Source: Bacteroidia bacterium (GTDB lineage: Bacteria; Bacteroidota; Bacteroidia; Flavobacteriales; Flavobacteriaceae). Taken from it: 64,000 nucleotides of DNA. The stretch spans positions 13,920 through 77,919 of the forward strand of contig JAUIKY010000011.1 in NCBI GenBank assembly GCA_030430535.1. The letters are read 5' to 3'. A program made the translations under genes and the position numbers. Below are positions 1 through 64,000 of the stretch, piece by piece. Positions within the stretch are counted from its first letter, which is position 1. Every line of letters starts with the position of its first letter. The notes under the pieces were generated by a model. It had not been told where the DNA came from. It ran no database searches and worked only from the letters and a program-made list of their open reading frames with translations.

Positions 1-2
1 AT

Positions 3-1847
3 TTGGCCATTGCCATGAACCGTATTGGAGGAAAATCCAATTCTGGTGAAGGTGGTGAAGACAGAAAGCGTTTCCAAAAAGACATGAACGGCGATAGCCG
101 TAACTCTGCCATCAAGCAGGTGGCCTCGGGTCGTTTTGGTGTAACGTCTCACTACTTGACCAATGCCAAGGAAATCCAAATTAAAATGGCTCAAGGTGCA
201 AAACCAGGTGAAGGCGGGCAACTACCAGGCGAAAAAGTATTGCCATGGATTGCGGCTGCACGTAACTCCACCCCGTTTGTAGGATTGATTTCTCCACCAC
301 CGCATCACGATATATACTCTATCGAGGATTTGGCGCAGTTAATTTTCGATTTAAAAAATGCCAACCGAGATGCCCGTATTAACGTAAAATTAGTATCGGA
401 AGTTGGTGTAGGAACCATTGCTGCCGGTGTGGCCAAAGCTAAAGCCGATGTGGTTTTAATTTCTGGTTACGATGGTGGTACAGGAGCATCACCTTTAACC
501 TCGTTGAAGCACGCTGGTTTACCATGGGAGCTTGGGCTTTCTGAAGCACAACAAACCTTGGTACTAAACAACTTACGTAGCCGTATTGTTGTGGAATGTG
601 ATGGTCAGTTAAAAACAGGACGTGATGTTGCGATTGCAGCCTTATTAGGTGCGGAAGAATTTGGTTTTGCTACGGCTCCGCTAGTAGCTTCTGGCTGTAT
701 TATGATGCGTAAATGCCATTTAAATACTTGCCCAGTAGGTATTGCTACCCAAGATAAAGAGTTACGTAAAAACTTCAAGGGTACGCCAGAGCATGTAATC
801 AACTTCTTCTATTATGTAGCTGAAGAATTGAGAACTATCATGGCGCAATTAGGATTTAGAACCTTAGCCGAAATGGTTGGCCAAACACATAAAATCAATG
901 CCAATAAAGCCATCAAGCATTACAAAGCGAAAGGTTTGGATTTATCGAGCATCCTACACAGGCCACAGGCTTATAGCCAAATGCCAGTGAGAAATACCGA
1001 AGCTCAAGACCACAACCTTGAAAACGTTCTCGATTTCACCATATTAAAAGATTCGCACAGAGCTTTATATAGAAAGGAAAAGACGAATTTAAGTTACAAA
1101 ATCAAAAACATCAACCGTACCGTTGGTGCTATTGTAAGTAACGAAATTTCAAAAATATACGGCCACTTAGGTTTACCTGAAGACACCTTGAATATTAATT
1201 TCACTGGTTCTGCCGGACAAAGTTTTGGTGCTTTCGGTGCCCACGGTTTAACCTTCACGGTTGATGGCAACACTAACGATTATTTAGGTAAAGGACTTTC
1301 TGGTGCTAAGTTGATTGTTAAAAAACCGGCAACGGCCGACTTTATTGCTGAAAACAACATCATTGTTGGTAACGTTTGTTTATTCGGTGCCGTTCAAGGT
1401 CAAGCTTATATAAACGGTATTGCGGGAGAACGGTTCGCCGTAAGAAACTCTGGAGCCTCGGCAGTTGTTGAAGGCGTTGGAGATCACTGTTGCGAGTACA
1501 TGACCGGTGGTAGAGTAGTTGTTCTGGGTAAAACCGGAAGGAACTTCGCCGCAGGTATGAGTGGTGGTATCGCTTACGTTTACGACCCTGAAAACAAATT
1601 TGTTAACGGTTTATGTAATACCGAAACTATTGAATTTGAAGATATTTCTACTGAAGATGCAGCAGAATTGAAAGGGCTTATTGAAAAGCACGTATTGTAC
1701 ACAGACAGCAATAGAGGAAAGGCACTATTGGAAGATTGGGACAATAGCTTAAACAACTTTGTAAAAGTAATGCCAACAGAATACAAACGTGCCCTTAAGC
1801 GTTTAGAGACAGAAGAACAAATGGTAGAAGAATTAACAATAGCATAG
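3..1847 (+). CDS. gltB: Glutamate synthase large subunit, C-terminal part (5' end outside window)
   Basis: [19 protein letters not shown]-domain motif, 3Fe-4S motif [17 protein letters not shown] beta-helix C-terminus; followed by gltD. Confidence 0.97.
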
Positions 1848-1851
1848 TGTC

Positions 1852-3315
1852 ATGGGAAAAGTAACCGGATTTAAAGAATTTGACAGACAAGATGAACAAT
1901 ACACCCCTGTTCAAGACAGGGTAAAACATTATAAAGAATTTACAGTTCCATTAAGCGAAGAAGAAATTACCAAACAAGGCTCTCGTTGTATGGATTGCGG
2001 TATTCCTTTTTGCCATAGTGGTTGCCCGCTAGGTAATTTAATACCCGATTTTAACCACATGGTACACCAAGGTGAATGGCAAAAAGCCTCTTGGTTATTG
2101 CATGCCACCAACAACTTCCCAGAATTTACCGGAAGATTGTGTCCTGCGCCTTGCGAAAAATCATGTGTATTGGGTATTATAGAAGACCCCGTATCCATCG
2201 AAAACATCGAAAAGCAAATTGTGGAGCGCGCTTTCGCAGAAGGTTGGATAAAACCCCAACCACCAAAAACCAGAACAGGAAAAACCATTGCCGTTGTTGG
2301 CTCAGGTCCTGCTGGATTGGCTGCCGCACAACAACTTAATCGTGCTGGTCACACCGTAACCGTTTTTGAAAGAGACGACGAAATCGGTGGGCTTTTACGC
2401 TACGGTATTCCTAACTTCAAAATGGAAAAGGAAATTATAGACCGTCGTTTAGCCATTTTGGAAGCCGAAGGTATCACCTTTAAAACCAATGTTAACGTTG
2501 GCGTTAATTACGACACCAAAGAGCTTAAGGCTTTTGATGCCGTTGTGCTTTGTGGTGGCGCAACCGAAAGACGCAGCTTACCAACCCCAGGCATTGATGC
2601 CGATGGTGTGGTACAAGCCATGGATTTCTTAACCCAGCAAACCAAGGTATTATTTGGTAAAAAAGTAGAAAACCAAGTAATGGCTACCGACAAAAACGTC
2701 ATTGTTATTGGTGGTGGTGATACGGGATCTGACTGCGTTGGAACCTCGAACCGTCACGGCGCAAAATCGGTGGTAAATTTCGAAATTATGCCGAAACCAC
2801 CAGGGCACCGTTCGCCAACCACACCTTGGCCATTCTGGCCTTTGCAGCTTAAAACATCGTCTTCGCACGAAGAAGGCGTGGAGCGTAACTGGCTGATAAA
2901 CACCAAAGAGTTTATTACAGACGAAAACAACAAATTAACCGCACTTAAAACGGTTAACGTGGAGTGGAAAATGGTTCCAGGTGAGCGCCCTCAATTAATT
3001 GAAGTACCAGGCACCGAAAAAACTTGGCCATGCGATTTAGCGTTATTAGCGCTAGGTTTTACAGGACCAGAAAGCACTTTAGCTGATAAGTTAGGCATTG
3101 AGCGCGATGCCCGTTCTAACTATAAAGCGGAATACGGAAAGTACCAAACCAATATCCCTAACATCTTTACGGCTGGCGATATGCGTCGTGGACAGTCGCT
3201 AATTGTTTGGGCTATTTCTGAAGGCCGCGAGGCCGCCCGACAGGTTGACATTTTCTTGATGGGTAAATCAGACCTGCCAACAAAAGATATGGCTGGCGAT
3301 TTGGTTGCACTTTAA
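1852..3315 (+). CDS. gltD: Glutamate synthase small subunit
   Basis: RCMDCGIPFCHSGCP and GRLCPAPCE Fe-S motifs, GSGPAG and GGGDTG Rossmann motifs. Confidence 0.97.
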   Translation: MGKVTGFKEFDRQDEQYTPVQDRVKHYKEFTVPLSEEEITKQGSRCMDCGIPFCHSGCPLGNLIPDFNHMVHQGEWQKASWLLHATNNFPEFTGRLCPAPCEKSCVLGIIEDPVSIENIEKQIVERAFAEGWIKPQPPKTRTGKTIAVVGSGPAGLAAAQQLNRAGHTVTVFERDDEIGGLLRYGIPNFKMEKEIIDRRLAILEAEGITFKTNVNVGVNYDTKELKAFDAVVLCGGATERRSLPTPGIDADGVVQAMDFLTQQTKVLFGKKVENQVMATDKNVIVIGGGDTGSDCVGTSNRHGAKSVVNFEIMPKPPGHRSPTTPWPFWPLQLKTSSSHEEGVERNWLINTKEFITDENNKLTALKTVNVEWKMVPGERPQLIEVPGTEKTWPCDLALLALGFTGPESTLADKLGIERDARSNYKAEYGKYQTNIPNIFTAGDMRRGQSLIVWAISEGREAARQVDIFLMGKSDLPTKDMAGDLVAL

Positions 3316-3333
3316 AGAATAAATGCATACTAT

Positions 3334-3372
3334 AAAAAGAGGCTGTCTGAAAAGTCAAGACAGCCTCTTTTT
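3334..3372. terminator. Bidirectional intrinsic terminator (also resembles the ends of the element at 29314-29449)
   Basis: AAAAAGAGGCTGTCT-gaaaagtca-AGACAGCCTCTTTTT perfect stem between convergent genes. Confidence 0.85.
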
Positions 3373-3378
3373 CTATAC

Positions 3379-4128
3379 TTATAAATTAATCAACTTTTTT
3401 AAAAAACCTTCTTTACTGCTTAATGACACTTTTACTTTTTCAGCATTACTCATTACAGCGTATGGCGGTTTTGTTTTTGTGTATTTTTTAACGTGACTTA
3501 GGTTTACCAAACACGATTGACTTACCCTGTAAAAACCACTTTCCTTTAGCATTTCTTCAAAACGTTTTAAAGTTTTTGAACTTGTTATTTTCTTTCCGTT
3601 TTCAATGTAAATATCAGTATAATTTACTTTAGCTTCACAATAAATAACACTAGAAACATCTAAAACAACACATTCGTTAGCAGTGTTTACGCTTATACGT
3701 TTTTTGGCAGCATCTTCTTTTAAATTATAAAGTAATGTATCTATTTTTTTATTTATATCGTCAGTAGAATTTTGAGATTCCAACCTACTTACAACCTCAT
3801 CAAAATCATCTAAACAAATAGGTTTTAATAAATAATGAAGCGCCGCAAATTTAAACGCTTTTACAGCATATTTACTGTAAGCTGTAGTGAAAACTACCGT
3901 AAAATTTAAATGTTTTACTTGTTGCAAATACTCAAAACCTGTTTGATTATTAATCTCAACATCTAAAAAAACTAAATCTGGGTTTAGAATATTTGTTGCT
4001 TCAACCGCATTAGCAACGTTTGTACATGTTTTTACAACATTAAAAACATGACTGTATTTATTGGTTAGTTTCAACAAAGCATCAATGCAATGCTGCTCAT
4101 CATCTATAATTAATGTGTTAATCTTCAT
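3379..4128 (-). CDS. LytR/AlgR-family response regulator (REC + LytTR)
   Basis: IIDDE and FLDVEI receiver motifs, FTTAY, KP; C-terminal YCEAKVNYT...FYRVSQSCLVNL LytTR pattern. Confidence 0.92.
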   Translation of the reverse strand: MKINTLIIDDEQHCIDALLKLTNKYSHVFNVVKTCTNVANAVEATNILNPDLVFLDVEINNQTGFEYLQQVKHLNFTVVFTTAYSKYAVKAFKFAALHYLLKPICLDDFDEVVSRLESQNSTDDINKKIDTLLYNLKEDAAKKRISVNTANECVVLDVSSVIYCEAKVNYTDIYIENGKKITSSKTLKRFEEMLKESGFYRVSQSCLVNLSHVKKYTKTKPPYAVMSNAEKVKVSLSSKEGFLKKLINL

Positions 4129-6172
4129 TTAAATATGCTAACTGAAAAGGCAATATTACTTCAACTCTTGTACCTAAGCTTTTATTGATAATTTTAATTT
4201 GTGCATTTATATTTTTGGTTTTGTTTAAAACCGAAATTCTATCGTTTGTAATTTTAACACCCAATGATTTGTGCGCCGTATTGTTTTTGTTTATAGGTGT
4301 TATTCCAACACCGTTATCATCTACACTGTAACACAGCTGTTCGTTGTTTATTTTTTTAATTTGAATAGTAATTACACCAGCCCCATTAAGTTTTGATACA
4401 CCGTGCCAAATACTATTTTCAACAAACGGTTGCATAATCATTGATGGTACCAAAACGTTACCTTTATCAATGCCATCATCAATTTTAATTTCATAATTAA
4501 ATCCGTTGGGAATGCGTTCTTTTTCGATATCTAAATAATTCTCTAACAGTTTTATATCTTCTTCAATAGTGATATTTTCACACATAGACACCTCTAGTGT
4601 TTGTCGCATTAGTTTAGAAAATTTAGTAAGGTAATTTGAAGCATCATCAACCTTATTACTAACAATATAATTATTTATAGAATTTAGTGTATTGAAAATG
4701 AAATGCGGATTCATTTGTGCTCGTAGCGCTTTTAATTCGGTTGTAGCAACTTTGGTGTTAAAATCGGCTTCTCGTTTTTTCTTATAAAAAACCGTTAACC
4801 CGATTATGAAACATAAAACAATGCCACCACCTGCTAGATATGTGTTTTTTATAAATTCTTGCCTCTCTAACTCATTTGCAAAAAGCAACTGCTCTTGTTT
4901 GTGATTATTTTCTAGTATATTTTTTTCATTTTGATACTTGTATTTTTCTTCAAGCCTTATTAATTCCTCTTTCTTTTCAATAGAATTAAAACTGTCTTTT
5001 AATTTAACAGCTTCATTAATATAATTATATGCGTTTTTATAGTTTTTTAATAGCTTGTTTACTGTTGCTAACCCTTCTAAAGCTGATACTTGCAATGATA
5101 AGCTTTTTGATTTTTTAGCTAAACCATAAGCCCTTTGATAATGACTTTTAGCTTTATCCAAACTGCTTGTGTTTAAATAACTTTCGGCCATGTACTCATA
5201 AACTATGGCTAAATTATTGGTATTGCCAAGGGTTTCATAAAGCGCTTTAGCTTTATTAAAATTGTTTAGCGCTTCGTTATGTTTTTTTAAGCCAACGTTT
5301 ACAATACCTATATTGGTTAAGGCATTGGCCATTCCTAATCTATTACCGCTTTTTTGCATTATACCATATGATTTTTGGTAATAATCAATGGCTTTTTGTT
5401 GTTGTTTTAAATAATCATAAATATTACCAATATTGTTATAACTATTAGCTAAACCGTATTTATAATCTAAAGTTTCGTAAATTTTTGAAGCTTTTTCATG
5501 ATATACTAATGCCTTATTGTACGTTTGTAACTTAGTATATAAAATTCCAAGATTTTGGGTGGTGTTAGCAAAATCTAAACTAAGGGTGTCTTTTAAATTT
5601 TTATAAATAGTGAGTGCTTCTAAATATTTTGACAAAGACGATGGATAGTCAGACAAATACATATAATTTATACCTATACTATTGAGCATTTTTGCCATCA
5701 ACACACTATCATTTGCTTTTTTAAATGCATCAAAAGCTTCAACATTACACTTATTAGCCTTCACATAATTACTTTTATTAAAATAGATGAGCCCCTTATT
5801 GTAAATGAGTCTTGCCTGTTTATTGTAGTTATTGGCAGCTTTATAAATTTTACCTGCCTTATCATACATTGCTAATGCCATAGAATCATTACCAATTGTT
5901 GAGTAATTATGCCCCTTGTATTGGTATGCTCTTGCCTCTTTATCTGTGTCTTTTAAACTTTTGGCAAGTATGAGGGCTTCATCTAAAACTTTTAACCCTT
6001 TTTCAGCATTAATGGAATAGTAATAATACCCTAAATCCGTTAACAAATTCAATCTTATAGAATCTGCCAACTTGGGGTTTAGCAATTGGTTTTCCAAAGA
6101 GTCAATGTCTCTTTGTTGAGCCACCAAAATAGCGCTTAGTAAAAAAAACAAGTAGCTTATTTTTTTAAACAT
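4118..6172 (-). CDS. TPR-repeat LytS-type sensor histidine kinase
   Basis: Signal peptide MFKKISYLFFLL (start chosen over 6214), multiple TPR repeats, one TM segment, LRAQMNPHFIFNTLNSI H-box, QPFVENSIWHG and VDDNGVG boxes. Confidence 0.9.
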   Translation of the reverse strand: MFKKISYLFFLLSAILVAQQRDIDSLENQLLNPKLADSIRLNLLTDLGYYYYSINAEKGLKVLDEALILAKSLKDTDKEARAYQYKGHNYSTIGNDSMALAMYDKAGKIYKAANNYNKQARLIYNKGLIYFNKSNYVKANKCNVEAFDAFKKANDSVLMAKMLNSIGINYMYLSDYPSSLSKYLEALTIYKNLKDTLSLDFANTTQNLGILYTKLQTYNKALVYHEKASKIYETLDYKYGLANSYNNIGNIYDYLKQQQKAIDYYQKSYGIMQKSGNRLGMANALTNIGIVNVGLKKHNEALNNFNKAKALYETLGNTNNLAIVYEYMAESYLNTSSLDKAKSHYQRAYGLAKKSKSLSLQVSALEGLATVNKLLKNYKNAYNYINEAVKLKDSFNSIEKKEELIRLEEKYKYQNEKNILENNHKQEQLLFANELERQEFIKNTYLAGGGIVLCFIIGLTVFYKKKREADFNTKVATTELKALRAQMNPHFIFNTLNSINNYIVSNKVDDASNYLTKFSKLMRQTLEVSMCENITIEEDIKLLENYLDIEKERIPNGFNYEIKIDDGIDKGNVLVPSMIMQPFVENSIWHGVSKLNGAGVITIQIKKINNEQLCYSVDDNGVGITPINKNNTAHKSLGVKITNDRISVLNKTKNINAQIKIINKSLGTRVEVILPFQLAYLNED

Positions 6173-6252
6173 AAAAGGGGTAAAATATTGCTGTTGAACC
6201 AAATATATAAACAATAGAAAGAATACACTGCTAACATGTAATAAAAAATACG

Positions 6253-6285
6253 CAAATAATAAATGGAATCAGCCAAATAATAAAT
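6253..6285. promoter_or_regulatory. Direct repeat with 21-bp period, candidate LytTR binding site
   Basis: CAAATAATAAAT at 6253-6264 and 6274-6285. Confidence 0.4.
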
Positions 6286-6713
6286 TTAGGTATTCTATTA
6301 ATAGCTGCGGTATTATTTTTAAAAAGCTATTAATTAATCCCGACCACAATGAAATCTTTACCCCATAGAAGTATTAACAATTTGTTGTTTGTTCCTTTTA
6401 TTATAAATTTTCAACTCGCTTTCTTTCAACCAAAAAGTATCGAATCTACTGAAAGAAACTATACACAAAAGTATTAAGCCTCTTTCTAGACCAATTTATT
6501 GGTTTGCGCAAAAAACATTTGTTTATGATAGCTTACAACCAGTATAGAGATAAACATATCCTCTGAAGATAATGTACAAATAGAGTAGAAATTAATTTAA
6601 ACAACCTTTAGTAAATACTTCCTAATTTATTCGAACACTACAGCACACTTAAAAGAAACAAAAAGTTTCTGCTAATCTTTACAAACCTTTAACAAACATT
6701 AAATTTTAACATT

Positions 6714-7235
6714 ATGAAACAATTCTTTCTTCTTGCAATTACATTATTTGTCTTATCATTTACACAAAACACCAACGCTCAAGGCATGGTCGATTCTGAA
6801 TCTTTTGGTGCGGGAGTGCAGTACAACTCCCTGTTTTATGGCTTAAGTGCCAAGTACAATTTCACTGAAGTACACAGTGGGGAGTTAGTTGTTGGGGGCG
6901 GTAATTACGGGTTTGCAGGCAGCTTCAATTCGTTTACCATTACCGGAAGATATCTTTACAATTTTAAAGTTGAGGACAATTACAGAATTTACGGTTTTGG
7001 TCAATTGGGATACTGGACACTGAAATATGATTACTCAGCCTTTGGAGTAAACTATGATGATAGCTACAATTCTATTTCGTATGGTGCTGGTGCAGGAATA
7101 GAATACGCTTTTGACGGATTGGAACAACTTGGGTTTAATGCCGAAATAGGCTACGGAGGCGGTTCGTTTGAAGATGGACTTGGCTATTCGGGCATCATCT
7201 TTGGTGTTGGTGCACATTACTATTTCTCATTTTAG
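6714..7235 (+). CDS. Small outer-membrane beta-barrel protein
   Basis: Signal peptide (TNA-Q), alternating aromatic/Gly strands, C-terminal GVGAHYYFSF. Confidence 0.75.
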   Translation: MKQFFLLAITLFVLSFTQNTNAQGMVDSESFGAGVQYNSLFYGLSAKYNFTEVHSGELVVGGGNYGFAGSFNSFTITGRYLYNFKVEDNYRIYGFGQLGYWTLKYDYSAFGVNYDDSYNSISYGAGAGIEYAFDGLEQLGFNAEIGYGGGSFEDGLGYSGIIFGVGAHYYFSF

Positions 7236-7298
7236 CACCTTTCTAATTTCGGGCACTGGTTTGTAAATTGCCTCGGGGCCCTAACTTATTAATACAGT

Positions 7299-8993
7299 AT
7301 GATGACTACAAAACACAACAACCGGATTTTTTTGTTTCTTATTTTTACAGCGCTATCATGGTCTTCAATAGGCCAAAACTTAAACAGCCTTGTCGATACC
7401 ATTGCCGCATCACTTCAAACGGTAGAAGATTCAAAATTCGAGTACAGCCAAAACCTAAAATTATTATCTAACAACTATGTAAACTATACGGTAACCTCAG
7501 TGGATTCTAAAGGAAAAACCGAAGAAACTGCATATAATTTCAGCTTTGCTGATGTGGACGTTAATACTGTAAGATCATTAACCGAAAAGGATGTTATCGT
7601 TGTTCAACTTTTAATAAGCGGCAAGCAAAAACTTATAAAGGAAACGACCAACAATGGCGAGAAAGTAGATTATATTGACGAGGTTGTCTTTTACGCCAAA
7701 AACATAGAGAATGCTCGTAATTTAGTGGATGCCATAAAAACATTAATCCCAATTAACGACACCCTCGAAAAGAACAAGTTAGCCCTTCACACTTACGATG
7801 ACCATATAATATGGCTCGAGGAAAACATTCAGGACGTCGATTTCACCAAGACACAAATCGTCCAAAAAATTGTACCCGGAGATGTAAAGAATGGTCACTT
7901 AAAGCTGAGCACAACCATCAACTCAAAAAGCAAGACCAAAGCTTACGATTACGAGTTTAATTTGGCCACTTTAAACCCAAACAGCGTAGCTTTTAAAATT
8001 AGTGGCGACGAATTTTACATTGAGGCTTCAAACCGTCGAAACATAAAAGCCATCAAAGCTTTTGAAGACGGTGCTCAGCAAAATTACACCAACGATATTC
8101 GCTTTTACTGTACTTCGGTAGAAAATGCAAAAGACCTTCATAAAGTGCTAACGCAAACTATTCCCTTGGCTGAAAAAGCCTTTGAAAATACCAAACCCAA
8201 AATTACCTCAACCAAAGAAGCCATAACTTTTTTAAACCAGGCCATAGGTTCGATTACAAGTGGTGAGACCACTTACACCCAAAGCATTGAAGGCGATTGC
8301 GTAACTAAAATAATTATAAAAGAAGCCAACCCTAAAGAAACCGTTGATAACACGTACAGCTTTAATTTTAACGATATTAACGTCGACAACATAGATTACG
8401 ATTCTAATAAAACCGAACTGTATGTTGAAGTAAACACAAGAAAAAAGTCAAAGTTTATTAGGCATGTCGAAAATAACGAACTTCAAAATTACACCGATGC
8501 GTTAAAAATCTACTTCAATAACATTGAAGACGCCCTTACAGCCAAAGAGGCATTACAAAACATCACAAAAAACTGCGAAACCTATCAAGGCATGGCTAGT
8601 ATAAAATCTATTCCTAGCGGGCTGGAAGCGCTAAAAAATGAAATTATCTTGGTTAAAATAGCAGACGATGCGTTCGACCAATCTTTTGAGGTTGTAAGTA
8701 CCTCGCCCTATACGGTAAAACTAACCTCGGTATTTTCCAACCTAAAAAACAGTAAAGAAACCATTTATGAATTCGGTTTGGGCGATATCAACCCGAAAAA
8801 TATAAACATTGTTACCTCAGGTAAAGAAGTTATGGTTGAACTGAACACCAAGCACCTTGAAAAAATTATAAAAACCTACGAAGACGGCGAAATAAAGAGC
8901 TACGCATACAACATTGAAATTCAAGCTACCGATATTGAAAATGCCCGTAGCATCGCCAATCTTTTAAAACAAGTTTCAGAAAAAATTGAATAA
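7299..8993 (+). CDS. Exported hypothetical protein with four tandem repeats of about 135 aa
   Basis: Signal peptide; four copies of YxF...N ... K(F/L/A/I)I...NY ... (I/V)ENA motif. Confidence 0.7.
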   Translation: MMTTKHNNRIFLFLIFTALSWSSIGQNLNSLVDTIAASLQTVEDSKFEYSQNLKLLSNNYVNYTVTSVDSKGKTEETAYNFSFADVDVNTVRSLTEKDVIVVQLLISGKQKLIKETTNNGEKVDYIDEVVFYAKNIENARNLVDAIKTLIPINDTLEKNKLALHTYDDHIIWLEENIQDVDFTKTQIVQKIVPGDVKNGHLKLSTTINSKSKTKAYDYEFNLATLNPNSVAFKISGDEFYIEASNRRNIKAIKAFEDGAQQNYTNDIRFYCTSVENAKDLHKVLTQTIPLAEKAFENTKPKITSTKEAITFLNQAIGSITSGETTYTQSIEGDCVTKIIIKEANPKETVDNTYSFNFNDINVDNIDYDSNKTELYVEVNTRKKSKFIRHVENNELQNYTDALKIYFNNIEDALTAKEALQNITKNCETYQGMASIKSIPSGLEALKNEIILVKIADDAFDQSFEVVSTSPYTVKLTSVFSNLKNSKETIYEFGLGDINPKNINIVTSGKEVMVELNTKHLEKIIKTYEDGEIKSYAYNIEIQATDIENARSIANLLKQVSEKIE

Positions 8994-9035
8994 CCGAAAA
9001 TACAGCTATTAATTAATCCTTTAAATTTTAAAACA

Positions 9036-10163
9036 ATGAAAACAAAACAGTTACTCTCAATCTTAACAGTATTTTGTACTGTTTTATTAATGCGCTCTTA
9101 TTTGCAAGCCCAAACCACTTGGCGTGTAAACAACCAATCGAATTACGATGGCACCACAAACTTTGGCGAAAATTACGGCGGCACTCCTAGCTTCCCAGTA
9201 TTTAGCGAAATAAATGAAGCTGTTGCCTATCCCAATGTAACGACAGGCGATACACTACACGTTGAAGGCTCTACGGCTGTATATGCAGACGCTACTATAA
9301 CCAAGCACTTAGTGGTAATCGGTCCAGGGTATTTTTTAACAGAAAACCCTAAAGTTTCAAATAACACTTATGATGCTAAAATAGGAAGGGTAATATTTGA
9401 TAGTGGTTCGGAATCTTCTCAACTTATTGGAATGAATGTCCTATATGACGGAAGCAGCGTTGATGGGATTGTATATGTAAACGTTAATGGCATTACCATT
9501 AAAAGATGTAGGATAGACCGCTACGTAAGGCCGGACACCCAACTAACAGACATCTATATACTCCAAAACTTTTTTACCAATACGTACAACACTAGTGCTA
9601 TAACTGATACCGGAAGCAGCTCATACATTCCGCCTCAAGATATCGTTTTCAACAACAATATTTGTCAGAAAAAACTAATATGGTCGGATAGTTCTTGGGG
9701 CATAGGTACTATTATGGAGTGCAACAATAATGTTTTTGATGGCCCTGCAAACGAGTTAAACCTAGAATTCAACACAGGTTCCTTCCAAAATAACATTTTA
9801 AAGGCGGCAGGTATAACCGCTAATATTAACAATGGCACCAACAACAATGTGCAATATAATTCGGTATCAACCTCAGGTGTGTTTGATGGCACTACTGGCA
9901 ACCTCTGGGTACCCAGCATGGCTACTTTGTTTGTTACAGAAGGCACTACAGATGGTTTGTATCAACTACAATCCGGATCAAGCTATAACCAAACAGGTAG
10001 CGATGGCGCTGAGCGTGGCGCTTTTGGTGGTGTCGTGGTTACCAACCAATACAATTTATCTGGCTTAGGTGCCATTCCCGTGGTTTACGATGTTACTACT
10101 ACAGGTGTGTCTGAACCCGGTACGGGTCTATCGGTAACTGTTAAAGCACGAACCAATAACTAA
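9036..10163 (+). CDS. Exported protein with probable right-handed parallel beta-helix
   Basis: Signal peptide (LQA-Q); GDTLHVEG..Y.....ITKHLVVIGPGY start typical of pectin-lyase-like folds; Asn-rich NN ladder repeats. Confidence 0.6.
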   Translation: MKTKQLLSILTVFCTVLLMRSYLQAQTTWRVNNQSNYDGTTNFGENYGGTPSFPVFSEINEAVAYPNVTTGDTLHVEGSTAVYADATITKHLVVIGPGYFLTENPKVSNNTYDAKIGRVIFDSGSESSQLIGMNVLYDGSSVDGIVYVNVNGITIKRCRIDRYVRPDTQLTDIYILQNFFTNTYNTSAITDTGSSSYIPPQDIVFNNNICQKKLIWSDSSWGIGTIMECNNNVFDGPANELNLEFNTGSFQNNILKAAGITANINNGTNNNVQYNSVSTSGVFDGTTGNLWVPSMATLFVTEGTTDGLYQLQSGSSYNQTGSDGAERGAFGGVVVTNQYNLSGLGAIPVVYDVTTTGVSEPGTGLSVTVKARTNN

Positions 10164-10169
10164 TTTGCC

Positions 10170-11156
10170 ATGAAACGGATTATCATAACAGCCATTTTAT
10201 TGGCCATAACACTAGGTATCCGTGCCCAATCCAACACTACCCAAATTGAATACTTTTTGGATGTCGACAATGGATTTGGACAGAACACGGTAATTGATAT
10301 TGCATCGCCCGATATAGACATTACCGAAACCGTATTGGCAGATATTCCTTCTGGCACTTCGGTAGGTTATCACAAACTCTATATGCGGGTAAAGGATGCC
10401 GACGGAAACTGGAGCCAAACCATCAGAAAGCATATTGAAATTGTAGCGCCCTTTGTGGAAAACAATATTGTTATGGGCGAGTATTTTATCGATGAAGACT
10501 ACCAATACGGTACTGGAACATCGTTTGGCATTGACCCTGAAACGGATGATATTGAACAAGCGTTTACCGCACAAATAACGGCAAATGCACCATTGGGCTA
10601 TCACAAACTTTACGGAAGAGTAAAAGATGCTTACGGCAATTGGAGCCATACTTTCAGAAAAAATATCGAAGTTTACAAAAACCCAAATACCAATCTTGTA
10701 GAAATTGAATACTTTTTTGAGGATGACTCAGGGTTTGGCAATAACACTATTGTCAACATTGAGGAACCTGAAAACGACGGTACATGGACGTTTAACGTGC
10801 CTTACCCCACGGGCGATTACAATTTTGAAGATGTTCTTTTTCTACGGGTGAAAGATTCTAACGGAAATTGGTCCATCACCACAACTGTTGATGAAATAGC
10901 AACTTTAGGAGTTGATGATTTCTTACAGAAGTCCACTTTACTGTATCCTAACCCTTTTAACGAACAGCTAAACATGAGGCTAACCGAAAACGTTAATGTT
11001 CTAAAAACCGTAATCCATAATAATTTAGGGCAAACAGTTTACTCAAGTACAGAAAACAAAACTACTTTAAACGTTGAGCACCTAAAAAGCGGTTTGTATA
11101 TCTTAAATCTAAAAACTGATATGGGCACAGCCTCTTTTAAAATTGTTAAAAAGTAA
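10170..11156 (+). CDS. T9SS type A sorting domain protein with three EYFxD-repeat (Ig-like) modules
   Basis: Signal peptide; 3x EYF..D.G(F/Y)G ... RVKD..GNWS.T; C-terminal LYPNP...YILNL...KIVKK CTD. Confidence 0.8.
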   Translation: MKRIIITAILLAITLGIRAQSNTTQIEYFLDVDNGFGQNTVIDIASPDIDITETVLADIPSGTSVGYHKLYMRVKDADGNWSQTIRKHIEIVAPFVENNIVMGEYFIDEDYQYGTGTSFGIDPETDDIEQAFTAQITANAPLGYHKLYGRVKDAYGNWSHTFRKNIEVYKNPNTNLVEIEYFFEDDSGFGNNTIVNIEEPENDGTWTFNVPYPTGDYNFEDVLFLRVKDSNGNWSITTTVDEIATLGVDDFLQKSTLLYPNPFNEQLNMRLTENVNVLKTVIHNNLGQTVYSSTENKTTLNVEHLKSGLYILNLKTDMGTASFKIVKK

Positions 11157-11433
11157 AAGACACACCAATATAATACGACTGTGTTTCGACACCTCAATCA
11201 ATTAAAAATCAATCAATTTTGATGAGGTTGATTAAACCCAAACCGATTTTAACAGTCATACTATTGTACTATTAATTAAAAAGTTAAAATCATGAACTTT
11301 ATTTTGCTAGTACAGCTCTATTGAGAGCTTTAAATGTAAAATTGCTATTCTCAGTGGTCTGCTATGTTGGGGGAAATAAAAATGCGAGCTTTTCGGCTCG
11401 CATTTTTCATATTTACAATCAGTTTAATACTAT

Positions 11434-12444
11434 TTATTTCTGTGCGTTTCGCATAAACTCTTCGGCCTTTTCAACCATGTTTTTACTTCCGCAGATAAAT
11501 GGCACACGTTCATGGAGTTCAGTGGGTTGTATATCCAAAATTCGGGTCTTGCCATCGCTGGCCTTTCCGCTGGCCTGCTCTGCCAAAAACGCCATAGGGT
11601 TGCATTCGTATAGTAAACGCAACTTACCCTTTGGGTTTCTCGAGCCTTGAGGGTAAAGATAAATACCGCCTTTAATCATATTACGATGAAAATCGGAAAC
11701 CAACGAACCAATGTAACGCGAAGTATAGGGCCTATCGCCTTCCTCTTTTTGGCAATATTTTATGTAGTCTTTAATGCCTTGCGGAAAATCGATATAATTC
11801 CCTTCGTTTACCGAATAGATTTTACCATCCTCGGGAAACTGCATATCGGGATGAGACAAATAAAACGAACCAATGGCCGGGTTTAGCGTAAACCCATTAA
11901 CCCCAGCGCCAGTAGTGTAAACAAGCATGGTAGAGGTGCCATAAACCACATAACCCGCGGCTACTTGCTGGCTCCCTTTCTGAAGAAAATCTTTAAGTTG
12001 CACTGGAGTGCCCACAGGAGTTACACGTCTATAGATTGAAAAAATAGTACCTACCGATACGTTAACATCTATATTTGAAGAGCCGTCCAAAGGATCAATC
12101 AACACGACATACTTGTTTCCATGACTCTCGTCTTGGCTGTTAACAGTTATAAAATCATCTTCCTCCTCACTGGCAATACCGCAAACAATATTACGCTTGG
12201 TTAAGGTTTGTATAAACTTTTCGTTGGCATAAACATCCAGTTTTTGCTGGTCTTCCCCTTGAATGTTAGTATCGCCCGCAGCACCAATAATATCAACCAG
12301 CCCTGCTTTATTAACCTCGTGATTCACTACTTTTGCAGCCAGTCTAATAGAATTTAACAAACTGGATAATTCCCCTGAAGAATATCTAAACGCAGCTTGG
12401 TTTTCAATAATAAATTCGCCTAAAGTTTGTTTTTTATGTGCCAT
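11434..12444 (-). CDS. fbp: Class 1 fructose-1,6-bisphosphatase
   Basis: [39 protein letters not shown] motifs. Confidence 0.96.
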
Positions 12445-12559
12445 AATGGATTGTTTATTAACACAAATTAACAGTTTTTTTTGGCAAACTACAACGTTTT
12501 CGTTAGCTATTCAATATTTATTTAACTTTAAACTATATTTGGTGTAATTTTTAAGAAAT

Positions 12560-13039
12560 ATGAATTTTACAATAAGAAGATCTACTAAAAATGATATGCC
12601 GCAAGTCTTGGATTTAATACAAGAACTTGCCATTTTTGAAAAAGAACCCGATGCCGTTGAAGTGACCATTAAAGACCTTGAGGAAGACGGGTTTGGACCA
12701 AACCCAGCATTTACTTGTTTTGTAGCCGAAACTGATGAAAAAATTAAAGGCATCGCATTGGTTTATAACCGCTACTCTACCTGGAAAGGCCGCATTCTGC
12801 ACTTAGAAGATTTGATTGTTAGCGAATCTGCTCGCGGAGCGGGAATAGGAACAGCTCTCTTAGACGAAGTGATAAAATACGGCCACAGCTTGGGCGTTAA
12901 ACGCATTAATTGGGAGGTGTTGGACTGGAACAAGCCCGCCATCGATTTTTACGAAAAAAAAGGCGCCAACGTACTACGCGAATGGAATGTAGTACACTTA
13001 ACCGAAAAAGGTATAAAAAATTACGTTTCAAAATTATAA
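12560..13039 (+). CDS. GNAT N-acetyltransferase (SSAT-like)
   Basis: YSTWKGRILHLEDLIV, RGAGIG acetyl-CoA motif, WEVLDWNKPAIDFY. Confidence 0.85.
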   Translation: MNFTIRRSTKNDMPQVLDLIQELAIFEKEPDAVEVTIKDLEEDGFGPNPAFTCFVAETDEKIKGIALVYNRYSTWKGRILHLEDLIVSESARGAGIGTALLDEVIKYGHSLGVKRINWEVLDWNKPAIDFYEKKGANVLREWNVVHLTEKGIKNYVSKL

Positions 13040-13040
13040 C

Positions 13041-14291
13041 ATGCAGGTATTCAAATTTGGCGGTGCCTCGGTAAAAGATGCCCATGGGGTTAAAAACCTT
13101 GTGAAAGTCTTGAAAATAGTAGGCTTTAAAAATACTTTAGTAGTGGTTTCCGCCATGGGAAAAACCACCAATGCCCTCGAGCTTGTGGTTAAAAATTATT
13201 TTGAAAACAAGACTGAGCTGCAAAGCGCCTTGCAGGACGTTAAAAAATACCACAACCAAATTCTGTTGGATTTATTTGATGATGAAAACCATCCCGCCTT
13301 TAAAAAAACCGCTGTACTTTTTGGCGAACTGGACGCCTTATTGAAAGTGAACAAATCGCCCGATTATAATTTTGTGTACGACCAAATTGTGAGCTATGGC
13401 GAACTCATTTCTACAACCATTGTGAGTGAGTTTCTAAACAATGTCGGACTAAAAAACCAATGGATAGATGCCCGAAACATAATAAAAACCAACAACTATT
13501 ACCGGCAAGCCCGAGTAGATTGGGATAGCACACAAAACCTTATCTCATCAAAATTCAATAAATCGGTTTTAAACATCACCCAAGGGTTTTTGGGCAGCGA
13601 CGACAATAATTTTACCACAACTCTAGGGCGAGAAGGCAGCGACTATACCGCAGCCATTTTTGCATACTGCTTAAATGCCGAAAGCGTCACCATTTGGAAA
13701 GACGTTCCTGGTGTGCTCAATGCCGATCCACGTTACTTTAACCATGCGCAACTGCTAAGCCACATGTCGTACCGCGAGGCTATCGAACTCACGTTCTACG
13801 GGGCTTCGGTAATCCACCCGAAAACTTTACAGCCGTTGCAACGCAAGGAAATTCCGCTTTATGTAAAATCGTTTTTAAACCCCATGCAACCTGGTACAGC
13901 CATTGGAAAAAATATAAACATGAAACCCATGGTGCCTTGCTTTATTCTTAAAAAGAATCAAATTCTCATTTCGCTGTCCTCTTTAGATTTTTCATTCATT
14001 GTGGAGGATAATATCAGTGAAATTTTCGCTCTGTTGCACCAATTCAAAATGAAAGTGGACGTTATTCAAAACTCTGCCATCAGCTTTTCGGTATGCATTG
14101 ATAATATTTACGACAAATTAGAATTACTTTTGCGACAATTAAAAGCAAAATTTAAAGTAACTTGTCACGAAAACGTGTCGCTTTACACCATTCGGCATTA
14201 TACCCCAACATCCATAAATCAAATTGAAACGGGTAAAACCGTGCTGTTAAAACAGTTAACGCCCGAAACCATACAAATAGTAACTAAATAA
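13041..14291 (+). CDS. lysC: Aspartate kinase
   Basis: VFKFGGASV, VVSAMGKTTN, TTLGREGSDYTA, WKDVPGV motifs plus ACT-like C-terminus. Confidence 0.92.
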   Translation: MQVFKFGGASVKDAHGVKNLVKVLKIVGFKNTLVVVSAMGKTTNALELVVKNYFENKTELQSALQDVKKYHNQILLDLFDDENHPAFKKTAVLFGELDALLKVNKSPDYNFVYDQIVSYGELISTTIVSEFLNNVGLKNQWIDARNIIKTNNYYRQARVDWDSTQNLISSKFNKSVLNITQGFLGSDDNNFTTTLGREGSDYTAAIFAYCLNAESVTIWKDVPGVLNADPRYFNHAQLLSHMSYREAIELTFYGASVIHPKTLQPLQRKEIPLYVKSFLNPMQPGTAIGKNINMKPMVPCFILKKNQILISLSSLDFSFIVEDNISEIFALLHQFKMKVDVIQNSAISFSVCIDNIYDKLELLLRQLKAKFKVTCHENVSLYTIRHYTPTSINQIETGKTVLLKQLTPETIQIVTK

Positions 14292-14312
14292 ACTATTTAG
14301 TACATTTACAGC

Positions 14313-16142
14313 ATGAGCAAACCACAACATACAGGTTTAGTATCTGCCAAAGAAGTAGCCAAAGCCATACAACTGGACAAATACGGTTTTATTGGCACCT
14401 TTATAGGGTGGCTACTAATGAAACTCCTTAAAATATCTACCCTCAACAAAATATACAACCGCAATAAACACCATTGCGATTTAAATTTTCTGAATGCCAT
14501 TTTGGACGATTTCCAAATAAAATTCGAAATCCCGGAAGAAGATTTAAAGCGATTGCCCAAAGATGGAGCTTACATTACCATTTCCAACCATCCCCTGGGT
14601 GGCATCGATGGCATTTTGCTGTTAAAATTAATGTTGGAACAGCGCAAGGATTTTAAAATTATAGCCAACTTTTTGCTGCATCGCATCGAGCCTTTAAAGC
14701 CTTTTATCATGCCGGTAAATCCGTTTGAGGACAGAAAGGATGCCAAATCGAGCGTAGCGGGTTTTAAAAATTCCATTTTACATTTACGGGAGGGACATCC
14801 GTTGGGCATTTTCCCTGCCGGAGAAGTATCCACGTACCGCGATGGCAAATTGGTGGTAGACCGCCCTTGGGAAGAAGCCGCCATGAAATTGGTGAAAAAA
14901 GCCGAAGTGCCAGTGGTACCCATTTATTTTCACGCCAAAAACAGCAAATTGTTCTACAAGCTTTCAAAAATCAGCGATACGTTCAGAACGGCCAAACTCC
15001 CTTCAGAGCTGCTCACCCAAAAGCGTCGCACCATTAAAGTTAGAATTGGAAGGCCTATTTTGGTAGAAGACCAAAAAGAACACACCAACCTCAAAGATTT
15101 TTCAGAATTTTTACGTCGAAAAACCTATATGTTGGCCAATGCCTTTGAGCATAAATCGAAAATTCTAGACGGGCTATCATCAACCTTAAAAGCGCCAAAA
15201 GCACCAAAAAATATTGTAACTCCAGTTGATTCGGCACTAATGGCCGCTGAAGTTGAAATGCTTAGGGAAGATGGCTCCCGCCTACTAGAAAGCAAAAATT
15301 ACGAGGTGTTTTTAGCCGAGGCGAAAAAAGTACCCAACATACTCCGAGAAATTGGCAGGCTACGCGAAATCACTTTTAGGGAAGTGGGCGAAGGCACCAA
15401 TGAAGCCATCGATTTAGACCATTTTGATGAATATTACCACCACATGTTTTTGTGGGACAATGAAAAAAATGTGATGGTGGGCGCCTACCGAATGGGCTTA
15501 GGCTCACAGATTTTTGAGCGTTTTGGTATTAACGGGTTTTATTTGCAAGACCTTTTTAGGTTTGAACCCGAATTGTATAAAATGATGAGCGAATCCATTG
15601 AAATGGGTCGTGCCTTCATCATTAAAGAATACCAACAAAAGCCCATGCCTTTATTTTTACTTTGGAAAGGCATTGTGCACACTACCCTGCGCTACCCCGA
15701 GCACAATTACTTAATTGGTGGGGTGAGCATTAGCAATCAGTTTTCGAACTTCTCGAAATCGTTGATGATTGAGTTTATGAAATCGCATTACTACGACCCT
15801 TATATTGCGCAGTATGTTCGGCCAAAAAAGGAGTTTAAGGTAAAACTGAAAGATGCCGACAAAGATTTTGTTTTCGATGAAACCGAAGCCGATCTAAACA
15901 AATTCGACAAAATTATTGATGAAATTGAACCCGGAGCATTACGCCTACCCGTTCTATTAAAAAAATACATTAAACAAAATGCTAAATTGGTGGCCTTTAA
16001 TGTAGACCCGTTATTCAACAACTCTGTGGATGGATTGATGTACATTAAAATCGCCGACCTCCCCGAAAGTACCGTACGCCCTGTTATGGAAGAGTTCCAA
16101 GCCGAACTGGAACGCAAGTTTAACGGCAATAATGGAGAATAA
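14313..16142 (+). CDS. Bifunctional acyltransferase: PlsC-like domain + GNAT_5 (OlsB-like) domain; OlsF-like aminolipid synthase
   Basis: NHPLGGIDG (HX4D) and FPAGEVS in N-half; IGRLREITFREVGEG, DLDHFD, EMGRAFI in C-half. Confidence 0.75.
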   Translation: MSKPQHTGLVSAKEVAKAIQLDKYGFIGTFIGWLLMKLLKISTLNKIYNRNKHHCDLNFLNAILDDFQIKFEIPEEDLKRLPKDGAYITISNHPLGGIDGILLLKLMLEQRKDFKIIANFLLHRIEPLKPFIMPVNPFEDRKDAKSSVAGFKNSILHLREGHPLGIFPAGEVSTYRDGKLVVDRPWEEAAMKLVKKAEVPVVPIYFHAKNSKLFYKLSKISDTFRTAKLPSELLTQKRRTIKVRIGRPILVEDQKEHTNLKDFSEFLRRKTYMLANAFEHKSKILDGLSSTLKAPKAPKNIVTPVDSALMAAEVEMLREDGSRLLESKNYEVFLAEAKKVPNILREIGRLREITFREVGEGTNEAIDLDHFDEYYHHMFLWDNEKNVMVGAYRMGLGSQIFERFGINGFYLQDLFRFEPELYKMMSESIEMGRAFIIKEYQQKPMPLFLLWKGIVHTTLRYPEHNYLIGGVSISNQFSNFSKSLMIEFMKSHYYDPYIAQYVRPKKEFKVKLKDADKDFVFDETEADLNKFDKIIDEIEPGALRLPVLLKKYIKQNAKLVAFNVDPLFNNSVDGLMYIKIADLPESTVRPVMEEFQAELERKFNGNNGE

Positions 16143-16172
16143 ATCACTTTATTTCAAAAAAGAACAGGTAAT

Positions 16173-16208
16173 AAAAAAAGCCTTTACAAGAATACTTGTA
16201 AAGGCTTT
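16173..16208 (-). terminator. Intrinsic terminator of tRNA operon
   Basis: AAAGCCTTTACAAG-aata-CTTGTAAAGGCTTT 14-bp stem, T-tract on minus strand. Confidence 0.85.
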
Positions 16209-16209
16209 G

Positions 16210-16294
16210 TACTGAAGGCGGGACTTGAACCCGCACGGCCATAATGGCCATTGGATTTTAAGTCCAACGTGTCTACCAATTCCACCACTTCAGC
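16210..16294 (-). tRNA. tRNA-Leu(TAA)
   Basis: Acceptor GCTGAAG/CTTCAGT, D-loop GGAATTGGTAGAC, anticodon arm TTGGA-CTTAAAA-TCCAA, long variable arm, GGTTCAAGTCC. Confidence 0.95.
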
Positions 16295-16317
16295 TTGGTA
16301 CTTTTCAATAAAATTAG

Positions 16318-16389
16318 AGCGAAAGACGGGATTTGAACCCGCGACCCTCACCTTGGCAAGGTGATGCTCTACCCCTGAGCTACTTTCGC
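16318..16389 (-). tRNA. tRNA-Gly(GCC)
   Basis: Acceptor GCGAAAG/CTTTCGC, anticodon arm TCACC-TTGCCAA-GGTGA, GGTTCAAATCC. Confidence 0.95.
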
Positions 16390-16427
16390 ATTATGTTGTT
16401 GAACGTTGCAATACCGTATTGCGGATG

Positions 16428-16457
16428 CAAATTTAAAATATTTCCATTAAATCCAAA
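16428..16457 (-). promoter_or_regulatory. Bacteroidota sigma70 promoter for tRNA-Gly/Leu
   Basis: Minus strand TTTG-18 nt-TAAATTTG matches -33 TTTG / -7 TAnnTTTG. Confidence 0.65.
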
Positions 16458-16486
16458 GCCTTTTATCAAAATAAATGAAATAATTT

Positions 16487-19096
16487 TTAAGCCTGCTTTT
16501 TCTTAACCAACATGCGCTTAATTTCATTCAATTTCATAAGGGCTTCAACAGGTGTAAGGGTATCAATATCAGTATGTAAAATTTCGTCCTTTATATTTTC
16601 GAGCAACGGATCATCCAAATTGAAAAAACTCAACTGCATATCGTTTTCTAAAGATTTCACCTTATCGGTAAGCTCTTCACTGGAATGCGACTGCTCTAAT
16701 TTCTTCAAAATTTTGTTGGCACGGTGCAAAACCTGTTGTGGCATACCTGCCATTTTAGCCACATGGATTCCAAAACTATGGTGGCTACCGCCTTCAACCA
16801 GTTTTCTTAAAAACAGCACATTGTCTTTCAATTCCTTAACCGAAACATTGAAGTTTTTGATTCGCTCAAAAGTTTCGGTCATTTCATTAAGCTCGTGGTA
16901 ATGGGTGGCAAAAAGTGTTTTGGGTTTGGCGGGGTGTTCGTGCAAGTATTCACTAATCGCCCAAGCAATGGAAATACCATCATAGGTACTGGTTCCCCGG
17001 CCGATTTCATCCAGTAACACTAAACTTCGTTCTGAGATATTATTCAAAATGGAAGCCGTTTCATTCATTTCTACCATAAAGGTCGATTCGCCCATCGAAA
17101 TATTATCGCTCGCCCCTACCCTAGTAAAAATCTTATCGATTAGGCCAATTTTTGCCTCCTTAGCAGGAACAAAACTTCCAATTTGAGCCAACAGAACGAT
17201 TAATGCCGTTTGGCGCAAAATGGCCGATTTACCCGACATATTAGGCCCAGTAATCATAATAATTTGTTGCGATGCCCGATCCAAAAACACATCGTTGGCA
17301 ATATAGGCTTCTCCCAATGGCAACTGCTTTTCGATAACCGGATGGCGCCCATCCTTAATTTCCAAATCGTGCGAATCGTCTATATCGGGGCACACATAAT
17401 GATTGTCTTTCGCCAATTGCGCAAAACCGCATAAGCAATCCAACTGCCCAATAAGGTAAGCATTTTGTTGAACCGCTTTTATATACTGGTTCATCCACAC
17501 CACCAAGTCTGAAAACAACTGTTGCTCAATAGCCAAAATACGCTCTTCGGCACCTAAAATCTTGGCCTCGTATTCTTTCAGTTCTTCGGTAATGTACCGC
17601 TCGGCACTTACCAAAGTCTGTTTCCTTATCCAATCGGCTGGCACTTTATCTTTGTGCGTGTTCCGTACTTCAATATAATAACCAAACACGTTGTTGGAAG
17701 CGATTTTCAAAGAGGTTATACCAGTGCGCTCACTTTCGCGTTCCAGCATATTGTCCAAATAATCTTTTCCCGATTTTGAAAGATTTCTGAGCTCATCCAA
17801 TTCCGAAGAAAACCCTTCTGCAATGGTATTTCCTTTCAATACATTTACGGGAGCTTCCTCATTTAGCGTTTGTTTTATTTTTTCGCGAAGCACATCGCAA
17901 CTTTGCAGCGTATCGCCAATAATTTTCAGCGACTCGTTGTCGCAATTCGATGCCAATGATTTAATCGGAACAATAGCTTCCAAAGAATTTTTAAGCTGAA
18001 TGACCTCTCGTGGATTCACCTTTCCAGTAGCCGTTTTGGAAATCAAACGTTCCAAATCCCCAATGTGCTTAATATGATTTTGTATTTTCTGAAGCACCGA
18101 ATTTTCCGAAGACAAAAACCCGACTACCTGATGCCGTTGCTTTATTTTTTCCAAACTTTTTAAAGGCAGCGCCAACCATCGTTTCAACAGCCTTCCGCCC
18201 ATAGGCGAAATGGTTTTATCAATTACATTGAGCAAGGTTACCGCATTGTTGTTGGTGGAATTATAAAGCTCTAAATTCCGGATGGTAAATTTATCCATCC
18301 ACACGTAATCGTCTTCCGCAATGCGGGCTACCGAAGTAATATGTTCCAATTTGTGGTGCTGCGTTTCGCCCAAATAATGCAAAATGGAACCCGATGCTAT
18401 GATTCCCTCGTACAAATCTTCAATACCAAAGCCCTTTAGCGTTTTGGTGTTGAAATGTTTGGTAAGCGTTTCGTAGGCATAATCGGTTTGATACACCCAA
18501 TCTTCCAAATAAAAGGTATGAAAATCGTCGCCAAAAGTGTCTTTGAACAAGCTCCGTTTCTGTTTGGACACCAACACCTCACTGGGGCTAAAGTTTTGTA
18601 ACAATTTATCGATGTACTCGGCATTGCCCTGCGAAGTTAAAAACTCGCCCGTTGAAATATCTAAAAATGAAATTCCTATGTATTTTTTATCGAAATACAC
18701 CGAACACAAAAAGTTATTCGATTTAGACACCAAAACCTCATCATTCAATGCCACACCAGGCGTTACCAATTCGGTTACGCCACGTTTTACAATGGTTTTG
18801 GTTTGTTTGGGATCTTCCAATTGGTCGCAAATGGCCACACGCTCGCCCGCTTTTACCAATTTTGGCAAATACGTGTTGAGCGAGTGGTGTGGAAATCCAG
18901 CCAATTCGGTCTTTTCGCCACCGTTATTTCTATTGGTTAACACAATACCCAAAATACCGGCCGCCCTTACGGCATCTTCTCCAAAGGTTTCGTAAAAATC
19001 GCCCACGCGAAACAACAACAACGCATCGGGGTACTTGGCCTTTATGGCATTGTACTGCTTCATTAGCGGGGTTTCCTTTTTTGCTTTTTTTGTCAT
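16487..19096 (-). CDS. mutS: DNA mismatch repair protein MutS
   Basis: [21 protein letters not shown] Walker [31 protein letters not shown]. Confidence 0.98.
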
Positions 19097-19104
19097 ATCC
19101 TTTT

Positions 19105-19129
19105 GTCATTCCCACGAAGGTGGAAATCT
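19105..19129. repeat. REP-like palindrome (GTCATTCC type)
   Basis: GTCATTCCCACGAAGGTGGAAATCT = ATTCCC-N8-GGAAAT dyad. Confidence 0.55.
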
Positions 19130-19262
19130 AACGGTAAAATGGTTTTTTAATGTTACTTTTGAAAAAAATTGTAGCATGCAATGTACTACTAATTTCATGT
19201 TTTTTGAAACTGGACACAATCAAGTTATCTACAATTCAATTAAGATGTCAACAATAACCCTT

Positions 19263-19350
19263 GTCATGCTGAGCGCAGTCGAAGCATCTTTTTATTAAGA
19301 TTGCCACACTTCGAATGCGCTCAGTGCAGGCTGTGCCTCCTCTCAATGAC
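19263..19350. repeat. Composite REP-like element (GTCA...ATCT / AGAT...TGAC with nested CTGAGCGCAGTCGAAG family)
   Basis: GTCATGCTGAGCGCAGTCGAAGCATCT at 19263-19289 and inverted partner CTTCGAATGCGCTCAG nested in AGATTGCCAC...TCAATGAC. Confidence 0.7.
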
Positions 19351-19364
19351 GAAACAAAACTAAT

Positions 19365-19901
19365 ATGCGTAAACTAAAAAACAGCGAACTGGACCGACTG
19401 AGTGTCGACGATTTTAAAGAAGCAGATAAAACGCCCATCATTATTGTACTCGACAATATTAGAAGTTTAAACAATATTGGCTCTGTGTTTAGAACCAGCG
19501 ACGCCTTTTTAATTGAAAAGATTTACCTCTGTGGTATTACCGCCCAACCACCCCACAAAGACATACACAAAACAGCTTTGGGTAGCACCGATACTGTAGA
19601 TTGGGAATATGCCAAAGACACCATGCAGGTTGTTGAAAAACTGAAATCTGAAGGTGTAAAAATATGCTCCGTCGAACAGGCCGAAAACGCTACCATGCTA
19701 AACGATTTTGAGATTGAACCTGACACGAAATACGCCCTAATTTTTGGAAACGAAGTAAAAGGCGTGGCGCAAAATGTGGTTTCAGCCAGCGACATAGTGG
19801 TTGAAATTCCGCAGTTTGGCAGCAAACACTCTCTGAATATATCGGTGAGCTGCGGGGTTGTGGTTTGGGATGTTTTTAGTAAGTTGAAAAAGCCCATCTA
19901 A
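19365..19901 (+). CDS. TrmH/SpoU family RNA methyltransferase
   Basis: VLDNIRSLNNIGSVFRT, IFGNEVKG, EIPQFGSKHSLNISV SPOUT motifs. Confidence 0.9.
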   Translation: MRKLKNSELDRLSVDDFKEADKTPIIIVLDNIRSLNNIGSVFRTSDAFLIEKIYLCGITAQPPHKDIHKTALGSTDTVDWEYAKDTMQVVEKLKSEGVKICSVEQAENATMLNDFEIEPDTKYALIFGNEVKGVAQNVVSASDIVVEIPQFGSKHSLNISVSCGVVVWDVFSKLKKPI

Positions 19902-19922
19902 ATCTTCCCGAAGGGAAGACTT
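19892..19922 (+). repeat. CCTCCCC-GAA-GGGGAGG family palindrome overlapping the TrmH stop codon
   Basis: GCCCATCTAAATCTTCCCGAAGGGAAGACTT aligns with the copy at 59524-59554. Confidence 0.6.
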
Positions 19923-19968
19923 GCTACTGTTGCTCAACATACCGTATTTGTAAAGTTTTCTTCATCAA

Positions 19969-20628
19969 ATGAATCAAAAAACAAAAACACCCTGGCCCAC
20001 AAAAGCCGTGATGGAACAAATTTACGACCTTCACTTTTGGGGCGGTACCGATTTCGATTTTTATTCGGGTGCAGGTTCACACGACCCAAATATTATTACC
20101 CCATATTTAGACGCTGCAATTTCATTTTTAAAATCGTTTAACACATCCTTAACTGTATGCGATTTGGGCTGTGGCGATTTTAATATTGGGCAACATCTCG
20201 CACCACATTGCCATAAATACTTTGCTATTGATATTGTTGAAAAACTTATTGAACGCAATAAAACCTTATTCACTAAACCTAATTTAGAATTTTTGTGTTT
20301 GGACATTGCCAAAGACGACCTTCCGCCCGCCGATTGCTTAATACTTCGTCAAGTTTTACAGCACCTTTCGAATGCAGAAATTTTGGCCATCACCAAAAAA
20401 CTGGCCAATTACAAATACATCATCTTGACAGAACACATCCCCTCGGGCGATTTTATCCCCAATAAAGACATTATTTCCGGGCAAGGCATCAGAATAAAAC
20501 AAAACAGCGGTGTTGATATTTTAAAAGCACCTTTCCATTTAAAAGTCAAAGAAGAGCAACACCTCGGCGAGTATGCTTTCAAAAACAACAAAGGCCGGAT
20601 TGTCACCAAATTATATGAAACGATTTAA
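19969..20628 (+). CDS. Class I SAM-dependent methyltransferase
   Basis: VCDLGCGDF motif I, AIDIV, CLDIAKDDLP, RQVLQHLSN. Confidence 0.8.
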   Translation: MNQKTKTPWPTKAVMEQIYDLHFWGGTDFDFYSGAGSHDPNIITPYLDAAISFLKSFNTSLTVCDLGCGDFNIGQHLAPHCHKYFAIDIVEKLIERNKTLFTKPNLEFLCLDIAKDDLPPADCLILRQVLQHLSNAEILAITKKLANYKYIILTEHIPSGDFIPNKDIISGQGIRIKQNSGVDILKAPFHLKVKEEQHLGEYAFKNNKGRIVTKLYETI

Positions 20629-20779
20629 TCGTTCTTTGCAGGATTTCTAACAAACAAACGAACCAAACTCTCGCAAAGGCACGTAGAGGCAAAATTTACA
20701 AGAAAAACCACCGAACAAAAATTAGGGATACTTCCTTTAAAAACGTATATTTTTACATATTGAACACCAAACTAAACCC

Positions 20780-22321
20780 ATGAAAATTTTCACCGTTTTT
20801 TTATCAGCATTATTCGTTTTTAGTTGCCAGCAACCTGTAAAACCGGGGCCAGATTTCAGTAAATTGGAAACCATTCCCACCAAAGAACAAGTGGGTCATT
20901 TGGTGATGCCCGATACCATTGCACCAGTATCGGCACCGTTCAGCATGCCCATTTTCAAAAAACCGACCTTTCCAGACCGTAGCATCAATATTCAAGACCG
21001 GTTTAAAGGCAGCGAAAACGAACTGATAACGTCAACCGTACAAACTGCCATTGATGAACTTTCGGCAGCTGGCGGTGGCACCGTAATTATCCCAAAAGGC
21101 GAATGGCATACGGGACGCATTTCATTAAAAAGCAACGTGAACCTGCATATTGAAGAAGGAGCTACAGTTCGGTTCAGCACCGATGTAAAAGATTACCAGC
21201 CGGCCGTTTTTAATCGGGTTGAAAGCTTGGAGGTGATGTCGTTGGCCGCTTGTATTTACGCCAACAACCAAGAAAATATCGCTATTACTGGAAAAGGAAA
21301 ACTGATTGGCCCTTTTGATGGCGAAATAAAAGAACGTTCGTACATGAAGCCCATTGAAAGTTTGGTCGATTTATCAAAACCTGCTACCGAACGCATCCAT
21401 GACGGCTCAGAAGAAGATTGGATTTTTCCGCCTAAGTTCATTTCGCCAATCAACTGTAAAAACGTGTATATTGAAGGCATTTCATTGGAAAACACCTCCT
21501 TTTGGAACATAGTGCCCACCTACTGCGACAATGTGATTATCCGTGGGGTTTATGTGAATTCTTATGGCATTCCACGGGGCGACGGCATTGATATTGAATC
21601 CTCAAAAAATGTGTTGATTGAATACTGTACTTTAAATACGGGCGACGATTGTTTTACGATGAAATCGGGCCGTGGCGAAGACGGGCTGAAAGTGAACAAG
21701 CCCACTGAAAATATTGTGGTTCGCTATTGCTTGGCCCAAAAAGGCCATGGGGGCATTACTTGTGGTAGCGAGACCGCTGGAACGATTAAAAACTTATACG
21801 TACACGATTGCGTGTTTGAAGGCACGGTAGTGGGCATACGCTTTAAAACACGACGACCAAGAGGTGGCGGCGGCGAACACCTTTACTACGACAGGATACG
21901 CATGAACCTGGAAGCCACCTGCATAAAGTGGGACATGCTAGGCACACCCGCCTATGTTGGCCAACTGGCCGAACGCTTACCCGCTAGGGAAGTTACGCCA
22001 TTAACGCCCTTTTACCGCAATATTTCCATCAGCAATATTATTATTGAAAACGGCACACACTTTCTAAAGGTTTATGGTATCCCCGAATCACCATTAAAAA
22101 ACTTGACCATTGATAATGTAGATGCCCAATGTAGCAACTTGGCCATTATCCACGATGCTGAAAACGTCACCGTAAAAAATAGCAGCATAAAAACTTCCGA
22201 CACTATTATTGAAGTTTTAGGCGGAAAAAACATCGCTTTTAAAAAGGTGGCTTTTGATTTAGGAGGTGCCCCATTGGAAAAACCAGACGGGATTTTATTT
22301 GAAAATTGCCAGACCAAATAG
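20780..22321 (+). CDS. GH28 glycoside hydrolase (polygalacturonase-like), lipoprotein
   Basis: Lipobox FVFSC; GDGIDIES, TGDDCFTMKSG, GHGGITCGSE, RFKT GH28 motifs. Confidence 0.88.
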   Translation: MKIFTVFLSALFVFSCQQPVKPGPDFSKLETIPTKEQVGHLVMPDTIAPVSAPFSMPIFKKPTFPDRSINIQDRFKGSENELITSTVQTAIDELSAAGGGTVIIPKGEWHTGRISLKSNVNLHIEEGATVRFSTDVKDYQPAVFNRVESLEVMSLAACIYANNQENIAITGKGKLIGPFDGEIKERSYMKPIESLVDLSKPATERIHDGSEEDWIFPPKFISPINCKNVYIEGISLENTSFWNIVPTYCDNVIIRGVYVNSYGIPRGDGIDIESSKNVLIEYCTLNTGDDCFTMKSGRGEDGLKVNKPTENIVVRYCLAQKGHGGITCGSETAGTIKNLYVHDCVFEGTVVGIRFKTRRPRGGGGEHLYYDRIRMNLEATCIKWDMLGTPAYVGQLAERLPAREVTPLTPFYRNISISNIIIENGTHFLKVYGIPESPLKNLTIDNVDAQCSNLAIIHDAENVTVKNSSIKTSDTIIEVLGGKNIAFKKVAFDLGGAPLEKPDGILFENCQTK

Positions 22322-22514
22322 CAAAACGATAAGCTTTGCCGCAAAGTCCATTTGCATTTTTTTTGATTCTTTAGCCATAAAAACATAACTTAGCTAGAGT
22401 GTCTTCAGCATTGATTAAGCCAAAACCACCACAAACATTATGTACCACACATGTTGTTTTACATTTTGGCATTGTGTTTTGAAGCGTTCTGAAGCACAAA
22501 AACTAAACTGAAAT

Positions 22515-23519
22515 ATGGCAAAAAAACTAATCACTTTTGGAGAAGTCATGATGCGCTTGTCCCCACCGGGGTATTCAAAATTTGCCCAAGCCAATTCATT
22601 GGAACTCGTTTACGGAGGCGGCGAGGCCAACGTGGGCATTTCTTGTGCTTACCTTGGCATGAAAGCCGCACATGTAACCCGTTTTCCCGATAATGCCCTG
22701 GGAAAAGCCGCTACCCAATTTTTACGAAAACATTGGCTGAGTACTGAGCACGTTTTTTATGGCGACAAAATGATGGGCAAATATTTTTTAGAAAAAGGCG
22801 CAGTACACAGACCCAGTGAAATGATTTACGAACGTGAAGGCTCTTCATTTTCTTTAATTGAACCGTCAATGATTGATTGGGAATATGTTCTGAAAGACGC
22901 CGATTGGTTTCATTGGACCGGCATTACACCTGCCATTTCAGAAGGCGCTGCCATGAGTTGTTTAGAGGCCATAAAAACAGCCAATAGAATGGGTATTACC
23001 GTTTCGGGCGATATTAATTCACGCAAAAACATGTGGCGTTACGGCAAGAGCATGCAAGACATTATGCCCGAATTGGTTAAAAATTGCGATATCGTAATCA
23101 CCAGCAGTCGTGGTATTCGGGAAATGTTCGGTTTGTGCAGTCCGGACGACAAATTCAAGACTTGCGCCAAACGATTAATGGATACCTTTCCAAAAATAAA
23201 AAAAGTGGCAAAAAAAACCCGAAAATCGGTTAGCGCCTCACACCAACGCATAAAAGGCAAAATGTGGAACGGCGAAGAATATATAAAAACCAAATTTTTA
23301 AACATTACCCATGTTATAGACCGCGTAGGTACCGGAGATGCCTTCGCTTCTGGACTAATTTATGGTTTGTTGCATTATGATAACGATTTACAAGCCCTAA
23401 ATTTCGCCACAGCGGCCTGCGCCCTAAAACACACCGTACCCGGCGACGTTAATGTCGTGTCTTTGGAAAACGTCATCAACCTCATGGAAGGTGATACTTC
23501 GGGAGCGATAAAAAGGTAG
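22515..23519 (+). CDS. kdgK: PfkB sugar kinase, 2-keto-3-deoxygluconate kinase-like
   Basis: TFGEVMMRLSPP, GGGEANV, DRVGTGDAFASG; next to GH28. Confidence 0.75.
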   Translation: MAKKLITFGEVMMRLSPPGYSKFAQANSLELVYGGGEANVGISCAYLGMKAAHVTRFPDNALGKAATQFLRKHWLSTEHVFYGDKMMGKYFLEKGAVHRPSEMIYEREGSSFSLIEPSMIDWEYVLKDADWFHWTGITPAISEGAAMSCLEAIKTANRMGITVSGDINSRKNMWRYGKSMQDIMPELVKNCDIVITSSRGIREMFGLCSPDDKFKTCAKRLMDTFPKIKKVAKKTRKSVSASHQRIKGKMWNGEEYIKTKFLNITHVIDRVGTGDAFASGLIYGLLHYDNDLQALNFATAACALKHTVPGDVNVVSLENVINLMEGDTSGAIKR

Positions 23520-23618
23520 TTACAGGAAAATTTAAATTTGTTCTTAGTTTTAAATAACATACATTTACGAGGCTTCAGGCCTCCAGCACTTTAAACACCT
23601 ACTCAAAACTTCTTGGGT

Positions 23619-24578
23619 ATGAAAAAAATTTTAAAAATTATTGGAATTGGGATCGCTATTTTAATTTCTGTTGTTGCTTTTTTTCTTTTATATGTTGCAG
23701 TCACCGATATCCCTTCTTACGAAGTCAAAACAATTGATTACACTGCAAAAATCACCCCTGAAGCCATTGAACGCGGAAAAAAACTAACCATCATGCTTTG
23801 CGCCAACTGCCACATGGACAATGAAACACGGAAATTAACAGGAAAAAGAATGCTCGATGCCCCTCCTGAATTTGGCGATATATACTCCCAAAATATTACT
23901 CAAGACAAACAATATGGCATAGGCAATTGGACCGACGGCGAATTGGTTTATCTTTTACGAACCGGCATTAAAAAAAACGGACAGTACAGTCCGCCATACA
24001 TGGCAAAATTACCCAATATGGCCGATGAGGACATCAATGCCATTATCGCATTTTTAAAGTCGGATGACCCTTTGGTTGCTGCCAATGCCGTTCCGGACAC
24101 ACCAACACAGCCTTCCTTTTTAACCAAATTGCTTTGTCGTGTGGCGTTCAAACCTTTCCCGATGCCAGACAAAAAAATTGATATGCCAAATCCTAATAAT
24201 GCGGTTGAACTGGGTAAATATCTGGCGCATAATCTCGATTGCTTTTCGTGCCATTCGTCAGATTTCAAAACCAACAATTATTTAAACCCCACACTAAGCG
24301 AAGGCTATTTTGCAGGAGGCAACAAACCTTTGGATGAAGAAGGCCGTGTAATGCTGACCCAAAACCTAACTTCGGACAAAGAAACCGGCATTGGCAATTG
24401 GGCAAAAGCAGACTTTATCAATGCCGTAAAATACGGCATTAAAAAAGGTGAAAATGCGCTGCGTTACCCTATGGTGCCCTATACCCAACTCACCGATGAA
24501 GAAGCAGGAGCCATTTATGAATACCTTCAAACCATACCTCCCATTAAAAACAAGGTGGAACGATCGGTTTACAATTAA
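23619..24578 (+). CDS. Membrane-anchored dihaem c-type cytochrome
   Basis: N-terminal TM helix, CANCH and CFSCH, SQNITQD/TQNLTSD...GIGNW and PMVPY axial Met motifs. Confidence 0.85.
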   Translation: MKKILKIIGIGIAILISVVAFFLLYVAVTDIPSYEVKTIDYTAKITPEAIERGKKLTIMLCANCHMDNETRKLTGKRMLDAPPEFGDIYSQNITQDKQYGIGNWTDGELVYLLRTGIKKNGQYSPPYMAKLPNMADEDINAIIAFLKSDDPLVAANAVPDTPTQPSFLTKLLCRVAFKPFPMPDKKIDMPNPNNAVELGKYLAHNLDCFSCHSSDFKTNNYLNPTLSEGYFAGGNKPLDEEGRVMLTQNLTSDKETGIGNWAKADFINAVKYGIKKGENALRYPMVPYTQLTDEEAGAIYEYLQTIPPIKNKVERSVYN

Positions 24579-24612
24579 AAAACTCTAAATATTGAAAACT
24601 AAATTCTGAACC

Positions 24613-25083
24613 ATGAAAAAAATTGAATTTAAAGAACAGATAAAAGCCTCTAAAAAAACAGTTTATGAAACTATGCTGGGGTTAAACGACATAACCACTT
24701 ATGAGCAATGGACCGCTGAATTCAACCCCACTTCTACTTATGAAGGCAGTTGGAATAAAGGGGACAAAATTTATTTTATCGGCACAGATGAAAATGGCAA
24801 GCGTGGCGGAATGGTCTCTGAAATTGCGGATAACACCCCTTTTGAATTCGTATCGATAAGGCACAACGGCATTCTTGATGGCGAAAACGAAATAACCTCT
24901 GGTGAACAAGTTGACGGTTGGGCGGGAAGTTTAGAAAACTATTCGTTTCAAGAAAATGATGGCATCACAACCGTAAAAGTCGAAATGGATGCAAATGATG
25001 ATTACATCGACTATTTTTCAGGAACTTGGCCCAAAGCATTAAAGAAACTTAAAAACATTGCAGAAAACAAAACGAACAGTTAA
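24613..25083 (+). CDS. SRPBCC (START-like) domain protein
   Basis: YEQWTAEF, EGSWNKGDKIYF, ENYSFQE, WPKALKKLK pattern. Confidence 0.75.
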   Translation: MKKIEFKEQIKASKKTVYETMLGLNDITTYEQWTAEFNPTSTYEGSWNKGDKIYFIGTDENGKRGGMVSEIADNTPFEFVSIRHNGILDGENEITSGEQVDGWAGSLENYSFQENDGITTVKVEMDANDDYIDYFSGTWPKALKKLKNIAENKTNS

Positions 25084-25237
25084 CAATGAGGATAAGGAAT
25101 TGCTCATTTCTACCTTTTCTAAGAATTTTTTCGGGTTTATCTAAAATTTGGTTTGATTCTCTTATTTAAAAAACTAACTTCGTTTATTGACTGATATGAG
25201 TCATTAAAACGGCGGCATATCATTAAAGTTGGACATA
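25078..25237 (+). repeat. attC-like cassette-boundary element 1
   Basis: Begins at SRPBCC stop: TAAC-AATG-N9-AATTGCT; ends ...TATCATTAAA-GTTGGAC (GTTRRRY core) 14 nt before next ATG. Confidence 0.5.
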
Positions 25238-25248
25238 ATTAACCGCGA

Positions 25249-26001
25249 ATGAAAAACTTTAGTAAATTCTCCGAAATTGAATTTCAAAAATTATGTGAAT
25301 CTCAAGAAGAGTTTTATTCAAAATATAATTTAGAATCATATGCAAATTGGTTTTATGACCAAGAAAGTGAATTACTGAGAATTTACAATGATGATGAAGA
25401 TGAATTATTCTTTAAATATACACCAATTGGAACATACTCATTAAAATCAAACACTTGGTTATGGAGTTGGAATAATGAGGACTCAATTGCAAAAAGTAAA
25501 AATGAAACTTTGAAAGTTAAATCTTTTGGAGAAAAATACAATTTTGAAAAACTAACAACTGGACTTGTTGAATGTAAAAAAGACGAGTGTTGGAACTTTG
25601 TTGCAATTAGTAGAAAATTTATTGAAAATATTGGAGCTTACTGTACTGAATCTAAAGGTTTATTGAGTTACAAGTTAATAACCTCTGAGTTTTTAGATAA
25701 AGAATCAATTTCAATAAAAAAAATGAAAGAAAAGATTGTTGATTGTGGAATTCACGGTTACAGAAGACCTGCTTTTGTTTGTCAACATTTGAATACTAAA
25801 ACTGCAATAGGTTTTGAAGAAGCATTTGAAACTTACAGAGGAATGGAATTAGAAGAAGATGACGACTTTTGTGCCTGGTGTAGTGAATGTGAAAAAGTAA
25901 GAATTGAAAATGATGGATGGAACGAAGAATCTGAAAAATTTGCAAAAATCAAATTAGTATGTGAAGAATGCTATTTTGAAATGAAAGAACTAAATGATTA
26001 A
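25249..26001 (+). CDS. AT-rich hypothetical protein: DUF6882-like N-domain plus Cys/His-rich C-domain
   Basis: WFYDQES...IGTYS..SNTWLWSWNN; C-terminal CGIHG, FVCQH, CAWCSEC, CEEC. Confidence 0.65.
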   Translation: MKNFSKFSEIEFQKLCESQEEFYSKYNLESYANWFYDQESELLRIYNDDEDELFFKYTPIGTYSLKSNTWLWSWNNEDSIAKSKNETLKVKSFGEKYNFEKLTTGLVECKKDECWNFVAISRKFIENIGAYCTESKGLLSYKLITSEFLDKESISIKKMKEKIVDCGIHGYRRPAFVCQHLNTKTAIGFEEAFETYRGMELEEDDDFCAWCSECEKVRIENDGWNEESEKFAKIKLVCEECYFEMKELND

Positions 26002-26007
26002 AAAAAC

Positions 26008-26112
26008 TATGGCTAACAACGTTCATATTCAATTGCTAGCTTTTGCCTAATTTGGAAAACCCTCGAGGATTTTCCATTCAGTAATTATTTGCTATTTTAG
26101 TACTTAAACCAC
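26008..26112 (+). repeat. attC-like cassette-boundary element 2 (3' truncated by the folK end)
   Basis: TATGGCTAAC-AACG-N9-AATTGCT with same spacing as element 1; internal GGAAAACCCTCGAGGATTTCC hairpin. Confidence 0.5.
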
Positions 26113-26122
26113 ACCTCTCAAA

Positions 26123-27253
26123 CTACTCCCCACAAATCTCGCCCAACACCCACAAATAATCGGCTCGGTTTTCCACAAAATCCTTTTCAGAAATATCAAT
26201 GATTTTAGTATTAAAATCAGTTTGCGATTTTAAAAACTCCAAATAGCCCGTATTTATTTTTTCCAGATATTCGTTGGCTATGTTTTGTTCGTAATCGCGC
26301 CCGCGTTTTTTAATGTTTTGTTGCAACCGTTCGGTGTTTTGGTAGAGGTACACGTATAGATCAGGCGTTTTTAAATCCTTGTACATGAGGTTGAACAATT
26401 TTCGGTACAACTTAAACTCATCTTCCTGAAGCGTAATTTTAGAAAAAATAAGCGATTTAAACACATCGTAATCGCTCACAATAAAATCCTTAAACAAATC
26501 GAGCTGCGCCAAATCGTCGCTGATTTGCTGGTAACGGTCGGCCAAAAACGACATTTCCAACGCAAAGGCATAACGGTTGGCATCTTCGTAAAATTTGGGC
26601 AAAAAAGGGTTATCGGCAAAACGCTCTAAAATGAGTTTCGCATTAAAATCGTTGGCAATTTTAGTGGCCAAACTGGTTTTTCCCGCACCAATATTCCCTT
26701 CAATAGCAATATAATTGTAGTTTGAAAAGCTAAAGGTTTTACTGGGGTTTTTCAACCATAAATTAATGGGTTCCAAGTCCGATTCGTCTTCACATGCCTC
26801 CAACAAAACCGAAACGGATGTCTTTAAAACCGGATGTTCCTCTTTGCTCGCCACATCGTTCAATGGAAACAACACAAAACGCCTTTTTTGCATTTCGGGA
26901 TGCGGCACTTGCAGCGTTCCTGTATCTATAATGCTATCCTCAGCAAAAACAATATCCAAATCAATAGTCCGTGCTTCGTAACCAGCACCATCGGTGCGCG
27001 TTCTTCCCAATTGGGTTTCAATCTTCAAAAGTTTATCGAGAACTTCTTGGGGCTGTAACCTGCTGTGCAATTCCAAACAGCAATTAAAAAAATCATCGCC
27101 CTCAAAACCAAAAGCGGGCGATTTATAAACCCTCGAAATTTTGGCCACATGCCCAATTTCGGTGTAAATGGCATCAACGGCAAGCTGTAGATTTTTAAAC
27201 TTATCGCCCTTGTTACTGCCCAGCGCAATGTAAAATGTGGTCGGTTTTATCAT
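26123..27253 (-). CDS. folK: HPPK (FolK) fused to deoxynucleoside kinase
   Basis: ALGSNKG, RTIDLDI, VPHPEMQKRRFVL; C-half IAIEGNIGAGKTSL P-loop, ERFADNPFL, KRGRDYE. Confidence 0.92.
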   Translation of the reverse strand: MIKPTTFYIALGSNKGDKFKNLQLAVDAIYTEIGHVAKISRVYKSPAFGFEGDDFFNCCLELHSRLQPQEVLDKLLKIETQLGRTRTDGAGYEARTIDLDIVFAEDSIIDTGTLQVPHPEMQKRRFVLFPLNDVASKEEHPVLKTSVSVLLEACEDESDLEPINLWLKNPSKTFSFSNYNYIAIEGNIGAGKTSLATKIANDFNAKLILERFADNPFLPKFYEDANRYAFALEMSFLADRYQQISDDLAQLDLFKDFIVSDYDVFKSLIFSKITLQEDEFKLYRKLFNLMYKDLKTPDLYVYLYQNTERLQQNIKKRGRDYEQNIANEYLEKINTGYLEFLKSQTDFNTKIIDISEKDFVENRADYLWVLGEICGE

Positions 27254-27336
27254 TATGCGACAAAATAATAAAAAGTAAATGGTTTACTTTATATTTACGC
27301 TGCGTAATTTATTCACAACACACCTAAAATATTGCC

Positions 27337-27855
27337 ATGCCAGTAATAAAACCAGTAAACGGCGTTTCGCCACAAATTCCAGACGACTGCTACATCGCCG
27401 AAAATGCCACCATAGTGGGCGACGTAAAAATGGGCAACCAATGCAGCGTATGGTTTAGCGCCGTAATTCGGGGCGATGTTAACTTCATAAAAATGGGCAA
27501 CAAAGTGAACGTTCAGGATGGCGCCGTAATACACGGCACCTACCAAAAGCACGGCACCACCATTGGCAACAACGTATCCATTGGGCATAACGCCTTGGTT
27601 CACGGCTGCACCTTAAAAGATAATGTTTTGGTGGGCATGGGCAGCATTATTATGGACGGCTGCGTAGTAGAAAGCAATAGTATTATTGCCGCCGGAGCCG
27701 TGGTGCCACAAAACACCATTGTTGAGGCCGGAAGCATTTACGCCGGCGTGCCAGCCAAAAAAATAAAGGATATTAGCGAAGCACTCATTTCGGGCGAAAT
27801 AGACCGCATTGCCAATAACTATATTAAATATTCGAGTTGGTTTAAGGAAGAATAG
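27337..27855 (+). CDS. Gamma carbonic anhydrase family protein (YrdA-like)
   Basis: Hexapeptide repeats, IRGDVN, NVQDGAVIH, IGHNALVHGC Zn-His motifs. Confidence 0.9.
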   Translation: MPVIKPVNGVSPQIPDDCYIAENATIVGDVKMGNQCSVWFSAVIRGDVNFIKMGNKVNVQDGAVIHGTYQKHGTTIGNNVSIGHNALVHGCTLKDNVLVGMGSIIMDGCVVESNSIIAAGAVVPQNTIVEAGSIYAGVPAKKIKDISEALISGEIDRIANNYIKYSSWFKEE

Positions 27856-28022
27856 TTTGGGCGTTACCCCTCCACAAGCTCAGGGTCGGGCTTTACACTA
27901 TATCTTTTTAAAAAGCACAATGCCATTTCGCGGCGCAACGTTCAGTCCCATCAACCTTAGCCCAACAAATGGCCTTTTACCTTTCGCTTTTCTAAAAAGG
28001 ATGCCGTTTCAATCCCTAACGC
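27856..28022 (+). ncRNA. Flavo-1-like structured repeat/RNA motif
   Basis: TTTGGGCG...GGGTCGGGCTTT(A)CACT-ATATCTTTTT...AAAAAGGATGCCGTTTCAATCCCTAACGC; recognised from memory of Flavo-1, second copy at 49767. Confidence 0.65.
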
Positions 28023-28208
28023 AACCTGCCCAAAAACTAGTCCATTCAGTAAACTTGTTTTTTCAATTACAGCCTAAAAACCTTAAAAAATAGTTAATTT
28101 TCAACAAAAACAAGCCTTTTTCAAAAGAAATTCGCCGATTTATTAGGATTTTCGGTTAAATCGTTTATGTTGTATAGTGTATAACTATATAAAACTTACA
28201 AGCAGTAC

Positions 28209-29072
28209 ATGAGGCAGTTAAAAATCACAAAACAAGTTACCAATCGCGAGTCGAAATCCTTAGACAAATACCTTCAAGACATTAGCAAAATACCCATGAT
28301 CACCGCCGACGAGGAGGTAGAATTGGCACAGCGCATAAAACAGGGGGATCAAAAGGCTTTGGAAAAACTCACGACTGCGAATTTACGTTTTGTGGTTTCC
28401 GTTTCTAAACAGTACCAAAACCAAGGTTTAAAACTGCCCGATTTAATCAACGAAGGCAATGCTGGCCTAGTAAAAGCGGCAAAACGATTTGACGAAACCC
28501 GTGGTTTTAAATTCATTTCGTATGCCGTTTGGTGGATTCGCCAAGCAATTCTTCAAGCTTTAGCCGAACAATCTCGAATAGTTAGATTACCTTTGAACAA
28601 AATTGGGTCGATAAACAAAATCAACAAAGCCTATTCGCATTTGGAACAAACACACGAACGGGCACCAAGTGCGCACGAGATTGCCAAAAACTTGGACCTC
28701 ACCGAAAGCAACGTTAAGCAATCGATGAAAATTTCGGGCCGCCATGTTTCGATGGATGCGCCCTTAAAGGAAGGTGAAGATTTCAGTTTGTACGATGTGG
28801 TAAAAACCGATGAATTGCCAAGCCCCGATTCTGATTTGATTCAAGATTCGTTGAATGTGGAGGTCAATAGGGCGTTGGACACGCTATCGGAAAAAGAGGC
28901 CGAAGTAATAAGGCATTATTACGGCATTAGCAAAAAGCACCCCATGAGCCTACAGGAAATTGGTGATGCTTTTGGCTTGACCAGAGAGCGCGTAAGACAA
29001 ATAAAAGAAAAGGGGATTCGCCGATTGCGACACACCTCGAAAAGTAAAGTATTAAAAACGTATTTGGGATAA
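28209..29072 (+). CDS. RpoD/SigA-family sigma70 factor (short Bacteroidota type), probably a paralogue of the primary sigma
   Basis: [47 protein letters not shown]; no region 1.1. Confidence 0.9.
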
Positions 29073-29105
29073 TCCTAAATCATCAAATAAATTTAAATTC
29101 TATAT

Positions 29106-29300
29106 ATGCTAAAAATTATTGTAAAAGATGGCGAGAACATAGAGCGTGCCTTAAAACGCTACAAACGTAAACACCGTAACATTAAAGTAATGCAAAATTT
29201 AAGGGAGAATCAGTTCTTTACAAAACCATCTGTTAAAAGACGTCGCGAAATACAAAAAGCGGCTTACATTCAAACTTTAAGAGACCAAGAGGATATTTAA
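29106..29300 (+). CDS. rpsU: 30S ribosomal protein bS21 (probable second copy)
   Basis: GENIERALKRYKRK and FTKPSVKRR motifs, 64 aa, Tyr54 present. Confidence 0.9.
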   Translation: MLKIIVKDGENIERALKRYKRKHRNIKVMQNLRENQFFTKPSVKRRREIQKAAYIQTLRDQEDI

Positions 29301-29313
29301 TAATATAAAGGAC

Positions 29314-29449
29314 GCTGTCTAAAAAGTTGTCATTTTGAATCCCGATAGTTATCGGAAGTAGGAATCCTTAAAAACCAAGTTGCGGATTATAAGATTGCTT
29401 CGAAATAAAATTTCTCGCGATGACGTTAATTAATTGCTTTTTAGACAGC
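29314..29449. mobile_element. MITE-like composite element: 13-bp terminal inverted repeats enclosing a REP pair
   Basis: GCTGTCTAAAAAG (29314-26) / CTTTTTAGACAGC (29437-49); inside GTCATTTTGAAT..CCCGATAGTTATCGG..GAATC and GATTGCTTCG..CTCGCGATGAC. Confidence 0.6.
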
Positions 29450-29451
29450 CT

Positions 29452-29679
29452 CTATTCTTCTTTAAAGTCTATGGGATGGCCCTCATAAAGATGGTCGAAG
29501 GTTTTATTGGTGGTGTATTTATCCTTCAGCACTTTGTACACCATAACCAATAGAAAAAACTGACCAACACATTTGGTATAAAACACCAGTGCAAACGGCA
29601 CATCCATACTTACCATCACTGCTAAAAGCACCAACAAAAAGGTGGTTAAAGCGACGTAAAACATTACTGGGATTTTCAT
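29452..29679 (-). CDS. Small membrane protein, two TM helices
   Basis: 75 aa, two hydrophobic segments, polar tail YTTNKTFDHLYEGHP. Confidence 0.65.
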   Translation of the reverse strand: MKIPVMFYVALTTFLLVLLAVMVSMDVPFALVFYTKCVGQFFLLVMVYKVLKDKYTTNKTFDHLYEGHPIDFKEE

Positions 29680-29741
29680 TTTTATTTAAAAGATAATGAA
29701 AATCTGCAACTTATTCAAGTTAAATTGCTATCCCATCACAG

Positions 29742-30536
29742 CTATTGAACAGCAATTTGAACCACCAAACCTTCATTAGCCCGTACATTAAAAACCGTAT
29801 TGTCTTCAAAAATGAGATATTGGCCTTTTACGCCAACCAGTTTCCCTGTGTATAGTTTTTCTTTTTTCAGGTTTAAGCTTTTAGGCATTTCGGGATATTT
29901 CAGTACAGGGAATTCCAAGTTGGTTTCACTGTTGCTTTCAATAAAATAGTCCATCGCTTCACTTGGCACAAAACCTTTAAGTTTTTCACGCCATTCTACC
30001 AAATTTTCATCTTTTATTTCATTTTTCAGCATGCTGCGCCAATTGGTTTTATCGCTTACATGATCTTTGAGAGCGACTTCGGTGATTCCCGCCAAATAGC
30101 GGTTGGGCACTTCAACAATTTCAATAGCCTCATGTGCCCCTTGGTCTATCCACCGTGTGGGTACTTGGCTTTTTCGGGTCACCCCTACTTTCACGTTACT
30201 GGAATTGGCCAAATAGACAATATGCGGCTGTAACTGCACCTTTTTTTCATACTCCAAATCGCGGTCTTCTTTATCCAAATGGGCCGTACTCAGCTCGGGG
30301 CGCATTACCCAATCGGCTGCCTGAGGCACATCGTAAAAACAACTTTTGCAAAAACCTTGTCGGTAAATAGGCTTATTCAAATTACAGTTTAGGCACTGGT
30401 ATTTAACAAATTGTAACCCGATGGTTTTATCGAGCAACTGGTTCATATTTATAAAGTCATTTTCAAACACCAAATAATATTGAATAGGGCTTGCAAACTC
30501 CGTTTCCATTTTTGTGAGAACGCCTTGGTAGGTCAT
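29742..30536 (-). CDS. DUF2797 domain protein
   Basis: CLNC and CKSC, PHIVYLA, VKVGVTR, RWIDQGA, GVKGQYL family pattern. Confidence 0.8.
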   Translation of the reverse strand: MTYQGVLTKMETEFASPIQYYLVFENDFINMNQLLDKTIGLQFVKYQCLNCNLNKPIYRQGFCKSCFYDVPQAADWVMRPELSTAHLDKEDRDLEYEKKVQLQPHIVYLANSSNVKVGVTRKSQVPTRWIDQGAHEAIEIVEVPNRYLAGITEVALKDHVSDKTNWRSMLKNEIKDENLVEWREKLKGFVPSEAMDYFIESNSETNLEFPVLKYPEMPKSLNLKKEKLYTGKLVGVKGQYLIFEDNTVFNVRANEGLVVQIAVQ

Positions 30537-30578
30537 AAAAAAAAGTATTATTTTTAAAAACTTAAAGATAATTTAAAA

Positions 30579-32111
30579 ATGCCAATACCCATAGTAAATT
30601 CGATTGCTTCTTGGTTTTTGAAGAAACGCTTCCATCAAATTGAACTGTTTTTAAAGTACCCCAACGAAGTACAGAACGAATTGCTATTAAGCCTTTTAAA
30701 CACGGCTAAAAACACCGAGTTTGGCAAGACATACGATTTTGCATCCATAAAAAATTACGAGACTTTTGCCGAGCGCGTCCCCATTAAAAACTATGATGGT
30801 TGGCAGGATGATATTGAGCGCAGCCGAATGGGCGAAAACAACATTTTTTGGCCCACGCCCATAAAATGGTTTGCCAAATCGAGCGGCACCACCCGCGCCA
30901 AAAGCAAATTTATTCCCGTAAGCGAAGAATCGTTGGAAGACTGCCATTATGCAGCCAGCAAAGATTTACTGTGCATGTATCTTAACAACAACGAAGACTC
31001 ACAACTGTTTACAGGAAAAAGCTTGAGATTGGGCGGCAGCAAGGAACTTTACAAAGAGAACGGCACCGTGTTTGGCGACCTTTCGGCTATTTTAATTGAC
31101 AACATGCCGTTTTGGGCAGAATTTAGCAGCACCCCCAGTAACAGAGTGTCGTTAATGAGCGATTGGGAACGTAAAATGCAGGCCATTGTTGACGAAACTA
31201 TAAATGAAAAGGTAACCAGTTTGGCTGGTGTCCCGTCATGGATGTTGGTATTACTGAACAACGTTTTGGAAACCACGGGCAAAAATAGCATTCTCGATGT
31301 GTGGCCCAATTTGGAAGTGTACTTTCACGGCGGGGTGAGTTTTATCCCGTACAAAGACCAGTACAAAAAAATACTGCCGAGCAAAAGCTTAAAATATTAC
31401 GAAATCTACAATGCTTCGGAAGGCTTTTTTGCCATTCAGGACCAAAACAACTCCAATGAGCTTTTGCTCATGCTCGATTACGGTATTTTTTACGAATTTA
31501 TCCCTATGCACCTGTACGGCTCTACAGCAGAAAAAGCCATTCCCCTAAGTCAGGTAAAATTAGGGGAAAATTACGCTATGATTATTACCACCAATGCGGG
31601 GCTTTGGCGCTATAAAATAGGAGATACCATAAAATTCACTTCATTGAGTCCTTATCGGATAAAAATTTCGGGACGCACTAAACACCATATTAATGTTTTT
31701 GGCGAAGAGCTTATTATTGAAAATGCCGAAAACGCCCTTAAAAAAGTATGCAAACGCACCAAAGCTGAAATTGTAGATTTTACCGCCGCCCCAATATTTA
31801 TGGATGGCAAAGAAAAAGGCGCCCATGAATGGTTGATTGAGTTTAAAACACCCCCTGCTGACATCGATTATTTTAACGAACTGTTCGATAACGCACTAAA
31901 AGCCCTAAATTCCGATTACGAAGCCAAGCGTTACAACAATATTACGCTTAATAAACCCCGAATAAATTTGGCCAGAAAGAACCTGTTTTACGACTGGCTG
32001 AAACAAAACAACAAATTAGGCGGACAACATAAAATACCAAGGCTATCGAACACCAGAGACTATATGGAAGAGCTATTATCGTTGAATTCCTCAATTCATA
32101 ATCCGCTTTAA
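30579..32111 (+). CDS. GH3 auxin-responsive-like adenylate-forming enzyme
   Basis: AKSSGTT, YNASEGFF, GLWRYKIGDT, GGQHKIPRL. Confidence 0.88.
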   Translation: MPIPIVNSIASWFLKKRFHQIELFLKYPNEVQNELLLSLLNTAKNTEFGKTYDFASIKNYETFAERVPIKNYDGWQDDIERSRMGENNIFWPTPIKWFAKSSGTTRAKSKFIPVSEESLEDCHYAASKDLLCMYLNNNEDSQLFTGKSLRLGGSKELYKENGTVFGDLSAILIDNMPFWAEFSSTPSNRVSLMSDWERKMQAIVDETINEKVTSLAGVPSWMLVLLNNVLETTGKNSILDVWPNLEVYFHGGVSFIPYKDQYKKILPSKSLKYYEIYNASEGFFAIQDQNNSNELLLMLDYGIFYEFIPMHLYGSTAEKAIPLSQVKLGENYAMIITTNAGLWRYKIGDTIKFTSLSPYRIKISGRTKHHINVFGEELIIENAENALKKVCKRTKAEIVDFTAAPIFMDGKEKGAHEWLIEFKTPPADIDYFNELFDNALKALNSDYEAKRYNNITLNKPRINLARKNLFYDWLKQNNKLGGQHKIPRLSNTRDYMEELLSLNSSIHNPL

Positions 32112-32215
32112 AACAAACACTTAACGAGTTTAATTGCGCTTAGCCTAAGTTTTTTTCATTACACCGAGTTCAGGATTATATTTAGTTACTAATTAATCCA
32201 AACCCTCGCCCAAAA

Positions 32216-33829
32216 ATGAAAAAAGAACTATCCCTTTTCGTTTTCTTGGCATCCCTCATGCTGTTTAGCCAAGGACCATCAAATGTAGTGGCCTTTAACC
32301 ACGACTTGCCTCACAAAGCAGATTTATTTAATACAACCAGCGTACGTGCTTTTGAAGATAGCGGATTTGATTTTGAACTTTTGGACGCCGGAGTGAACAC
32401 GCCGTTTTCTGAAATTGGCTCTGGTTTTTTTAGAAACAAACTTATTTTGGTTTCCTCTAAAAAACTAGGTGGTTTAGCCAAAATAGACCCTAAAACCAAG
32501 GAGGCTTACAAGGAGCTATATTGTTTGGATATTAGTAGAAACGGTGCCTTGAGCGCCCCTTATCTTTTCAGCAGAATATTGAACACCAATGCCAGTGAAG
32601 ACCAGTTAACGTTTTCGCCAGACGAAAAAACGGTTTATTACACCCGTAGCAGCAAAGAAAACTCATTGGAATTTAAACTCTACCGAGCCGTACTCGAAGA
32701 AGACTCTCATGGCAACTGGATCAACAACGAACTCCTCGGCATGAATGAAAGCGGCGTTTCCATTGAAAACCCGTTTGTAAATCATGCCGGCATACAACTT
32801 TATTTTTCTGCTAACCTGGCAGACTCTTATGGCGGATTCGACCTGTATGTTTGCGATATTTATGAAGACGGCAGTATAAGCGCCCCTAAAAATTTAGGGA
32901 ACATTATAAACACCGCCTACGATGATAAATACCCTGCGCTTTCACTGGATGATAAATACTTTTATTTTGCTTCGAAAGGACACCAAAACATGGGCGGTTT
33001 CGATTTGTTTATAAGCAAGGCCTCAAAAGATGGGTTCAAAACACCGAGGAACATGGGCAACACTATAAACTCTGCTTATGACGAAATAGCCTATTTTTTA
33101 GCCGCCAAAAACAAAGGTTACGTATCTTCAAACCGTCCCAACGGAAAAGGCAGTTTCGATATTTACACCGCCGTTAACAACGAAGTTATCCAAACCATTG
33201 CCGGCAGGGTTGTTGACCAAGAAACACAAATAAAACTTCCCAACACCCTAATCATTTTAAAAGATGAAGATGGCGCGGAGTTAGGACGAACGTTAACGGG
33301 TGAAGATGGCAGCTATTCGCTGAGCGTTTCTCCTTTTGAATCTTATACGCTGAACACCCACAAAGACGGATTTAAGGATAGTACATCCCAATTTTTCACC
33401 AACCGAGGCTACAAAACCACTTACAGAAAAGATCTCGAACTACTTACCACCGAACCCGTTATCGCGGAAGTTGAGAACGAAATGCGCATCGTGTTGGAAA
33501 ATATCTACTTCGATTTCAACAAATGGAATGTTAAAGAAGAATCGTTTATTTCATTGAACAAAATTGTTAAAGTCCTTAAGGAACATCCTGAAATGAAGAT
33601 AGCGATAAACGCGCATACCGATAGTAAAGGCCACGATGCTTACAACATGAATTTATCTGAAAAACGTGCGGCATCGACTGTTAAATATCTAATTAAAAAT
33701 GGTATAAACAAAAGCAGATTACAATCAAAAGGATTTGGCGAAAGCAAACCATTGATAGATTGCAAGAATAATTGTAGCGAAGAAGACCTACAAGTGAACA
33801 GACGAGTTGAATTTGTGATTTTGGAATAA
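32216..33829 (+). CDS. OmpA-family protein with PD40 propeller repeats and carboxypeptidase-regulatory-like domain (PorE-like architecture)
   Basis: GGFDLY/NLG..INT.YDD..P repeats; IYFDFNK, AHTDSKG, NMNLSEKRA, GFGESKP, NRRVEF. Confidence 0.85.
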   Translation: MKKELSLFVFLASLMLFSQGPSNVVAFNHDLPHKADLFNTTSVRAFEDSGFDFELLDAGVNTPFSEIGSGFFRNKLILVSSKKLGGLAKIDPKTKEAYKELYCLDISRNGALSAPYLFSRILNTNASEDQLTFSPDEKTVYYTRSSKENSLEFKLYRAVLEEDSHGNWINNELLGMNESGVSIENPFVNHAGIQLYFSANLADSYGGFDLYVCDIYEDGSISAPKNLGNIINTAYDDKYPALSLDDKYFYFASKGHQNMGGFDLFISKASKDGFKTPRNMGNTINSAYDEIAYFLAAKNKGYVSSNRPNGKGSFDIYTAVNNEVIQTIAGRVVDQETQIKLPNTLIILKDEDGAELGRTLTGEDGSYSLSVSPFESYTLNTHKDGFKDSTSQFFTNRGYKTTYRKDLELLTTEPVIAEVENEMRIVLENIYFDFNKWNVKEESFISLNKIVKVLKEHPEMKIAINAHTDSKGHDAYNMNLSEKRAASTVKYLIKNGINKSRLQSKGFGESKPLIDCKNNCSEEDLQVNRRVEFVILE

Positions 33830-34034
33830 GCCCAAGAAACGCTTTCCTCAAAAATTCGCAATAACCGATAAAGTGCATTCGCAAAAGTCCTTAAACGAGT
33901 ATTTCGTCTTATAGTCTAAAACAAATTTAAAAGCTTTGTGCCTTGTTAAATTAAAGATACTTTTGATTCAGGTTAATCGAAAACACTTAAGATTTATACA
34001 TAGCAGATCCATTATTAATTAATTTTCCATAAAT

Positions 34035-34065
34035 AAAAAACCACGCTGATTAGCGTGGTTTTTTT
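34035..34065. terminator. Bidirectional terminator
   Basis: AAAAAACCACGCT-gatt-AGCGTGGTTTTTTT between convergent genes. Confidence 0.85.
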
Positions 34066-34087
34066 ATGCTTGATGTTTTTTATCTGT

Positions 34088-35320
34088 TTAAGACACCGCT
34101 TTTAGCTTTTTAAGTGTGGTTTTTGTCAATTTATCTTCAGCGTAAGCTTTAGTAACATTCAATTTTTTCTCGTTGCTACTTGGCAGTTCAAACATAGCAT
34201 CGGTTAAAATTTCCTCACATAAAGAACGTAAACCTCTTGCGCCTAGTTTGTACTCAATAGCTTTATCAACAATAAAACTTAACGCACCATCGGTAATGGA
34301 AAAATCGATATCGTCCATTTCAAACAGCTTTTTGTACTGTTTTATAATGGCGTTTTTAGGCTCGGTTAAAATGGCCCGTAAAGTTTCGGCATCCAATGGG
34401 TTCATGTGAGTTAACACCGGTAAACGCCCAATAATTTCGGGTATTAATCCAAAGTCCTTTAAATCTTTCGGAATAATGTACTGCAATAAGTTTTCCTGAT
34501 CCACCACGTCGTCTGACATGGATGCGCTGTAACCCACGGCTTGCATATTCAATCGTTTGGAAATGATACGATCAATACCATCAAAAGCACCTCCGGCAAT
34601 AAACAAAATGTTTTCGGTGTTCACTTCGATGAATTTTTGATCGGGATGTTTACGGCCACCTTTTGGCGGCACATTAACCACAGTGCCCTCCAAAAGCTTC
34701 AATAAAGCTTGCTGAACACCCTCTCCAGACACATCTCTTGTTATGGAAGGGTTATCGCTTTTTCTCGCTATTTTGTCAATCTCGTCAATAAAAACAATCC
34801 CTTTTTCTGCCTTTTCCAAATTGTAATCGGCAGCCTGCAATAAACGGGTTAAAATACTTTCTACGTCTTCGCCAACATATCCAGCTTCCGTTAACACCGT
34901 AGCATCTACAATAGCCAAAGGCACATTCAGCATCTTGGCAATGGTTTTTGCCATTAGGGTTTTACCGGTACCCGTTTGCCCCACCATAACGATGTTACTC
35001 TTTTGGATATCGATATCGTCATTGGATGGTGTTTGCAACAAACGCTTGTAATGGTTGTAAACGGCCACCGACATCACTTTTTTGGTGGTGTCTTGCCCAA
35101 TAATATATTCGTCTAAAAACGATTTGATTTGTTGCGGTTTGCGAAGTTTTAGTTCTGCAGATAGGTCGCTGTTATCGTTTTGTTTTGATTCTTCCAAAAC
35201 AATACCATGCGCTTGCTCGATACACCTATCGCATATATGAGCATCTAATCCTGCTATTAACAAATTGGTTTCGGGCTTTTTACGACCACAAAACGAACAT
35301 TCTAATTCCTCTTTTGCCAT
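34088..35320 (-). CDS. clpX: ATP-dependent Clp protease ATP-binding subunit
   Basis: CSFCG..ICDRC zinc finger, [29 protein letters not shown]. Confidence 0.98.
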
Positions 35321-35396
35321 TAATCTAATTTATTTTTTCGGGAGAAAAAATCGCAATCTCCTCAATAAGAACTCTTTAAAATTACGAATTTTTTAT

Positions 35397-36071
35397 TTAA
35401 TTGCGAACCAATATTTCGTCAATCATACCGTATTCTTTAGCTTTATCGGCTTTCATCCAATAATCGCGATCACTATCTTCGTACACTTTGTCGTAATCTT
35501 GGCCAGAGTGCTTACTTATTATTTTGTAAAGCTCTTCTTTTAAGGTTAAAATCTCTCTAGCTGTGATTTCTATATCACTGGCCTGGCCTTGGGCACCGCC
35601 CAATGGTTGGTGAATCATAACTCGCGAATGTGTTAATCCGCTGCGTTTTCCTTTTTCACCGGCACACAACAACACCGCGCCCATAGATGCCGCCATTCCT
35701 GTACAAATAGTAGCCACATCAGGTTTGATGAATTGCATGGTATCGTAAATACCTAAACCAGCATACACACTTCCACCTGGTGAATTGATATAAATTTGAA
35801 TGTCCTTTGAAGCATCGGTACTTTCCAAAAATAGCAATTGTGCCTGAACAATGTTTGCCACTTGGTCGTTAATGCCGGTTCCCAAAAAAATGATTCGGTC
35901 CATCATCAATCGGGAAAACACATCAAAAACCGCAATATTCATTTGCCGCTCTTCAATAATGTTTGGAGTAAGGTTGGTGGGGTACATACTACTGATGATT
36001 TTATTGTAATACGTACTGCTTATACCTTGATCTTTTATCGCGAATTTTTCAAACTCTTTTGCGTAATCCAT
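35397..36071 (-). CDS. clpP: Clp protease proteolytic subunit
   Basis: [26 protein letters not shown]. Confidence 0.98.
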
Positions 36072-36158
36072 AAGTTAAAATTGTAATTAATTTTGATAAT
36101 CCATTGATTGACACCAATATGGATTTACCACTTTTAGTCTTAGTTATTTATTTTGAAC

Positions 36159-36192
36159 AAAAAGGCGCTTAAATCTACAGATTTAAGCGCCT
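36159..36192 (-). terminator. Hairpin/terminator after tig
   Basis: AGGCGCTTAAATCT-ac-AGATTTAAGCGCCT followed by T-tract on minus strand. Confidence 0.7.
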
Positions 36193-36214
36193 AAATATAA
36201 GCATTTATTATTTC

Positions 36215-37543
36215 TTACTTATCACCATAAACCTCTTTTACGAAGTTTTCATAGCTTAATTCCTTAACTTTTAGGTTAGCTTTTTCTTTGTAAAGCTCTA
36301 ATAATTTTTGGCTTACCAACTGCTCTGAAATACGACGTGCTTCATCTTGGTTAGACAACACACGAGCAGCAATATCATCCAATTCTTTATCAGAAGGATT
36401 CATTTGTCCGAACTGGGCCATTTGCGCCTTAATCATTTCACGGGCATGGTTTTTAATATCGTCCATGGTTACTTTGATGTCGTTCTCCTCAATCAACTTC
36501 CCTTCAATCAATTGGTAACGCAAGCTTTTTTCAGATTTCTCGTATTCTTCTCTAGCTTGATCGGAATCCAATTCTTTTTCACCTGCTGTTTGCAACCACT
36601 TAGTCAAGAATTCGGCTGGCAAATCGAACTTGGTATTTTCTACCAAATATTCAGTAACATCGTTCAATAATTTTTGATCGGCTTGCTGAACAAATTGCTT
36701 TTCGGCATCTTCTTTAATTTTGGCTTTCAATTCAGTTACTGAAGTTACCTCCCCTTTTCCGAATAATTTATCGAACAACTCTTGGTCTAAATCGGCCAAT
36801 TGACGCTCGTTGATTTCAGTAATCTCAAAAGTCACTTCAATATCCAATCCGTGTACATCGTCATGACCTAGTTTTAAGGCATGCATCAATTCGTGCTCGT
36901 CGTCATAAAGTCCTTTTGTTTGTAAAGTGATAACATCACCAACCTTAGCACCAATGAATTGTTTTTCGGTAGCGTCGCCTTTAAATTTATCTAAAGTTAA
37001 AGTTACCGTGTTTTCAATCTCCTTTTCTTCGTTTTTGAAGGTTCCAGTAATTTCGCTGTCCTTTTCAACAGCATCTTGAGACACCAATTTACCGTATTGC
37101 TTTTGGATGCGCTCTACCTGCTCGTCAATCATTTTATCGTCGGCAACAATATTATATTGCGTGATAGCCTCTTTTCCTTTTAACTCTACTTCGAATTCTG
37201 GAGCCAATCCTAATTCGAATTCAAAAGAAAATTTCTCTGCATCCCAATCAATTTCATCTTGGGTTTTTGGAAGCGGTTGCCCTAAAACATCCAATTTTTC
37301 CTCGGTTAAATACTTATTTAAGGCATCTTGCAACAACTTATTTACCTCGTCAACCAAAACGGCTTTACCGTATTGTTTTTTCACCATGCCCATTGGCACG
37401 TGCCCTTTTCTAAACCCAGGAATGTTTGCTGTTTTACGGTAATCTGATAGGATTTTTTCTACCTTATCGCTGTAATCTTCTTTAGCGATATCTACTTTCA
37501 CAACAGCATTTAATGCATCAACGTTTTCTCTTGTAATATTCAT
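36215..37543 (-). CDS. tig: Trigger factor
   Basis: IPGFRKGHVP ribosome-binding motif; upstream of clpP-clpX. Confidence 0.95.
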   Translation of the reverse strand: MNITRENVDALNAVVKVDIAKEDYSDKVEKILSDYRKTANIPGFRKGHVPMGMVKKQYGKAVLVDEVNKLLQDALNKYLTEEKLDVLGQPLPKTQDEIDWDAEKFSFEFELGLAPEFEVELKGKEAITQYNIVADDKMIDEQVERIQKQYGKLVSQDAVEKDSEITGTFKNEEKEIENTVTLTLDKFKGDATEKQFIGAKVGDVITLQTKGLYDDEHELMHALKLGHDDVHGLDIEVTFEITEINERQLADLDQELFDKLFGKGEVTSVTELKAKIKEDAEKQFVQQADQKLLNDVTEYLVENTKFDLPAEFLTKWLQTAGEKELDSDQAREEYEKSEKSLRYQLIEGKLIEENDIKVTMDDIKNHAREMIKAQMAQFGQMNPSDKELDDIAARVLSNQDEARRISEQLVSQKLLELYKEKANLKVKELSYENFVKEVYGDK

Positions 37544-37627
37544 TTTTAAATGATATAAAGCCTTTTAGGCAATTAACACTAATAGGTTTTTGTGAAACCT
37601 AAAAATTATGTAACTAAAATTGGGTGG

Positions 37628-37658
37628 CAAAAGTACAATATTTTCACCACCCAACAAA
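37628..37658 (-). promoter_or_regulatory. Bacteroidota sigma70 promoter for tig
   Basis: Minus strand TTTG-19 nt-TACTTTTG. Confidence 0.75.
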
Positions 37659-37703
37659 GTTTTTAAACCCTTGATTTTTGGAGCCTGTTTAAGTTTTTAT
37701 CAA

Positions 37704-38051
37704 TTATTTTTTATCTTCTTTAAACAATGAATGAAGAATGGATTGCAGGATGGAAAGTAGAATACTAAAAAACAATGCCCACCAAAAATTATTGACCGAA
37801 AAACCACTGATTAATTGATCGGCCAGTAGAATTATTATGGCATTGATTACCAAAAGGAACAAGCCCAAAGTTAGGATGGTTGCCGGTAGCGTAAAAATCA
37901 CCAAAATAGGTTTTACCAGTAAATTGAGCACCGCCAAAACCAGCGCCACCACAATAGCCGTTAAGTAATTATCAACATTTACGCCCGATAGCGCATAGGC
38001 TAAAATAAATACGGCTGCAGCGTTTAATAGAAGTCTTAAAATGAGATTCAT
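37704..38051 (-). CDS. 4-TM membrane protein (YvlD / phage holin family annotation)
   Basis: LNLLVKPILVIFTLPATILTLGLFLLVINA signature. Confidence 0.8.
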   Translation of the reverse strand: MNLILRLLLNAAAVFILAYALSGVNVDNYLTAIVVALVLAVLNLLVKPILVIFTLPATILTLGLFLLVINAIIILLADQLISGFSVNNFWWALFFSILLSILQSILHSLFKEDKK

Positions 38052-38083
38052 ATATTTTGTTTTAAGGAAATATACGAAATTTA

Positions 38084-38851
38084 TTATTTCACAAACCGCT
38101 CCACAGCCTCAAAAAAGTCTTTTGGGTTTTCGGCATGCAGCCAATGTCCTGAGTTGGCAATGGTAACGATTTCGGAATTTGGAAAATGTCGTTTTATAAT
38201 ATTTTCATCATCAACGCCAATGTATTCCGAACGGTCGCCACGCAAGAACAGCGTGTCTTTATCAAAAGTGGCGTGCGCAGGCAATGGTTCGCCAATTTCG
38301 CCCACTTCGCTTTTTAAAACTTCTAAGTTGATGCGTAGTCCCAATTGGCCTTTTTCAACCCAATACAGATTTTTTAAAAGGAATTGACGCGTACCCAAAT
38401 CGGAAACATATTCACTCAATACTTTATCGGCTTGACCGCGACTTTTTATTTCACTAAAATCCAATTGGCTCAATCCGTTTAAAATGGTGTCGTGGTGCAC
38501 CGGATAAAATCGTGGCGAAATATCGGCCACCAATAATTTTGAAACCAAATTGGGATACAATGCGGCAAACAACATCGCCGTTTTCCCGCCCATGGAATGC
38601 CCAAGTAAAACAATATCTTTCAAGTTATTGGCCTCGCAGTAATTCTTTAAATCTTCAGCCAAAATCTCATAACTAAATTCGTCGCTGTGGAAACTGCGCC
38701 CGTGGTTACGCTGATCGACCAAATGTACCTCGAACCCCAATTCACTGAACTGATTGCCCAAGGTTTTCCAATTGTCGCTCATGCCCAAAAAACCATGTAG
38801 AATTACAAATGGTTTTCCTTCGCCTATGATGTTTGAATGTAATTGTTCCAT
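38084..38851 (-). CDS. Alpha/beta hydrolase (YbfF-like esterase)
   Basis: LHGFLG, DQRNHGRS, GHSMGGK nucleophile elbow, SGHWLHAENP; start moved to 38851 because the longer start runs through REP DNA. Confidence 0.88.
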   Translation of the reverse strand: MEQLHSNIIGEGKPFVILHGFLGMSDNWKTLGNQFSELGFEVHLVDQRNHGRSFHSDEFSYEILAEDLKNYCEANNLKDIVLLGHSMGGKTAMLFAALYPNLVSKLLVADISPRFYPVHHDTILNGLSQLDFSEIKSRGQADKVLSEYVSDLGTRQFLLKNLYWVEKGQLGLRINLEVLKSEVGEIGEPLPAHATFDKDTLFLRGDRSEYIGVDDENIIKRHFPNSEIVTIANSGHWLHAENPKDFFEAVERFVK

Positions 38852-38860
38852 ACTATTGTG

Positions 38861-39027
38861 GTGGCTGAGCGGAGTCGAAGCCACTTCTGATATCTTTATT
38901 TTCTCTATAAATTGTGATTTCGACAAAGCCTGTCTTGAGCGAAGCCGAAAGGCTCAATCACCAAATACCGAAATTACTTTTTAAATATACTACCTTTATC
39001 CGTGTGGCTTCGACTACGCTCAGCCAG
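38861..39027. repeat. Cluster of REP-like palindromes (BIME-like)
   Basis: GTGGCTGAGCGGAGTCGAAGCCAC (38861-84) and inverted GTGGCTTCGACTACGCTCAGCCAG (39004-27), 22/24 complementary; nested unit at 38914-38961. Confidence 0.75.
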
Positions 39028-39067
39028 CGAACAAAGAATATTAAACACCCGTTTGGATGTTTCCCGA

Positions 39068-39790
39068 TTAAGAATGGGCTTTTAATTTCCTTAAATACAT
39101 CTGGATAACGTTTTCAACGCCCAAATATAAACTTTCGGCCACTAAAGCATGCCCAATGGACACTTCCAATAAACCGGGAATATTCTTTTTGAAAAATTCA
39201 ATATTATCCAACGACAAGTCGTGCCCTGCATTCAGTCCCAATCCGAGTTCTTTTGCCAATTCAGCACTTTCGGTATAGGGTTTAACACCTTCTAAATTTC
39301 CCAAACCGTATTGATGCGCAAAACCTTCGGTGTACAATTCCACTCTATCGGTACCAGTTGCTTTGGCCCCTTCAATTTGCTTTAAAACAGGATCGACAAA
39401 AATAGACGTTCGGATGCCGTTTTGCTGAAATTCCTTAATCACATCAACCAAAAAATCTTTGTGCTTTAAGGTATCCCATCCGGCGTTGCTGGTAATGGCA
39501 TCTTCGGCATCGGGCACTAAGGTAACCTGCGTAGGCTTTACCTCCAAAACCAAATCCATAAACGATTTTATGGGGTTGCCCTCAATATTATATTCGGTGC
39601 AAACTACCGGTTTTAAATCGCGGGCGTCTTGATAGCGGATGTGCCGTTCGTCTGGCCTCGGATGAATGGTAACACCCTCGGCACCAAAACGCTGCACATC
39701 TTTGGCAAACTGCACCACATTGGGCACATCGCCACCCCTCGAATTCCGCAACGTGGCAATCTTATTAATATTAACGCTTAACTTGGCCAT
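39068..39790 (-). CDS. pdxJ: Pyridoxine 5'-phosphate synthase
   Basis: LSVNINKIATLRNSRG, ITIH/VTIHPRPDERHI, VELYT, NAGHDL, VSIGHAL. Confidence 0.96.
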   Translation of the reverse strand: MAKLSVNINKIATLRNSRGGDVPNVVQFAKDVQRFGAEGVTIHPRPDERHIRYQDARDLKPVVCTEYNIEGNPIKSFMDLVLEVKPTQVTLVPDAEDAITSNAGWDTLKHKDFLVDVIKEFQQNGIRTSIFVDPVLKQIEGAKATGTDRVELYTEGFAHQYGLGNLEGVKPYTESAELAKELGLGLNAGHDLSLDNIEFFKKNIPGLLEVSIGHALVAESLYLGVENVIQMYLRKLKAHS

Positions 39791-39878
39791 AAATCGGTTT
39801 TATTCAGCAAAAATACAAAGTAGAACACGCTTACATAGTATTTTTTTGATTAATTTGCGGTACCTTTAAAAAGAGACT

Positions 39879-40538
39879 ATGCGACTTTCGGAATACATAA
39901 TCAACGATGTAAAGCCCCTTAATATTAACAGTAAGGCCAGCGAGCTGCAGCTTCTTTTTAACCAACTTACCTTTTCGCACATTCCCGTAAAGGACGACAA
40001 CGGCACTTTTTTAGGTTCCTTTTCGGAAACCGACGCCCATTGTTTTGACGGCGAAAAACCGTTAAAAGAATATGTGTACGCCCTTGAAGATTTTTATGTA
40101 AGGGACAATGCGGTTTGGCTGGATATTTTAGAAGAATTTGCCGTAAACGCCAACAATATTATGCCTGTTCTCGATGCTAAAAACCATTATTTGGGCTATT
40201 ACGAACTTAACGACGTTATCAGCCTGTTTAGCGAATCGCCCTTCTTTTCTGAAGCTGGTGGTATTTTGGTGATTGAAAAAGGCATCAATGATTATTCGTT
40301 TAGTGAAATTAGCCAAATAGTAGAATCTAACGACGGTAAACTTTTGGGCGCATTTGTTTCAAAAATGAACAGCGACCTGATACAAATCACTTTAAAAATT
40401 GGCAATACGGGGCTCAACGAAATCATTCAAACATTCAGAAGATATAGCTACAACATCGTTTCTGGCCACGAAGAAGATGGCTATCTAGAAACCTTGAAAG
40501 AACGCTCTAATTACTTAAAAAGATATTTAAACATATGA
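39879..40538 (+). CDS. CBS domain protein (AcuB-like, C-terminal ACT-like domain)
   Basis: Two CBS-like segments (HIPV, IMPVLD...YLGYY); upstream of NAD kinase. Confidence 0.7.
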   Translation: MRLSEYIINDVKPLNINSKASELQLLFNQLTFSHIPVKDDNGTFLGSFSETDAHCFDGEKPLKEYVYALEDFYVRDNAVWLDILEEFAVNANNIMPVLDAKNHYLGYYELNDVISLFSESPFFSEAGGILVIEKGINDYSFSEISQIVESNDGKLLGAFVSKMNSDLIQITLKIGNTGLNEIIQTFRRYSYNIVSGHEEDGYLETLKERSNYLKRYLNI

Positions 40539-41422
40539 TGAAGGTTGCCATTTTCGGACGTTTTTACAACAAAACCACATCAGCTTCCGTCGAAACCCTG
40601 TTTCAATATTTACTAAAAAAAGATATTGACGCTTACATTGAAAGTCATTTTTTCAAAATAATAAGCGATAATTCGCCGAACATAAAAGATTTTAATTCGT
40701 TTAAAACCTTCGACACACTCGACACATCATTCGATTTGCTGGTAAGTGTGGGCGGCGATGGCACCATTTTACGCGCCATTACTTTTGTAAAGGATATCGA
40801 TATACCCATTATTGGTATCAACACCGGAAGGCTTGGTTTTTTGGCAACTATTCAGGTAGATGATATCGAGCGTGCCATGCAAAGTATTATTGATGGCAAA
40901 TACAACATCTCAGAGCGCAGTTTGCTTTCGGTGGAAACATCGCCTGAAAACTCAGATATAAAATCGCTCAATTTCGCGCTGAACGAAATTGCCGTAAGCC
41001 GAAAAAACACCACCTCGATGATTACCGTTGAAACCCATTTGGACGGCGAATACCTCACCTCGTATTGGAGCGACGGGTTAATCGTTTCAACCCCCACTGG
41101 ATCCACCGGCTATTCATTAAGTTGTGGCGGCCCGGTAATTACACCCAGCACCAACAGTTTTGCTCTTACACCCATTGCACCGCACAACCTGAGTGCGCGT
41201 CCGTTGATTATTCCCGACTCTACCGTAATTGAACTTCGGGTGGATGGCCGCGAAGAACAGCACTTGGTATCTTTAGATTCCAGAATTGCTACGTTGGACA
41301 ATGGCACGCTTATAAAAATCAAAAAGGCCGATTTTAAAATCAAAATGATCGACCTCCTGGACGAAAGCTTCTTGGACACCCTTAGGAAAAAACTCCTTTG
41401 GGGCGAAGACAAACGCAATTAA
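40535..41422 (+). CDS. nadK: NAD kinase
   Basis: VGGDGTIL, GINTGRLGFL, ALNE, DGLIVSTPTGSTGYSLSCGGP. Confidence 0.95.
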   Translation: MMKVAIFGRFYNKTTSASVETLFQYLLKKDIDAYIESHFFKIISDNSPNIKDFNSFKTFDTLDTSFDLLVSVGGDGTILRAITFVKDIDIPIIGINTGRLGFLATIQVDDIERAMQSIIDGKYNISERSLLSVETSPENSDIKSLNFALNEIAVSRKNTTSMITVETHLDGEYLTSYWSDGLIVSTPTGSTGYSLSCGGPVITPSTNSFALTPIAPHNLSARPLIIPDSTVIELRVDGREEQHLVSLDSRIATLDNGTLIKIKKADFKIKMIDLLDESFLDTLRKKLLWGEDKRN

Positions 41423-41522
41423 AACAATAATTTAAGAGAATTTCTGTTTTAAAACCAGACAATTTTGTTCATATTATTTTGAACACATCTTATTTATTAT
41501 ATTTGCAAACTTTCGAACATTT

Positions 41523-42209
41523 ATGAGGCATTTAACCCTTTTGATTATTAGCATTTTAAGCATTCAATTTAGCCATTCCCAAATTTTTGAAATTGGCGGA
41601 TTTGCTGGCGGAAGCAATTTAATTGGCGATGTTGGTGCCAGCGACTATATAAACCCAAATGCCCCTGCGTTGGGCTTGTTGTTTAAATGGAATCGAAGCA
41701 AAAGGCATTCATGGCGGGCGTCATTGATTTATTCAGACCTGAAAGCCTACGACAGCAAATCGGACGACCCAAGAAGAATTCAAAGAGACTACGATTTCGA
41801 TTCCAATCTGTTGGAAATTTCAGCAGGTATGGAATTTACGTTTATGGATTTCAACCTGCACTCTGGCAGAACCGTGGCCACCCCTTATCTGTACTCCGGC
41901 ATAAGCGTGGCGAAGCATGACAACTACTATTTTTTAAACGGTATACAAACTTCTGAAAACACTTCCAGTTGGGCCTACGGTATCCCAATGGCTTTAGGGT
42001 TTAAAACCAATATTTTAGGAAACTTTATTTTAGGACTTGAAGTGGGTGCGCGATATACGTTTTCAGACGAAATTGATGGCAGTATGCCAGACGACCAATG
42101 GAGAAGCCAATACCGTTTTGGAAACATAAACAACAACGACTGGTATGTGTTCTCAGGAATTACATTAACTTACACCTTTGGTGAAAACCCTTGCTATTGT
42201 GTAGACTAA
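41523..42209 (+). CDS. porG: Type IX secretion system protein PorG (DUF6089)
   Basis: Signal peptide, IGDVG, NNDWYVFSGITLTYTF; position between nadK and uppS-bamA. Confidence 0.75.
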   Translation: MRHLTLLIISILSIQFSHSQIFEIGGFAGGSNLIGDVGASDYINPNAPALGLLFKWNRSKRHSWRASLIYSDLKAYDSKSDDPRRIQRDYDFDSNLLEISAGMEFTFMDFNLHSGRTVATPYLYSGISVAKHDNYYFLNGIQTSENTSSWAYGIPMALGFKTNILGNFILGLEVGARYTFSDEIDGSMPDDQWRSQYRFGNINNNDWYVFSGITLTYTFGENPCYCVD

Positions 42210-42211
42210 AA

Positions 42212-42952
42212 ATGGATTTAAAAAGCAACATAAACGAAAAAAGATTACCCAAACATATCGCCGTGATTATGGATGGCAACGGGCGTTGGGCCAAACAACA
42301 GGGCATGGCTCGTGCTTTTGGCCACGAAAACGGCACCAAATCGGTTAGAGAAACCGTTGAAGCCTGCGCCGAACTGGGCATTGAAAACCTTACCCTTTAT
42401 GCCTTTTCTACAGAAAACTGGAAACGTCCTAAATTAGAGGTACAAACCCTTATGAAGCTTTTAGTATCTTCACTAAAAAAAGAGATCAAAACACTACAAG
42501 ACAACAACATAAGGCTAAACGCCATTGGCACTTTGCATACCTTACCCAAAAAAGTACATAAAGAACTTTTTGAGGTAATAAAAAGCACTGAAAACAACAG
42601 TAGAATGACTTTAACGCTGGCCTTAAGCTACGGATCTAGGGAAGAATTGATAAACTCCGTAAAAGAAATTAGCATTAAAGTTAAAAATAATATAATTTCG
42701 CCCGAGAAAATTGATGAATCAATTATAAATGAGCATCTTTACACGCACAATTTACCAGATGTAGATTTGCTTATTAGAACTAGCGGAGAACAACGTATAA
42801 GCAACTTTCTGCTATGGCAAATAGCTTATGCTGAATTATTTTTTACAAATGTTCTGTGGCCAGATTTTAAGAGGCAACATTTGTATGAAGCTATTATTGA
42901 ATATCAAAAAAGAGAACGAAGATTTGGGAAAACAAGCGAACAACTTAGTTAA
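42212..42952 (+). CDS. uppS: Undecaprenyl diphosphate synthase
   Basis: HIAVIMDGNGRWA, YAFSTENWKRP, IRTSGEQRISNFLLWQ. Confidence 0.97.
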   Translation: MDLKSNINEKRLPKHIAVIMDGNGRWAKQQGMARAFGHENGTKSVRETVEACAELGIENLTLYAFSTENWKRPKLEVQTLMKLLVSSLKKEIKTLQDNNIRLNAIGTLHTLPKKVHKELFEVIKSTENNSRMTLTLALSYGSREELINSVKEISIKVKNNIISPEKIDESIINEHLYTHNLPDVDLLIRTSGEQRISNFLLWQIAYAELFFTNVLWPDFKRQHLYEAIIEYQKRERRFGKTSEQLS

Positions 42953-45536
42953 GTTACCTGCAATAACATATTTACAGTACTTTTTTACTATAGCCTTCTT
43001 TATCGGTTGCTTTGCAGTCCAAGCACAAGATGTTAATTACATTAAAGGCAAAAAATACATTTTAGAAGATATTTCGGTTTTGGGCAACACCTCGTTTGCC
43101 GACCAAACCATTATTACCTACTCGGGGCTTAGAAAAGACAGCGAAATCACCATCCCCGGTGAAGACATTGCCAACGCCATTAAAAAGTTATGGAATTCCA
43201 AACTCTTCAGCGATATTGAAGTTTATGTTACTAAAATTGAAGGCGACAAGGCCTACCTTCAAATTCAACTTTCCGATTTACCCCAGCTTAACGACATAAA
43301 AATAAACGGCGTTAAAAAAGGAAAAGTTGAAGGCATTATTAACGACAACAAATTAAAAAAAGGCACAAAAGTTACCGAAAACCTGATTACCACCACTAAA
43401 AACCATTTGGTAAAAAAATATAAAAAAGACGGTTACTACAACACCAAAGTGCACATCAACACCATCGACATTAAAGACTCCATACAAACCGCCAGAGTGA
43501 ACATGGTGGTTAATATCGATAAAGGTGAAAAGGTAAAAATTAAGGACATTGTATTTTCAGGCAACGAAGTTTTAAGTGATAAAAGGCTTAGAAAAGCCAT
43601 GAAAAGCACCAAGAAAATTAACCGTCTGCGTATTTTAAAACGCTCTAAATATATCGACTCCGCCTACCAAGCCGATTTGGGACATATTGTTGATACTTAC
43701 AAAGAAAACGGTTACCGCGATGCCCGAATCCTATCGGACAGCTTGGTAGTTAATAACGATAAAACCATTTCGCTTTACATTGACGTTACCGAAGGAGAAC
43801 AATATACTTTTGGCGATATTAAGTTTATTGGAAACACGGTATATTCAAACGAATACTTAAGTAGATTGCTACGAATAAGAAAAGGCGACACCTACAACGG
43901 CGTACTGCTTCAAAAACGTATTCAAGACAATTCTAAACCCGATGCTTTCGATATTACCAACGAATACCAAAACAACGGCTATTTGTTCTCCCAAATCAAT
44001 CCGGTCGAGGTCAGTGCCGAAAACAATGTGATTGATATGGAAATTAGAATTTCCGAAGGCAAACCCGCCTATTTCAACACCGTTTCGGTAGTAGGCAACG
44101 ATAAAACCAACGACCACGTTATTTACCGCGAACTGCGTACGCGCCCCGGGCAACTGTACAGTAAAGCCAATGTAGTGCGTACCGTAAGGGAATTGGGGCA
44201 ATTGGGCTTTTTTGATGCCCAAGAAATCTCGCCCGACTTTAAAAATGCCAACCCCATGGAAGGTACGATTGATATGGAATACTCGGTAAAAGAAACCGGT
44301 TCCAGCCAAATCGAGTTACAAGGTGGCTACGGCGGTGGTGGTTTTATCGGTACTTTAGGATTATCGTTCAACAACTTTTCCATTAAAGACATTTTTAAGA
44401 AAGAGGCCTATAAACCCATCCCGATGGGCGACGGACAAAAATTAGCACTCCGTTTACAGGCCAGCCGTTTTTATCAAACCTATAGTTTTTCGTTTTCAGA
44501 ACCTTGGATGGGTGGCAAACGTCCCGTACAGTTTTCAACCTCGTTATCGCACACCAAGCAGTTTTTATGGAATCGAGTTACTAGAGATGCAGATAAAAGC
44601 AGAAGCTTCAATATTACCGGTATTACTTTTGGTTTGGCTAAACGTTTAACAGTTCCCGATGATTTCTTTACCTTATCGCAAGCCATCAGTTTCCAACGTT
44701 ACGACTTGAACAATTACAACACCGGGCTATTTACCTTTGGTGATGGGTACTCCAACAACTTATCGTACACCGTTGGTTTAAGCCGAAACAATACCAATGT
44801 GGACCCTATTTTTCCAACGGGAGGATCGAAGTTTTCGGTTACTGGTAAATTCTCTTTGCCGTATTCACTTTTTAACGGCGTAGACTACGAACAGCTTTCT
44901 AAAGAATACAATGAAGCCCAAATTGACAAAGCCAACGCCGAAAGCCCCGCCGATTTTGATTATATACAAGCTAACGAAAAAATTACCGAAATAGACCAAG
45001 AGCGTTACAAATGGCTTGAGTTTTATAAAATCAACTTTAAAGGCGAGTGGTACACCGAAATCACCAAAAACTTGGTATTAAGACCTCTTGTGGAGTTTGG
45101 CTTTTTAGGCGCCTACAACCAAGACCGTGGTGTGATTCCTTTTGAACGTTATTTTGTGGGAGGTGATGGTTTAGGCAATTACAGTTTAGATGGCCGTGAG
45201 GCGATTCAATTACGTGGTTACCCCAATCAATCATTATCCAATGTAGATGGTGGTTCCATTTATAATAAATACTCCTTGGAATTGCGTTATCCCATTACCT
45301 TAAAAGCATCGGCAAAAATTTATGCACTAGCCTTTTTGGAGGCCGGTAGCTCTTATGATAGTTTCAGGGATTTCAATCCATTTAACGTAAATCGTTCCGC
45401 AGGTTTGGGGCTTCGTATTTTTATGCCGGCATTTGGATTATTGGGTATCGATTTTGGTCACGGTTTCGACCCTGTACCTGGCGAAACCACCAAGCACGGT
45501 TGGGAAACCCACTTCATTATTGGGCAACAATTTTAA
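42924..45536 (+). CDS. bamA: Outer-membrane assembly factor BamA
   Basis: POTRA domains, GNDKTNDHVIYRELR, LRGYP motif, C-terminal HFIIGQQF; TTG start at 42924 inferred. Confidence 0.95.
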   Translation: MGKQANNLVKLPAITYLQYFFTIAFFIGCFAVQAQDVNYIKGKKYILEDISVLGNTSFADQTIITYSGLRKDSEITIPGEDIANAIKKLWNSKLFSDIEVYVTKIEGDKAYLQIQLSDLPQLNDIKINGVKKGKVEGIINDNKLKKGTKVTENLITTTKNHLVKKYKKDGYYNTKVHINTIDIKDSIQTARVNMVVNIDKGEKVKIKDIVFSGNEVLSDKRLRKAMKSTKKINRLRILKRSKYIDSAYQADLGHIVDTYKENGYRDARILSDSLVVNNDKTISLYIDVTEGEQYTFGDIKFIGNTVYSNEYLSRLLRIRKGDTYNGVLLQKRIQDNSKPDAFDITNEYQNNGYLFSQINPVEVSAENNVIDMEIRISEGKPAYFNTVSVVGNDKTNDHVIYRELRTRPGQLYSKANVVRTVRELGQLGFFDAQEISPDFKNANPMEGTIDMEYSVKETGSSQIELQGGYGGGGFIGTLGLSFNNFSIKDIFKKEAYKPIPMGDGQKLALRLQASRFYQTYSFSFSEPWMGGKRPVQFSTSLSHTKQFLWNRVTRDADKSRSFNITGITFGLAKRLTVPDDFFTLSQAISFQRYDLNNYNTGLFTFGDGYSNNLSYTVGLSRNNTNVDPIFPTGGSKFSVTGKFSLPYSLFNGVDYEQLSKEYNEAQIDKANAESPADFDYIQANEKITEIDQERYKWLEFYKINFKGEWYTEITKNLVLRPLVEFGFLGAYNQDRGVIPFERYFVGGDGLGNYSLDGREAIQLRGYPNQSLSNVDGGSIYNKYSLELRYPITLKASAKIYALAFLEAGSSYDSFRDFNPFNVNRSAGLGLRIFMPAFGLLGIDFGHGFDPVPGETTKHGWETHFIIGQQF

Positions 45537-45706
45537 GTACTTAATTTATTTTGGCACGATATTTTCTATTTACATCATGATGATTTGCACGAGAATAAAA
45601 TTTTTAAGATTAAAATTCGTTAATTTTGAAGACCGAATTCAACAGGGCAGCCAAACCATCTGCCTGTTTAGAATTTGCAATCCATAAATTATAAAAAATT
45701 AAACCG

Positions 45707-46729
45707 ATGCAAAACAACGTTCTTTTTTTACTGACATTAGTCGCTATGCTAAGCCTGTCTTCCCTTAATGCACAACGCGGGGTTAGGATTGCTTACATAG
45801 ATACTGAATATATTTTAGAGAATGTTCCGGAATATCAAGAAGCCACACAGCAATTAAATGCCAAAGCCCAAAAGTGGAAAAACGAAATCCAACAAAAATT
45901 GGCCGCTGTAGAACAAAAACGCGAAGCTTTAAATAACGAAAAAGCTTTATTGACTACCGAGCTGATTGAAGAACGCCAAGAAGATATCGATTTTGAAGAA
46001 GCTGAAATATTGGATTACCAACAAAAACGATTTGGCCCCAATGGCGATTTGTTCATTCAAAAAAAACAATTGATGCAGCCGGTGCAAGATCAAATATTCG
46101 CCGCCGTTCAAGATTTGGCAGAAGGCAGAAAGTATGATTTTATTTTCGATAAATCCTCTGATGCCACCATGCTCTTTTCGGCAAAACAATACGATTTAAG
46201 CGAGCAGGTGTTGCGAAGCATTACACGTACCGCAAAACGCACACAGGCCCAAAACCGAGCCGAACGTAAAGCTGCTGAGGAAGAGGAATTGATTCCTGAA
46301 GTAAACGAAGAATTGGAAGCTCGCGAAAAAGCTTTGGAAGAAAAAAAGGAAGCCCGAGCGGAAGCTGTTGAAAAACGTCGACAAGAAATTCTTGCTGCCC
46401 GTGAAGCCAAGAAAAAAGAAGCCGAAGAGCGCCGACAAAAAATATTGGAAGAACGCGAAAAGGCCAGACAAGCTAGATTGGATGCCAGAAACCAAACTGA
46501 CACGAGCGAGGAAACCGAGGAAGTAGAAAACGGCGAGGAAACAACCCAACCTTCAGCAGAAAAAACGGAAGAGGCTCCAAAAACCCAAGCCGAACTGATT
46601 GAAGAAAACCGACAACGCAAACTGGCCGAACGGGAAGCTCGCCAAAAAGAACTGGAAGAAAGAAAACAAAAAATATTGGAAGAACGCCAAAAACGAAGAG
46701 ATAGCATTATAAATGCTAGAAAGAATTAA
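45707..46729 (+). CDS. skp: OmpH/Skp chaperone with long charged C-terminal extension
   Basis: RIAYIDTEYIL...YDFIFDKS Skp core, then E/K/R/A-rich tail. Confidence 0.85.
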   Translation: MQNNVLFLLTLVAMLSLSSLNAQRGVRIAYIDTEYILENVPEYQEATQQLNAKAQKWKNEIQQKLAAVEQKREALNNEKALLTTELIEERQEDIDFEEAEILDYQQKRFGPNGDLFIQKKQLMQPVQDQIFAAVQDLAEGRKYDFIFDKSSDATMLFSAKQYDLSEQVLRSITRTAKRTQAQNRAERKAAEEEELIPEVNEELEAREKALEEKKEARAEAVEKRRQEILAAREAKKKEAEERRQKILEEREKARQARLDARNQTDTSEETEEVENGEETTQPSAEKTEEAPKTQAELIEENRQRKLAEREARQKELEERKQKILEERQKRRDSIINARKN

Positions 46730-46768
46730 ACAAAAATAAATTTATAACACACTTAACATTAATTAAAA

Positions 46769-47266
46769 ATGAAACAATTTAGAACTCTATTATTAGCAAC
46801 CGCATTATGTCTCATAGCTGTAAGTTTTGCACAAGCACAAAAGGTTGCCCATATAAACACGCAAGAATTGATTGCAGCCATGCCAGAAGCCAAGGCTGCG
46901 CAAGCTGAGATTGAGGCTTTAGGTAAAACCTATCAAACCGACATCCAAGCTTCGATTACCGAGTACCAAAATACCGTAAAACAATACGAAGCTGAGGCCG
47001 CTACCAAAACCGACGAAGAAAACCAAAAAAGAGGATTAGAGCTTCAAGAAAAACAACAACGCATCCAACAATTTAGAGCCGATGCACAAAAAGATTTAGC
47101 TCAAAAGGAAGCCGAGTTATTTAAGCCTATTCAAGAAAAAGCCATGAAAGCTATCAACGATGTGGCCAAAGAACAAGGTTACCAATATGTTTTAGACAGA
47201 GCCACTTTAATTGTTGCCGAAGGAAAAGACATCCTTGCCGATGTAAAAAAGAAAATGGGCATCTAA
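46769..47266 (+). CDS. skp: OmpH/Skp chaperone
   Basis: KVAHINTQELIAAMPE, GYQYVLD. Confidence 0.9.
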   Translation: MKQFRTLLLATALCLIAVSFAQAQKVAHINTQELIAAMPEAKAAQAEIEALGKTYQTDIQASITEYQNTVKQYEAEAATKTDEENQKRGLELQEKQQRIQQFRADAQKDLAQKEAELFKPIQEKAMKAINDVAKEQGYQYVLDRATLIVAEGKDILADVKKKMGI

Positions 47267-47290
47267 AAAAATAGGTCAAATAAAAATTTC

Positions 47291-47320
47291 AAAAGCTGTC
47301 TTTTAAAAGGCAGCTTTTTT
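47291..47320 (+). terminator. Intrinsic terminator
   Basis: AAAAGCTGTCTTTT-AAAAGGCAGCTTTTTT. Confidence 0.75.
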
Positions 47321-47334
47321 ATTTTTGTTACACT

Positions 47335-48114
47335 ATGAGCAAACAACCTATTGGTATTTTTGATTCGGGTGTTGGCGGCACTTCCATTTGGAAAGAAATT
47401 CATGCCCTTATGCCCCAAGAAAACTCTATTTATTTAGCCGATAGCAAAAATGCACCCTATGGCCCAAAAGGCAAAACAGCCATTACGGAACTCAGTATAA
47501 AAAATACAGAATATTTAATCGCCCAAGGTTGTAAAATAATAGTAGTAGCTTGCAATACCGCCACCACAAATGCCATTGATTATTTACGTGAAAACTATGC
47601 TATTCCATTTATCGGCATCGAGCCAGCCATTAAACCGGCAGCCCTACAAACACAAACCCATGCCGTAGGTATTTTGGCCACTGAGGGCACCCTAAGCAGT
47701 GAACTCTTCCACAAAACCTCGTTGTTATTTGCCAAAAACATTACCGTTTTAGAACAAATTGGTGATGGTATTGTGGAATTGATTGAAAGTGGACAATTGC
47801 ACTCTGAAGCTATGAGAACGCTCTTAAAACTGTATCTAAAACCAATGATTGAGGCCAACATCGACTATTTGGTATTGGGCTGTACTCATTACCCCTATTT
47901 AATCCCCATCCTTATCGATTTGCTGCCTAAGCATGTGAAAATAATCGATTCCGGTCAAGCCGTAGCCCGACAGACTAAGGCCGTTTTGGAAAAACATCAA
48001 TTGTTAAATCCATCAACGATTCAACCAAATTTACAGTTCTTCACTAACGGAAACCCTAAAATCATGCAATCACTGCTCTCTAAAAAATTTAAGGTTGAAG
48101 CTCTTGATTTTTGA
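47335..48114 (+). CDS. murI: Glutamate racemase
   Basis: FDSGVGG, VACNTAT, VLGCTHYP. Confidence 0.97.
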   Translation: MSKQPIGIFDSGVGGTSIWKEIHALMPQENSIYLADSKNAPYGPKGKTAITELSIKNTEYLIAQGCKIIVVACNTATTNAIDYLRENYAIPFIGIEPAIKPAALQTQTHAVGILATEGTLSSELFHKTSLLFAKNITVLEQIGDGIVELIESGQLHSEAMRTLLKLYLKPMIEANIDYLVLGCTHYPYLIPILIDLLPKHVKIIDSGQAVARQTKAVLEKHQLLNPSTIQPNLQFFTNGNPKIMQSLLSKKFKVEALDF

Positions 48115-48168
48115 TTTTAACTCTTGAGCATAAAAAAAGCCTCCCAAATTTGAGAAGCTTTTTCGAGG

Positions 48169-48250
48169 TGCGGGCGGAGAGACTCGAACTCTCACACCTC
48201 GCGGCACTAGATCCTAAGTCTAGCGTGTCTACCAATTCCACCACGCCCGC
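48169..48250 (-). tRNA. tRNA-Leu(TAG)
   Basis: Acceptor GCGGGCG/CGCCCGC, anticodon arm CTAGA-CTTAGGA-TCTAG, variable arm, AGTTCGAGTCT. Confidence 0.95.
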
Positions 48251-48288
48251 AATATGTACCGTCCCAATTACTATCGGGAATCGGGATG

Positions 48289-48318
48289 CAAATATAAACA
48301 AGATTTTTAAATTGCAAA
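48289..48318 (-). promoter_or_regulatory. Bacteroidota sigma70 promoter for tRNA-Leu
   Basis: Minus strand TTTG-18 nt-TATATTTG. Confidence 0.7.
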
Positions 48319-48377
48319 CACCTAAGCCCTAAAAACATTCTTTTTTTATACTTTTGAAAAGAAAGATTACTCATTTT

Positions 48378-49766
48378 ATGAAAAATATTCCGTCTTATAT
48401 AAAAGAACACAAAGACCGATTTCTAAACGAACTTATCGAGCTACTTAAAATCCCATCGATAAGTGCCGATTCAAACTACAAAAACGATGTTTTAAAAACA
48501 GCCGAAGCCATTAAGCTAAGCTTGGAAAAAGCGGGCTGCGATACGGTTGAAATATGCTCCACCGGAGGCTATCCTATTGTATATGGCGACAAAATAATTG
48601 ACAAAAAACTGCCTACGGTTCTGGTTTACGGACATTACGATGTACAGCCGCCCGACCCATTACATTTATGGAACTCCCCGCCTTTTGAACCCGTAATAAA
48701 AAACACTGACAAACACCCAGAAGGCGCTATTTTTGCACGCGGTGCTTGCGACGACAAAGGCCAAATGTACATGCATGTTAAAGCCTTTGAGATTATGGTG
48801 AAAACCAACCAACTGCCCTGCAACGTAAAATTTATGATCGAAGGTGAAGAAGAGGTGGGCAGTGCCAATCTAGGGGATTTTGTAAAAAGCAATCGTGAGA
48901 AATTAAAAAACGACGTAATCCTTATTTCCGACACGGGAATGATTTCCAACGACACGCCTTCAATAACTACAGGTCTACGCGGCTTAAGTTACGTAGAGGT
49001 TGAAGTTACCGGTCCTAACAGAGATTTACACTCCGGTTTGTACGGTGGCGCCGTGGCCAACCCCATTAACATTTTAACCAAAATGATTGCCGCATTGCAC
49101 GACGAAAACAATCACATTACCATTCCCGGGTTTTACGACGAAGTTGAAGAGCTTTCATTGGAGGAGCGTGCCGAAATGGCTAAAGCACCTTTCAGTTTAG
49201 AGAACTACAAAAAAGCTTTAGATATCGATGCAGTTTATGGCGAATACGGATTCACCACCAATGAGCGGAATTCCATTCGTCCAACGCTCGACGTTAATGG
49301 TATTTGGGGTGGCTACATTGGTGAAGGGGCAAAAACCGTCATCCCCAGCAAAGCCTATGCAAAAATATCGATGCGCCTAGTGCCTAACCAAGACTGGCAG
49401 GAAATCACAAAACTATTCACCGCCTATTTTGAAAGCATTGCTCCAAAAGGCGTTAAGGTTAAAGTAACGCCACACCATGGTGGACAAGGTTACGTTACCC
49501 CCATTAACAGTATGGGGTACCAAGCCGCAAGCAAAGCCTACGAGCAAACCTTTGGCAAAAAACCCATACCGCAGCGCAGTGGTGGCAGTATTCCTATTGT
49601 GTCGTTATTTGAACAGGAACTGGAAAGTAAAATTATACTTATGGGCTTCGGGCTAGATAGCGATGCCATACACTCGCCCAACGAGCATTTTGGTATTTGG
49701 AACTACCTAAAAGGTATAGAAACCATACCCTATTTCTATAAGTATTTTACCGAACTATCAAAATAG
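48378..49766 (+). CDS. M20 family dipeptidase
   Basis: YGHYDVQP, ARGACDDKG, EGEEEVGS, RSGGSIP, HSPNE. Confidence 0.9.
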   Translation: MKNIPSYIKEHKDRFLNELIELLKIPSISADSNYKNDVLKTAEAIKLSLEKAGCDTVEICSTGGYPIVYGDKIIDKKLPTVLVYGHYDVQPPDPLHLWNSPPFEPVIKNTDKHPEGAIFARGACDDKGQMYMHVKAFEIMVKTNQLPCNVKFMIEGEEEVGSANLGDFVKSNREKLKNDVILISDTGMISNDTPSITTGLRGLSYVEVEVTGPNRDLHSGLYGGAVANPINILTKMIAALHDENNHITIPGFYDEVEELSLEERAEMAKAPFSLENYKKALDIDAVYGEYGFTTNERNSIRPTLDVNGIWGGYIGEGAKTVIPSKAYAKISMRLVPNQDWQEITKLFTAYFESIAPKGVKVKVTPHHGGQGYVTPINSMGYQAASKAYEQTFGKKPIPQRSGGSIPIVSLFEQELESKIILMGFGLDSDAIHSPNEHFGIWNYLKGIETIPYFYKYFTELSK

Positions 49767-49873
49767 TTTGGGCGCTCCCGGCCTTCTGCCACAGCCATCG
49801 CAAAAGGGTCGGGCTTTCACTACTCGCTCCCTCCTTCGTCGGGGAGCTTAAACAAGCCGTTCAATCCCTAGCG
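49767..49873 (+). ncRNA. Flavo-1-like structured repeat/RNA motif, second copy
   Basis: TTTGGGCG...GGGTCGGGCTTTCACT...GCCGTTCAATCCCTAGCGC. Confidence 0.6.
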
Positions 49874-49915
49874 CGAAACTCAACGTAAACCATACCTATT
49901 AAATTTATTAAACCA

Positions 49916-50776
49916 TTGAAAAACCAACACAGTAATTACCTCCTTCAGCTCGCATTAGCCACACTTTTTATTAGTGCTTCGGGTGCTTTAGGCCGGTTTA
50001 TTGATATGCCAACTCCTGTTGTGGTGTGGTGGCGCAGTATTTTAGGTGCTCTATTTTTATTGGGATTCTGTGTGTATAAAAAATTCAATTTAAGAATACA
50101 ATCCCAACAAGATGCGGTGTCCATTGGTATTAGCGCCCTTTTAATGGGCGGGCATTGGCTGTTTTATTTCTATGCCCTAAAATTATCAAACGTGGCCATT
50201 GGGATGCTTTCCCTATTCGTGTTCCCTATTTTCACAGCTTTTTTAGAACCATTTTTTATAAAAATAAAGTTCGACCCCATTTATATACTTTTAGGGGTTA
50301 TGGTTTTAGTGGGCATGTACATTATGGCTCCAGAATTCAACCTAGAAAACACCCATTTTAAAGGCATTCTGTTCGGTTTGCTTTCGGCACTGTGCTACGC
50401 CCTTCGCAATATTATTTCAAAAAAACTTACCAGCAGTTACAACCCCACGAGCATCATGTTTTATCAAACCAGTATTTTAACTGCCGTGTTTTTGCCGGCC
50501 ATGTTTTTTATGGACAGCTCAAATATTGTTACACAATATCCTTACGTTATTCTATTAGCTGTGGTTGTTACTGCTGTGGGGCACACCTTGTTAATCTACA
50601 GTTTAAAACACTTTTCGGTAAGTACGGCCAGCATTATCAATAGCATACAACCTATTTTCGGGATTATTATTGCTTTTATCTTTCTAAATGAAATCCCCAC
50701 TAAAAATACCATGCTCGGCGGGTCGCTAATTTTAGCTACGGTTTTGATTGAAAGCGTTCGGTCCAGAAAGAAGTAA
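49916..50776 (+). CDS. EamA/DMT family transporter
   Basis: About 10 hydrophobic helices in two EamA repeats; TTG start. Confidence 0.85.
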   Translation: MKNQHSNYLLQLALATLFISASGALGRFIDMPTPVVVWWRSILGALFLLGFCVYKKFNLRIQSQQDAVSIGISALLMGGHWLFYFYALKLSNVAIGMLSLFVFPIFTAFLEPFFIKIKFDPIYILLGVMVLVGMYIMAPEFNLENTHFKGILFGLLSALCYALRNIISKKLTSSYNPTSIMFYQTSILTAVFLPAMFFMDSSNIVTQYPYVILLAVVVTAVGHTLLIYSLKHFSVSTASIINSIQPIFGIIIAFIFLNEIPTKNTMLGGSLILATVLIESVRSRKK

Positions 50777-50798
50777 TTTTTAAAATCATCTTTTTTAA

Positions 50799-50862
50799 CT
50801 CTACACTTGTAGAGTTTAAATTTTATTTCTACATTTGTAGAAACAACTCTAATATTGTAGAA
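50799..50862. promoter_or_regulatory. BlaI/MecI-type operators
   Basis: CTCTACACTTGTAGAG (50799-814), TTTCTACATTTGTAGAAA (50826-43), degenerate CTCTAATATTGTAGA (50847-61); core TACA-N2-TGTA. Confidence 0.8.
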
Positions 50863-50863
50863 A

Positions 50864-51229
50864 ATGCAATTATCAAAAGCCGAAGAAGATTTGATGAATC
50901 ACCTCTGGAAACTCGAAAAAGCTTTTATGAAAGATTTGCTCGATGCTTATCCAGAACCTAAACCTGCCACAACCACCGTAGCAACACTTTTAAAACGTAT
51001 GGCCGACAAGGGCTTTATTTACTATAAACTTTATGGAAAATCGAGAGAGTACTATCCGCTTGTAAAAAAGAAGGACTATTTCTCGAAGCACGTAAACACA
51101 CTTATAAAAAACTTTTTTAACGACAGTGCATCACAGTTTGCCTCGTTTTTTACCAAAGAAACCAACCTCACTAAAAAAGAACTGGAAGATTTGAAAGCTA
51201 TCATAGACAAAGAAATCAAAAACAAATAA
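50864..51229 (+). CDS. BlaI/MecI/CopY family repressor
   Basis: LSKAEEDLMNHLW, TTVATLLKRMADKG, YYPLV. Confidence 0.92.
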   Translation: MQLSKAEEDLMNHLWKLEKAFMKDLLDAYPEPKPATTTVATLLKRMADKGFIYYKLYGKSREYYPLVKKKDYFSKHVNTLIKNFFNDSASQFASFFTKETNLTKKELEDLKAIIDKEIKNK

Positions 51230-51231
51230 TC

Positions 51232-52668
51232 ATGTTCTATTACTTACTTAAATCTAGTGTTTGTTTGGCTATTTTTATGCTGTTTTACAAACTGTGCTTA
51301 GAAAAAACCAGCGCCCACCATTTTAAACGTTTTTACTTGTTAGCCATAATTTTTCTATCTGCAATTATTCCATTTATCACGTTTACCACTTACGTGGAAG
51401 TGGCTAATGATTTAAGCTACCCTTCCACTGAAAGCCCCATACCACTTGAAGTTGAAGAGCCGAGTTTTTGGGAAACCCATTCACAAACACTCATCTGGAG
51501 TATTTACCTCTTGGGTGTGGCTATTTTTATGTTTCGATTTATAAAAAACATATCTAAAATTTTTAAAACCATAAAAACGAATCCTAAATACAAAAACAAG
51601 TCGTTTATAAATGTTCTGGTGATGGATTTACTACACCCCCATACCTTTTTTAATTACATTTTTGTTAACCGAAGTAAATTTGAAAACCACCAAATACCAA
51701 CCGAAGTTTTAATTCACGAACAAACGCATGCCAAACAAAAACATGGTTTTGATATTTTATTCATTGAACTGCTTCAAATTATATTTTGGTTTAATCCTAT
51801 TCTGTTTTTTCTAAAAAAGGACATCAAACTTAATCATGAATTTTTAGCCGATCAATCGGTAATAAATCAAGGTTACAGCACAAAATATTATCAGCAATTA
51901 TTACTGGCATACTCATCAAATGCTACCTATAATCCTTTGGCTAATGCCATTAACTATTCTTTTATCAAAAAACGCTTTACAATAATGAAAACAAAGACGT
52001 CAAAACGAATTTTATGGCTTCGAAGTATTATTATTTTACCTCTACTAGCCTCCCTAATTTATGGGTTTAGCGAAAAAGTCACAGAAAAGATTGTTGTAAA
52101 AAACAACCTCGACATAAAAACAAACCAAGATTTATTACCCAAAATTCAACTCTATAATCAACTTAATGAAAAAAAGTTAGAAGCAGAAAAAAAGCTTCAA
52201 AAATCAAATATTAAAGATTCAACTGAGTTAAAATTCATTAAACAAAGGTTGGATTTAACCCAAAAGGATATAGAAAGTTCAATTCATATGGACTATGAAT
52301 CTGCTAAAAAAAGATTGAAAGAACTTCAATCTCGCATAAAAGCCAATACTTCTGAAAAAAATCTTAAACAACCAGCAAAAAAAGAAACACTTCCAATTTT
52401 CCTAAATCAAAATAACATTCAACAAAAAGCAACACCAGAAGAAATAGCAGAATACAATAGGACAATTAATCGACTTAATTCACATCCAGAAAACAAACGC
52501 ATCATTAAACAAAAAGACTTTAACCGTTTACAATATATTCATGACAAAATGGATAGCACCCAAAAGACGAATGCTAAAAGTTTACCAAAACTACCACCTC
52601 CCCCTCCATTCTCCAAAGATGAAATAAAGTTATTAAGAAGCCGGGGTAATGACTCAATCAAAAATTAA
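51232..52668 (+). CDS. M56 family metallopeptidase (BlaR1 N-domain) with coiled-coil, Pro-rich C-terminus
   Basis: TM segments, HEQTH (HExxH), WFNP, HEFLAD, IKKRFTIM. Confidence 0.88.
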   Translation: MFYYLLKSSVCLAIFMLFYKLCLEKTSAHHFKRFYLLAIIFLSAIIPFITFTTYVEVANDLSYPSTESPIPLEVEEPSFWETHSQTLIWSIYLLGVAIFMFRFIKNISKIFKTIKTNPKYKNKSFINVLVMDLLHPHTFFNYIFVNRSKFENHQIPTEVLIHEQTHAKQKHGFDILFIELLQIIFWFNPILFFLKKDIKLNHEFLADQSVINQGYSTKYYQQLLLAYSSNATYNPLANAINYSFIKKRFTIMKTKTSKRILWLRSIIILPLLASLIYGFSEKVTEKIVVKNNLDIKTNQDLLPKIQLYNQLNEKKLEAEKKLQKSNIKDSTELKFIKQRLDLTQKDIESSIHMDYESAKKRLKELQSRIKANTSEKNLKQPAKKETLPIFLNQNNIQQKATPEEIAEYNRTINRLNSHPENKRIIKQKDFNRLQYIHDKMDSTQKTNAKSLPKLPPPPPFSKDEIKLLRSRGNDSIKN

Positions 52669-52766
52669 AATAATAACTCCAAAATGTAACAAACCAACCG
52701 CTTTAACGTTCTAATAGTCAGACTGTGCCTGGCACAGTTAAAACATCAATCAAAAAATCACTCATT

Positions 52767-53867
52767 ATGTTAAAGCCATTTTTCATCATCTGCTCGGGTG
52801 CCGATACCCATATTTTAAACGATTGTTCTGTCGGAGAACAGAATAAATACGCCGGCATTGGAGCTACCGTATTCTTTACTGCCATCATGGCATTTATTGC
52901 CGCTAGTTACGCTTTGTTCATCATTTTTGAAAACCTATACTCCGCCTTATTTTTCGGGTTGATTTGGGGGTTGCTCATATTTAATTTGGACCGCTACATT
53001 GTTTCTACCATAAAAAAAACAGGAAATCCATTAGGCGAATTTACGCAAGCTGCTCCCCGAATTATTTTGGCCGTTATTATTGCCGTGGTGATATCAAAGC
53101 CATTGGAATTGAAAATTTTTGAGAAAGAAATTAACCAAGTGCTTTTGGAACAAAAAAATGAGTTGACCTTAGCCAATAAAAGCCAAATAGCCGAACAATT
53201 TACACCAGAAATTGAAACGCTTCAAAATGAAATAAAGCATTTACAAAATCAAATAAACACAAAAGAGACCGAAGTCAATGCCCTATACACTACTTATATA
53301 TCAGAAGCCGAGGGCACGGCTGGCACAAAACTATTGGGCAAAGGTCCCGTTTACAAAGAAAAACGAGAAAAGCACGATGTCGCTTTGGCCGAACTCCAAC
53401 AACTTAAAACCGAAAATAAAGCCAAAATAGTTTCCCTCGAAAACCAAATGGCACAATTACAAAGCGATTATAATACCGAAGTCACCAACACACAGCCCAT
53501 AATCAATAATTTTGATGGTTTGATGGCGCGCGTTAATGCCTTGGGCAAATTGCCTTTATTGCCGTCATTGTTTATTTTTCTGCTGTTTTTAGCCATAGAA
53601 ACGGCGCCCATATTCGTAAAATTGCTTGCTCCACGAGGGGCTTACGACTTAAAATTGGAAGACCAAGAAGAAGCCATAAAAGCCCACGCACTTCAAAACA
53701 AAAACCAACGAGAAACATTGCTCAAAACCGATATCGCCATAAACAATAGGATTTATACCGATATTGAACAAGAAGACGAACTCTACCAATACAAACGCAA
53801 AAAAGCTAGGGAGCTTATGCAATTGCAGGCCGATGCCTTTTTCAACAAGCAAAAAAACGTGCTATAA
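52767..53867 (+). CDS. DUF4407 domain membrane/coiled-coil protein
   Basis: KYAGIGATVFFTA, FNLDRYIVS, PRIILAVIIAVVISKPLELKIF, E..GTAGT...GKGPVY. Confidence 0.75.
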   Translation: MLKPFFIICSGADTHILNDCSVGEQNKYAGIGATVFFTAIMAFIAASYALFIIFENLYSALFFGLIWGLLIFNLDRYIVSTIKKTGNPLGEFTQAAPRIILAVIIAVVISKPLELKIFEKEINQVLLEQKNELTLANKSQIAEQFTPEIETLQNEIKHLQNQINTKETEVNALYTTYISEAEGTAGTKLLGKGPVYKEKREKHDVALAELQQLKTENKAKIVSLENQMAQLQSDYNTEVTNTQPIINNFDGLMARVNALGKLPLLPSLFIFLLFLAIETAPIFVKLLAPRGAYDLKLEDQEEAIKAHALQNKNQRETLLKTDIAINNRIYTDIEQEDELYQYKRKKARELMQLQADAFFNKQKNVL

Positions 53868-53869
53868 AT

Positions 53870-54148
53870 TTATGCCGCAGTATGGGTTTGAAAATGATCG
53901 TAAAGCTCTTTGCAACCAAAACCAACGATAGAGAATCGTTTATTTTTCACTAAAGCTTCGTTGTGCAATTTGGCAATGGCTTCAACCCCAAATTTATCCA
54001 TGCTTACAATTTCCTGAACACTGATAGTAACATCTTTGGCGCGGTCAAAAATATTGTTGAATTCTTTGTGAAACAAACCAATATTGGTTTTGTTAAGGGT
54101 GCCTTTAATTTTAAAGAAGTTGTTGCAATTGGTAATTTTTAAATCCAT
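53870..54148 (-). CDS. STAS domain protein (anti-sigma antagonist-like)
   Basis: 92 aa; FKIKGTLN, VTIS...SMDKFGV pattern. Confidence 0.65.
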   Translation of the reverse strand: MDLKITNCNNFFKIKGTLNKTNIGLFHKEFNNIFDRAKDVTISVQEIVSMDKFGVEAIAKLHNEALVKNKRFSIVGFGCKELYDHFQTHTAA

Positions 54149-54365
54149 AATACACGAGTGTTAACGGTTAAACATTTTAAACTTGAGGGAGACCAATCGT
54201 TTGATTGTGTGATAAAAATAGAAAAGAGGCAAGGTATTTGCACTATTTTTTCGACAAATAGATTTTAACTTCAGACAAAAGCAAACGGCCTGCCAATTTG
54301 ATCGATGAGCGACCTGTTTTAATTAACAGATTTTGCTAATTTTGAAGTCTTTAAAATATACCTGA

Positions 54366-54797
54366 ATGAAAAAACTACTCTTATTCACCTTCTTGTTTTG
54401 TGGCTACTTTGGCGTTTCGCAGACCGATATTGAAGAAGACGTAAAGGCCATCAATAAAGTTTTAAAAAAGCAACGTATTGCGTGGTCCAACAACAATTTA
54501 GAGGAATACATGGATGCCTATTGGAAAAGCGACTCTTTGAAATTTTACAGCAACCATGGTGTGATTAATGGCTGGCACGACACGTTTGACCGTTACGAAA
54601 AAGCCTACCCTACCGAAAAGCACACCGGTAAACTCAGCTATAAAATCAATGCCGTTACACCCATTGCAAATGGCTCTTATTACGTTTTGGGCGAATACCA
54701 CATTAAACGCGATATGGGCAATGCCGATGGTATTTTTATGCTGGTGGTTAAAAATATTAATGGGGACTGGAAAATTGTTGCCCACACTACTACCTAA
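54366..54797 (+). CDS. NTF2-like / DUF4440 exported protein
   Basis: AWSNNNLEEYMDAYW, GIFMLVVKNINGDWKIV. Confidence 0.8.
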   Translation: MKKLLLFTFLFCGYFGVSQTDIEEDVKAINKVLKKQRIAWSNNNLEEYMDAYWKSDSLKFYSNHGVINGWHDTFDRYEKAYPTEKHTGKLSYKINAVTPIANGSYYVLGEYHIKRDMGNADGIFMLVVKNINGDWKIVAHTTT

Positions 54798-54833
54798 AGC
54801 AACAAACTCAATCATTAATCATTTTCCTTAACC

Positions 54834-54974
54834 ATGAAGTATAGTTACAAAGTTGCCATTATGGTTATTTTGGCAGCCATAACCATTTTTGGACTCATAA
54901 CCGGCAGATACCTTTTTCTGGTATTTATGTTCCCGTTGGGTTTGGGATGGTTCAATAAAAAAGACAAAAACTAG
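54834..54974 (+). CDS. 46-aa membrane micro-protein (absent from ORF track)
   Basis: ATG at 54834; MKYSYKVAIMVILAAITIFGLITGRYLFLVFMFPLGLGWFNKKDKN; fills the gap before phnA. Confidence 0.55.
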   Translation: MKYSYKVAIMVILAAITIFGLITGRYLFLVFMFPLGLGWFNKKDKN

Positions 54975-55549
54975 GTTTTCTTCACATATTGGGTAAGGAT
55001 TACAATTTGTTGCCCATCTACCTTACCTTCAATATAAGCAGCGTTTTCATGATCTAAACGAATATTCCTTACGGCAGTACCTTGTTTGGCCACCATACTG
55101 GAACCTTTTACTTTTAAATCCTTTACCACAACAACATTATCACCATTTTCCAAAATAGTGCCGTTTGCATCGCGATGGATTATTTTTTCACTTTCGTCCT
55201 GATCTTCGCCTGTTGCCCGTGCAAATATCAGGGCGTTATCATCTAGGTACATCATATCCAACAAATCTTTTGGCCAACCTTCGTTACGCAACCGTTGCAG
55301 CATACGCCACGCCATAATTTGCACGGCCACATGCTCACTCCACATACTGTCGTTTAGGCAACGCCAATGGTTAGGGTCCATTTCAGCATCACCATTTATT
55401 TGATCCAAACAAGTTTTACAAACCAAAACATCGTTATCTACATTTTCGCTTAACGATGGCGGAATGGTATATTGACTTAAATGTTCTGTTGAACCACATA
55501 ACTCACAACTATTGCTGCTTCTTTCTTTCAAGGTTTGTAAAATACTCAT
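54971..55549 (-). CDS. PhnA domain protein with N-terminal Zn-binding region
   Basis: CELC/CKTC; C-terminal DANG..LENGDNV..VKDLKVKGSS..KQGTAV. Confidence 0.8.
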   Translation of the reverse strand: MSILQTLKERSSNSCELCGSTEHLSQYTIPPSLSENVDNDVLVCKTCLDQINGDAEMDPNHWRCLNDSMWSEHVAVQIMAWRMLQRLRNEGWPKDLLDMMYLDDNALIFARATGEDQDESEKIIHRDANGTILENGDNVVVVKDLKVKGSSMVAKQGTAVRNIRLDHENAAYIEGKVDGQQIVILTQYVKKT

Positions 55550-55627
55550 GATTTATTATTTGATGGTGCAATAATACGCCTAATTATGGTTACTTCAATT
55601 ATTTTTAGCTCCAGGATTAATTGTAAC

Positions 55628-55658
55628 AAAAAAAAGGACACTCAATAGCGTCCTTTTT
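55628..55658 (-). terminator. Probable terminator
   Basis: AAAAAGGACAC-tcaata-GCGTCCTTTTT. Confidence 0.6.
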
Positions 55659-55674
55659 AATGCCTTCAGTTGGG

Positions 55675-56505
55675 TTATTTTGAAAGTTCATGTACTTGCT
55701 TGTACATGTAATCGCCATGTACACCCGTAAAATATTTTCTCCAAGCCTTACCATCTTTTTTTCGTTGTTCTTCATCTGGCCAAGCTTTTTTCATTAATTC
55801 ATCTGTACGGTCGTACATTTTATCCAAATCGGCCCAAGACTCAACAAAAAACGCTTCCATGTGCTCTGTTCTATCCGACCCCCAAGCATGTACATTAGGG
55901 TAATACGCCTTTATATATTCATTTTTATTGATTACTTTTTCAATATATTCTTTTCTCATTTTCATAAATTCCTCTTGTGTGCCATCATCTGGAAAGGCAA
56001 AGTGTGTTTTTCTCACATAACACAACAAATCTTTTTTAGGAGCTTCTTTCATGAGTTTAGCTCCAGGTAGCGGGGAGTAAATTTCATCGGAATGCTCATC
56101 GGAGTAATACGAAAAACGCTTATCAAAAAAAGCCTTTCTTGCGTCTTTATCGGGCCAAGCTTCTTTTGCCAATTCTGAATTCCTTTCGGCAAATTTCCCC
56201 ATATCGTCCCAAGAAGCAAAGGTTTGCACGTACACCAACTCGGTATTATCGGGCGTGAATTCGTGTAAATACGTTGAAGCCCCCATGATAAATTCATTTT
56301 TTTTGGTGACTTTTTCCAAATACTCTTTTTCAACGGACTTCCATTCGTCCATTTTAAAATCTTCATTGTCCATGTTCCAATGCAACGTGGTAATAGCGAC
56401 GTACTCTGGTCTTTTTGGCGCGTCTTCCTGAGCTGAAATAATTGAGAAATTGAACAGCAGTAGCACAGCAGCTAATGCTGAAAATAATGGGTTGGTTGCT
56501 TTCAT
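55675..56505 (-). CDS. Exported hypothetical protein with two homologous halves
   Basis: Signal peptide (ISA-Q); KEYLEKV.KKNE / KEYIEKV.NKNE and SW.D...AWPD repeated. Confidence 0.7.
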   Translation of the reverse strand: MKATNPLFSALAAVLLLFNFSIISAQEDAPKRPEYVAITTLHWNMDNEDFKMDEWKSVEKEYLEKVTKKNEFIMGASTYLHEFTPDNTELVYVQTFASWDDMGKFAERNSELAKEAWPDKDARKAFFDKRFSYYSDEHSDEIYSPLPGAKLMKEAPKKDLLCYVRKTHFAFPDDGTQEEFMKMRKEYIEKVINKNEYIKAYYPNVHAWGSDRTEHMEAFFVESWADLDKMYDRTDELMKKAWPDEEQRKKDGKAWRKYFTGVHGDYMYKQVHELSK

Positions 56506-56649
56506 AATCTATTAAATATTAAAGTTAATAATGAATTTAAATTCTACTTTAAGATTTAAGGGCTTAATTATGCTATAAAAAAATTAAGGATTGAGAGATA
56601 TTAAATATACAACAAAAACCACTTAAAATGAGAAGTTTACATGATTTTA

Positions 56650-57012
56650 TTAAACAAGAGTATCACGAACCTTTTTAGAAAGTCCTTTTACCACCATCTC
56701 GTAAGAATGGTCTATTAAACTTTTCACCAATTGTGCTGACAGTTCTCCCTCGTGCAGATAGAGGGTATTCCAATGCTTTTTGCTCATGTGGTAACCGGGG
56801 CGGATGCTATTGTATTCAGCACGAAGCGTTTCGGAGTACTCGGGATCAGCCTTTAGGTTAATGGCCGCTTCGCCCCTTTCCCACCATTTTAGCGAAGCCA
56901 AGGCGAACATTTTGCCTGCTACTTTAAACACCAGTGTATCTTCATCAAAAGGAAAATCTTCAGTAGTGCCCTTTTTACTTAAGCAATAGGCTCTTATCTG
57001 TTCAATGTTCAT
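56650..57012 (-). CDS. MmcQ/YjbR family protein
   Basis: FPFDEDTLVFKVAGKMF, NLKADP, PGYHMSKKHWN. Confidence 0.9.
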   Translation of the reverse strand: MNIEQIRAYCLSKKGTTEDFPFDEDTLVFKVAGKMFALASLKWWERGEAAINLKADPEYSETLRAEYNSIRPGYHMSKKHWNTLYLHEGELSAQLVKSLIDHSYEMVVKGLSKKVRDTLV

Positions 57013-57617
57013 GGCAACTGTTTTTGGTGGGCTTCAGGAATTTCCAACGCCGAGTAATCCAATTTCCAGCCAATGGTCTCCACAATAGTTTCAATAAGCG
57101 AAATGGTTTCCAACACCTCTTGCTGTGCCACTTCAAGCAATCCGCTTTCTGGAATTTTTTCTTTGATGTGGATTTTGGCCTCGTTTTGCAGACCTGTTAA
57201 ATCGGTCGCTTCAAATTTATTGAAATAGCCTTCCGATTTATCATAATAATTCAAGTTGGTTTCAATGGAAAGCACTTCGGGCTGTGGAAAATGCTCCAAT
57301 AAAATCTTCTTCTGTTCGGTATCGGCTTTTAATTCAATTTTAGATAAATCGTAACCCACATGCGCTTTAGCATTGATGACCACCAAAGCCTTCTTTCGGC
57401 TCGATACCAATTTTAAAAAACGCTGCTTTACATCTTCGTAATGGTAAATTTCGGCAAAGTCGCCTTCAACAGTAATAAATTTGCAAACCCGTTTTATCTT
57501 ATCTAAAAGAATGGTGGATTGCGAATGGGCCAGTTGCTTTTTTTTGATGGACTTTAAATACGTAACCACTCCCAAACACACCAATGAACCGATAATTATA
57601 CCTAAGAATATTTCCAT
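57009..57617 (-). CDS. DUF4230 domain protein
   Basis: N-terminal TM, TVEGDFAEIYHY, AHVGYDLSKI, PQPEVLS. Confidence 0.75.
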   Translation of the reverse strand: MEIFLGIIIGSLVCLGVVTYLKSIKKKQLAHSQSTILLDKIKRVCKFITVEGDFAEIYHYEDVKQRFLKLVSSRKKALVVINAKAHVGYDLSKIELKADTEQKKILLEHFPQPEVLSIETNLNYYDKSEGYFNKFEATDLTGLQNEAKIHIKEKIPESGLLEVAQQEVLETISLIETIVETIGWKLDYSALEIPEAHQKQLP

Positions 57618-58373
57618 TTATTCTAATATTTTATACAAAATGGGTTTACTTGGTGTGGCATCATTCTCGAAGGGAGCTATTTGTAAATTTAAAAAATATT
57701 CGCCATCCTTTACCCGGTTTGGCACATAAATCAGCTCGGTTATTGTGGCACCTTTGCGTATTTTTCCTTTAGTGTTCCAAAAGGCATTGTGGCTTAACAA
57801 TTGGCAATCGTCTTTTTCTTTATCCACGCTAGGCAAATCTATCAACAAATGTTTTATGCCTTTTTTGCGCAAATAAACGGCAGCATCTTCCAATAAATAT
57901 GTAGGGTTGGTGTTGGAATATTGCATTGATAATTTTGAGGCTGTATTGGGAATAGTACGTATCACCACCGCATCGCGTTTTTTATTCCCCAAAGCAAATT
58001 GGATTTGTTTTTTTGAAATCACCGCATCGCCATTTAACTGTTCTGGCGCTACCGTGATTACTTCGGCCAGAAAGAAAAACTGCTTTAAATTCTGGTTTAT
58101 GGAATGGCGCTTTTCAGTAATATGCCCTACACATTCGGTGTGCGTACCGTGCCCGTGCGGATTAAACTCTATGTTGTTAAAATTGATACAAGCCCCCTCC
58201 TTTACACTGGCTACCCACTCGCCATCTTTTACCGGTTCAATTTTTGGTGCATCGACATACCAAGCGGTAACGTTGTCTTTCGAGGCCCTTATAGGCATGG
58301 AAATATCCAAAGGTTGGGTTAAGTCTATTTTAAGCTTTCTGGAGTTGTACTGAATGGTTGCTATCAAAATCAA
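57618..58373 (-). CDS. Cyclase family protein (KynB-like metal hydrolase)
   Basis: PHGHGTHTEC, LIDLPSVD, TITE. Confidence 0.82.
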   Translation of the reverse strand: MILIATIQYNSRKLKIDLTQPLDISMPIRASKDNVTAWYVDAPKIEPVKDGEWVASVKEGACINFNNIEFNPHGHGTHTECVGHITEKRHSINQNLKQFFFLAEVITVAPEQLNGDAVISKKQIQFALGNKKRDAVVIRTIPNTASKLSMQYSNTNPTYLLEDAAVYLRKKGIKHLLIDLPSVDKEKDDCQLLSHNAFWNTKGKIRKGATITELIYVPNRVKDGEYFLNLQIAPFENDATPSKPILYKILE

Positions 58374-59569
58374 TTAATTTTAAAAAGGTGCGACGCTATG
58401 CCATCGCATAAAAACTTCCCTTTCTGTGTGGTTAAAATTCTGTTATCTTCAATATACAATAAATCTTGGTTTATATAAATTTCAGATTGTTTTAAAAGAT
58501 AATTTTTAAAATTTTCACCAAATCGATTTTCAATTTGTTGTAATGAAACGCCCCAAATAGTACGTAAGCCCGTCATCACATATTCGTTGTATTTATCGGT
58601 AACCGAAAGGGTTTCCGTTTCTCTTGGTAGTTGGTTATGCTGAATGCTTTTAATGTATTTAGAATTATTACTCACATTCCAACTCCTGTTGACACCGTCA
58701 AAAGAATGGGCCGAAGGCCCAATGCCCAAATAAGGCTTGCCTTGCCAATAGGCCGAATTGTTTTTACTGAAATAATTGGGCTTGCCAAAGTTTGACAGTT
58801 CATAATGCACAAAACCTGAAGCCTCCAGCTTTTTCAACAGTATATTGAAATGCTGTTGAGCCTTTTTATCATCTACATTATCTATTTTACCTTTTTTAAT
58901 CAGAGTTTCCAAAGCCGTTTTAGGTTCCACCGTTAGGGCGTAACACGAAATGTGCGGCACCTTAAACGCTAACGCTGTTTCAATATTTTCCTGCCATTGT
59001 TCATTTGTAAGCCCAGGAATGCCATAAATTAAATCGATGGAAATATTATTGAAATATTTGGTGGCCTCTGCCAAACATTTCTTGGCTTCTTCAGCTTTGT
59101 GTGCCCGGTTCATGAGTTTTAAGTCACGTTCAAAAAAGGATTGGATGCCGATACTCAAGCGGTTGATTCCGATGTTTCGGTAGGCCTCGAAAATCGTTTC
59201 ATTGGTTTGGCCACTCGGTTTTGGCAACATTAAATCATCTGGATTGGCCTCTAAAGTAATTTCTGGGTGTTTTGAAACCGAATAATTTTGATAAACCGTT
59301 TCGATTAAAAACTGCAATTCATCAACCGATAATAACGAAGGTGTGCCACCACCAAAATAAATGGTTTCAATGGTTGCTCCGTTCAATTCATCCTTCCGAA
59401 GCACCAACTCTTTCGCCAAACAGGCTACCAACTCTCCCTTTTTCTTAATCGATGTTGAAAAGTGAAAATCGCAGTAATGGCAAGCTTGCTTGCAAAATGG
59501 GATATGAATGTAGATTCCGGCTGCCCCTCCTAACCTCCCCGAAGGGGAGGAATTACCAACCGAACTCAT
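58370..59569 (-). CDS. hemW: Radical-SAM heme chaperone HemW (N-terminus extended by repeat-derived peptide)
   Basis: [49 protein letters not shown]. Confidence 0.93.
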
Positions 59570-59614
59570 TTTCTTGAAAGTTTAGACTCCTCCCCTTTGG
59601 GGGTTTGGGGGCTT
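59524..59614. repeat. Inverted pair of CCTCCCC-NAA-GGGGAGG palindromes inside coding sequence
   Basis: 59524-59554 CCCCTCCTAACCTCCCCGAAGGGGAGGAATT (in hemW) and 59586-59614 reverse copy (in ruvC). Confidence 0.7.
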
Positions 59615-60162
59615 TCACTTGTTCTGTGGCTATTCTGTTTTACAAAAGCCGCCCAACCCGAATAGCTTTTACCAACCTCAACCCTGCCCGAATTGTAAAA
59701 ATGGCAGACGGCAGCCGCCAAACCATCGGTAGCATCCAAGTTTTTGGGCAGTGTTTTTAGTCCCAACAAGCTTTGCAGCATTTTGGCCACCTGCTCTTTA
59801 CTCGCATTACCGTTTCCGGTTATGGCCATTTTTATCTTTTTGGGTAAATATTCTGTTATGGGTATTTCGCGGCTTAAACCTGCAGCCATCGCGACACCTT
59901 GCGCCCGCCCCAACTTGAGCATACTCTGCACATTTTTTCCGTAAAAGGGGGCTTCAATGGCTATCTCATCGGGGTTATGGGTATCGATTAATTCGATGGT
60001 ACGCTCAAAAATCAACTTCAATTTTAAATAATGGTCGTCGTATTTTTTTAAATCGAGTTCATTCAACTGCATAAATTGCATGGTTTTGCCCACCACTTTT
60101 ATGAGTCCGAACCCCATTATGGTCGTCCCGGGGTCTATGCCTAAAATAATGCGCTCTTTCAT
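59566..60162 (-). CDS. ruvC: Holliday junction resolvase RuvC
   Basis: [32 protein letters not shown]; ATG at 60162 overlaps upstream stop. Confidence 0.96.
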
Positions 60163-60800
60163 CGGTCTCCACAATAATAACAACCACTCAACGAAATCGA
60201 TGCGCCAAAGGTTATGGTTAATAAATCGCCATTAAACGAGCCAAAACCGCTGGAAACGGGATTGAATTCATCAGCAAACCCAAAAATATACGAGCCGTCC
60301 ACATACACCGAAAGCGCATCTGAAATGCCATAATGCAGCTCTACCCCACCCAATGCGTTTAAAAACGAGGTTTTGTTTTCGCCGTAATTGCCTAAAGGCT
60401 TAACCATGGAGTAGCCCGGCCCGGCATGTAAAAACAAACCCGTACGCCTTGAAAAACTCAAGATTTCGGAAGCATCAAAAACCAATTGGGCATTTATGCG
60501 TGAATAGTTTACTTTAAATTCTGGCGTATTCTCCACATTGGAAAAACGGTTGTAGCCAAAATCGAGTTTTGCCCCAATCTTAGGCTTAAACATATATTGT
60601 AGTCCCAAATTGATACTTGGGAAAGTAATGGATTCAGATTCAAAATTATCGACAAATCCCGCTTGCGACGGACTGTTCATTCCCAAAGCGAACTGTGCTT
60701 TCACGGTGCTGGTATCGCCTTGCCCCCACCCCAAAACAGCACAAAACAACGTCATTACAGGAAGTAAAACTTGGGGTTTCAAACTAAAATTTGAAATCAT
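60159..60800 (-). CDS. Outer-membrane beta-barrel protein (OmpA-like membrane domain)
   Basis: Signal peptide, amphipathic strands [25 protein letters not shown]; Cys-containing tail. Confidence 0.65.
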
Positions 60801-60830
60801 AACATATTATTGGTTTAATTTGTAACCACT

Positions 60831-61790
60831 ATGATGCGAAGGCTACCACACAAAACTAAACAATTCTTTTTTGTGCTCATTAAATTAAGCATTGTGGTTT
60901 CCGCCTTTTATTTCATTTATGACAAGTTAACGCACAATAGCGCTTTAAAATTTTCTGATTTCATCGGTTTTATTTCAACAAAAGGTGTTTTTTCAGCTAA
61001 AAACATCATTTTGCTGACGTTTTTAAGCGGATTGAACTGGTTTTTCGAAATTTTAAAATGGAAAGTTTTGGCAAGTTCAGTCGATAAAATCAACTTAAAA
61101 CAAGCCACTGAACAGAGTTTGGGAGCGCTTACGGCATCGCTTTTTACCCCAAACCGCATTGGTGAATACGGGGCAAAAGCTTTGTATTTCCCTTCCGGAA
61201 AACGAAAAAAAGTGATGGTAGCCAACCTAACGGGCAATGTGCTACAAATGTTGGCAACGACCGTTTTTGGAGCAATCGGGCTTTATGTTTTCATTAATAG
61301 CTACCCACTAAAAACCGACTTTTTAGAATTTGAAAGTCGTTCAGCAACCTTAATTTTAGCCCTATTTTCACTCGGCTTTATAATAGTGAAACGCTCTTTT
61401 TTAAAAAAGAAAATACCGCTGAACCATTTGAAAATCCCTAAATCTAATCTCGGATTTTGCGCTTTATTGTCCGCGGTTCGATACCTTATTTTTTCGTTTC
61501 AATTTTTTGTTTTACTGCAACTGTTTGGTGTAAATCTGGAATATTTTGAGGCCATGATTATCATTTCGTCCATGTATTTATTGGCTTCTGTAATTCCCTC
61601 AATTTTTGTTTTCGATGTGCTTATAAAAGGCAGTGTAGCCGTGTTTTTGTTTTCATTGGCTGGCGTAAACAACGTTATTGTTTTAAGCGTCGTTACCATA
61701 ATGTGGATGTTCAATTTTATGTTTCCCAGCCTAGTAGGTGCTTATTTTGTACTTACTTTCCAACCCCGAAAAAAAACGGTTACAGTATGA
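60831..61790 (+). CDS. Lysylphosphatidylglycerol-synthase TM / flippase-like protein
   Basis: NWFFEILKWK, FTPNRIGEYG, multiple TM helices. Confidence 0.8.
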   Translation: MMRRLPHKTKQFFFVLIKLSIVVSAFYFIYDKLTHNSALKFSDFIGFISTKGVFSAKNIILLTFLSGLNWFFEILKWKVLASSVDKINLKQATEQSLGALTASLFTPNRIGEYGAKALYFPSGKRKKVMVANLTGNVLQMLATTVFGAIGLYVFINSYPLKTDFLEFESRSATLILALFSLGFIIVKRSFLKKKIPLNHLKIPKSNLGFCALLSAVRYLIFSFQFFVLLQLFGVNLEYFEAMIIISSMYLLASVIPSIFVFDVLIKGSVAVFLFSLAGVNNVIVLSVVTIMWMFNFMFPSLVGAYFVLTFQPRKKTVTV

Positions 61791-62911
61791 TTATTACATG
61801 CATCATCATAACCGTTGTGTATTTGTTTTTAATTGGCGCTTTTATTTTCGGATTCGACCGCATCTCGGTTTTAAGTTTAGAAAAGCTTCCTCCCAAAACC
61901 CCGTTTTCTGTTGTGATTCCTTTTCGGAACGAAGCTGAAAATCTACCAAATTTACTGGCGTCGTTTGAAGGACTGGACTACCCCAAAGATAAATTTGAAA
62001 TCCTTTTTGTTGACGATGCCTCGGAAGACGATTCAGACGAAACCATTAAACAATGGCTATCAAAAAGCACTATCGACTTTAAAGTCATTTACAACAATAG
62101 AAGCACCGCTTCCCCAAAAAAAGACGCTATTGAAACGGCTATAAAACATGCAAAACACGATTGGATAATCACCACCGATGCCGATTGTATTTTACCCAAA
62201 TTTTGGCTGAATAGTTTTGATGAGTTTATCCAAAAAAATGATACTTTATGTATTGCGGGTCCTGTCGCTTACAATGAAAAACACTCGTTTTTAAACCGTT
62301 TTCAAATACTGGATTTGCTCAGTTTACAAGGAGCTACAATTGGTGGTTTCGGGCTAGAAAAACCGTTTTTGTGCAACGGAGCCAATCTGGCTTACAAAAA
62401 AGAACTGTTTTTAAAACTGAACGGCTTTGAGGGAAACAGCAACATAGCCAGCGGCGACGATATTTTCTTTTTGGAAAAAGTAGCAAAAACCCACCCCGAA
62501 CAATTGCACTATCTAAAATGCAAACAGGGCGTTGTTGAAACTTCGGCACAGCCCAACTGGAACTTTTTATTTGAACAACGGAAACGCTGGGCCGCTAAAA
62601 CCAGCAACTACAACAATATGTTTGGAAAATTTACGGGGATGGTGGTTTTGCTGATGAACGCCTTAGTGATTTTAGGCTTGGCACTTACGGCTTTTGGAAC
62701 TTTAAATCCAAAATTTTGGTTTTACATTTTGGCAGCTAAACTTTGCATTGATTTTTGTTTAATTTACAAATCGGCTTTGTTTTTCAATCAGAAATCTGCT
62801 CTTAAAAGTTTTCTGCTGGCCTTTTTAGCATATCCTTTTTTTAGTGTGTTTGTGGCATTGACTTCCTTAGTCTCTGGATACCAATGGAAGGGGCGAACGT
62901 TTAAAAAATAA
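61787..62911 (+). CDS. GT2 glycosyltransferase
   Basis: VVIPFRNE, VDDASED, TTDADC, SGDD, QRKRW. Confidence 0.9.
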   Translation: MIITCIIITVVYLFLIGAFIFGFDRISVLSLEKLPPKTPFSVVIPFRNEAENLPNLLASFEGLDYPKDKFEILFVDDASEDDSDETIKQWLSKSTIDFKVIYNNRSTASPKKDAIETAIKHAKHDWIITTDADCILPKFWLNSFDEFIQKNDTLCIAGPVAYNEKHSFLNRFQILDLLSLQGATIGGFGLEKPFLCNGANLAYKKELFLKLNGFEGNSNIASGDDIFFLEKVAKTHPEQLHYLKCKQGVVETSAQPNWNFLFEQRKRWAAKTSNYNNMFGKFTGMVVLLMNALVILGLALTAFGTLNPKFWFYILAAKLCIDFCLIYKSALFFNQKSALKSFLLAFLAYPFFSVFVALTSLVSGYQWKGRTFKK

Positions 62912-62912
62912 T

Positions 62913-63389
62913 TTATTCTACACTGATTATTAACGGTAAACTGAACTCGGTAGTCACTTGCTGCCCCCGTTTTATGGCTGCGAATATTTTAGGCAGCGAG
63001 TCCAAACTGTTTCTAATAATACTATCTATTTCGGGGATTTCACGTTGGGTTAAGCTGTCCATTTTCACGTCCAACAATTTAAGTTCTCCCTGTTTGGACA
63101 CCTGCATTTGTAACAGTACCGTATCGTAAATATCTTGGCTTACCACAATCCTTTCGTTTTGTAGAAAATCGGTAATGTGATTGGTTAAGGTGTACTGGAA
63201 GCACACTTTTTTTTCGGCTTTTGAAATGGACGATTCGCAGTTTTCAAAACTAGGATATTGATCCACATCACTCCAATTGAAAGTTTGCAATTCTTCTTTT
63301 AAAATAGCTTCGGAGGATGTTTTTTTTACCTTGAAATTCTCGCACGACGAGAACATCAAAACCAATATGGAAACAATAAAAAACTTCAT
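62913..63389 (-). CDS. Lipoprotein with TonB C-terminal-like region
   Basis: Lipobox MFSSC; DQYPSF..C, PKIFAAIKRGQQV...FSLP. Confidence 0.6.
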   Translation of the reverse strand: MKFFIVSILVLMFSSCENFKVKKTSSEAILKEELQTFNWSDVDQYPSFENCESSISKAEKKVCFQYTLTNHITDFLQNERIVVSQDIYDTVLLQMQVSKQGELKLLDVKMDSLTQREIPEIDSIIRNSLDSLPKIFAAIKRGQQVTTEFSLPLIISVE

Positions 63390-63554
63390 AGTTTACAACT
63401 GAAACCGAAAAGTACAATTTTAAATTAAAACAAAAACTCACAACCTACAGTATTTGTAACAAACTGCACTATTTTATTTCTAAAAATTAAGCGCACAAAA
63501 GATATTTCATATACAAACCAAAGTATAATCTTAAGGTTTATTGTTTCATATAGC

Positions 63555-63767
63555 CCTATTACCGGAATAATTATTGGCCCTTTTATCGGTGCATTAATCG
63601 GGGAGCTACTTAATAAAGCGGATTCCAAGACAGCCACTAGGGCGGCGTTCGGTTCGTTTATTGGCTTTTTAGCTTCAACCTTTATAAAATTTGTGGTTGC
63701 CATTGTGTACCTGGGCCTTTACATTAGTTTGATTTGGGAATACAGGAAGGCCCTGTTTCAATTATAA
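63555..63767 (+). pseudogene. 5'-truncated DUF456-family membrane protein remnant
   Basis: Frame reads [52 protein letters not shown]...stop 63765-67; no in-frame ATG and no N-terminal half upstream. Confidence 0.7.
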
Positions 63768-63807
63768 AAAAAGAATAGCCCTGTGGGTCTCTCACCTCCA
63801 CAGGGCT
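63768..63807 (-). terminator. Hairpin terminator, probably for a gene beyond the window on the minus strand
   Basis: AGCCCTGTGG-11 nt-CCACAGGGCT with A-tract on the plus-strand 5' side. Confidence 0.6.
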
Positions 63808-64000
63808 TTGTAAATTGCTATTATCAACAAAAAAATTGAGGGATTAATTAATTTTTGAAGTGTTGATACGACAAATATAACAATAACAAATGTTATTAAA
63901 CTGCGGGAAACCCGTAATTAGTTTGCAACTATTCCATAAAACCCAGATATAGCAGTAGTTTTCAGAGGATAAAAATTAATGTTAAAATTTGAAGACCTAT

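Follow-up and report, generated by a model that had tools for sequence, protein, structure and literature searches.

A predicted LytTR-controlled surface-protein module with a passenger cassette in a Flavobacteriaceae genome

Genes and composition of the locus

The window analysed was a 64,000-nucleotide stretch of a Flavobacteriaceae contig, in which the locus is flanked by gltD (1852-3315) on one side and by fbp (11434-12444, minus strand) on the other. Six open reading frames lie between them, and their positions, domains and signal peptides were verified using Pfam, NCBIfam and the sequence itself, in agreement with a preliminary description of the region. A kinase and a response regulator are encoded on the minus strand and four exported proteins (OMP173, REP564, BH375 and CTD328) on the plus strand, the latter spaced by 63, 42 and 6 nt and each beginning with a signal-peptide-like segment. 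The kinase/regulator pair had been described as AT-rich, and together with the 499-bp intergenic region it gave a GC content of 27-30%, compared with 37-41% for the exported genes and 38.8% for the genome.

The LytTR response regulator (249 aa; 3379-4128, minus strand) matched the Pfam families Response_reg (E = 4.9e-15, 56.1 bits) and LytTR (E = 3.6e-17, 62.8 bits), both above the cut-off, and reading of the receiver sequence placed the phospho-acceptor and pocket residues at D9/D10, D56, T83 and K102. The protein was 91% identical to its Tamlana crocina counterpart across the portion available, and its top NCBIfam matches, BtsR and LytR, both fell far below their cut-offs. The sensor histidine kinase (4118-6172, minus strand) has an open frame reaching back as far as a TTG at 6214; its likely start is position 6172, an ATG that yields a signal-like N-terminus. 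The order of the kinase is a signal/anchor segment, a periplasmic TPR domain of ~420 aa, a single transmembrane helix (residues 457-478 of the 698-aa frame, located from hydrophobic segments) and a LytS-type His_kinase followed by HATPase_c. Pfam matches were obtained to TPR_12 (E = 2.7e-36) and His_kinase (PF06580; E = 1.7e-23, 83.1 bits against a cut-off of 25.2, and 88.7 bits in the genome search), with a weak match to HATPase_c (21.1 bits against a cut-off of 26.4, E = 4.4e-4). No 5TM-5TMR_LYT match was found with Pfam, and the kinase has no polytopic (5TM) sensor domain of the LytS type. It is one of four PF06580 kinases in the genome. The top NCBIfam match of the kinase was FimS (NF053520, E = 4.7e-28), confined to the TPR region; membership of FimS was rejected, the score being 97.8 bits against an equivalog cut-off of 600.

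The first exported gene encodes OMP173 (173 aa; 6714-7235, plus strand), a small outer-membrane beta-barrel that matched PF13505 (OMP_b-brl) with 31.0 bits against a cut-off of 28.7 and whose N-terminal signal ends in NAQ-G. The second product, REP564 (564 aa; 7299-8993, plus strand), contains four domains of ~135 aa, each with a short helix, 7-8 strands and a long helix, and its internal repeats share 28-32% pairwise identity (E from 1e-6 to 5e-14). The AF2 model of REP564 contained four similar alpha/beta domains with a pLDDT of 91.2. No match to REP564 was found in Pfam, NCBIfam or PDB sequences, and the model gave no fold match in the structure search. The domain is unique within the genome, and the unannotated family comprises 54 clusters, all from marine Flavobacteriaceae.

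BH375 (375 aa; 9036-10163, plus strand) is a Sec-exported right-handed beta-helix protein. Its AF2 model, a three-sided parallel beta-helix of the pectin-lyase-fold type, had a pLDDT of 81.5, with helix turns across residues 28-330, followed by a nearly invariant C-terminal tail of ~45 aa (residues 333-375) with a pLDDT below 50. The family contains 1373 representative clusters; BH375 itself gave no match in Pfam or NCBIfam. The last gene encodes its partner CTD328 (328 aa; 10170-11156, plus strand), with three N-terminal Ig-like repeats (EYFxDxDxGxG ... HKLYxRVKD) of ~43% identity and, across residues 258-328, a T9SS type-A sorting domain (Por_Secre_tail, PF18962, E = 1.8e-11, 44.6 bits; TIGR04183, 47.2 bits). 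This domain was found in none of BH375, REP564 and OMP173. The earlier assignment of the last gene as T9SS cargo held, in a genome that encodes SprA (SprA_N, 401 bits in a 2436-aa frame) and ~51 CTD proteins.

Conservation of the two units

Comparison with related sequences indicates that the locus is composite, two units joined and not the one self-contained unit first proposed: the full six-gene set was present in no other genome examined. Only the TPR/LytS-type kinase, the LytTR regulator, BH375 and CTD328, here called module A, were recovered as a widely conserved unit when co-occurrence was checked, while OMP173 and REP564 form module B, a separate two-gene cassette by the same comparison. 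The proposed tie between the LytTR pair and the adjacent exported genes gained support from synteny in two Bacteroidota classes and from a LytTR-type paired-repeat operator predicted in the divergent gap.

The synteny of module A was followed through 68 related loci, drawn from Flavobacteriaceae, Chitinophagaceae and other groups, and the module was seen in both families. The partner gene directly followed the beta-helix gene in all 65 testable loci, with a gap of mostly 5-8 nt. Kinase linkage was counted within 8 kb, using the 54 loci whose upstream flank extended to 5 kb or more; a LytS-type TPR kinase was found in 33 of these, divergent and upstream in 32. The other 21, including all Draconibacterium/Prolixibacteraceae loci, had no LytS-type kinase within this distance, and a paralogous beta-helix/partner pair on another contig of the same genome adjoins a HisKA_3/GerE system; the LytTR link is therefore a frequent but not an obligatory one. 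The kinase also evolves much faster than the beta-helix protein, with 35% against 87% identity in a same-genus relative, so the two are not strictly co-inherited. The conserved core holds no SusC/SusD genes, no other CAZymes, no small signal-peptide precursor and no processing or export gene. No paper on the beta-helix/partner/LytTR module was found in the literature.

One family member, P0087, is a natural fusion of the beta-helix, one partner repeat and the CTD, without an internal signal peptide, in which the beta-helix tail forms an internal linker ahead of the partner repeat. This fusion suggests that BH375 and CTD328 cooperate at the surface. Partners from Ferruginibacter had no detectable CTD.

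The fold of BH375 raises an alternative account of the locus as a glycan-degrading mini-locus, in which BH375 would be a polysaccharide lyase, hydrolase or esterase carried on the Ig-like stalks of its partner and the two-component system would respond to a polysaccharide or its fragments, like a PUL sensor. Foldseek returned only generic beta-helix matches, with probabilities of 0.95-1.0 to PL6 lyase, pectin methylesterase and tail fibres. The best were PL6 alginate lyases (7dmk, TMq 0.42-0.47), pectin methylesterases and phage tailspike depolymerases, but every match had E > 1e-3 and a TM below 0.5 (at most 0.47), and they allowed no assignment of a catalytic site. Many charged residues are invariant (R30, D72, E77, K90, K156, R157, D306, D323 and R327), the greater conservation of the beta-helix protein than of its regulators is as expected of an enzyme, and the host group consists of marine algal-polysaccharide degraders. 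However, no sequence-family match linked BH375 to PL6, PL1, CE8 or GH28, no Pfam, NCBIfam or CAZy-type family was matched in 40 members, and SusC/SusD and other CAZymes are missing from the core. Relatives at 50% identity also occur in soil and freshwater Chitinophagaceae, so that any substrate would have to be a glycan not restricted to algae. This account was judged to be of low probability.

Operator, leader motif and inserted cassette

The predicted LytTR operator (6250-6287, plus strand) consists of two 17-bp direct repeats, ACGCAAATAATAAATGG (6250-6266) and AGCCAAATAATAAATTT (6271-6287), with a period of 21 bp and oriented toward the exported genes. A repeat unit of approximately GCAAAWAATAAATGG with a period of exactly 21 bp lies between the kinase and beta-helix genes of module A loci. 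When scored with a PWM, the repeat pair was the locus-wide best, in the orientation of the beta-helix gene, in ~29 of 37 related loci, and no pair other than 6250-6287 reached 25 bits anywhere in the 3.6-Mb genome. An unbiased repeat search of 36 loci gave a period of exactly 21 bp in 12, against 0.4 expected, and the remaining periods between 10 and 40 were each seen in at most three loci. In three loci the pair stands before the beta-helix operon and not beside the kinase. The predicted arrangement matches the published layout for LytTR regulators, whose operators comprise paired repeats of 9-11 nt set 11-13 nt apart (PMC4847170); AgrA, of the autoinducing LytTR circuit agr, binds in a divergent intergenic region (PMC4227749).

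The position of this operator bears on a second alternative, which we regard as unlikely: BH375 and CTD328 would be more than the output, sensing together with the TPR kinase or generating its signal in a self-contained auto-inducing circuit, the TPR domain binding, for example, the BH375 tail or a product of beta-helix activity in the manner of peptide quorum-sensing LytTR systems. The operator of agr/com/blp-type autoinducing circuits lies within their own locus, and in the present genome the single operator of this kind is likewise found in the locus itself. TPR domains commonly bind peptides, and the tail is nearly invariant though modelled with low pLDDT. Furthermore, both beta-helix/partner pairs of the genome adjoin TPR-sensor kinases of differing output classes, where just ~6 of ~30 kinases have TPR sensors, but this is a sample of two pairs. 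The internal-linker position of the tail in P0087 is more easily reconciled with a structural role in contacting the partner than with release of the tail as a ligand, and the TPR domains diverge fast whereas the tail does not.

A candidate -7 promoter box for the rightward transcript, TATTTTTA (6314-6321, plus strand), lies downstream of the operator. The consensus of the Bacteroidota -7 box is of the TAnnTTTG type, of which TATTTTTA is a possible example, and comparable TAnnTTTA boxes stand at the same place ahead of the leader motif in two other loci. The leader motif, AGCTATTAATTAATCC, is present at 6325-6340 (plus strand), 38 nt past the operator, and again at 9004-9019 (plus strand), 16 nt ahead of the BH375 start codon and within the 42-nt gap between REP564 and BH375. 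These are the only copies of the 16-mer in the whole genome, and the 15-mer GCTATTAATTAATCC likewise occurs exactly twice, at 6326 and 9005. The first copy is followed by ACAATGAAA, as is found at the BH375 start. The operator stands a constant 38-39 nt before the motif and the motif 15-16 nt before the ATG, which is the geometry of the simple loci; the motif lies ~16 nt ahead of the beta-helix gene in Flavobacteriaceae irrespective of the upstream gene, and TTAATC at about -23 is also present in Chitinophagaceae. From its position, the motif is too near the start codon for a classical activator site. A 42-codon open reading frame after the first copy (6349-6477, plus strand) is of doubtful coding status and poorly conserved as a protein, being of equal length in T. 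crocina with ~60% amino acid identity against ~85% DNA identity, and is probably a fossil beta-helix gene start remaining at a recombination junction.

Module B therefore stands between two copies of the leader, and all four exported genes are probably read from the LytTR-controlled promoter as a consequence. OMP173 orthologues (41-53% identity) precede REP564 orthologues in six other loci, and the narrowly distributed, marine-flavobacterial cassette usually carries its own TPR/HisKA_3-GerE regulator pair; in a same-genus relative the GerE system sits between the LytTR kinase and the OMP gene. No orthologue of this system was found in the 98.8%-complete genome, where the best match was 37%, and its absence again makes it probable that one LytTR-controlled transcript covers OMP173, REP564, BH375 and CTD328. 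Alignment with T. crocina gave 90% identity for the kinase and a 90% alike intergenic region, after which the cassettes differ and homology resumes at 8996.

It is improbable, to a similar degree as the preceding alternatives, that the genes are neighbours only, with OMP173-REP564 keeping its own promoter, having no functional relation to either the LytTR system or BH375/CTD328, and owing its position to chance shuffling of cassettes at a recombination hot spot. Four loci have module B without module A, close relatives carry differing cassettes between gltD and fbp, and the ~235 nt at 6478-6713 could house a promoter belonging to OMP173. However, native DNA upstream of OMP173 is retained only from ~6689, with ~25-85 nt surviving, the cognate GerE system is missing, and no terminator-like site was seen in the gaps, including that between the operator promoter and OMP173.

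On balance we favour, with moderate confidence, a regulated surface-protein module conserved across Bacteroidota that carries a passenger cassette under LytTR control. The TPR domain of the kinase would detect a periplasmic signal and the kinase would phosphorylate the LytTR regulator, a dimer of which may bind the two direct repeats and activate the rightward promoter, with a predicted transcript start near 6325 and the conserved leader first; the regulator probably controls the divergent kinase operon too. In the ancestral and commonest layout, the beta-helix gene and the partner translationally coupled to it would come immediately after the leader. In this genome OMP173 and REP564 appear to have been inserted between leader copies with loss of their own regulator pair, and read-through would extend across all four exported genes. 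BH375 and CTD328 probably form one complex, to which CTD328 would supply the T9SS sorting domain and Ig-like spacers, the beta-helix being the putative working part, glycan-binding or glycan-modifying at the presumed surface location.

A more specific form of this proposal is held only tentatively, as rather doubtful. BH375 may be a 'split' T9SS cargo: in the periplasm its invariant C-terminal tail would dock on the Ig-repeat partner, and BH375 would then cross the outer membrane via the CTD of that partner; the TPR kinase may monitor the assembly, closing a feedback loop. No description of such hetero-oligomeric (hitch-hiking) type IX secretion was found in the literature searched.

Significance and comparison with known systems

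The regulatory logic of the locus is ordinary. Its interest lies in a compact unit of sensor kinase, LytTR regulator, exact predicted operator, conserved leader and two exported proteins, which recurs without family annotation in hundreds of Bacteroidota, from marine Flavobacteriaceae to soil and freshwater Chitinophagaceae. No studied LytTR regulon was found in the literature for Bacteroidota, and the unit offers a testable one in which each genome has a single predicted site and the target is known. It is also a natural system for asking whether the T9SS exports a CTD-less protein via a CTD-bearing partner, and an example of how passenger cassettes can enter a regulated operon at its leader and so probably change regulator. 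Two sizeable unannotated families are brought to light, the beta-helix (~1400 representative clusters) and the four-repeat proteins.

The locus shares a REC and LytTR regulator with AgrC/AgrA, ComD/ComE, BlpH/BlpR, YpdA/YpdB and BtsS/BtsR, and its kinase shares the PF06580 core with YpdA, BtsS and LytS. The paired direct-repeat operator is likewise common to LytTR systems, the predicted site here, between divergent genes, having repeats of ~10-17 bp with a period of 21 bp. While LytS and the peptide receptors have a 5TM-LytS or polytopic sensor, the present kinase has its large periplasmic TPR domain and single transmembrane helix, and the autoinducer peptide and processing genes of the peptide quorum-sensing circuits have no counterpart in the locus. 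The predicted targets also differ from those of LytTR systems elsewhere, being a beta-helix protein and a T9SS cargo. FimS/FimR of Porphyromonas gingivalis, in which a TPR-containing sensor kinase controls fimbrial surface genes, shares the periplasmic TPR region; its kinase core is unlike that of the locus, and FimR is of a different regulator class from the LytTR type. With respect to secretion, the BH375 relatives P0087 and P0136 have the architecture of single-chain T9SS cargo (beta-helix, Ig/PKD and CTD), and the CTD of CTD328 is of type A; here and in almost every relative, however, the beta-helix and the CTD part are two separate Sec-exported proteins.

Two modules and their products

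The locus between gltD and fbp had been proposed in the preliminary description as one self-contained six-gene surface module, which was not borne out. Synteny divided it into module A, comprising a TPR/LytS-type kinase, a LytTR regulator, BH375 and its partner CTD328, and module B, the cassette of OMP173 and REP564; the exact six-gene set was present in no other genome examined. The six open reading frames themselves lay exactly at the positions reported, and all four exported proteins begin with signal-peptide-like segments as claimed.

OMP173 (6714-7235, plus strand) gave a match to PF13505 barely over threshold. No match was found in Pfam, NCBIfam or PDB sequences for REP564 (7299-8993, plus) or BH375 (9036-10163, plus), and searches of PDB sequences with these two proteins and CTD328 (10170-11156, plus), or of the PDB with the REP repeat profile, returned nothing useful. 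The four repeats described for REP564 were recovered with pairwise identities of 28-32% and E values down to 5e-14, and its model (pLDDT 91.2) contained four similar domains, each built from one short helix, 7-8 antiparallel strands and one long helix. No solved relative emerged from either the whole model or the repeat profile: Foldseek with the whole four-domain model gave noise only (TM ~0.1), and the RseB- and SRPBCC-type matches are hints at best. Clustered at 90% identity, the REP564 family amounted to only 54 clusters, every one of which came from marine Flavobacteriaceae (Tamlana, Algibacter, Winogradskyella, Psychroserpens, Flavivirga and Polaribacter).

BH375 was modelled as a right-handed β-helix (pLDDT 81.5), in agreement with the fold first proposed, and its C-terminal ~45 residues are nearly invariant, yet modelled with low confidence. 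The family contained 1373 representative clusters at E ≤ 1e-3, reached both Flavobacteriaceae and Chitinophagaceae at identities of at least 50%, and had no Pfam model that could be found. A rival explanation of the locus is a glycan-degrading mini-locus; the Foldseek matches of BH375 that bear on this were to generic β-helices only (PL6 alginate lyase, pectin methylesterase and phage tailspikes), and their E values all exceeded 1e-3. BH375 may bind or modify a glycan, and its strong conservation and many invariant charged residues lead us to lean towards a specific activity over that of a generic adhesin. CTD328 contains three Ig-like repeats of ~43% identity, with faint similarity to Y_Y_Y, ahead of a type-A T9SS sorting domain (Pfam/NCBIfam), as had been recognised. 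The genome encodes SprA and ~51 CTD-bearing open reading frames, and the T9SS is therefore present.

Domain searches against Pfam/NCBIfam identified a REC and LytTR regulator at 3379-4128 and a kinase in the frame 4118-6214, both on the minus strand, the kinase combining TPR repeats with a His_kinase domain of LytS type (PF06580) and a weak HATPase_c domain. Within this frame the ATG at 6172 is the likelier start. Hydrophobicity analysis gave a signal/anchor segment and one transmembrane helix (residues 457-478), which would place the ~420-residue TPR region in the periplasm. The pair is as AT-rich as first described, with a GC content of 27-30% for both genes and the 499-bp gap compared to 38.8% for the genome; decay was ruled out as the cause of the low GC, since the frames are intact, the key residues present and the kinase and regulator 86-91% identical to those of Tamlana crocina and Seonamhaeicola. 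These were the only genomes to share the kinase allele of the window (29% GC). Relative to a genome of the same genus (locus L013), the kinase was 35% and BH375 87% identical, so that the kinase diverges far faster; this contrast and the distribution of the allele indicate that the sensor has been exchanged independently of its targets. Comparison with L013 also gave identities of 98.6% for gltD, 54% for the regulator and 35-40% for the kinase, the regulator and kinase having GC contents of 29% in the window and 37% in the relative, and the sensor system in the window (compared over 3379-6713) looks like an allelic replacement within a conserved flank.

Synteny of module A and its predicted operator

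Contigs encoding relatives of REP564 and BH375 were looked up for gene neighbours, and species-representative genomes were scanned with the BH375 family (BH) alignment, giving 68 loci whose neighbours were annotated by local searches; many of these are from related MAGs, and the counts overstate independence. BH375 and CTD328 were always adjacent genes: a CTD328 homologue directly followed BH in 65/65 loci with enough downstream sequence, mostly after a gap of 5-8 nt, and the two genes are predicted to be translationally coupled. A natural fusion (P0087) runs from BH through one partner repeat to the CTD without an internal signal peptide. On the basis of the coupling, the constant adjacency and the fusion we take BH375 and CTD328 as one functional unit, delivered to the surface by the T9SS.

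A kinase with TPR repeats and a LytS-type His_kinase domain occurred in 33 of the 54 loci whose upstream flank reached 5 kb or more, together with a REC-LytTR regulator in 31 of these 33. It was divergent and upstream of BH in 32 loci, with nothing between in 11. A search of the window's genome found only four PF06580 kinases, and the association is therefore not due to chance. It was seen in marine Flavobacteriaceae and in Chitinophagaceae, where a Ferruginibacter MAG has regulator-kinase divergent from CsgG-BH-partner-(LytTR-only ORF), and among the loci annotated it was absent from those of Draconibacterium/Prolixibacteraceae.

The genome contains a second, diverged pair outside the window (contig C96, 33059-38038; locus L014, 9060-14039), formed by a BH of 378 aa and an Ig-repeat CTD protein of 406 aa whose genes overlap, with a TPR/HisKA_3 kinase and a GerE regulator downstream in the same direction. 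BH-partner pairs thus associate with TPR-sensor kinases of two output classes. Locus L076 (Ferruginibacter MAG JANPIJ010000323.1) carries at ~5200-11900 three tandem triplets of β-helix, partner and a small LytTR-only ORF (121-130 aa), and such an ORF also lies right behind the partner in Ferruginibacter L016, L040, L041, L048, L049 and L056; these are reminiscent of LytTR-only anti-activators such as BlpS. A gene for a CsgG-family lipoprotein lies between operator and BH gene in Ferruginibacter L016/L037 and L041, the loci whose partner has no detectable T9SS CTD, and CsgG may provide an alternative export route there.

An unbiased search of the kinase-proximal gaps for direct repeats matching at 9/10 positions or better gave pairs whose period was exactly 21 bp in 12/36 loci, against 0.4 in shuffles, and no other period within 10-40 bp exceeded 3 loci. 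The repeat consensus is nnGCAAAWAATAAATGG. A weight matrix was built from the 21-bp-paired sites (the window's own site contributing 2 of 62 instances), and in ~29 of 37 non-redundant loci its best pair in the whole 10-20-kb locus sat in the kinase/BH gap, in the BH orientation and at spacing 21. In the window the predicted operator repeats are at 6250-6266 and 6271-6287, 78 nt from the kinase start, and form the only pair above 25 bits genome-wide (both strands, spacings 15-30). Loci L033, L067 and L016, where the kinase is not adjacent, have the repeat pair directly before the BH operon, which links the pair to BH rather than to the promoter of the kinase. The enriched GCAAAnAA words were also considered as a kinase -7 promoter box, which was rejected because the pairing at 21 bp is strict and the pair lies next to BH in some loci.

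The proposed mechanism is that the TPR kinase would sense a periplasmic signal and the LytTR regulator would bind the predicted paired repeats and drive a transcript which, in the window, probably covers OMP173, REP564, BH375 and CTD328. The paired-repeat site may autoregulate the kinase operon too. A feedback sensor is a rival explanation for the same arrangement of sensor, site and targets.

Proposed cassette exchange at the BH leader

A further rival holds OMP173 and REP564 to be unrelated neighbours of module A. In Tamlana sp. 62-3 the OMP173-REP564 pair lacks module A and adjoins a divergent TPR/HisKA_3 kinase and GerE regulator; in another genome it accompanies a HisKA_3/GerE pair that runs in the same direction. 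REP564 occurs without OMP173 in Psychroserpens and Winogradskyella. The same-genus relative has gltD, LytTR regulator, LytS-type kinase, GerE regulator and HisKA_3 kinase divergent from OMP, REP, BH and partner, an order in which the regulators of module A are separated from its target genes by the nested module B and the regulator belonging to it; Algibacter, Flaviramulus and a JGI MAG show the same nesting. The ~3.5-kb GerE system is absent from the window, its best match anywhere in the 98.8%-complete assembly being 37% identical, and only ~25-85 nt of native upstream DNA of OMP173 are left. In the relative (L013, ~7440-7780) the LytTR repeat pair beside the LytS-type kinase is oriented into the 3' end of the convergent GerE/HisKA_3 operon; the LytTR promoter would in that case yield RNA antisense to the GerE/HisKA_3 system, and transcriptional interference could arise between the two regulators.

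The Flavobacteriaceae share a motif, (A)GCTATTAATTAATCC, ~16 nt ahead of the BH start codon regardless of the upstream gene, and TTAATC at ~-23 is seen again in Chitinophagaceae. Operator and motif are invariably 38-39 nt apart, both in simple loci and in the window. Exactly two copies of the 15-mer were found genome-wide, one behind the operator (6326-6340) and the other within the 42 nt that separate REP564 from BH375 (9005-9019), and ACAATGAAA follows each of them. As a primary LytTR operator the 15-mer was rejected, since it occurs singly, is palindromic in part and lies just 16 nt ahead of the start codon; we retain it as a putative element of the leader or of the beginning of the transcript. 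The sequence TATTTTTA at 6314-6321 could serve as a -7 box, placing the start near 6325. A 42-codon ORF was not supported as a signal peptide gene.

Tamlana crocina is 90% identical to the window in the kinase (aa) and in the intergenic region (nt) and carries in place of OMP-REP the cassette p434-p175-DUF6175-p311-CTD711-DUF6252-p177, after which homology restarts at window position 8996, just ahead of BH375. It has the same two leader copies and a decayed third copy with the first 39 nt of the BH coding sequence, an 80-nt fossil of 89% identity (L015, CP158972, 2710-2789) that lies just ahead of the first gene of the alternative cassette and marks a recombination junction. We interpret these junctions as the result of recombination within the BH leader and start, through which cassettes were inserted and exchanged; the promoter, operator and one leader copy would have remained on the kinase side. 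A PDB search with DUF6175 gave nothing useful, and its relationship to the CsgG of the Ferruginibacter loci was dropped as no similarity was found.

Leader-type motifs were also observed in Winogradskyella pulchriflava (L005) at 10715 (GCTATTAATCAATT) and 11316 (GCTATTAATTAATT), in each case 29 nt upstream of the start codon of a small, DUF6252-like exported protein; these two proteins are encoded behind the REP564 orthologue. No terminator-like sites were found in any gap of the locus. A short inverted repeat at 11372-11407, between the convergent CTD328 and fbp and matching in both orientations in relatives, is probably a shared bidirectional terminator.

Comparison with known systems

Full-text literature searches found no description of the module, and those on T9SS piggy-back export found nothing relevant; a review of the T9SS describes the movement of folded proteins and does not mention passenger export (PMC9251779). 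Published LytTR sites are composed of two repeats, each 9-11 nt long, with spacers of 11-13 nt (PMC4847170), and the AgrA site lies in the divergent agr gap (PMC4227749), an architecture that the predicted operator shares. In its regulatory logic the locus follows known LytTR systems. Its new features are a TPR sensor, the occurrence in Bacteroidota, a target split between a β-helix protein and its T9SS partner, the conserved leader and an orphaned cassette that has been captured.

Follow-up and report, generated by a model that had tools for sequence, protein, structure and literature searches.

A probable single-gene cassette at a promoter-bearing docking site points to an integron-like gene-capture system in Flavobacteriaceae

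Introduction

Integrons, the textbook gene-capture platform, are to our knowledge essentially undescribed in Bacteroidota. Plasmids of Acinetobacter harbor a different arrangement, the pdif modules, with 28-bp XerC/XerD sites in inverted pairs. Integrons comprise IntI, attI, Pc and attC arrays, and their integrase-less remnants are known as CALIN or solo attC (Cury et al. 2016, PMC4889954). The nearest published analogue of the system described here, compared by its published description, is rAID-1 (recombinase-associated acquired interbacterial defense clusters), described for gut Bacteroidales only, in which a XerD-family tyrosine recombinase is followed by co-directional arrays of short, low-GC genes, the cargo consists of orphan immunity genes, and the intergenic repetitive motifs have been called 'reminiscent of integrons' (Ross et al. 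2019, bioRxiv 10.1101/471110; PMC12247911). According to its authors, close homologs of the rAID-1 recombinase are restricted to Bacteroidales, the only order with homologs of more than 50% identity to the reference BF9343_RS08045 (bioRxiv 10.1101/471110; PMC12247911). Operationally, rAID-1 is defined as a tyrosine recombinase upstream of at least two co-directional genes whose GC is below 41%, and its 'mechanism of biogenesis' was still open in 2025 (PMC12247911); cassette boundaries, crossover point and docking sites are unpublished (bioRxiv 10.1101/471110; PMC12247911).

Here we describe a locus in a 64,000-nt stretch of a Flavobacteriaceae genome (hereafter the window). Its AT-rich gene is most probably a cassette with a single gene, captured at a promoter-bearing docking site by a system of Flavobacteriaceae that resembles integrons. 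As an example of that system, the unit appears decayed and fixed.

Structure of the cassette-like unit

The ORF at 25249-26001 (27-30% GC, compared with about 42% in its neighbors; all features lie on the plus strand unless stated otherwise) is flanked by the only two copies of the skeleton TAAC-AAYG-N9-AATTGCT on either strand of the whole 3.64-Mb assembly. One copy, TAACAATGAGGATAAGGAATTGCT at 25081-25104, overlaps the stop codon of the ORF at 24613-25083, and the other, TAACAACGTTCATATTCAATTGCT at 26014-26037, lies 13 nt past the stop codon of the AT-rich ORF. The unit begins with GTTGGAC at 25228-25234, followed 14 nt further on by the ATG. Its 5' end, GTTGGACATA (25228-25237), consists of GTT and seven cassette-specific bases, and is complementary at 8/10 positions to its 3' end, TATGGCTAAC (26008-26017), which consists of seven cassette-specific bases and AAC, the R'' core. 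The AT-richness, shared skeleton, GTTGGAC core and end complementarity had all been described in an earlier sequence-only reading and were confirmed here. A complementarity of at least 8/10 is also reached by 8% of mismatched cassette pairs, so the value in the window is weak alone. A shuffle statistic for the skeleton was discounted as circular, because the pattern had been written from the same two copies; as an independent test, the flanks were compared with a profile built solely from attC-like spacers of other genera.

The left flank, previously taken for an attC-like site, is a composite rather than a single attC. Its first ~60 nt do resemble the 5' half of such a site: the remnant at 25079-25138 comprises R''/L'' (TAAC-AATGAGGATAAGG), the AATTGCT box and a degenerate first hairpin arm, and by eye it parallels L034_2598-type sites. 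It scores 8.8 bits against the other-genera profile in the same register as the right site (profile positions 5-65), with an E value of 0.0014 within a 2-kb search that is not significant genome-wide. The left element gives no folding signal (z +0.09), and this 5' half, which precedes the docking site, is presumably debris. The rest of the flank, at 25152-25230, is something different, namely an attI-like docking site of the family termed P-A (model R1, 53 bits, E 4.7e-15). It carries inverted arms (TGATATG at 25192-25198 and CATATCA at 25216-25222) and ends at the crossover triplet GTT (25228-25230), assigned from empty/occupied pairs of other P-A sites. It also contains a promoter-like module with a -33 element (TTG, 25153-25155) and a -7 box (TAACTTCG, 25175-25182). 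The flavobacterial sigma-A -7 consensus is TAnnTTTG (PMC9723704), from which the box (TAnnTTCG) differs by one mismatch, and a Bacteroidetes-type promoter is predicted on this consensus. The earlier view of a promoterless unit with little room for a promoter was wrong, as this module sits inside the left element.

The right flank is the cassette's own attC-like site in truncated form (26009-26122, end approximate). Positions 26009-26100 match the other-genera profile with 35.3 bits (E 1.6e-8 genome-wide) over model positions 2-93 of about 137, and retain R''/L'', the AATTGCT box, an internal hairpin GGAAAACCCTCGAGGATTTTCC (26054-26075) and the TTTGCTA..TTAAACCAC block. The 3' arm L'/R' (expected as ..ATATGAAC..CGTT) is missing from this element, which runs into the stop codon of a convergent gene. 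Complete attC-like sites fold well (z -6.2 for C29, -4.7 for L036 and -2.6 for C16), whereas no end-to-end stem was found here (z -0.95). The partial match, the missing arm and the poor fold agree with the earlier description of this site as eroded. Without the L'/R' end, the cassette can probably no longer leave. The gene is kept at the same place on all of the 10-12 strain-level metagenome contigs, and every metagenome contig with the exact protein of this gene or of its upstream neighbor shows the identical arrangement.

Alternatively, the cassette may still be mobile, its attC-like site then being short and ending at ..GTACTT^AAACCAC.. (26105-26113; ^ marks the junction here and below), with CTT in place of GTT. 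The right sides of empty docking sites do resemble the AAACCACACCTCTC of the window (GTT^AAACGAACCACCTC at L149, GTT^AAACGAACCTCTC at L142 and ATT^AACCACCCC at L162), one of them having ATT instead of GTT. However, TTAAACCAC is an internal block in complete attC-like sites of other genera (e.g. GCTAAACCACGCAAC..CCGTT), and no L' complementary to the L'' of the window (AACGTTCATAT) is present. Together with the missing end-to-end fold and the presence of the gene on all strain-level contigs, this makes continued mobility very unlikely.

Docking sites, cassette ends and empty sites

P-A and a second attI-like family, P-B, constitute the docking sites recognized here. P-A occurs in about 15 copies in this genome, in 5-11 copies in sister species and in 34 of 151 Flavobacteriaceae genera; the genome-wide search proposed earlier thus yielded related elements both across the genome and across the family. 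Each genome has 10-27 or more docking sites, which are scattered and conserved between species at orthologous loci; orthologous P-A sites in 2-4 species hold unrelated cassettes. Each P-A copy in this genome has an unrelated ORF of 26-33% GC within 10-60 nt downstream, and similarity among the copies ends at ..TTAAAGTT. The arms of P-A covary (TGATAT/ATATCA, GGATAT/ATATCC, GTATAT/ATATAC). Only 2 of 55 copies have the upstream AACAATG element, and the idea that P-A is in general a promoter cassette that lacks an ORF and brings its own R''/L'' was therefore rejected.

The cassette ends follow a common rule. A perfect 10/10 match between GTT+7 and the 7+AAC just past the ORF stop is seen in 7 of the 21 P-A and P-B units, and one more unit reaches 9/10; mismatched pairs reach at least 9/10 in 2.6% of cases. 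Complete sites of the family share an R''-L''...L'-R' architecture with AAC/GTT cores and bulged bases, their length and consensus differing from those of classical attC. Two empty/occupied pairs between sister species place the junctions exactly at (G/A)TT, as the sequence-only reading had anticipated for an empty site. In the first, the occupied site (G000 C16) reads ..CATTAAAGTT^GGCG..cassette+attC..CCGTT^AACTACCCAAAATCC and the empty one (G002) ..CATTAAAATT^AACCACCCCAAATCC. In the second, a 677-nt cassette with its attC lies between ..AAAGTT^ and GTT^AAGCGAACCAC in G002 (L143), and the empty counterpart in G003 (L149) reads ..AAAAGTT^AAACGAACCAC. These empty sites and the related elements bear out the proposal that Flavobacteriaceae have a system of mobile gene cassettes whose attC-like sites are long and atypical.

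Another explanation is that the left element represents a promoter shared by a regulon, together with a structured 5' leader that acts as a regulatory RNA or operator; the ORF would then be an ordinary horizontally acquired gene and the flank similarity incidental. The -33/-7 promoter-like module, the conserved core and the covarying arms would suit a leader, as would the constant position of P-A just upstream of an ORF, which implies its transcription as a leader, and its occurrence without close recombinase orthologs. Nevertheless, the genes downstream of P-A copies are mutually unrelated, the conserved part breaks off precisely at GTT, with inverted ends specific to each cassette beyond it, and both empty/occupied pairs represent the insertion of a whole ORF with its attC-like site at GTT. 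In addition, no Rfam hit in 24500-26400 was better than E 0.89, and 25150-25235 had none. We therefore regard a leader as very unlikely to be the full explanation; the docking role and a leader role of P-A are compatible with each other.

Recombinase and cassette arrays

The recombinase had been expected to lie elsewhere in the genome, and another contig indeed encodes a 376-aa Xer/IntI-like tyrosine recombinase (C29:862-1989), accompanied by a docking site and a first cassette of its own. Co-directional downstream of it are a P-B site, a low-GC ORF (171 aa, 30-33% GC), a 130-nt palindrome (the C29 site above) and the start of a next ORF at the contig end, which shares no 127-mer overlap with any other contig. 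The protein scores 233 bits on NF040815 (XerA-type, cut-off 220), 212.9 bits on TIGR02249 (cut-off 265) and 137 bits on NF011946 (cut-off 435), and has an N-terminal extension of ~100 aa. Its matches to TIGR02249 and to PDB 2a3v (VchIntI4, E 1.6e-41) fall into two stretches and that to XerA (5hxy) into one; the two-stretch matches fit the absence of the IntI-specific insertion, which the protein probably lacks. None of the six tyrosine recombinases of the genome is an IntI.

Of the 151 genera, about 35 have orthologs at 55-79% identity, and the public records that contain such orthologs number at least 503. The best 80 public relatives are nearly all from Flavobacteriaceae, with two Crocinitomicaceae MAGs and a few labeled just Flavobacteriales or Bacteroidetes. 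The same P-B site lies 3' of the recombinase gene in 8/8 loci from other genera, and in 9/9 loci (these eight and C29) the gene and the cassettes point the same way. Four ortholog loci contain arrays of more than 20 kb and more than 25 genes, composed of co-oriented low-GC ORFs separated by attC-like spacers that obey the GTT+7/7+AAC rule. No P-A was detected within six arrays adjacent to a recombinase gene, and P-A copy number does not follow close orthologs of the C29 protein: several genera with strong orthologs have no P-A, and some genera with many P-A copies have recombinase homologs just 36-47% identical. The C29 protein is therefore only putatively the recombinase that serves P-A.

The unit might also be considered a true integron cassette (solo or a CALIN-type remnant with a classical attC) moved by an IntI integrase. 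The grammar agrees with that of integrons: cores are AAC/GTT, cassette-specific ends are complementary, stop codons fall within the inverse core or next to it, the imperfect palindromes contain bulges, and G/TT is the insertion point. The recombinase also matches the TIGR02249 and VchIntI4 references as given above. However, the TIGR02249 score stays below its cut-off, the protein scores equally well or better as XerA/XerC-like and carries the N-terminal extension, and neither an IntI with its specific additional domain nor a divergent intI with a single adjacent attI was found. The sites measure 125-150 nt with a consensus of their own, the docking sites are many and dispersed, compared with one attI beside intI, and the gene runs in the direction of the cassettes at every locus. 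A true integron cassette is accordingly extremely improbable: the system is integron-like in grammar and is not a true integron. A MITE or IS-type element does not fit the unrelated ends of the unit (a promoter-like box at the left end, the attC-like site at the right end), nor the empty sites, at which no duplication was seen.

Cargo and neighboring genes

The AT-rich gene (28% GC) encodes a protein of 250 aa, in which residues 11-145 form a DUF6882 domain (PF21813, E 4.7e-28) and the C-terminal part is conserved and rich in Cys/His. Its AF2 model (pLDDT 91) has no PDB fold match, PADLOC gave no match and NCBIfam no match of value, and a single mention of DUF6882 came up, in an unrelated paper. 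In another genus (G076), DUF6882-ZnF homologs with 52-53% identity sit in arrays as cassettes and have the perfect ends GTTGTGCTTA and TAAGCACAAC. Vertical inheritance of the ORF across the family, which would have spoken against a cassette, is not what was found: close homologs occur in 1 of 150 other genera, as those array cassettes, and are patchy across Flavobacteriales. Among the other cassettes here, defense-type cargo includes PDC-S49, a HigB-like toxin and a restriction enzyme of type II.

The upstream neighbor (24613-25083) is an SRPBCC-like ORF of 156 aa with no Pfam hit, and its TAA stop (25081-25083) lies within GTTAAC at the start of the attC-like remnant. Its C-terminus is four residues longer than in homologs from two other genera, which is not decisive. 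The suggestion that it is an older cassette found no support and was rejected, as its GC content (36-42%) is normal for the genome, matching GTT+7/7+AAC ends are lacking and no GTT+7 partner exists upstream (7/10 at best). On the other side, the convergent chromosomal gene whose stop codon abuts the truncated site (26123-27253, minus strand) encodes a fusion of HPPK and deoxynucleoside kinase (HPPK-dNK). It has orthologs in 24 of 25 relatives, with differing neighbors on the cassette side. Among four same-genus genomes and one from another genus that were aligned, none shows an empty site at the window's own locus, and the region from pfkB/cytochrome c to HPPK-dNK differs in each.

Proposed mechanism and implications

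In the mechanism that we propose, a Xer/IntI-like tyrosine recombinase would exchange circular cassettes, each composed of an ORF and an attC-like imperfect palindrome of ~125-150 nt; assigning this exchange to the recombinase described here is an extrapolation. A cassette inserts at a GTT triplet, as the two empty/occupied pairs show. Once in the chromosome, it starts with GTT and seven specific bases and ends with their complement and AAC followed by its own attC-like site, the order read in the units above. Long stacks build up behind the recombinase gene, as in the arrays of other genera, and cassettes also enter the many stand-alone docking sites across the chromosome. The promoter-like module of P-A would then drive transcription of the inserted cassette. 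In the window, the DUF6882 cassette would have gone in at GTT 25228-25230, and its attC-like site would later have lost the L'/R' arm, so that excision became impossible and the cassette was fixed in the species, a course with which the truncated site and the metagenome contigs are consistent. The P-A docking site of the window is apparently intact and could still take further cassettes. Recombination is deduced here from sequence comparison, and several findings count against this explanation: the end complementarity in the window of 8/10, the weak score of the left remnant, the lack of an empty site at the window's own locus, the one mismatch in the promoter-like -7 box, the P-A copy numbers that do not track the C29 protein, and the six arrays in which P-A was not seen.

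On balance, we lean slightly towards a broader interpretation, a 'distributed integron' in Flavobacteriaceae, in which each chromosome combines an array behind the recombinase gene with 10-30 conserved promoter-carrying docking sites (P-A and P-B) at orthologous loci across species. At these sites, a Xer-like recombinase would work in trans, putting in and removing single cassettes, with a pool of defense and accessory genes shared across the family as their source. If so, the capture and expression of genes would be decentralized, unlike in the described integron or rAID systems. For marine Flavobacteriaceae, the grammar is now concrete in its crossover triplet, cassette end rule, attI-like site behind the recombinase and exact empty sites. 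If confirmed, the system would explain much of the 'orphan' low-GC gene content of these abundant marine bacteria, make automatic annotation of cassettes and docking sites feasible, and offer a tractable model of rAID-type array building; it might also supply a new tool for site-specific insertion in Bacteroidota.

Comparison with known systems

The pdif modules resemble the present system in being discrete gene modules bounded by Xer-type recombinase sites, with the recombinase encoded elsewhere in the genome, but have no long palindromic site, promoter-bearing docking site or one-directional arrays. With rAID-1 the system shares the phylum and the combination of a tyrosine recombinase with a co-directional low-GC array and repetitive spacers. 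The arrangement that operationally defines rAID-1 is present on C29 and in the ortholog arrays, and the window holds a lone cassette without a recombinase; conserved repetitive intergenic motifs are likewise present in the ortholog arrays, a comparison made by description. In contrast to rAID-1, the hosts here are marine Flavobacteriaceae and the sites measure 125-150 nt; cassettes follow the GTT+7/7+AAC rule, there are exact empty sites, and many stand-alone promoter-bearing docking sites lie far from the recombinase.

Integrons share with this system single-ORF cassettes whose site, here by prediction, folds as an imperfect palindrome, AAC and GTT cores, G/TT insertion, complementary outer bases of the cassette ends and defense-type cargo (here PDC-S49, the restriction enzyme and a toxin-antitoxin pair), as well as a docking site with a promoter expressing captured genes, expression being predicted here. 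However, the recombinase here is not IntI and is co-directional with the array, the sites are longer and have another consensus, and the docking sites are dispersed and conserved at orthologous loci, whereas integrons have a single attI. The feature foreign to integrons is thus the large number of stand-alone docking sites with their own promoter, which occupy the same chromosomal places across species while their cargo turns over.

The cassette unit and its neighbourhood

The unit around ORF 25249-26001 is a stranded gene cassette at a docking site of a family here named P-A, part of a system that is both integron-like and rAID-like. This bears out the sequence-only reading, whose finding was real and whose main inference, a mobile gene-cassette system, was right. 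Direct inspection of the window located the skeleton TAAC-AAYG-N9-AATTGCT where that reading had placed it, at 25081-25104 (TAACAATGAGGATAAGGAATTGCT, overlapping the TAA stop of ORF 24613-25083) and 26014-26037 (TAACAACGTTCATATTCAATTGCT, 13 nt past the stop of ORF 25249-26001), together with the GTTGGAC core (25228-25234), the complementarity of GTTGGACATA and TATGGCTAAC at 8/10 positions, and the AT-richness of the ORF (27-30% GC versus ~42% in the surroundings). In its exact form, the skeleton occurs only at these two sites in the whole assembly (3.64 Mb, 110 contigs), in which the window occupies C39:13920-77919. Because a shuffle test of the skeleton is circular, independent evidence was sought.

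The ORF product combines a DUF6882 domain (PF21813, E 4.7e-28) with a Cys/His-rich tail, and the flanking genes are those for a cytochrome c, a 156-aa protein, and a convergent fusion of HPPK and deoxynucleoside kinase (HPPK-dNK). The 156-aa protein (ORF 24613-25083), earlier named SRPBCC and suspected to be an older cassette, has no Pfam match; its normal GC content and the absence of cassette ends lend no support to that suspicion, and its excess of 4 residues over two homologues is not decisive. The fusion of HPPK, a folate-pathway enzyme, with the kinase forms one 376-aa protein (26123-27253, minus strand) that is kept across most of the family, and matches in certain other families of that order span one half only or have the halves in separate adjacent frames.

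P-A docking sites and the left element

BLAST and nhmmer find ~15 relatives of the left element's 3' portion (~25150-25230 of 25079-25230) within the source genome, and these constitute P-A. All copies share TTGACTTTGTAAAAAATTTCAACTA(A/C)CTTCG, comprising TTG, ~19-20 nt and TAnnTTCG, the last with one mismatch to the flavobacterial sigma-A -7 box TAnnTTTG (PMC9723704), and this promoter-like module may fire. On its 3' side lies the core CGTTTAAC..GATAT..AAGTCATT.AAAACGACG.ATATC.TTAAAGTT, whose GATAT/ATATC arms covary (TGATAT/ATATCA, GGATAT/ATATCC, GTATAT/ATATAC); the P-A region has no family match in Rfam. An extra internal hairpin is present in ~1/3 of copies, either GTGCTGAAC.TGTTTCAGTATT or the GCTGYCCCGATAACTATCGGG variant, and can vary between orthologous sites of sister species, such as C16:2896-3000 in the source genome (C numbers denote its contigs) and L162:1497-1580 in G002. 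Every P-A copy is followed, 10-60 nt on, by an unrelated ORF of 26-33% GC within flanks of 37-45% GC. P-A is carried by 34/151 genera of the family, some genomes holding as many as 27 scored copies or more, and there too it lies upstream of low-GC ORFs with a 7+AAC end followed by an attC-like site (e.g., locus L049, GTTGGCAAAC and GTTTGCCAAC).

The left element had been read as an attC site. It is a composite, in which an attC-like piece (25079-25138) precedes a P-A site (25152-25230, 53 bits), and most of the element is docking site carrying a promoter-like module. The attC-like piece weakly matches the profile from other genera that also hits the right element (8.8 bits, in the same register as there) and by eye parallels L034_2598-type sites, and such a piece lies upstream of only 2/55 P-A sites. 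As a whole, the left element does not fold (z +0.09).

Cassette ends and attC-like sites

Among P-A copies, similarity stops at GTT, and the 10 nt from this GTT are mirrored shortly past the ORF stop, a GTT+7/7+AAC rule exemplified by the units on C100 (5' end GTTGTACACA and 3' end TGTGTACAAC), C96 (GTTACCATAC and GTATGGTAAC) and C68 (GTTGGCATTA and TAATGCCAAC), all matching at 10/10. The match is perfect in 7/21 units and 9/10 in 1/21, against just 2.6% of mismatched pairs with at least 9/10; the window unit scores 8/10, a level that 8% of mismatched pairs attain. Downstream of AAC lies a 125-150-nt element, AAC-A(A/C)YG..(A/C)ATTGC..GAAAATCC/GGATTTTC hairpin..CGCAAC..L'..CCGTT, and on C29 a near-copy of the skeleton resembles a true imperfect palindrome.

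A profile built from ten AATTGC-type spacers, all from other genera, matches the right element at 26009-26100 (35.3 bits, E 1.6e-8 genome-wide), spanning only model positions 2-93 of ~137, and homology extends by eye to ..TTAAACCACAC..AACTAC at ~26122. Where the outer arms L'/R' (..ATATGAAC..CGTT) are expected, the sequence instead holds the final codons of HPPK-dNK and its stop. As single-stranded DNA, the right element forms an internal hairpin only (z -0.95), and complete attC-like sites fold end to end (z -2.6 to -6.2); such folded single strands would be the recombination substrate. The right site is thus truncated, as the earlier description of it as eroded had anticipated.

The k=127 assembly of the source genome breaks at attC-like repeats, and some of its apparently single cassettes may in truth be longer arrays. 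Sites of this attC-like type lie ~115 nt from many contig ends (C103:115-242, C74:116-242, C107:118-244 and the ends of C58, C87, C104, C14 and C108). Another repeat class is a 75-nt sequence, AACAAAGATCTGAGTTAAAAAACAAGTC...CTTCCAGAT, shared after two different cassettes at C68:~53390-53512 and C74:~48420-48641, both contigs stopping soon after.

Empty and occupied docking sites

Sister species carry 5-11 P-A sites each, scattered over the chromosome, many at loci orthologous to those of the source genome, with upstream flanks 78-94% identical and unrelated sequence past GTT. The empty sites that the sequence-only reading had proposed seeking in sister genomes were found as two exact pairs (^ marks the junction). 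At the C16 locus, the source genome is occupied, reading ..TATATCATTAAAGTT^GGCGTTAATA.., a 133-aa ORF, ..TAATGCCATC-AAC, an attC-like site and ..AAAACCGTT^AACTACCCAAAATCCTCAGCC, and G002 is empty (..CATATCATTAAAATT^AACCACCCCAAATCCTCAAC). At the C68 locus, G002 (L143) is occupied, reading ..CCTTAAAGTT^GTGGTGC.., a 195-aa ORF, ..CACCAC-AAC, an attC-like site and ..GAGACCGTT^AAGCGAACCACTTC, and G003 (L149) is empty (..CCTAAAAGTT^AAACGAACCACCTC). Junctions fall at (G/A)TT, and cassettes insert at GTT.

Sequences 3' of GTT at empty sites, or past the last attC-like site, are alike (AAACGAACCACCTC, AAACGAACCTCTC, AACCACCCC, AAACGCCCTCCC; compared at L149, L142, L154, L162, C100:34786 and window 26105-26121), and the TTAAACCACAC block inside attC-like sites is similar to them too. 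This likeness may mean that the docking site has a conserved right half, and a deletion between that half and the TTAAACCACAC block is a possible route to the truncation in the window. The window's own locus has no clean empty site in sister species, where HPPK-dNK adjoins different genes. The order SRPBCC, DUF6882, HPPK-dNK is the same in all strain-level metagenome contigs, indicating fixation of the cassette in the species, which is what a loss of excision would be expected to produce.

Recombinase, P-B sites and arrays

The source genome encodes six tyrosine recombinases, one of which (C29:862-1989; 376 aa, with a ~100-aa N-terminal extension) fits the earlier expectation of a recombinase elsewhere in the genome and would act in trans on the cassettes. 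It scores 233 bits against NF040815 (site-specific tyrosine recombinase/integron integrase; cut-off 220) and 213 bits in two stretches against TIGR02249 (integron integrase; cut-off 265), and among solved structures fits two to a similar degree, XerA (5hxy) in one stretch and IntI4 (2a3v) in two. Co-directionally downstream lie a site of a second, attI-like family, P-B (TATATTTATCGGGATAAATATA, then GATAAACGCAATTGCGTTTATC, then CAATTGTT^ATGTGC), a 171-aa low-GC ORF ending in ..GCACATAAC, and a 130-nt palindrome (fold z -6.2) before the contig ends.

Full-length orthologues (55-76% identity) occur in ~35/151 Flavobacteriaceae genera, and relatives up to 79% identical in at least 503 public records, with hosts including Winogradskyella, Seonamhaeicola, Mangrovimonas, Aquimarina, Maribacter, Cellulophaga, Polaribacter and Dokdonia. 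Among members of the same genus, G001 and G004 each encode a close orthologue, that of G002 is divergent, and G003, whose genome is incomplete, yielded none. A P-B-type site lies directly 3' of the recombinase gene in 8/8 fetched loci (9/9 loci overall), and the 8/8 identify P-B as the attI equivalent. Four recombinase loci continue with >20 kb of co-oriented 100-350-aa ORFs of ~30% GC, separated by ~140-nt spacers that obey the GTT+7/7+AAC rule cassette by cassette.

P-B also stands without a recombinase at 11 or more further sites of the source genome (C87:38858, C3:167-223, C73:48990, C92:654-710, C55:59500, C61:9097, C101:1462, C42:64845, C69:51038, C108:76760 and C56:58794), most with the same promoter-like module upstream and a low-GC ORF downstream; 4/11 of these copies have perfect GTT+7/7+AAC ends. 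No P-A site was found inside the six recombinase-adjacent arrays searched, and P-A shows no more than a loose association with N-domain-bearing recombinase homologues, which are present in 22/34 P-A-positive versus 36/117 P-A-negative genera in a rough hand tally uncorrected for phylogeny.

Cassette cargo

Of 150 other genera sampled, only G076 has close homologues of the DUF6882-ZnF protein, at 52-53% identity. Its two copies are each situated 66 nt from a contig start and preceded by ..CAAACCGTT^GTGCTTAATG, and one is followed by CTAAGCAC-AAC-AATGTATATAAAAC, an attC-like site, GACGTT^GTACAC and the next ORF. A large protein collection shows a patchy distribution of the protein family over Flavobacteriales (Psychroserpens, Snuella, Tenacibaculum, Chryseobacterium, Nonlabens, Maribacter), and many carrying contigs measure 0.9-1.2 kb, about one cassette length. 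AF2 gives a confident model (pLDDT 91) that has no structural neighbour in the PDB; the invariant residues C166, H169, C178, H180, C211, C214 and C238 may mark two zinc sites. Other cassettes of the source genome encode a 630-aa candidate defence protein (PADLOC PDC-S49, E 5e-62; C68:51490-53390), a 295-aa type II restriction-enzyme-like protein (E 5e-34; C110:6560-7450), and a HigB-like toxin followed by a small ORF (C24:~15560-15270).

Comparison with known systems

Full-text literature searches returned no account of arrays or docking sites of this kind in Flavobacteriaceae. Among published systems, rAID-1 of Bacteroidales comes nearest, and as of 2025 its biogenesis had yet to be explained (PMC12247911). 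Compared with integrons, the system described here differs in integrase and architecture, but shares the crossover and the cassette-end rule.
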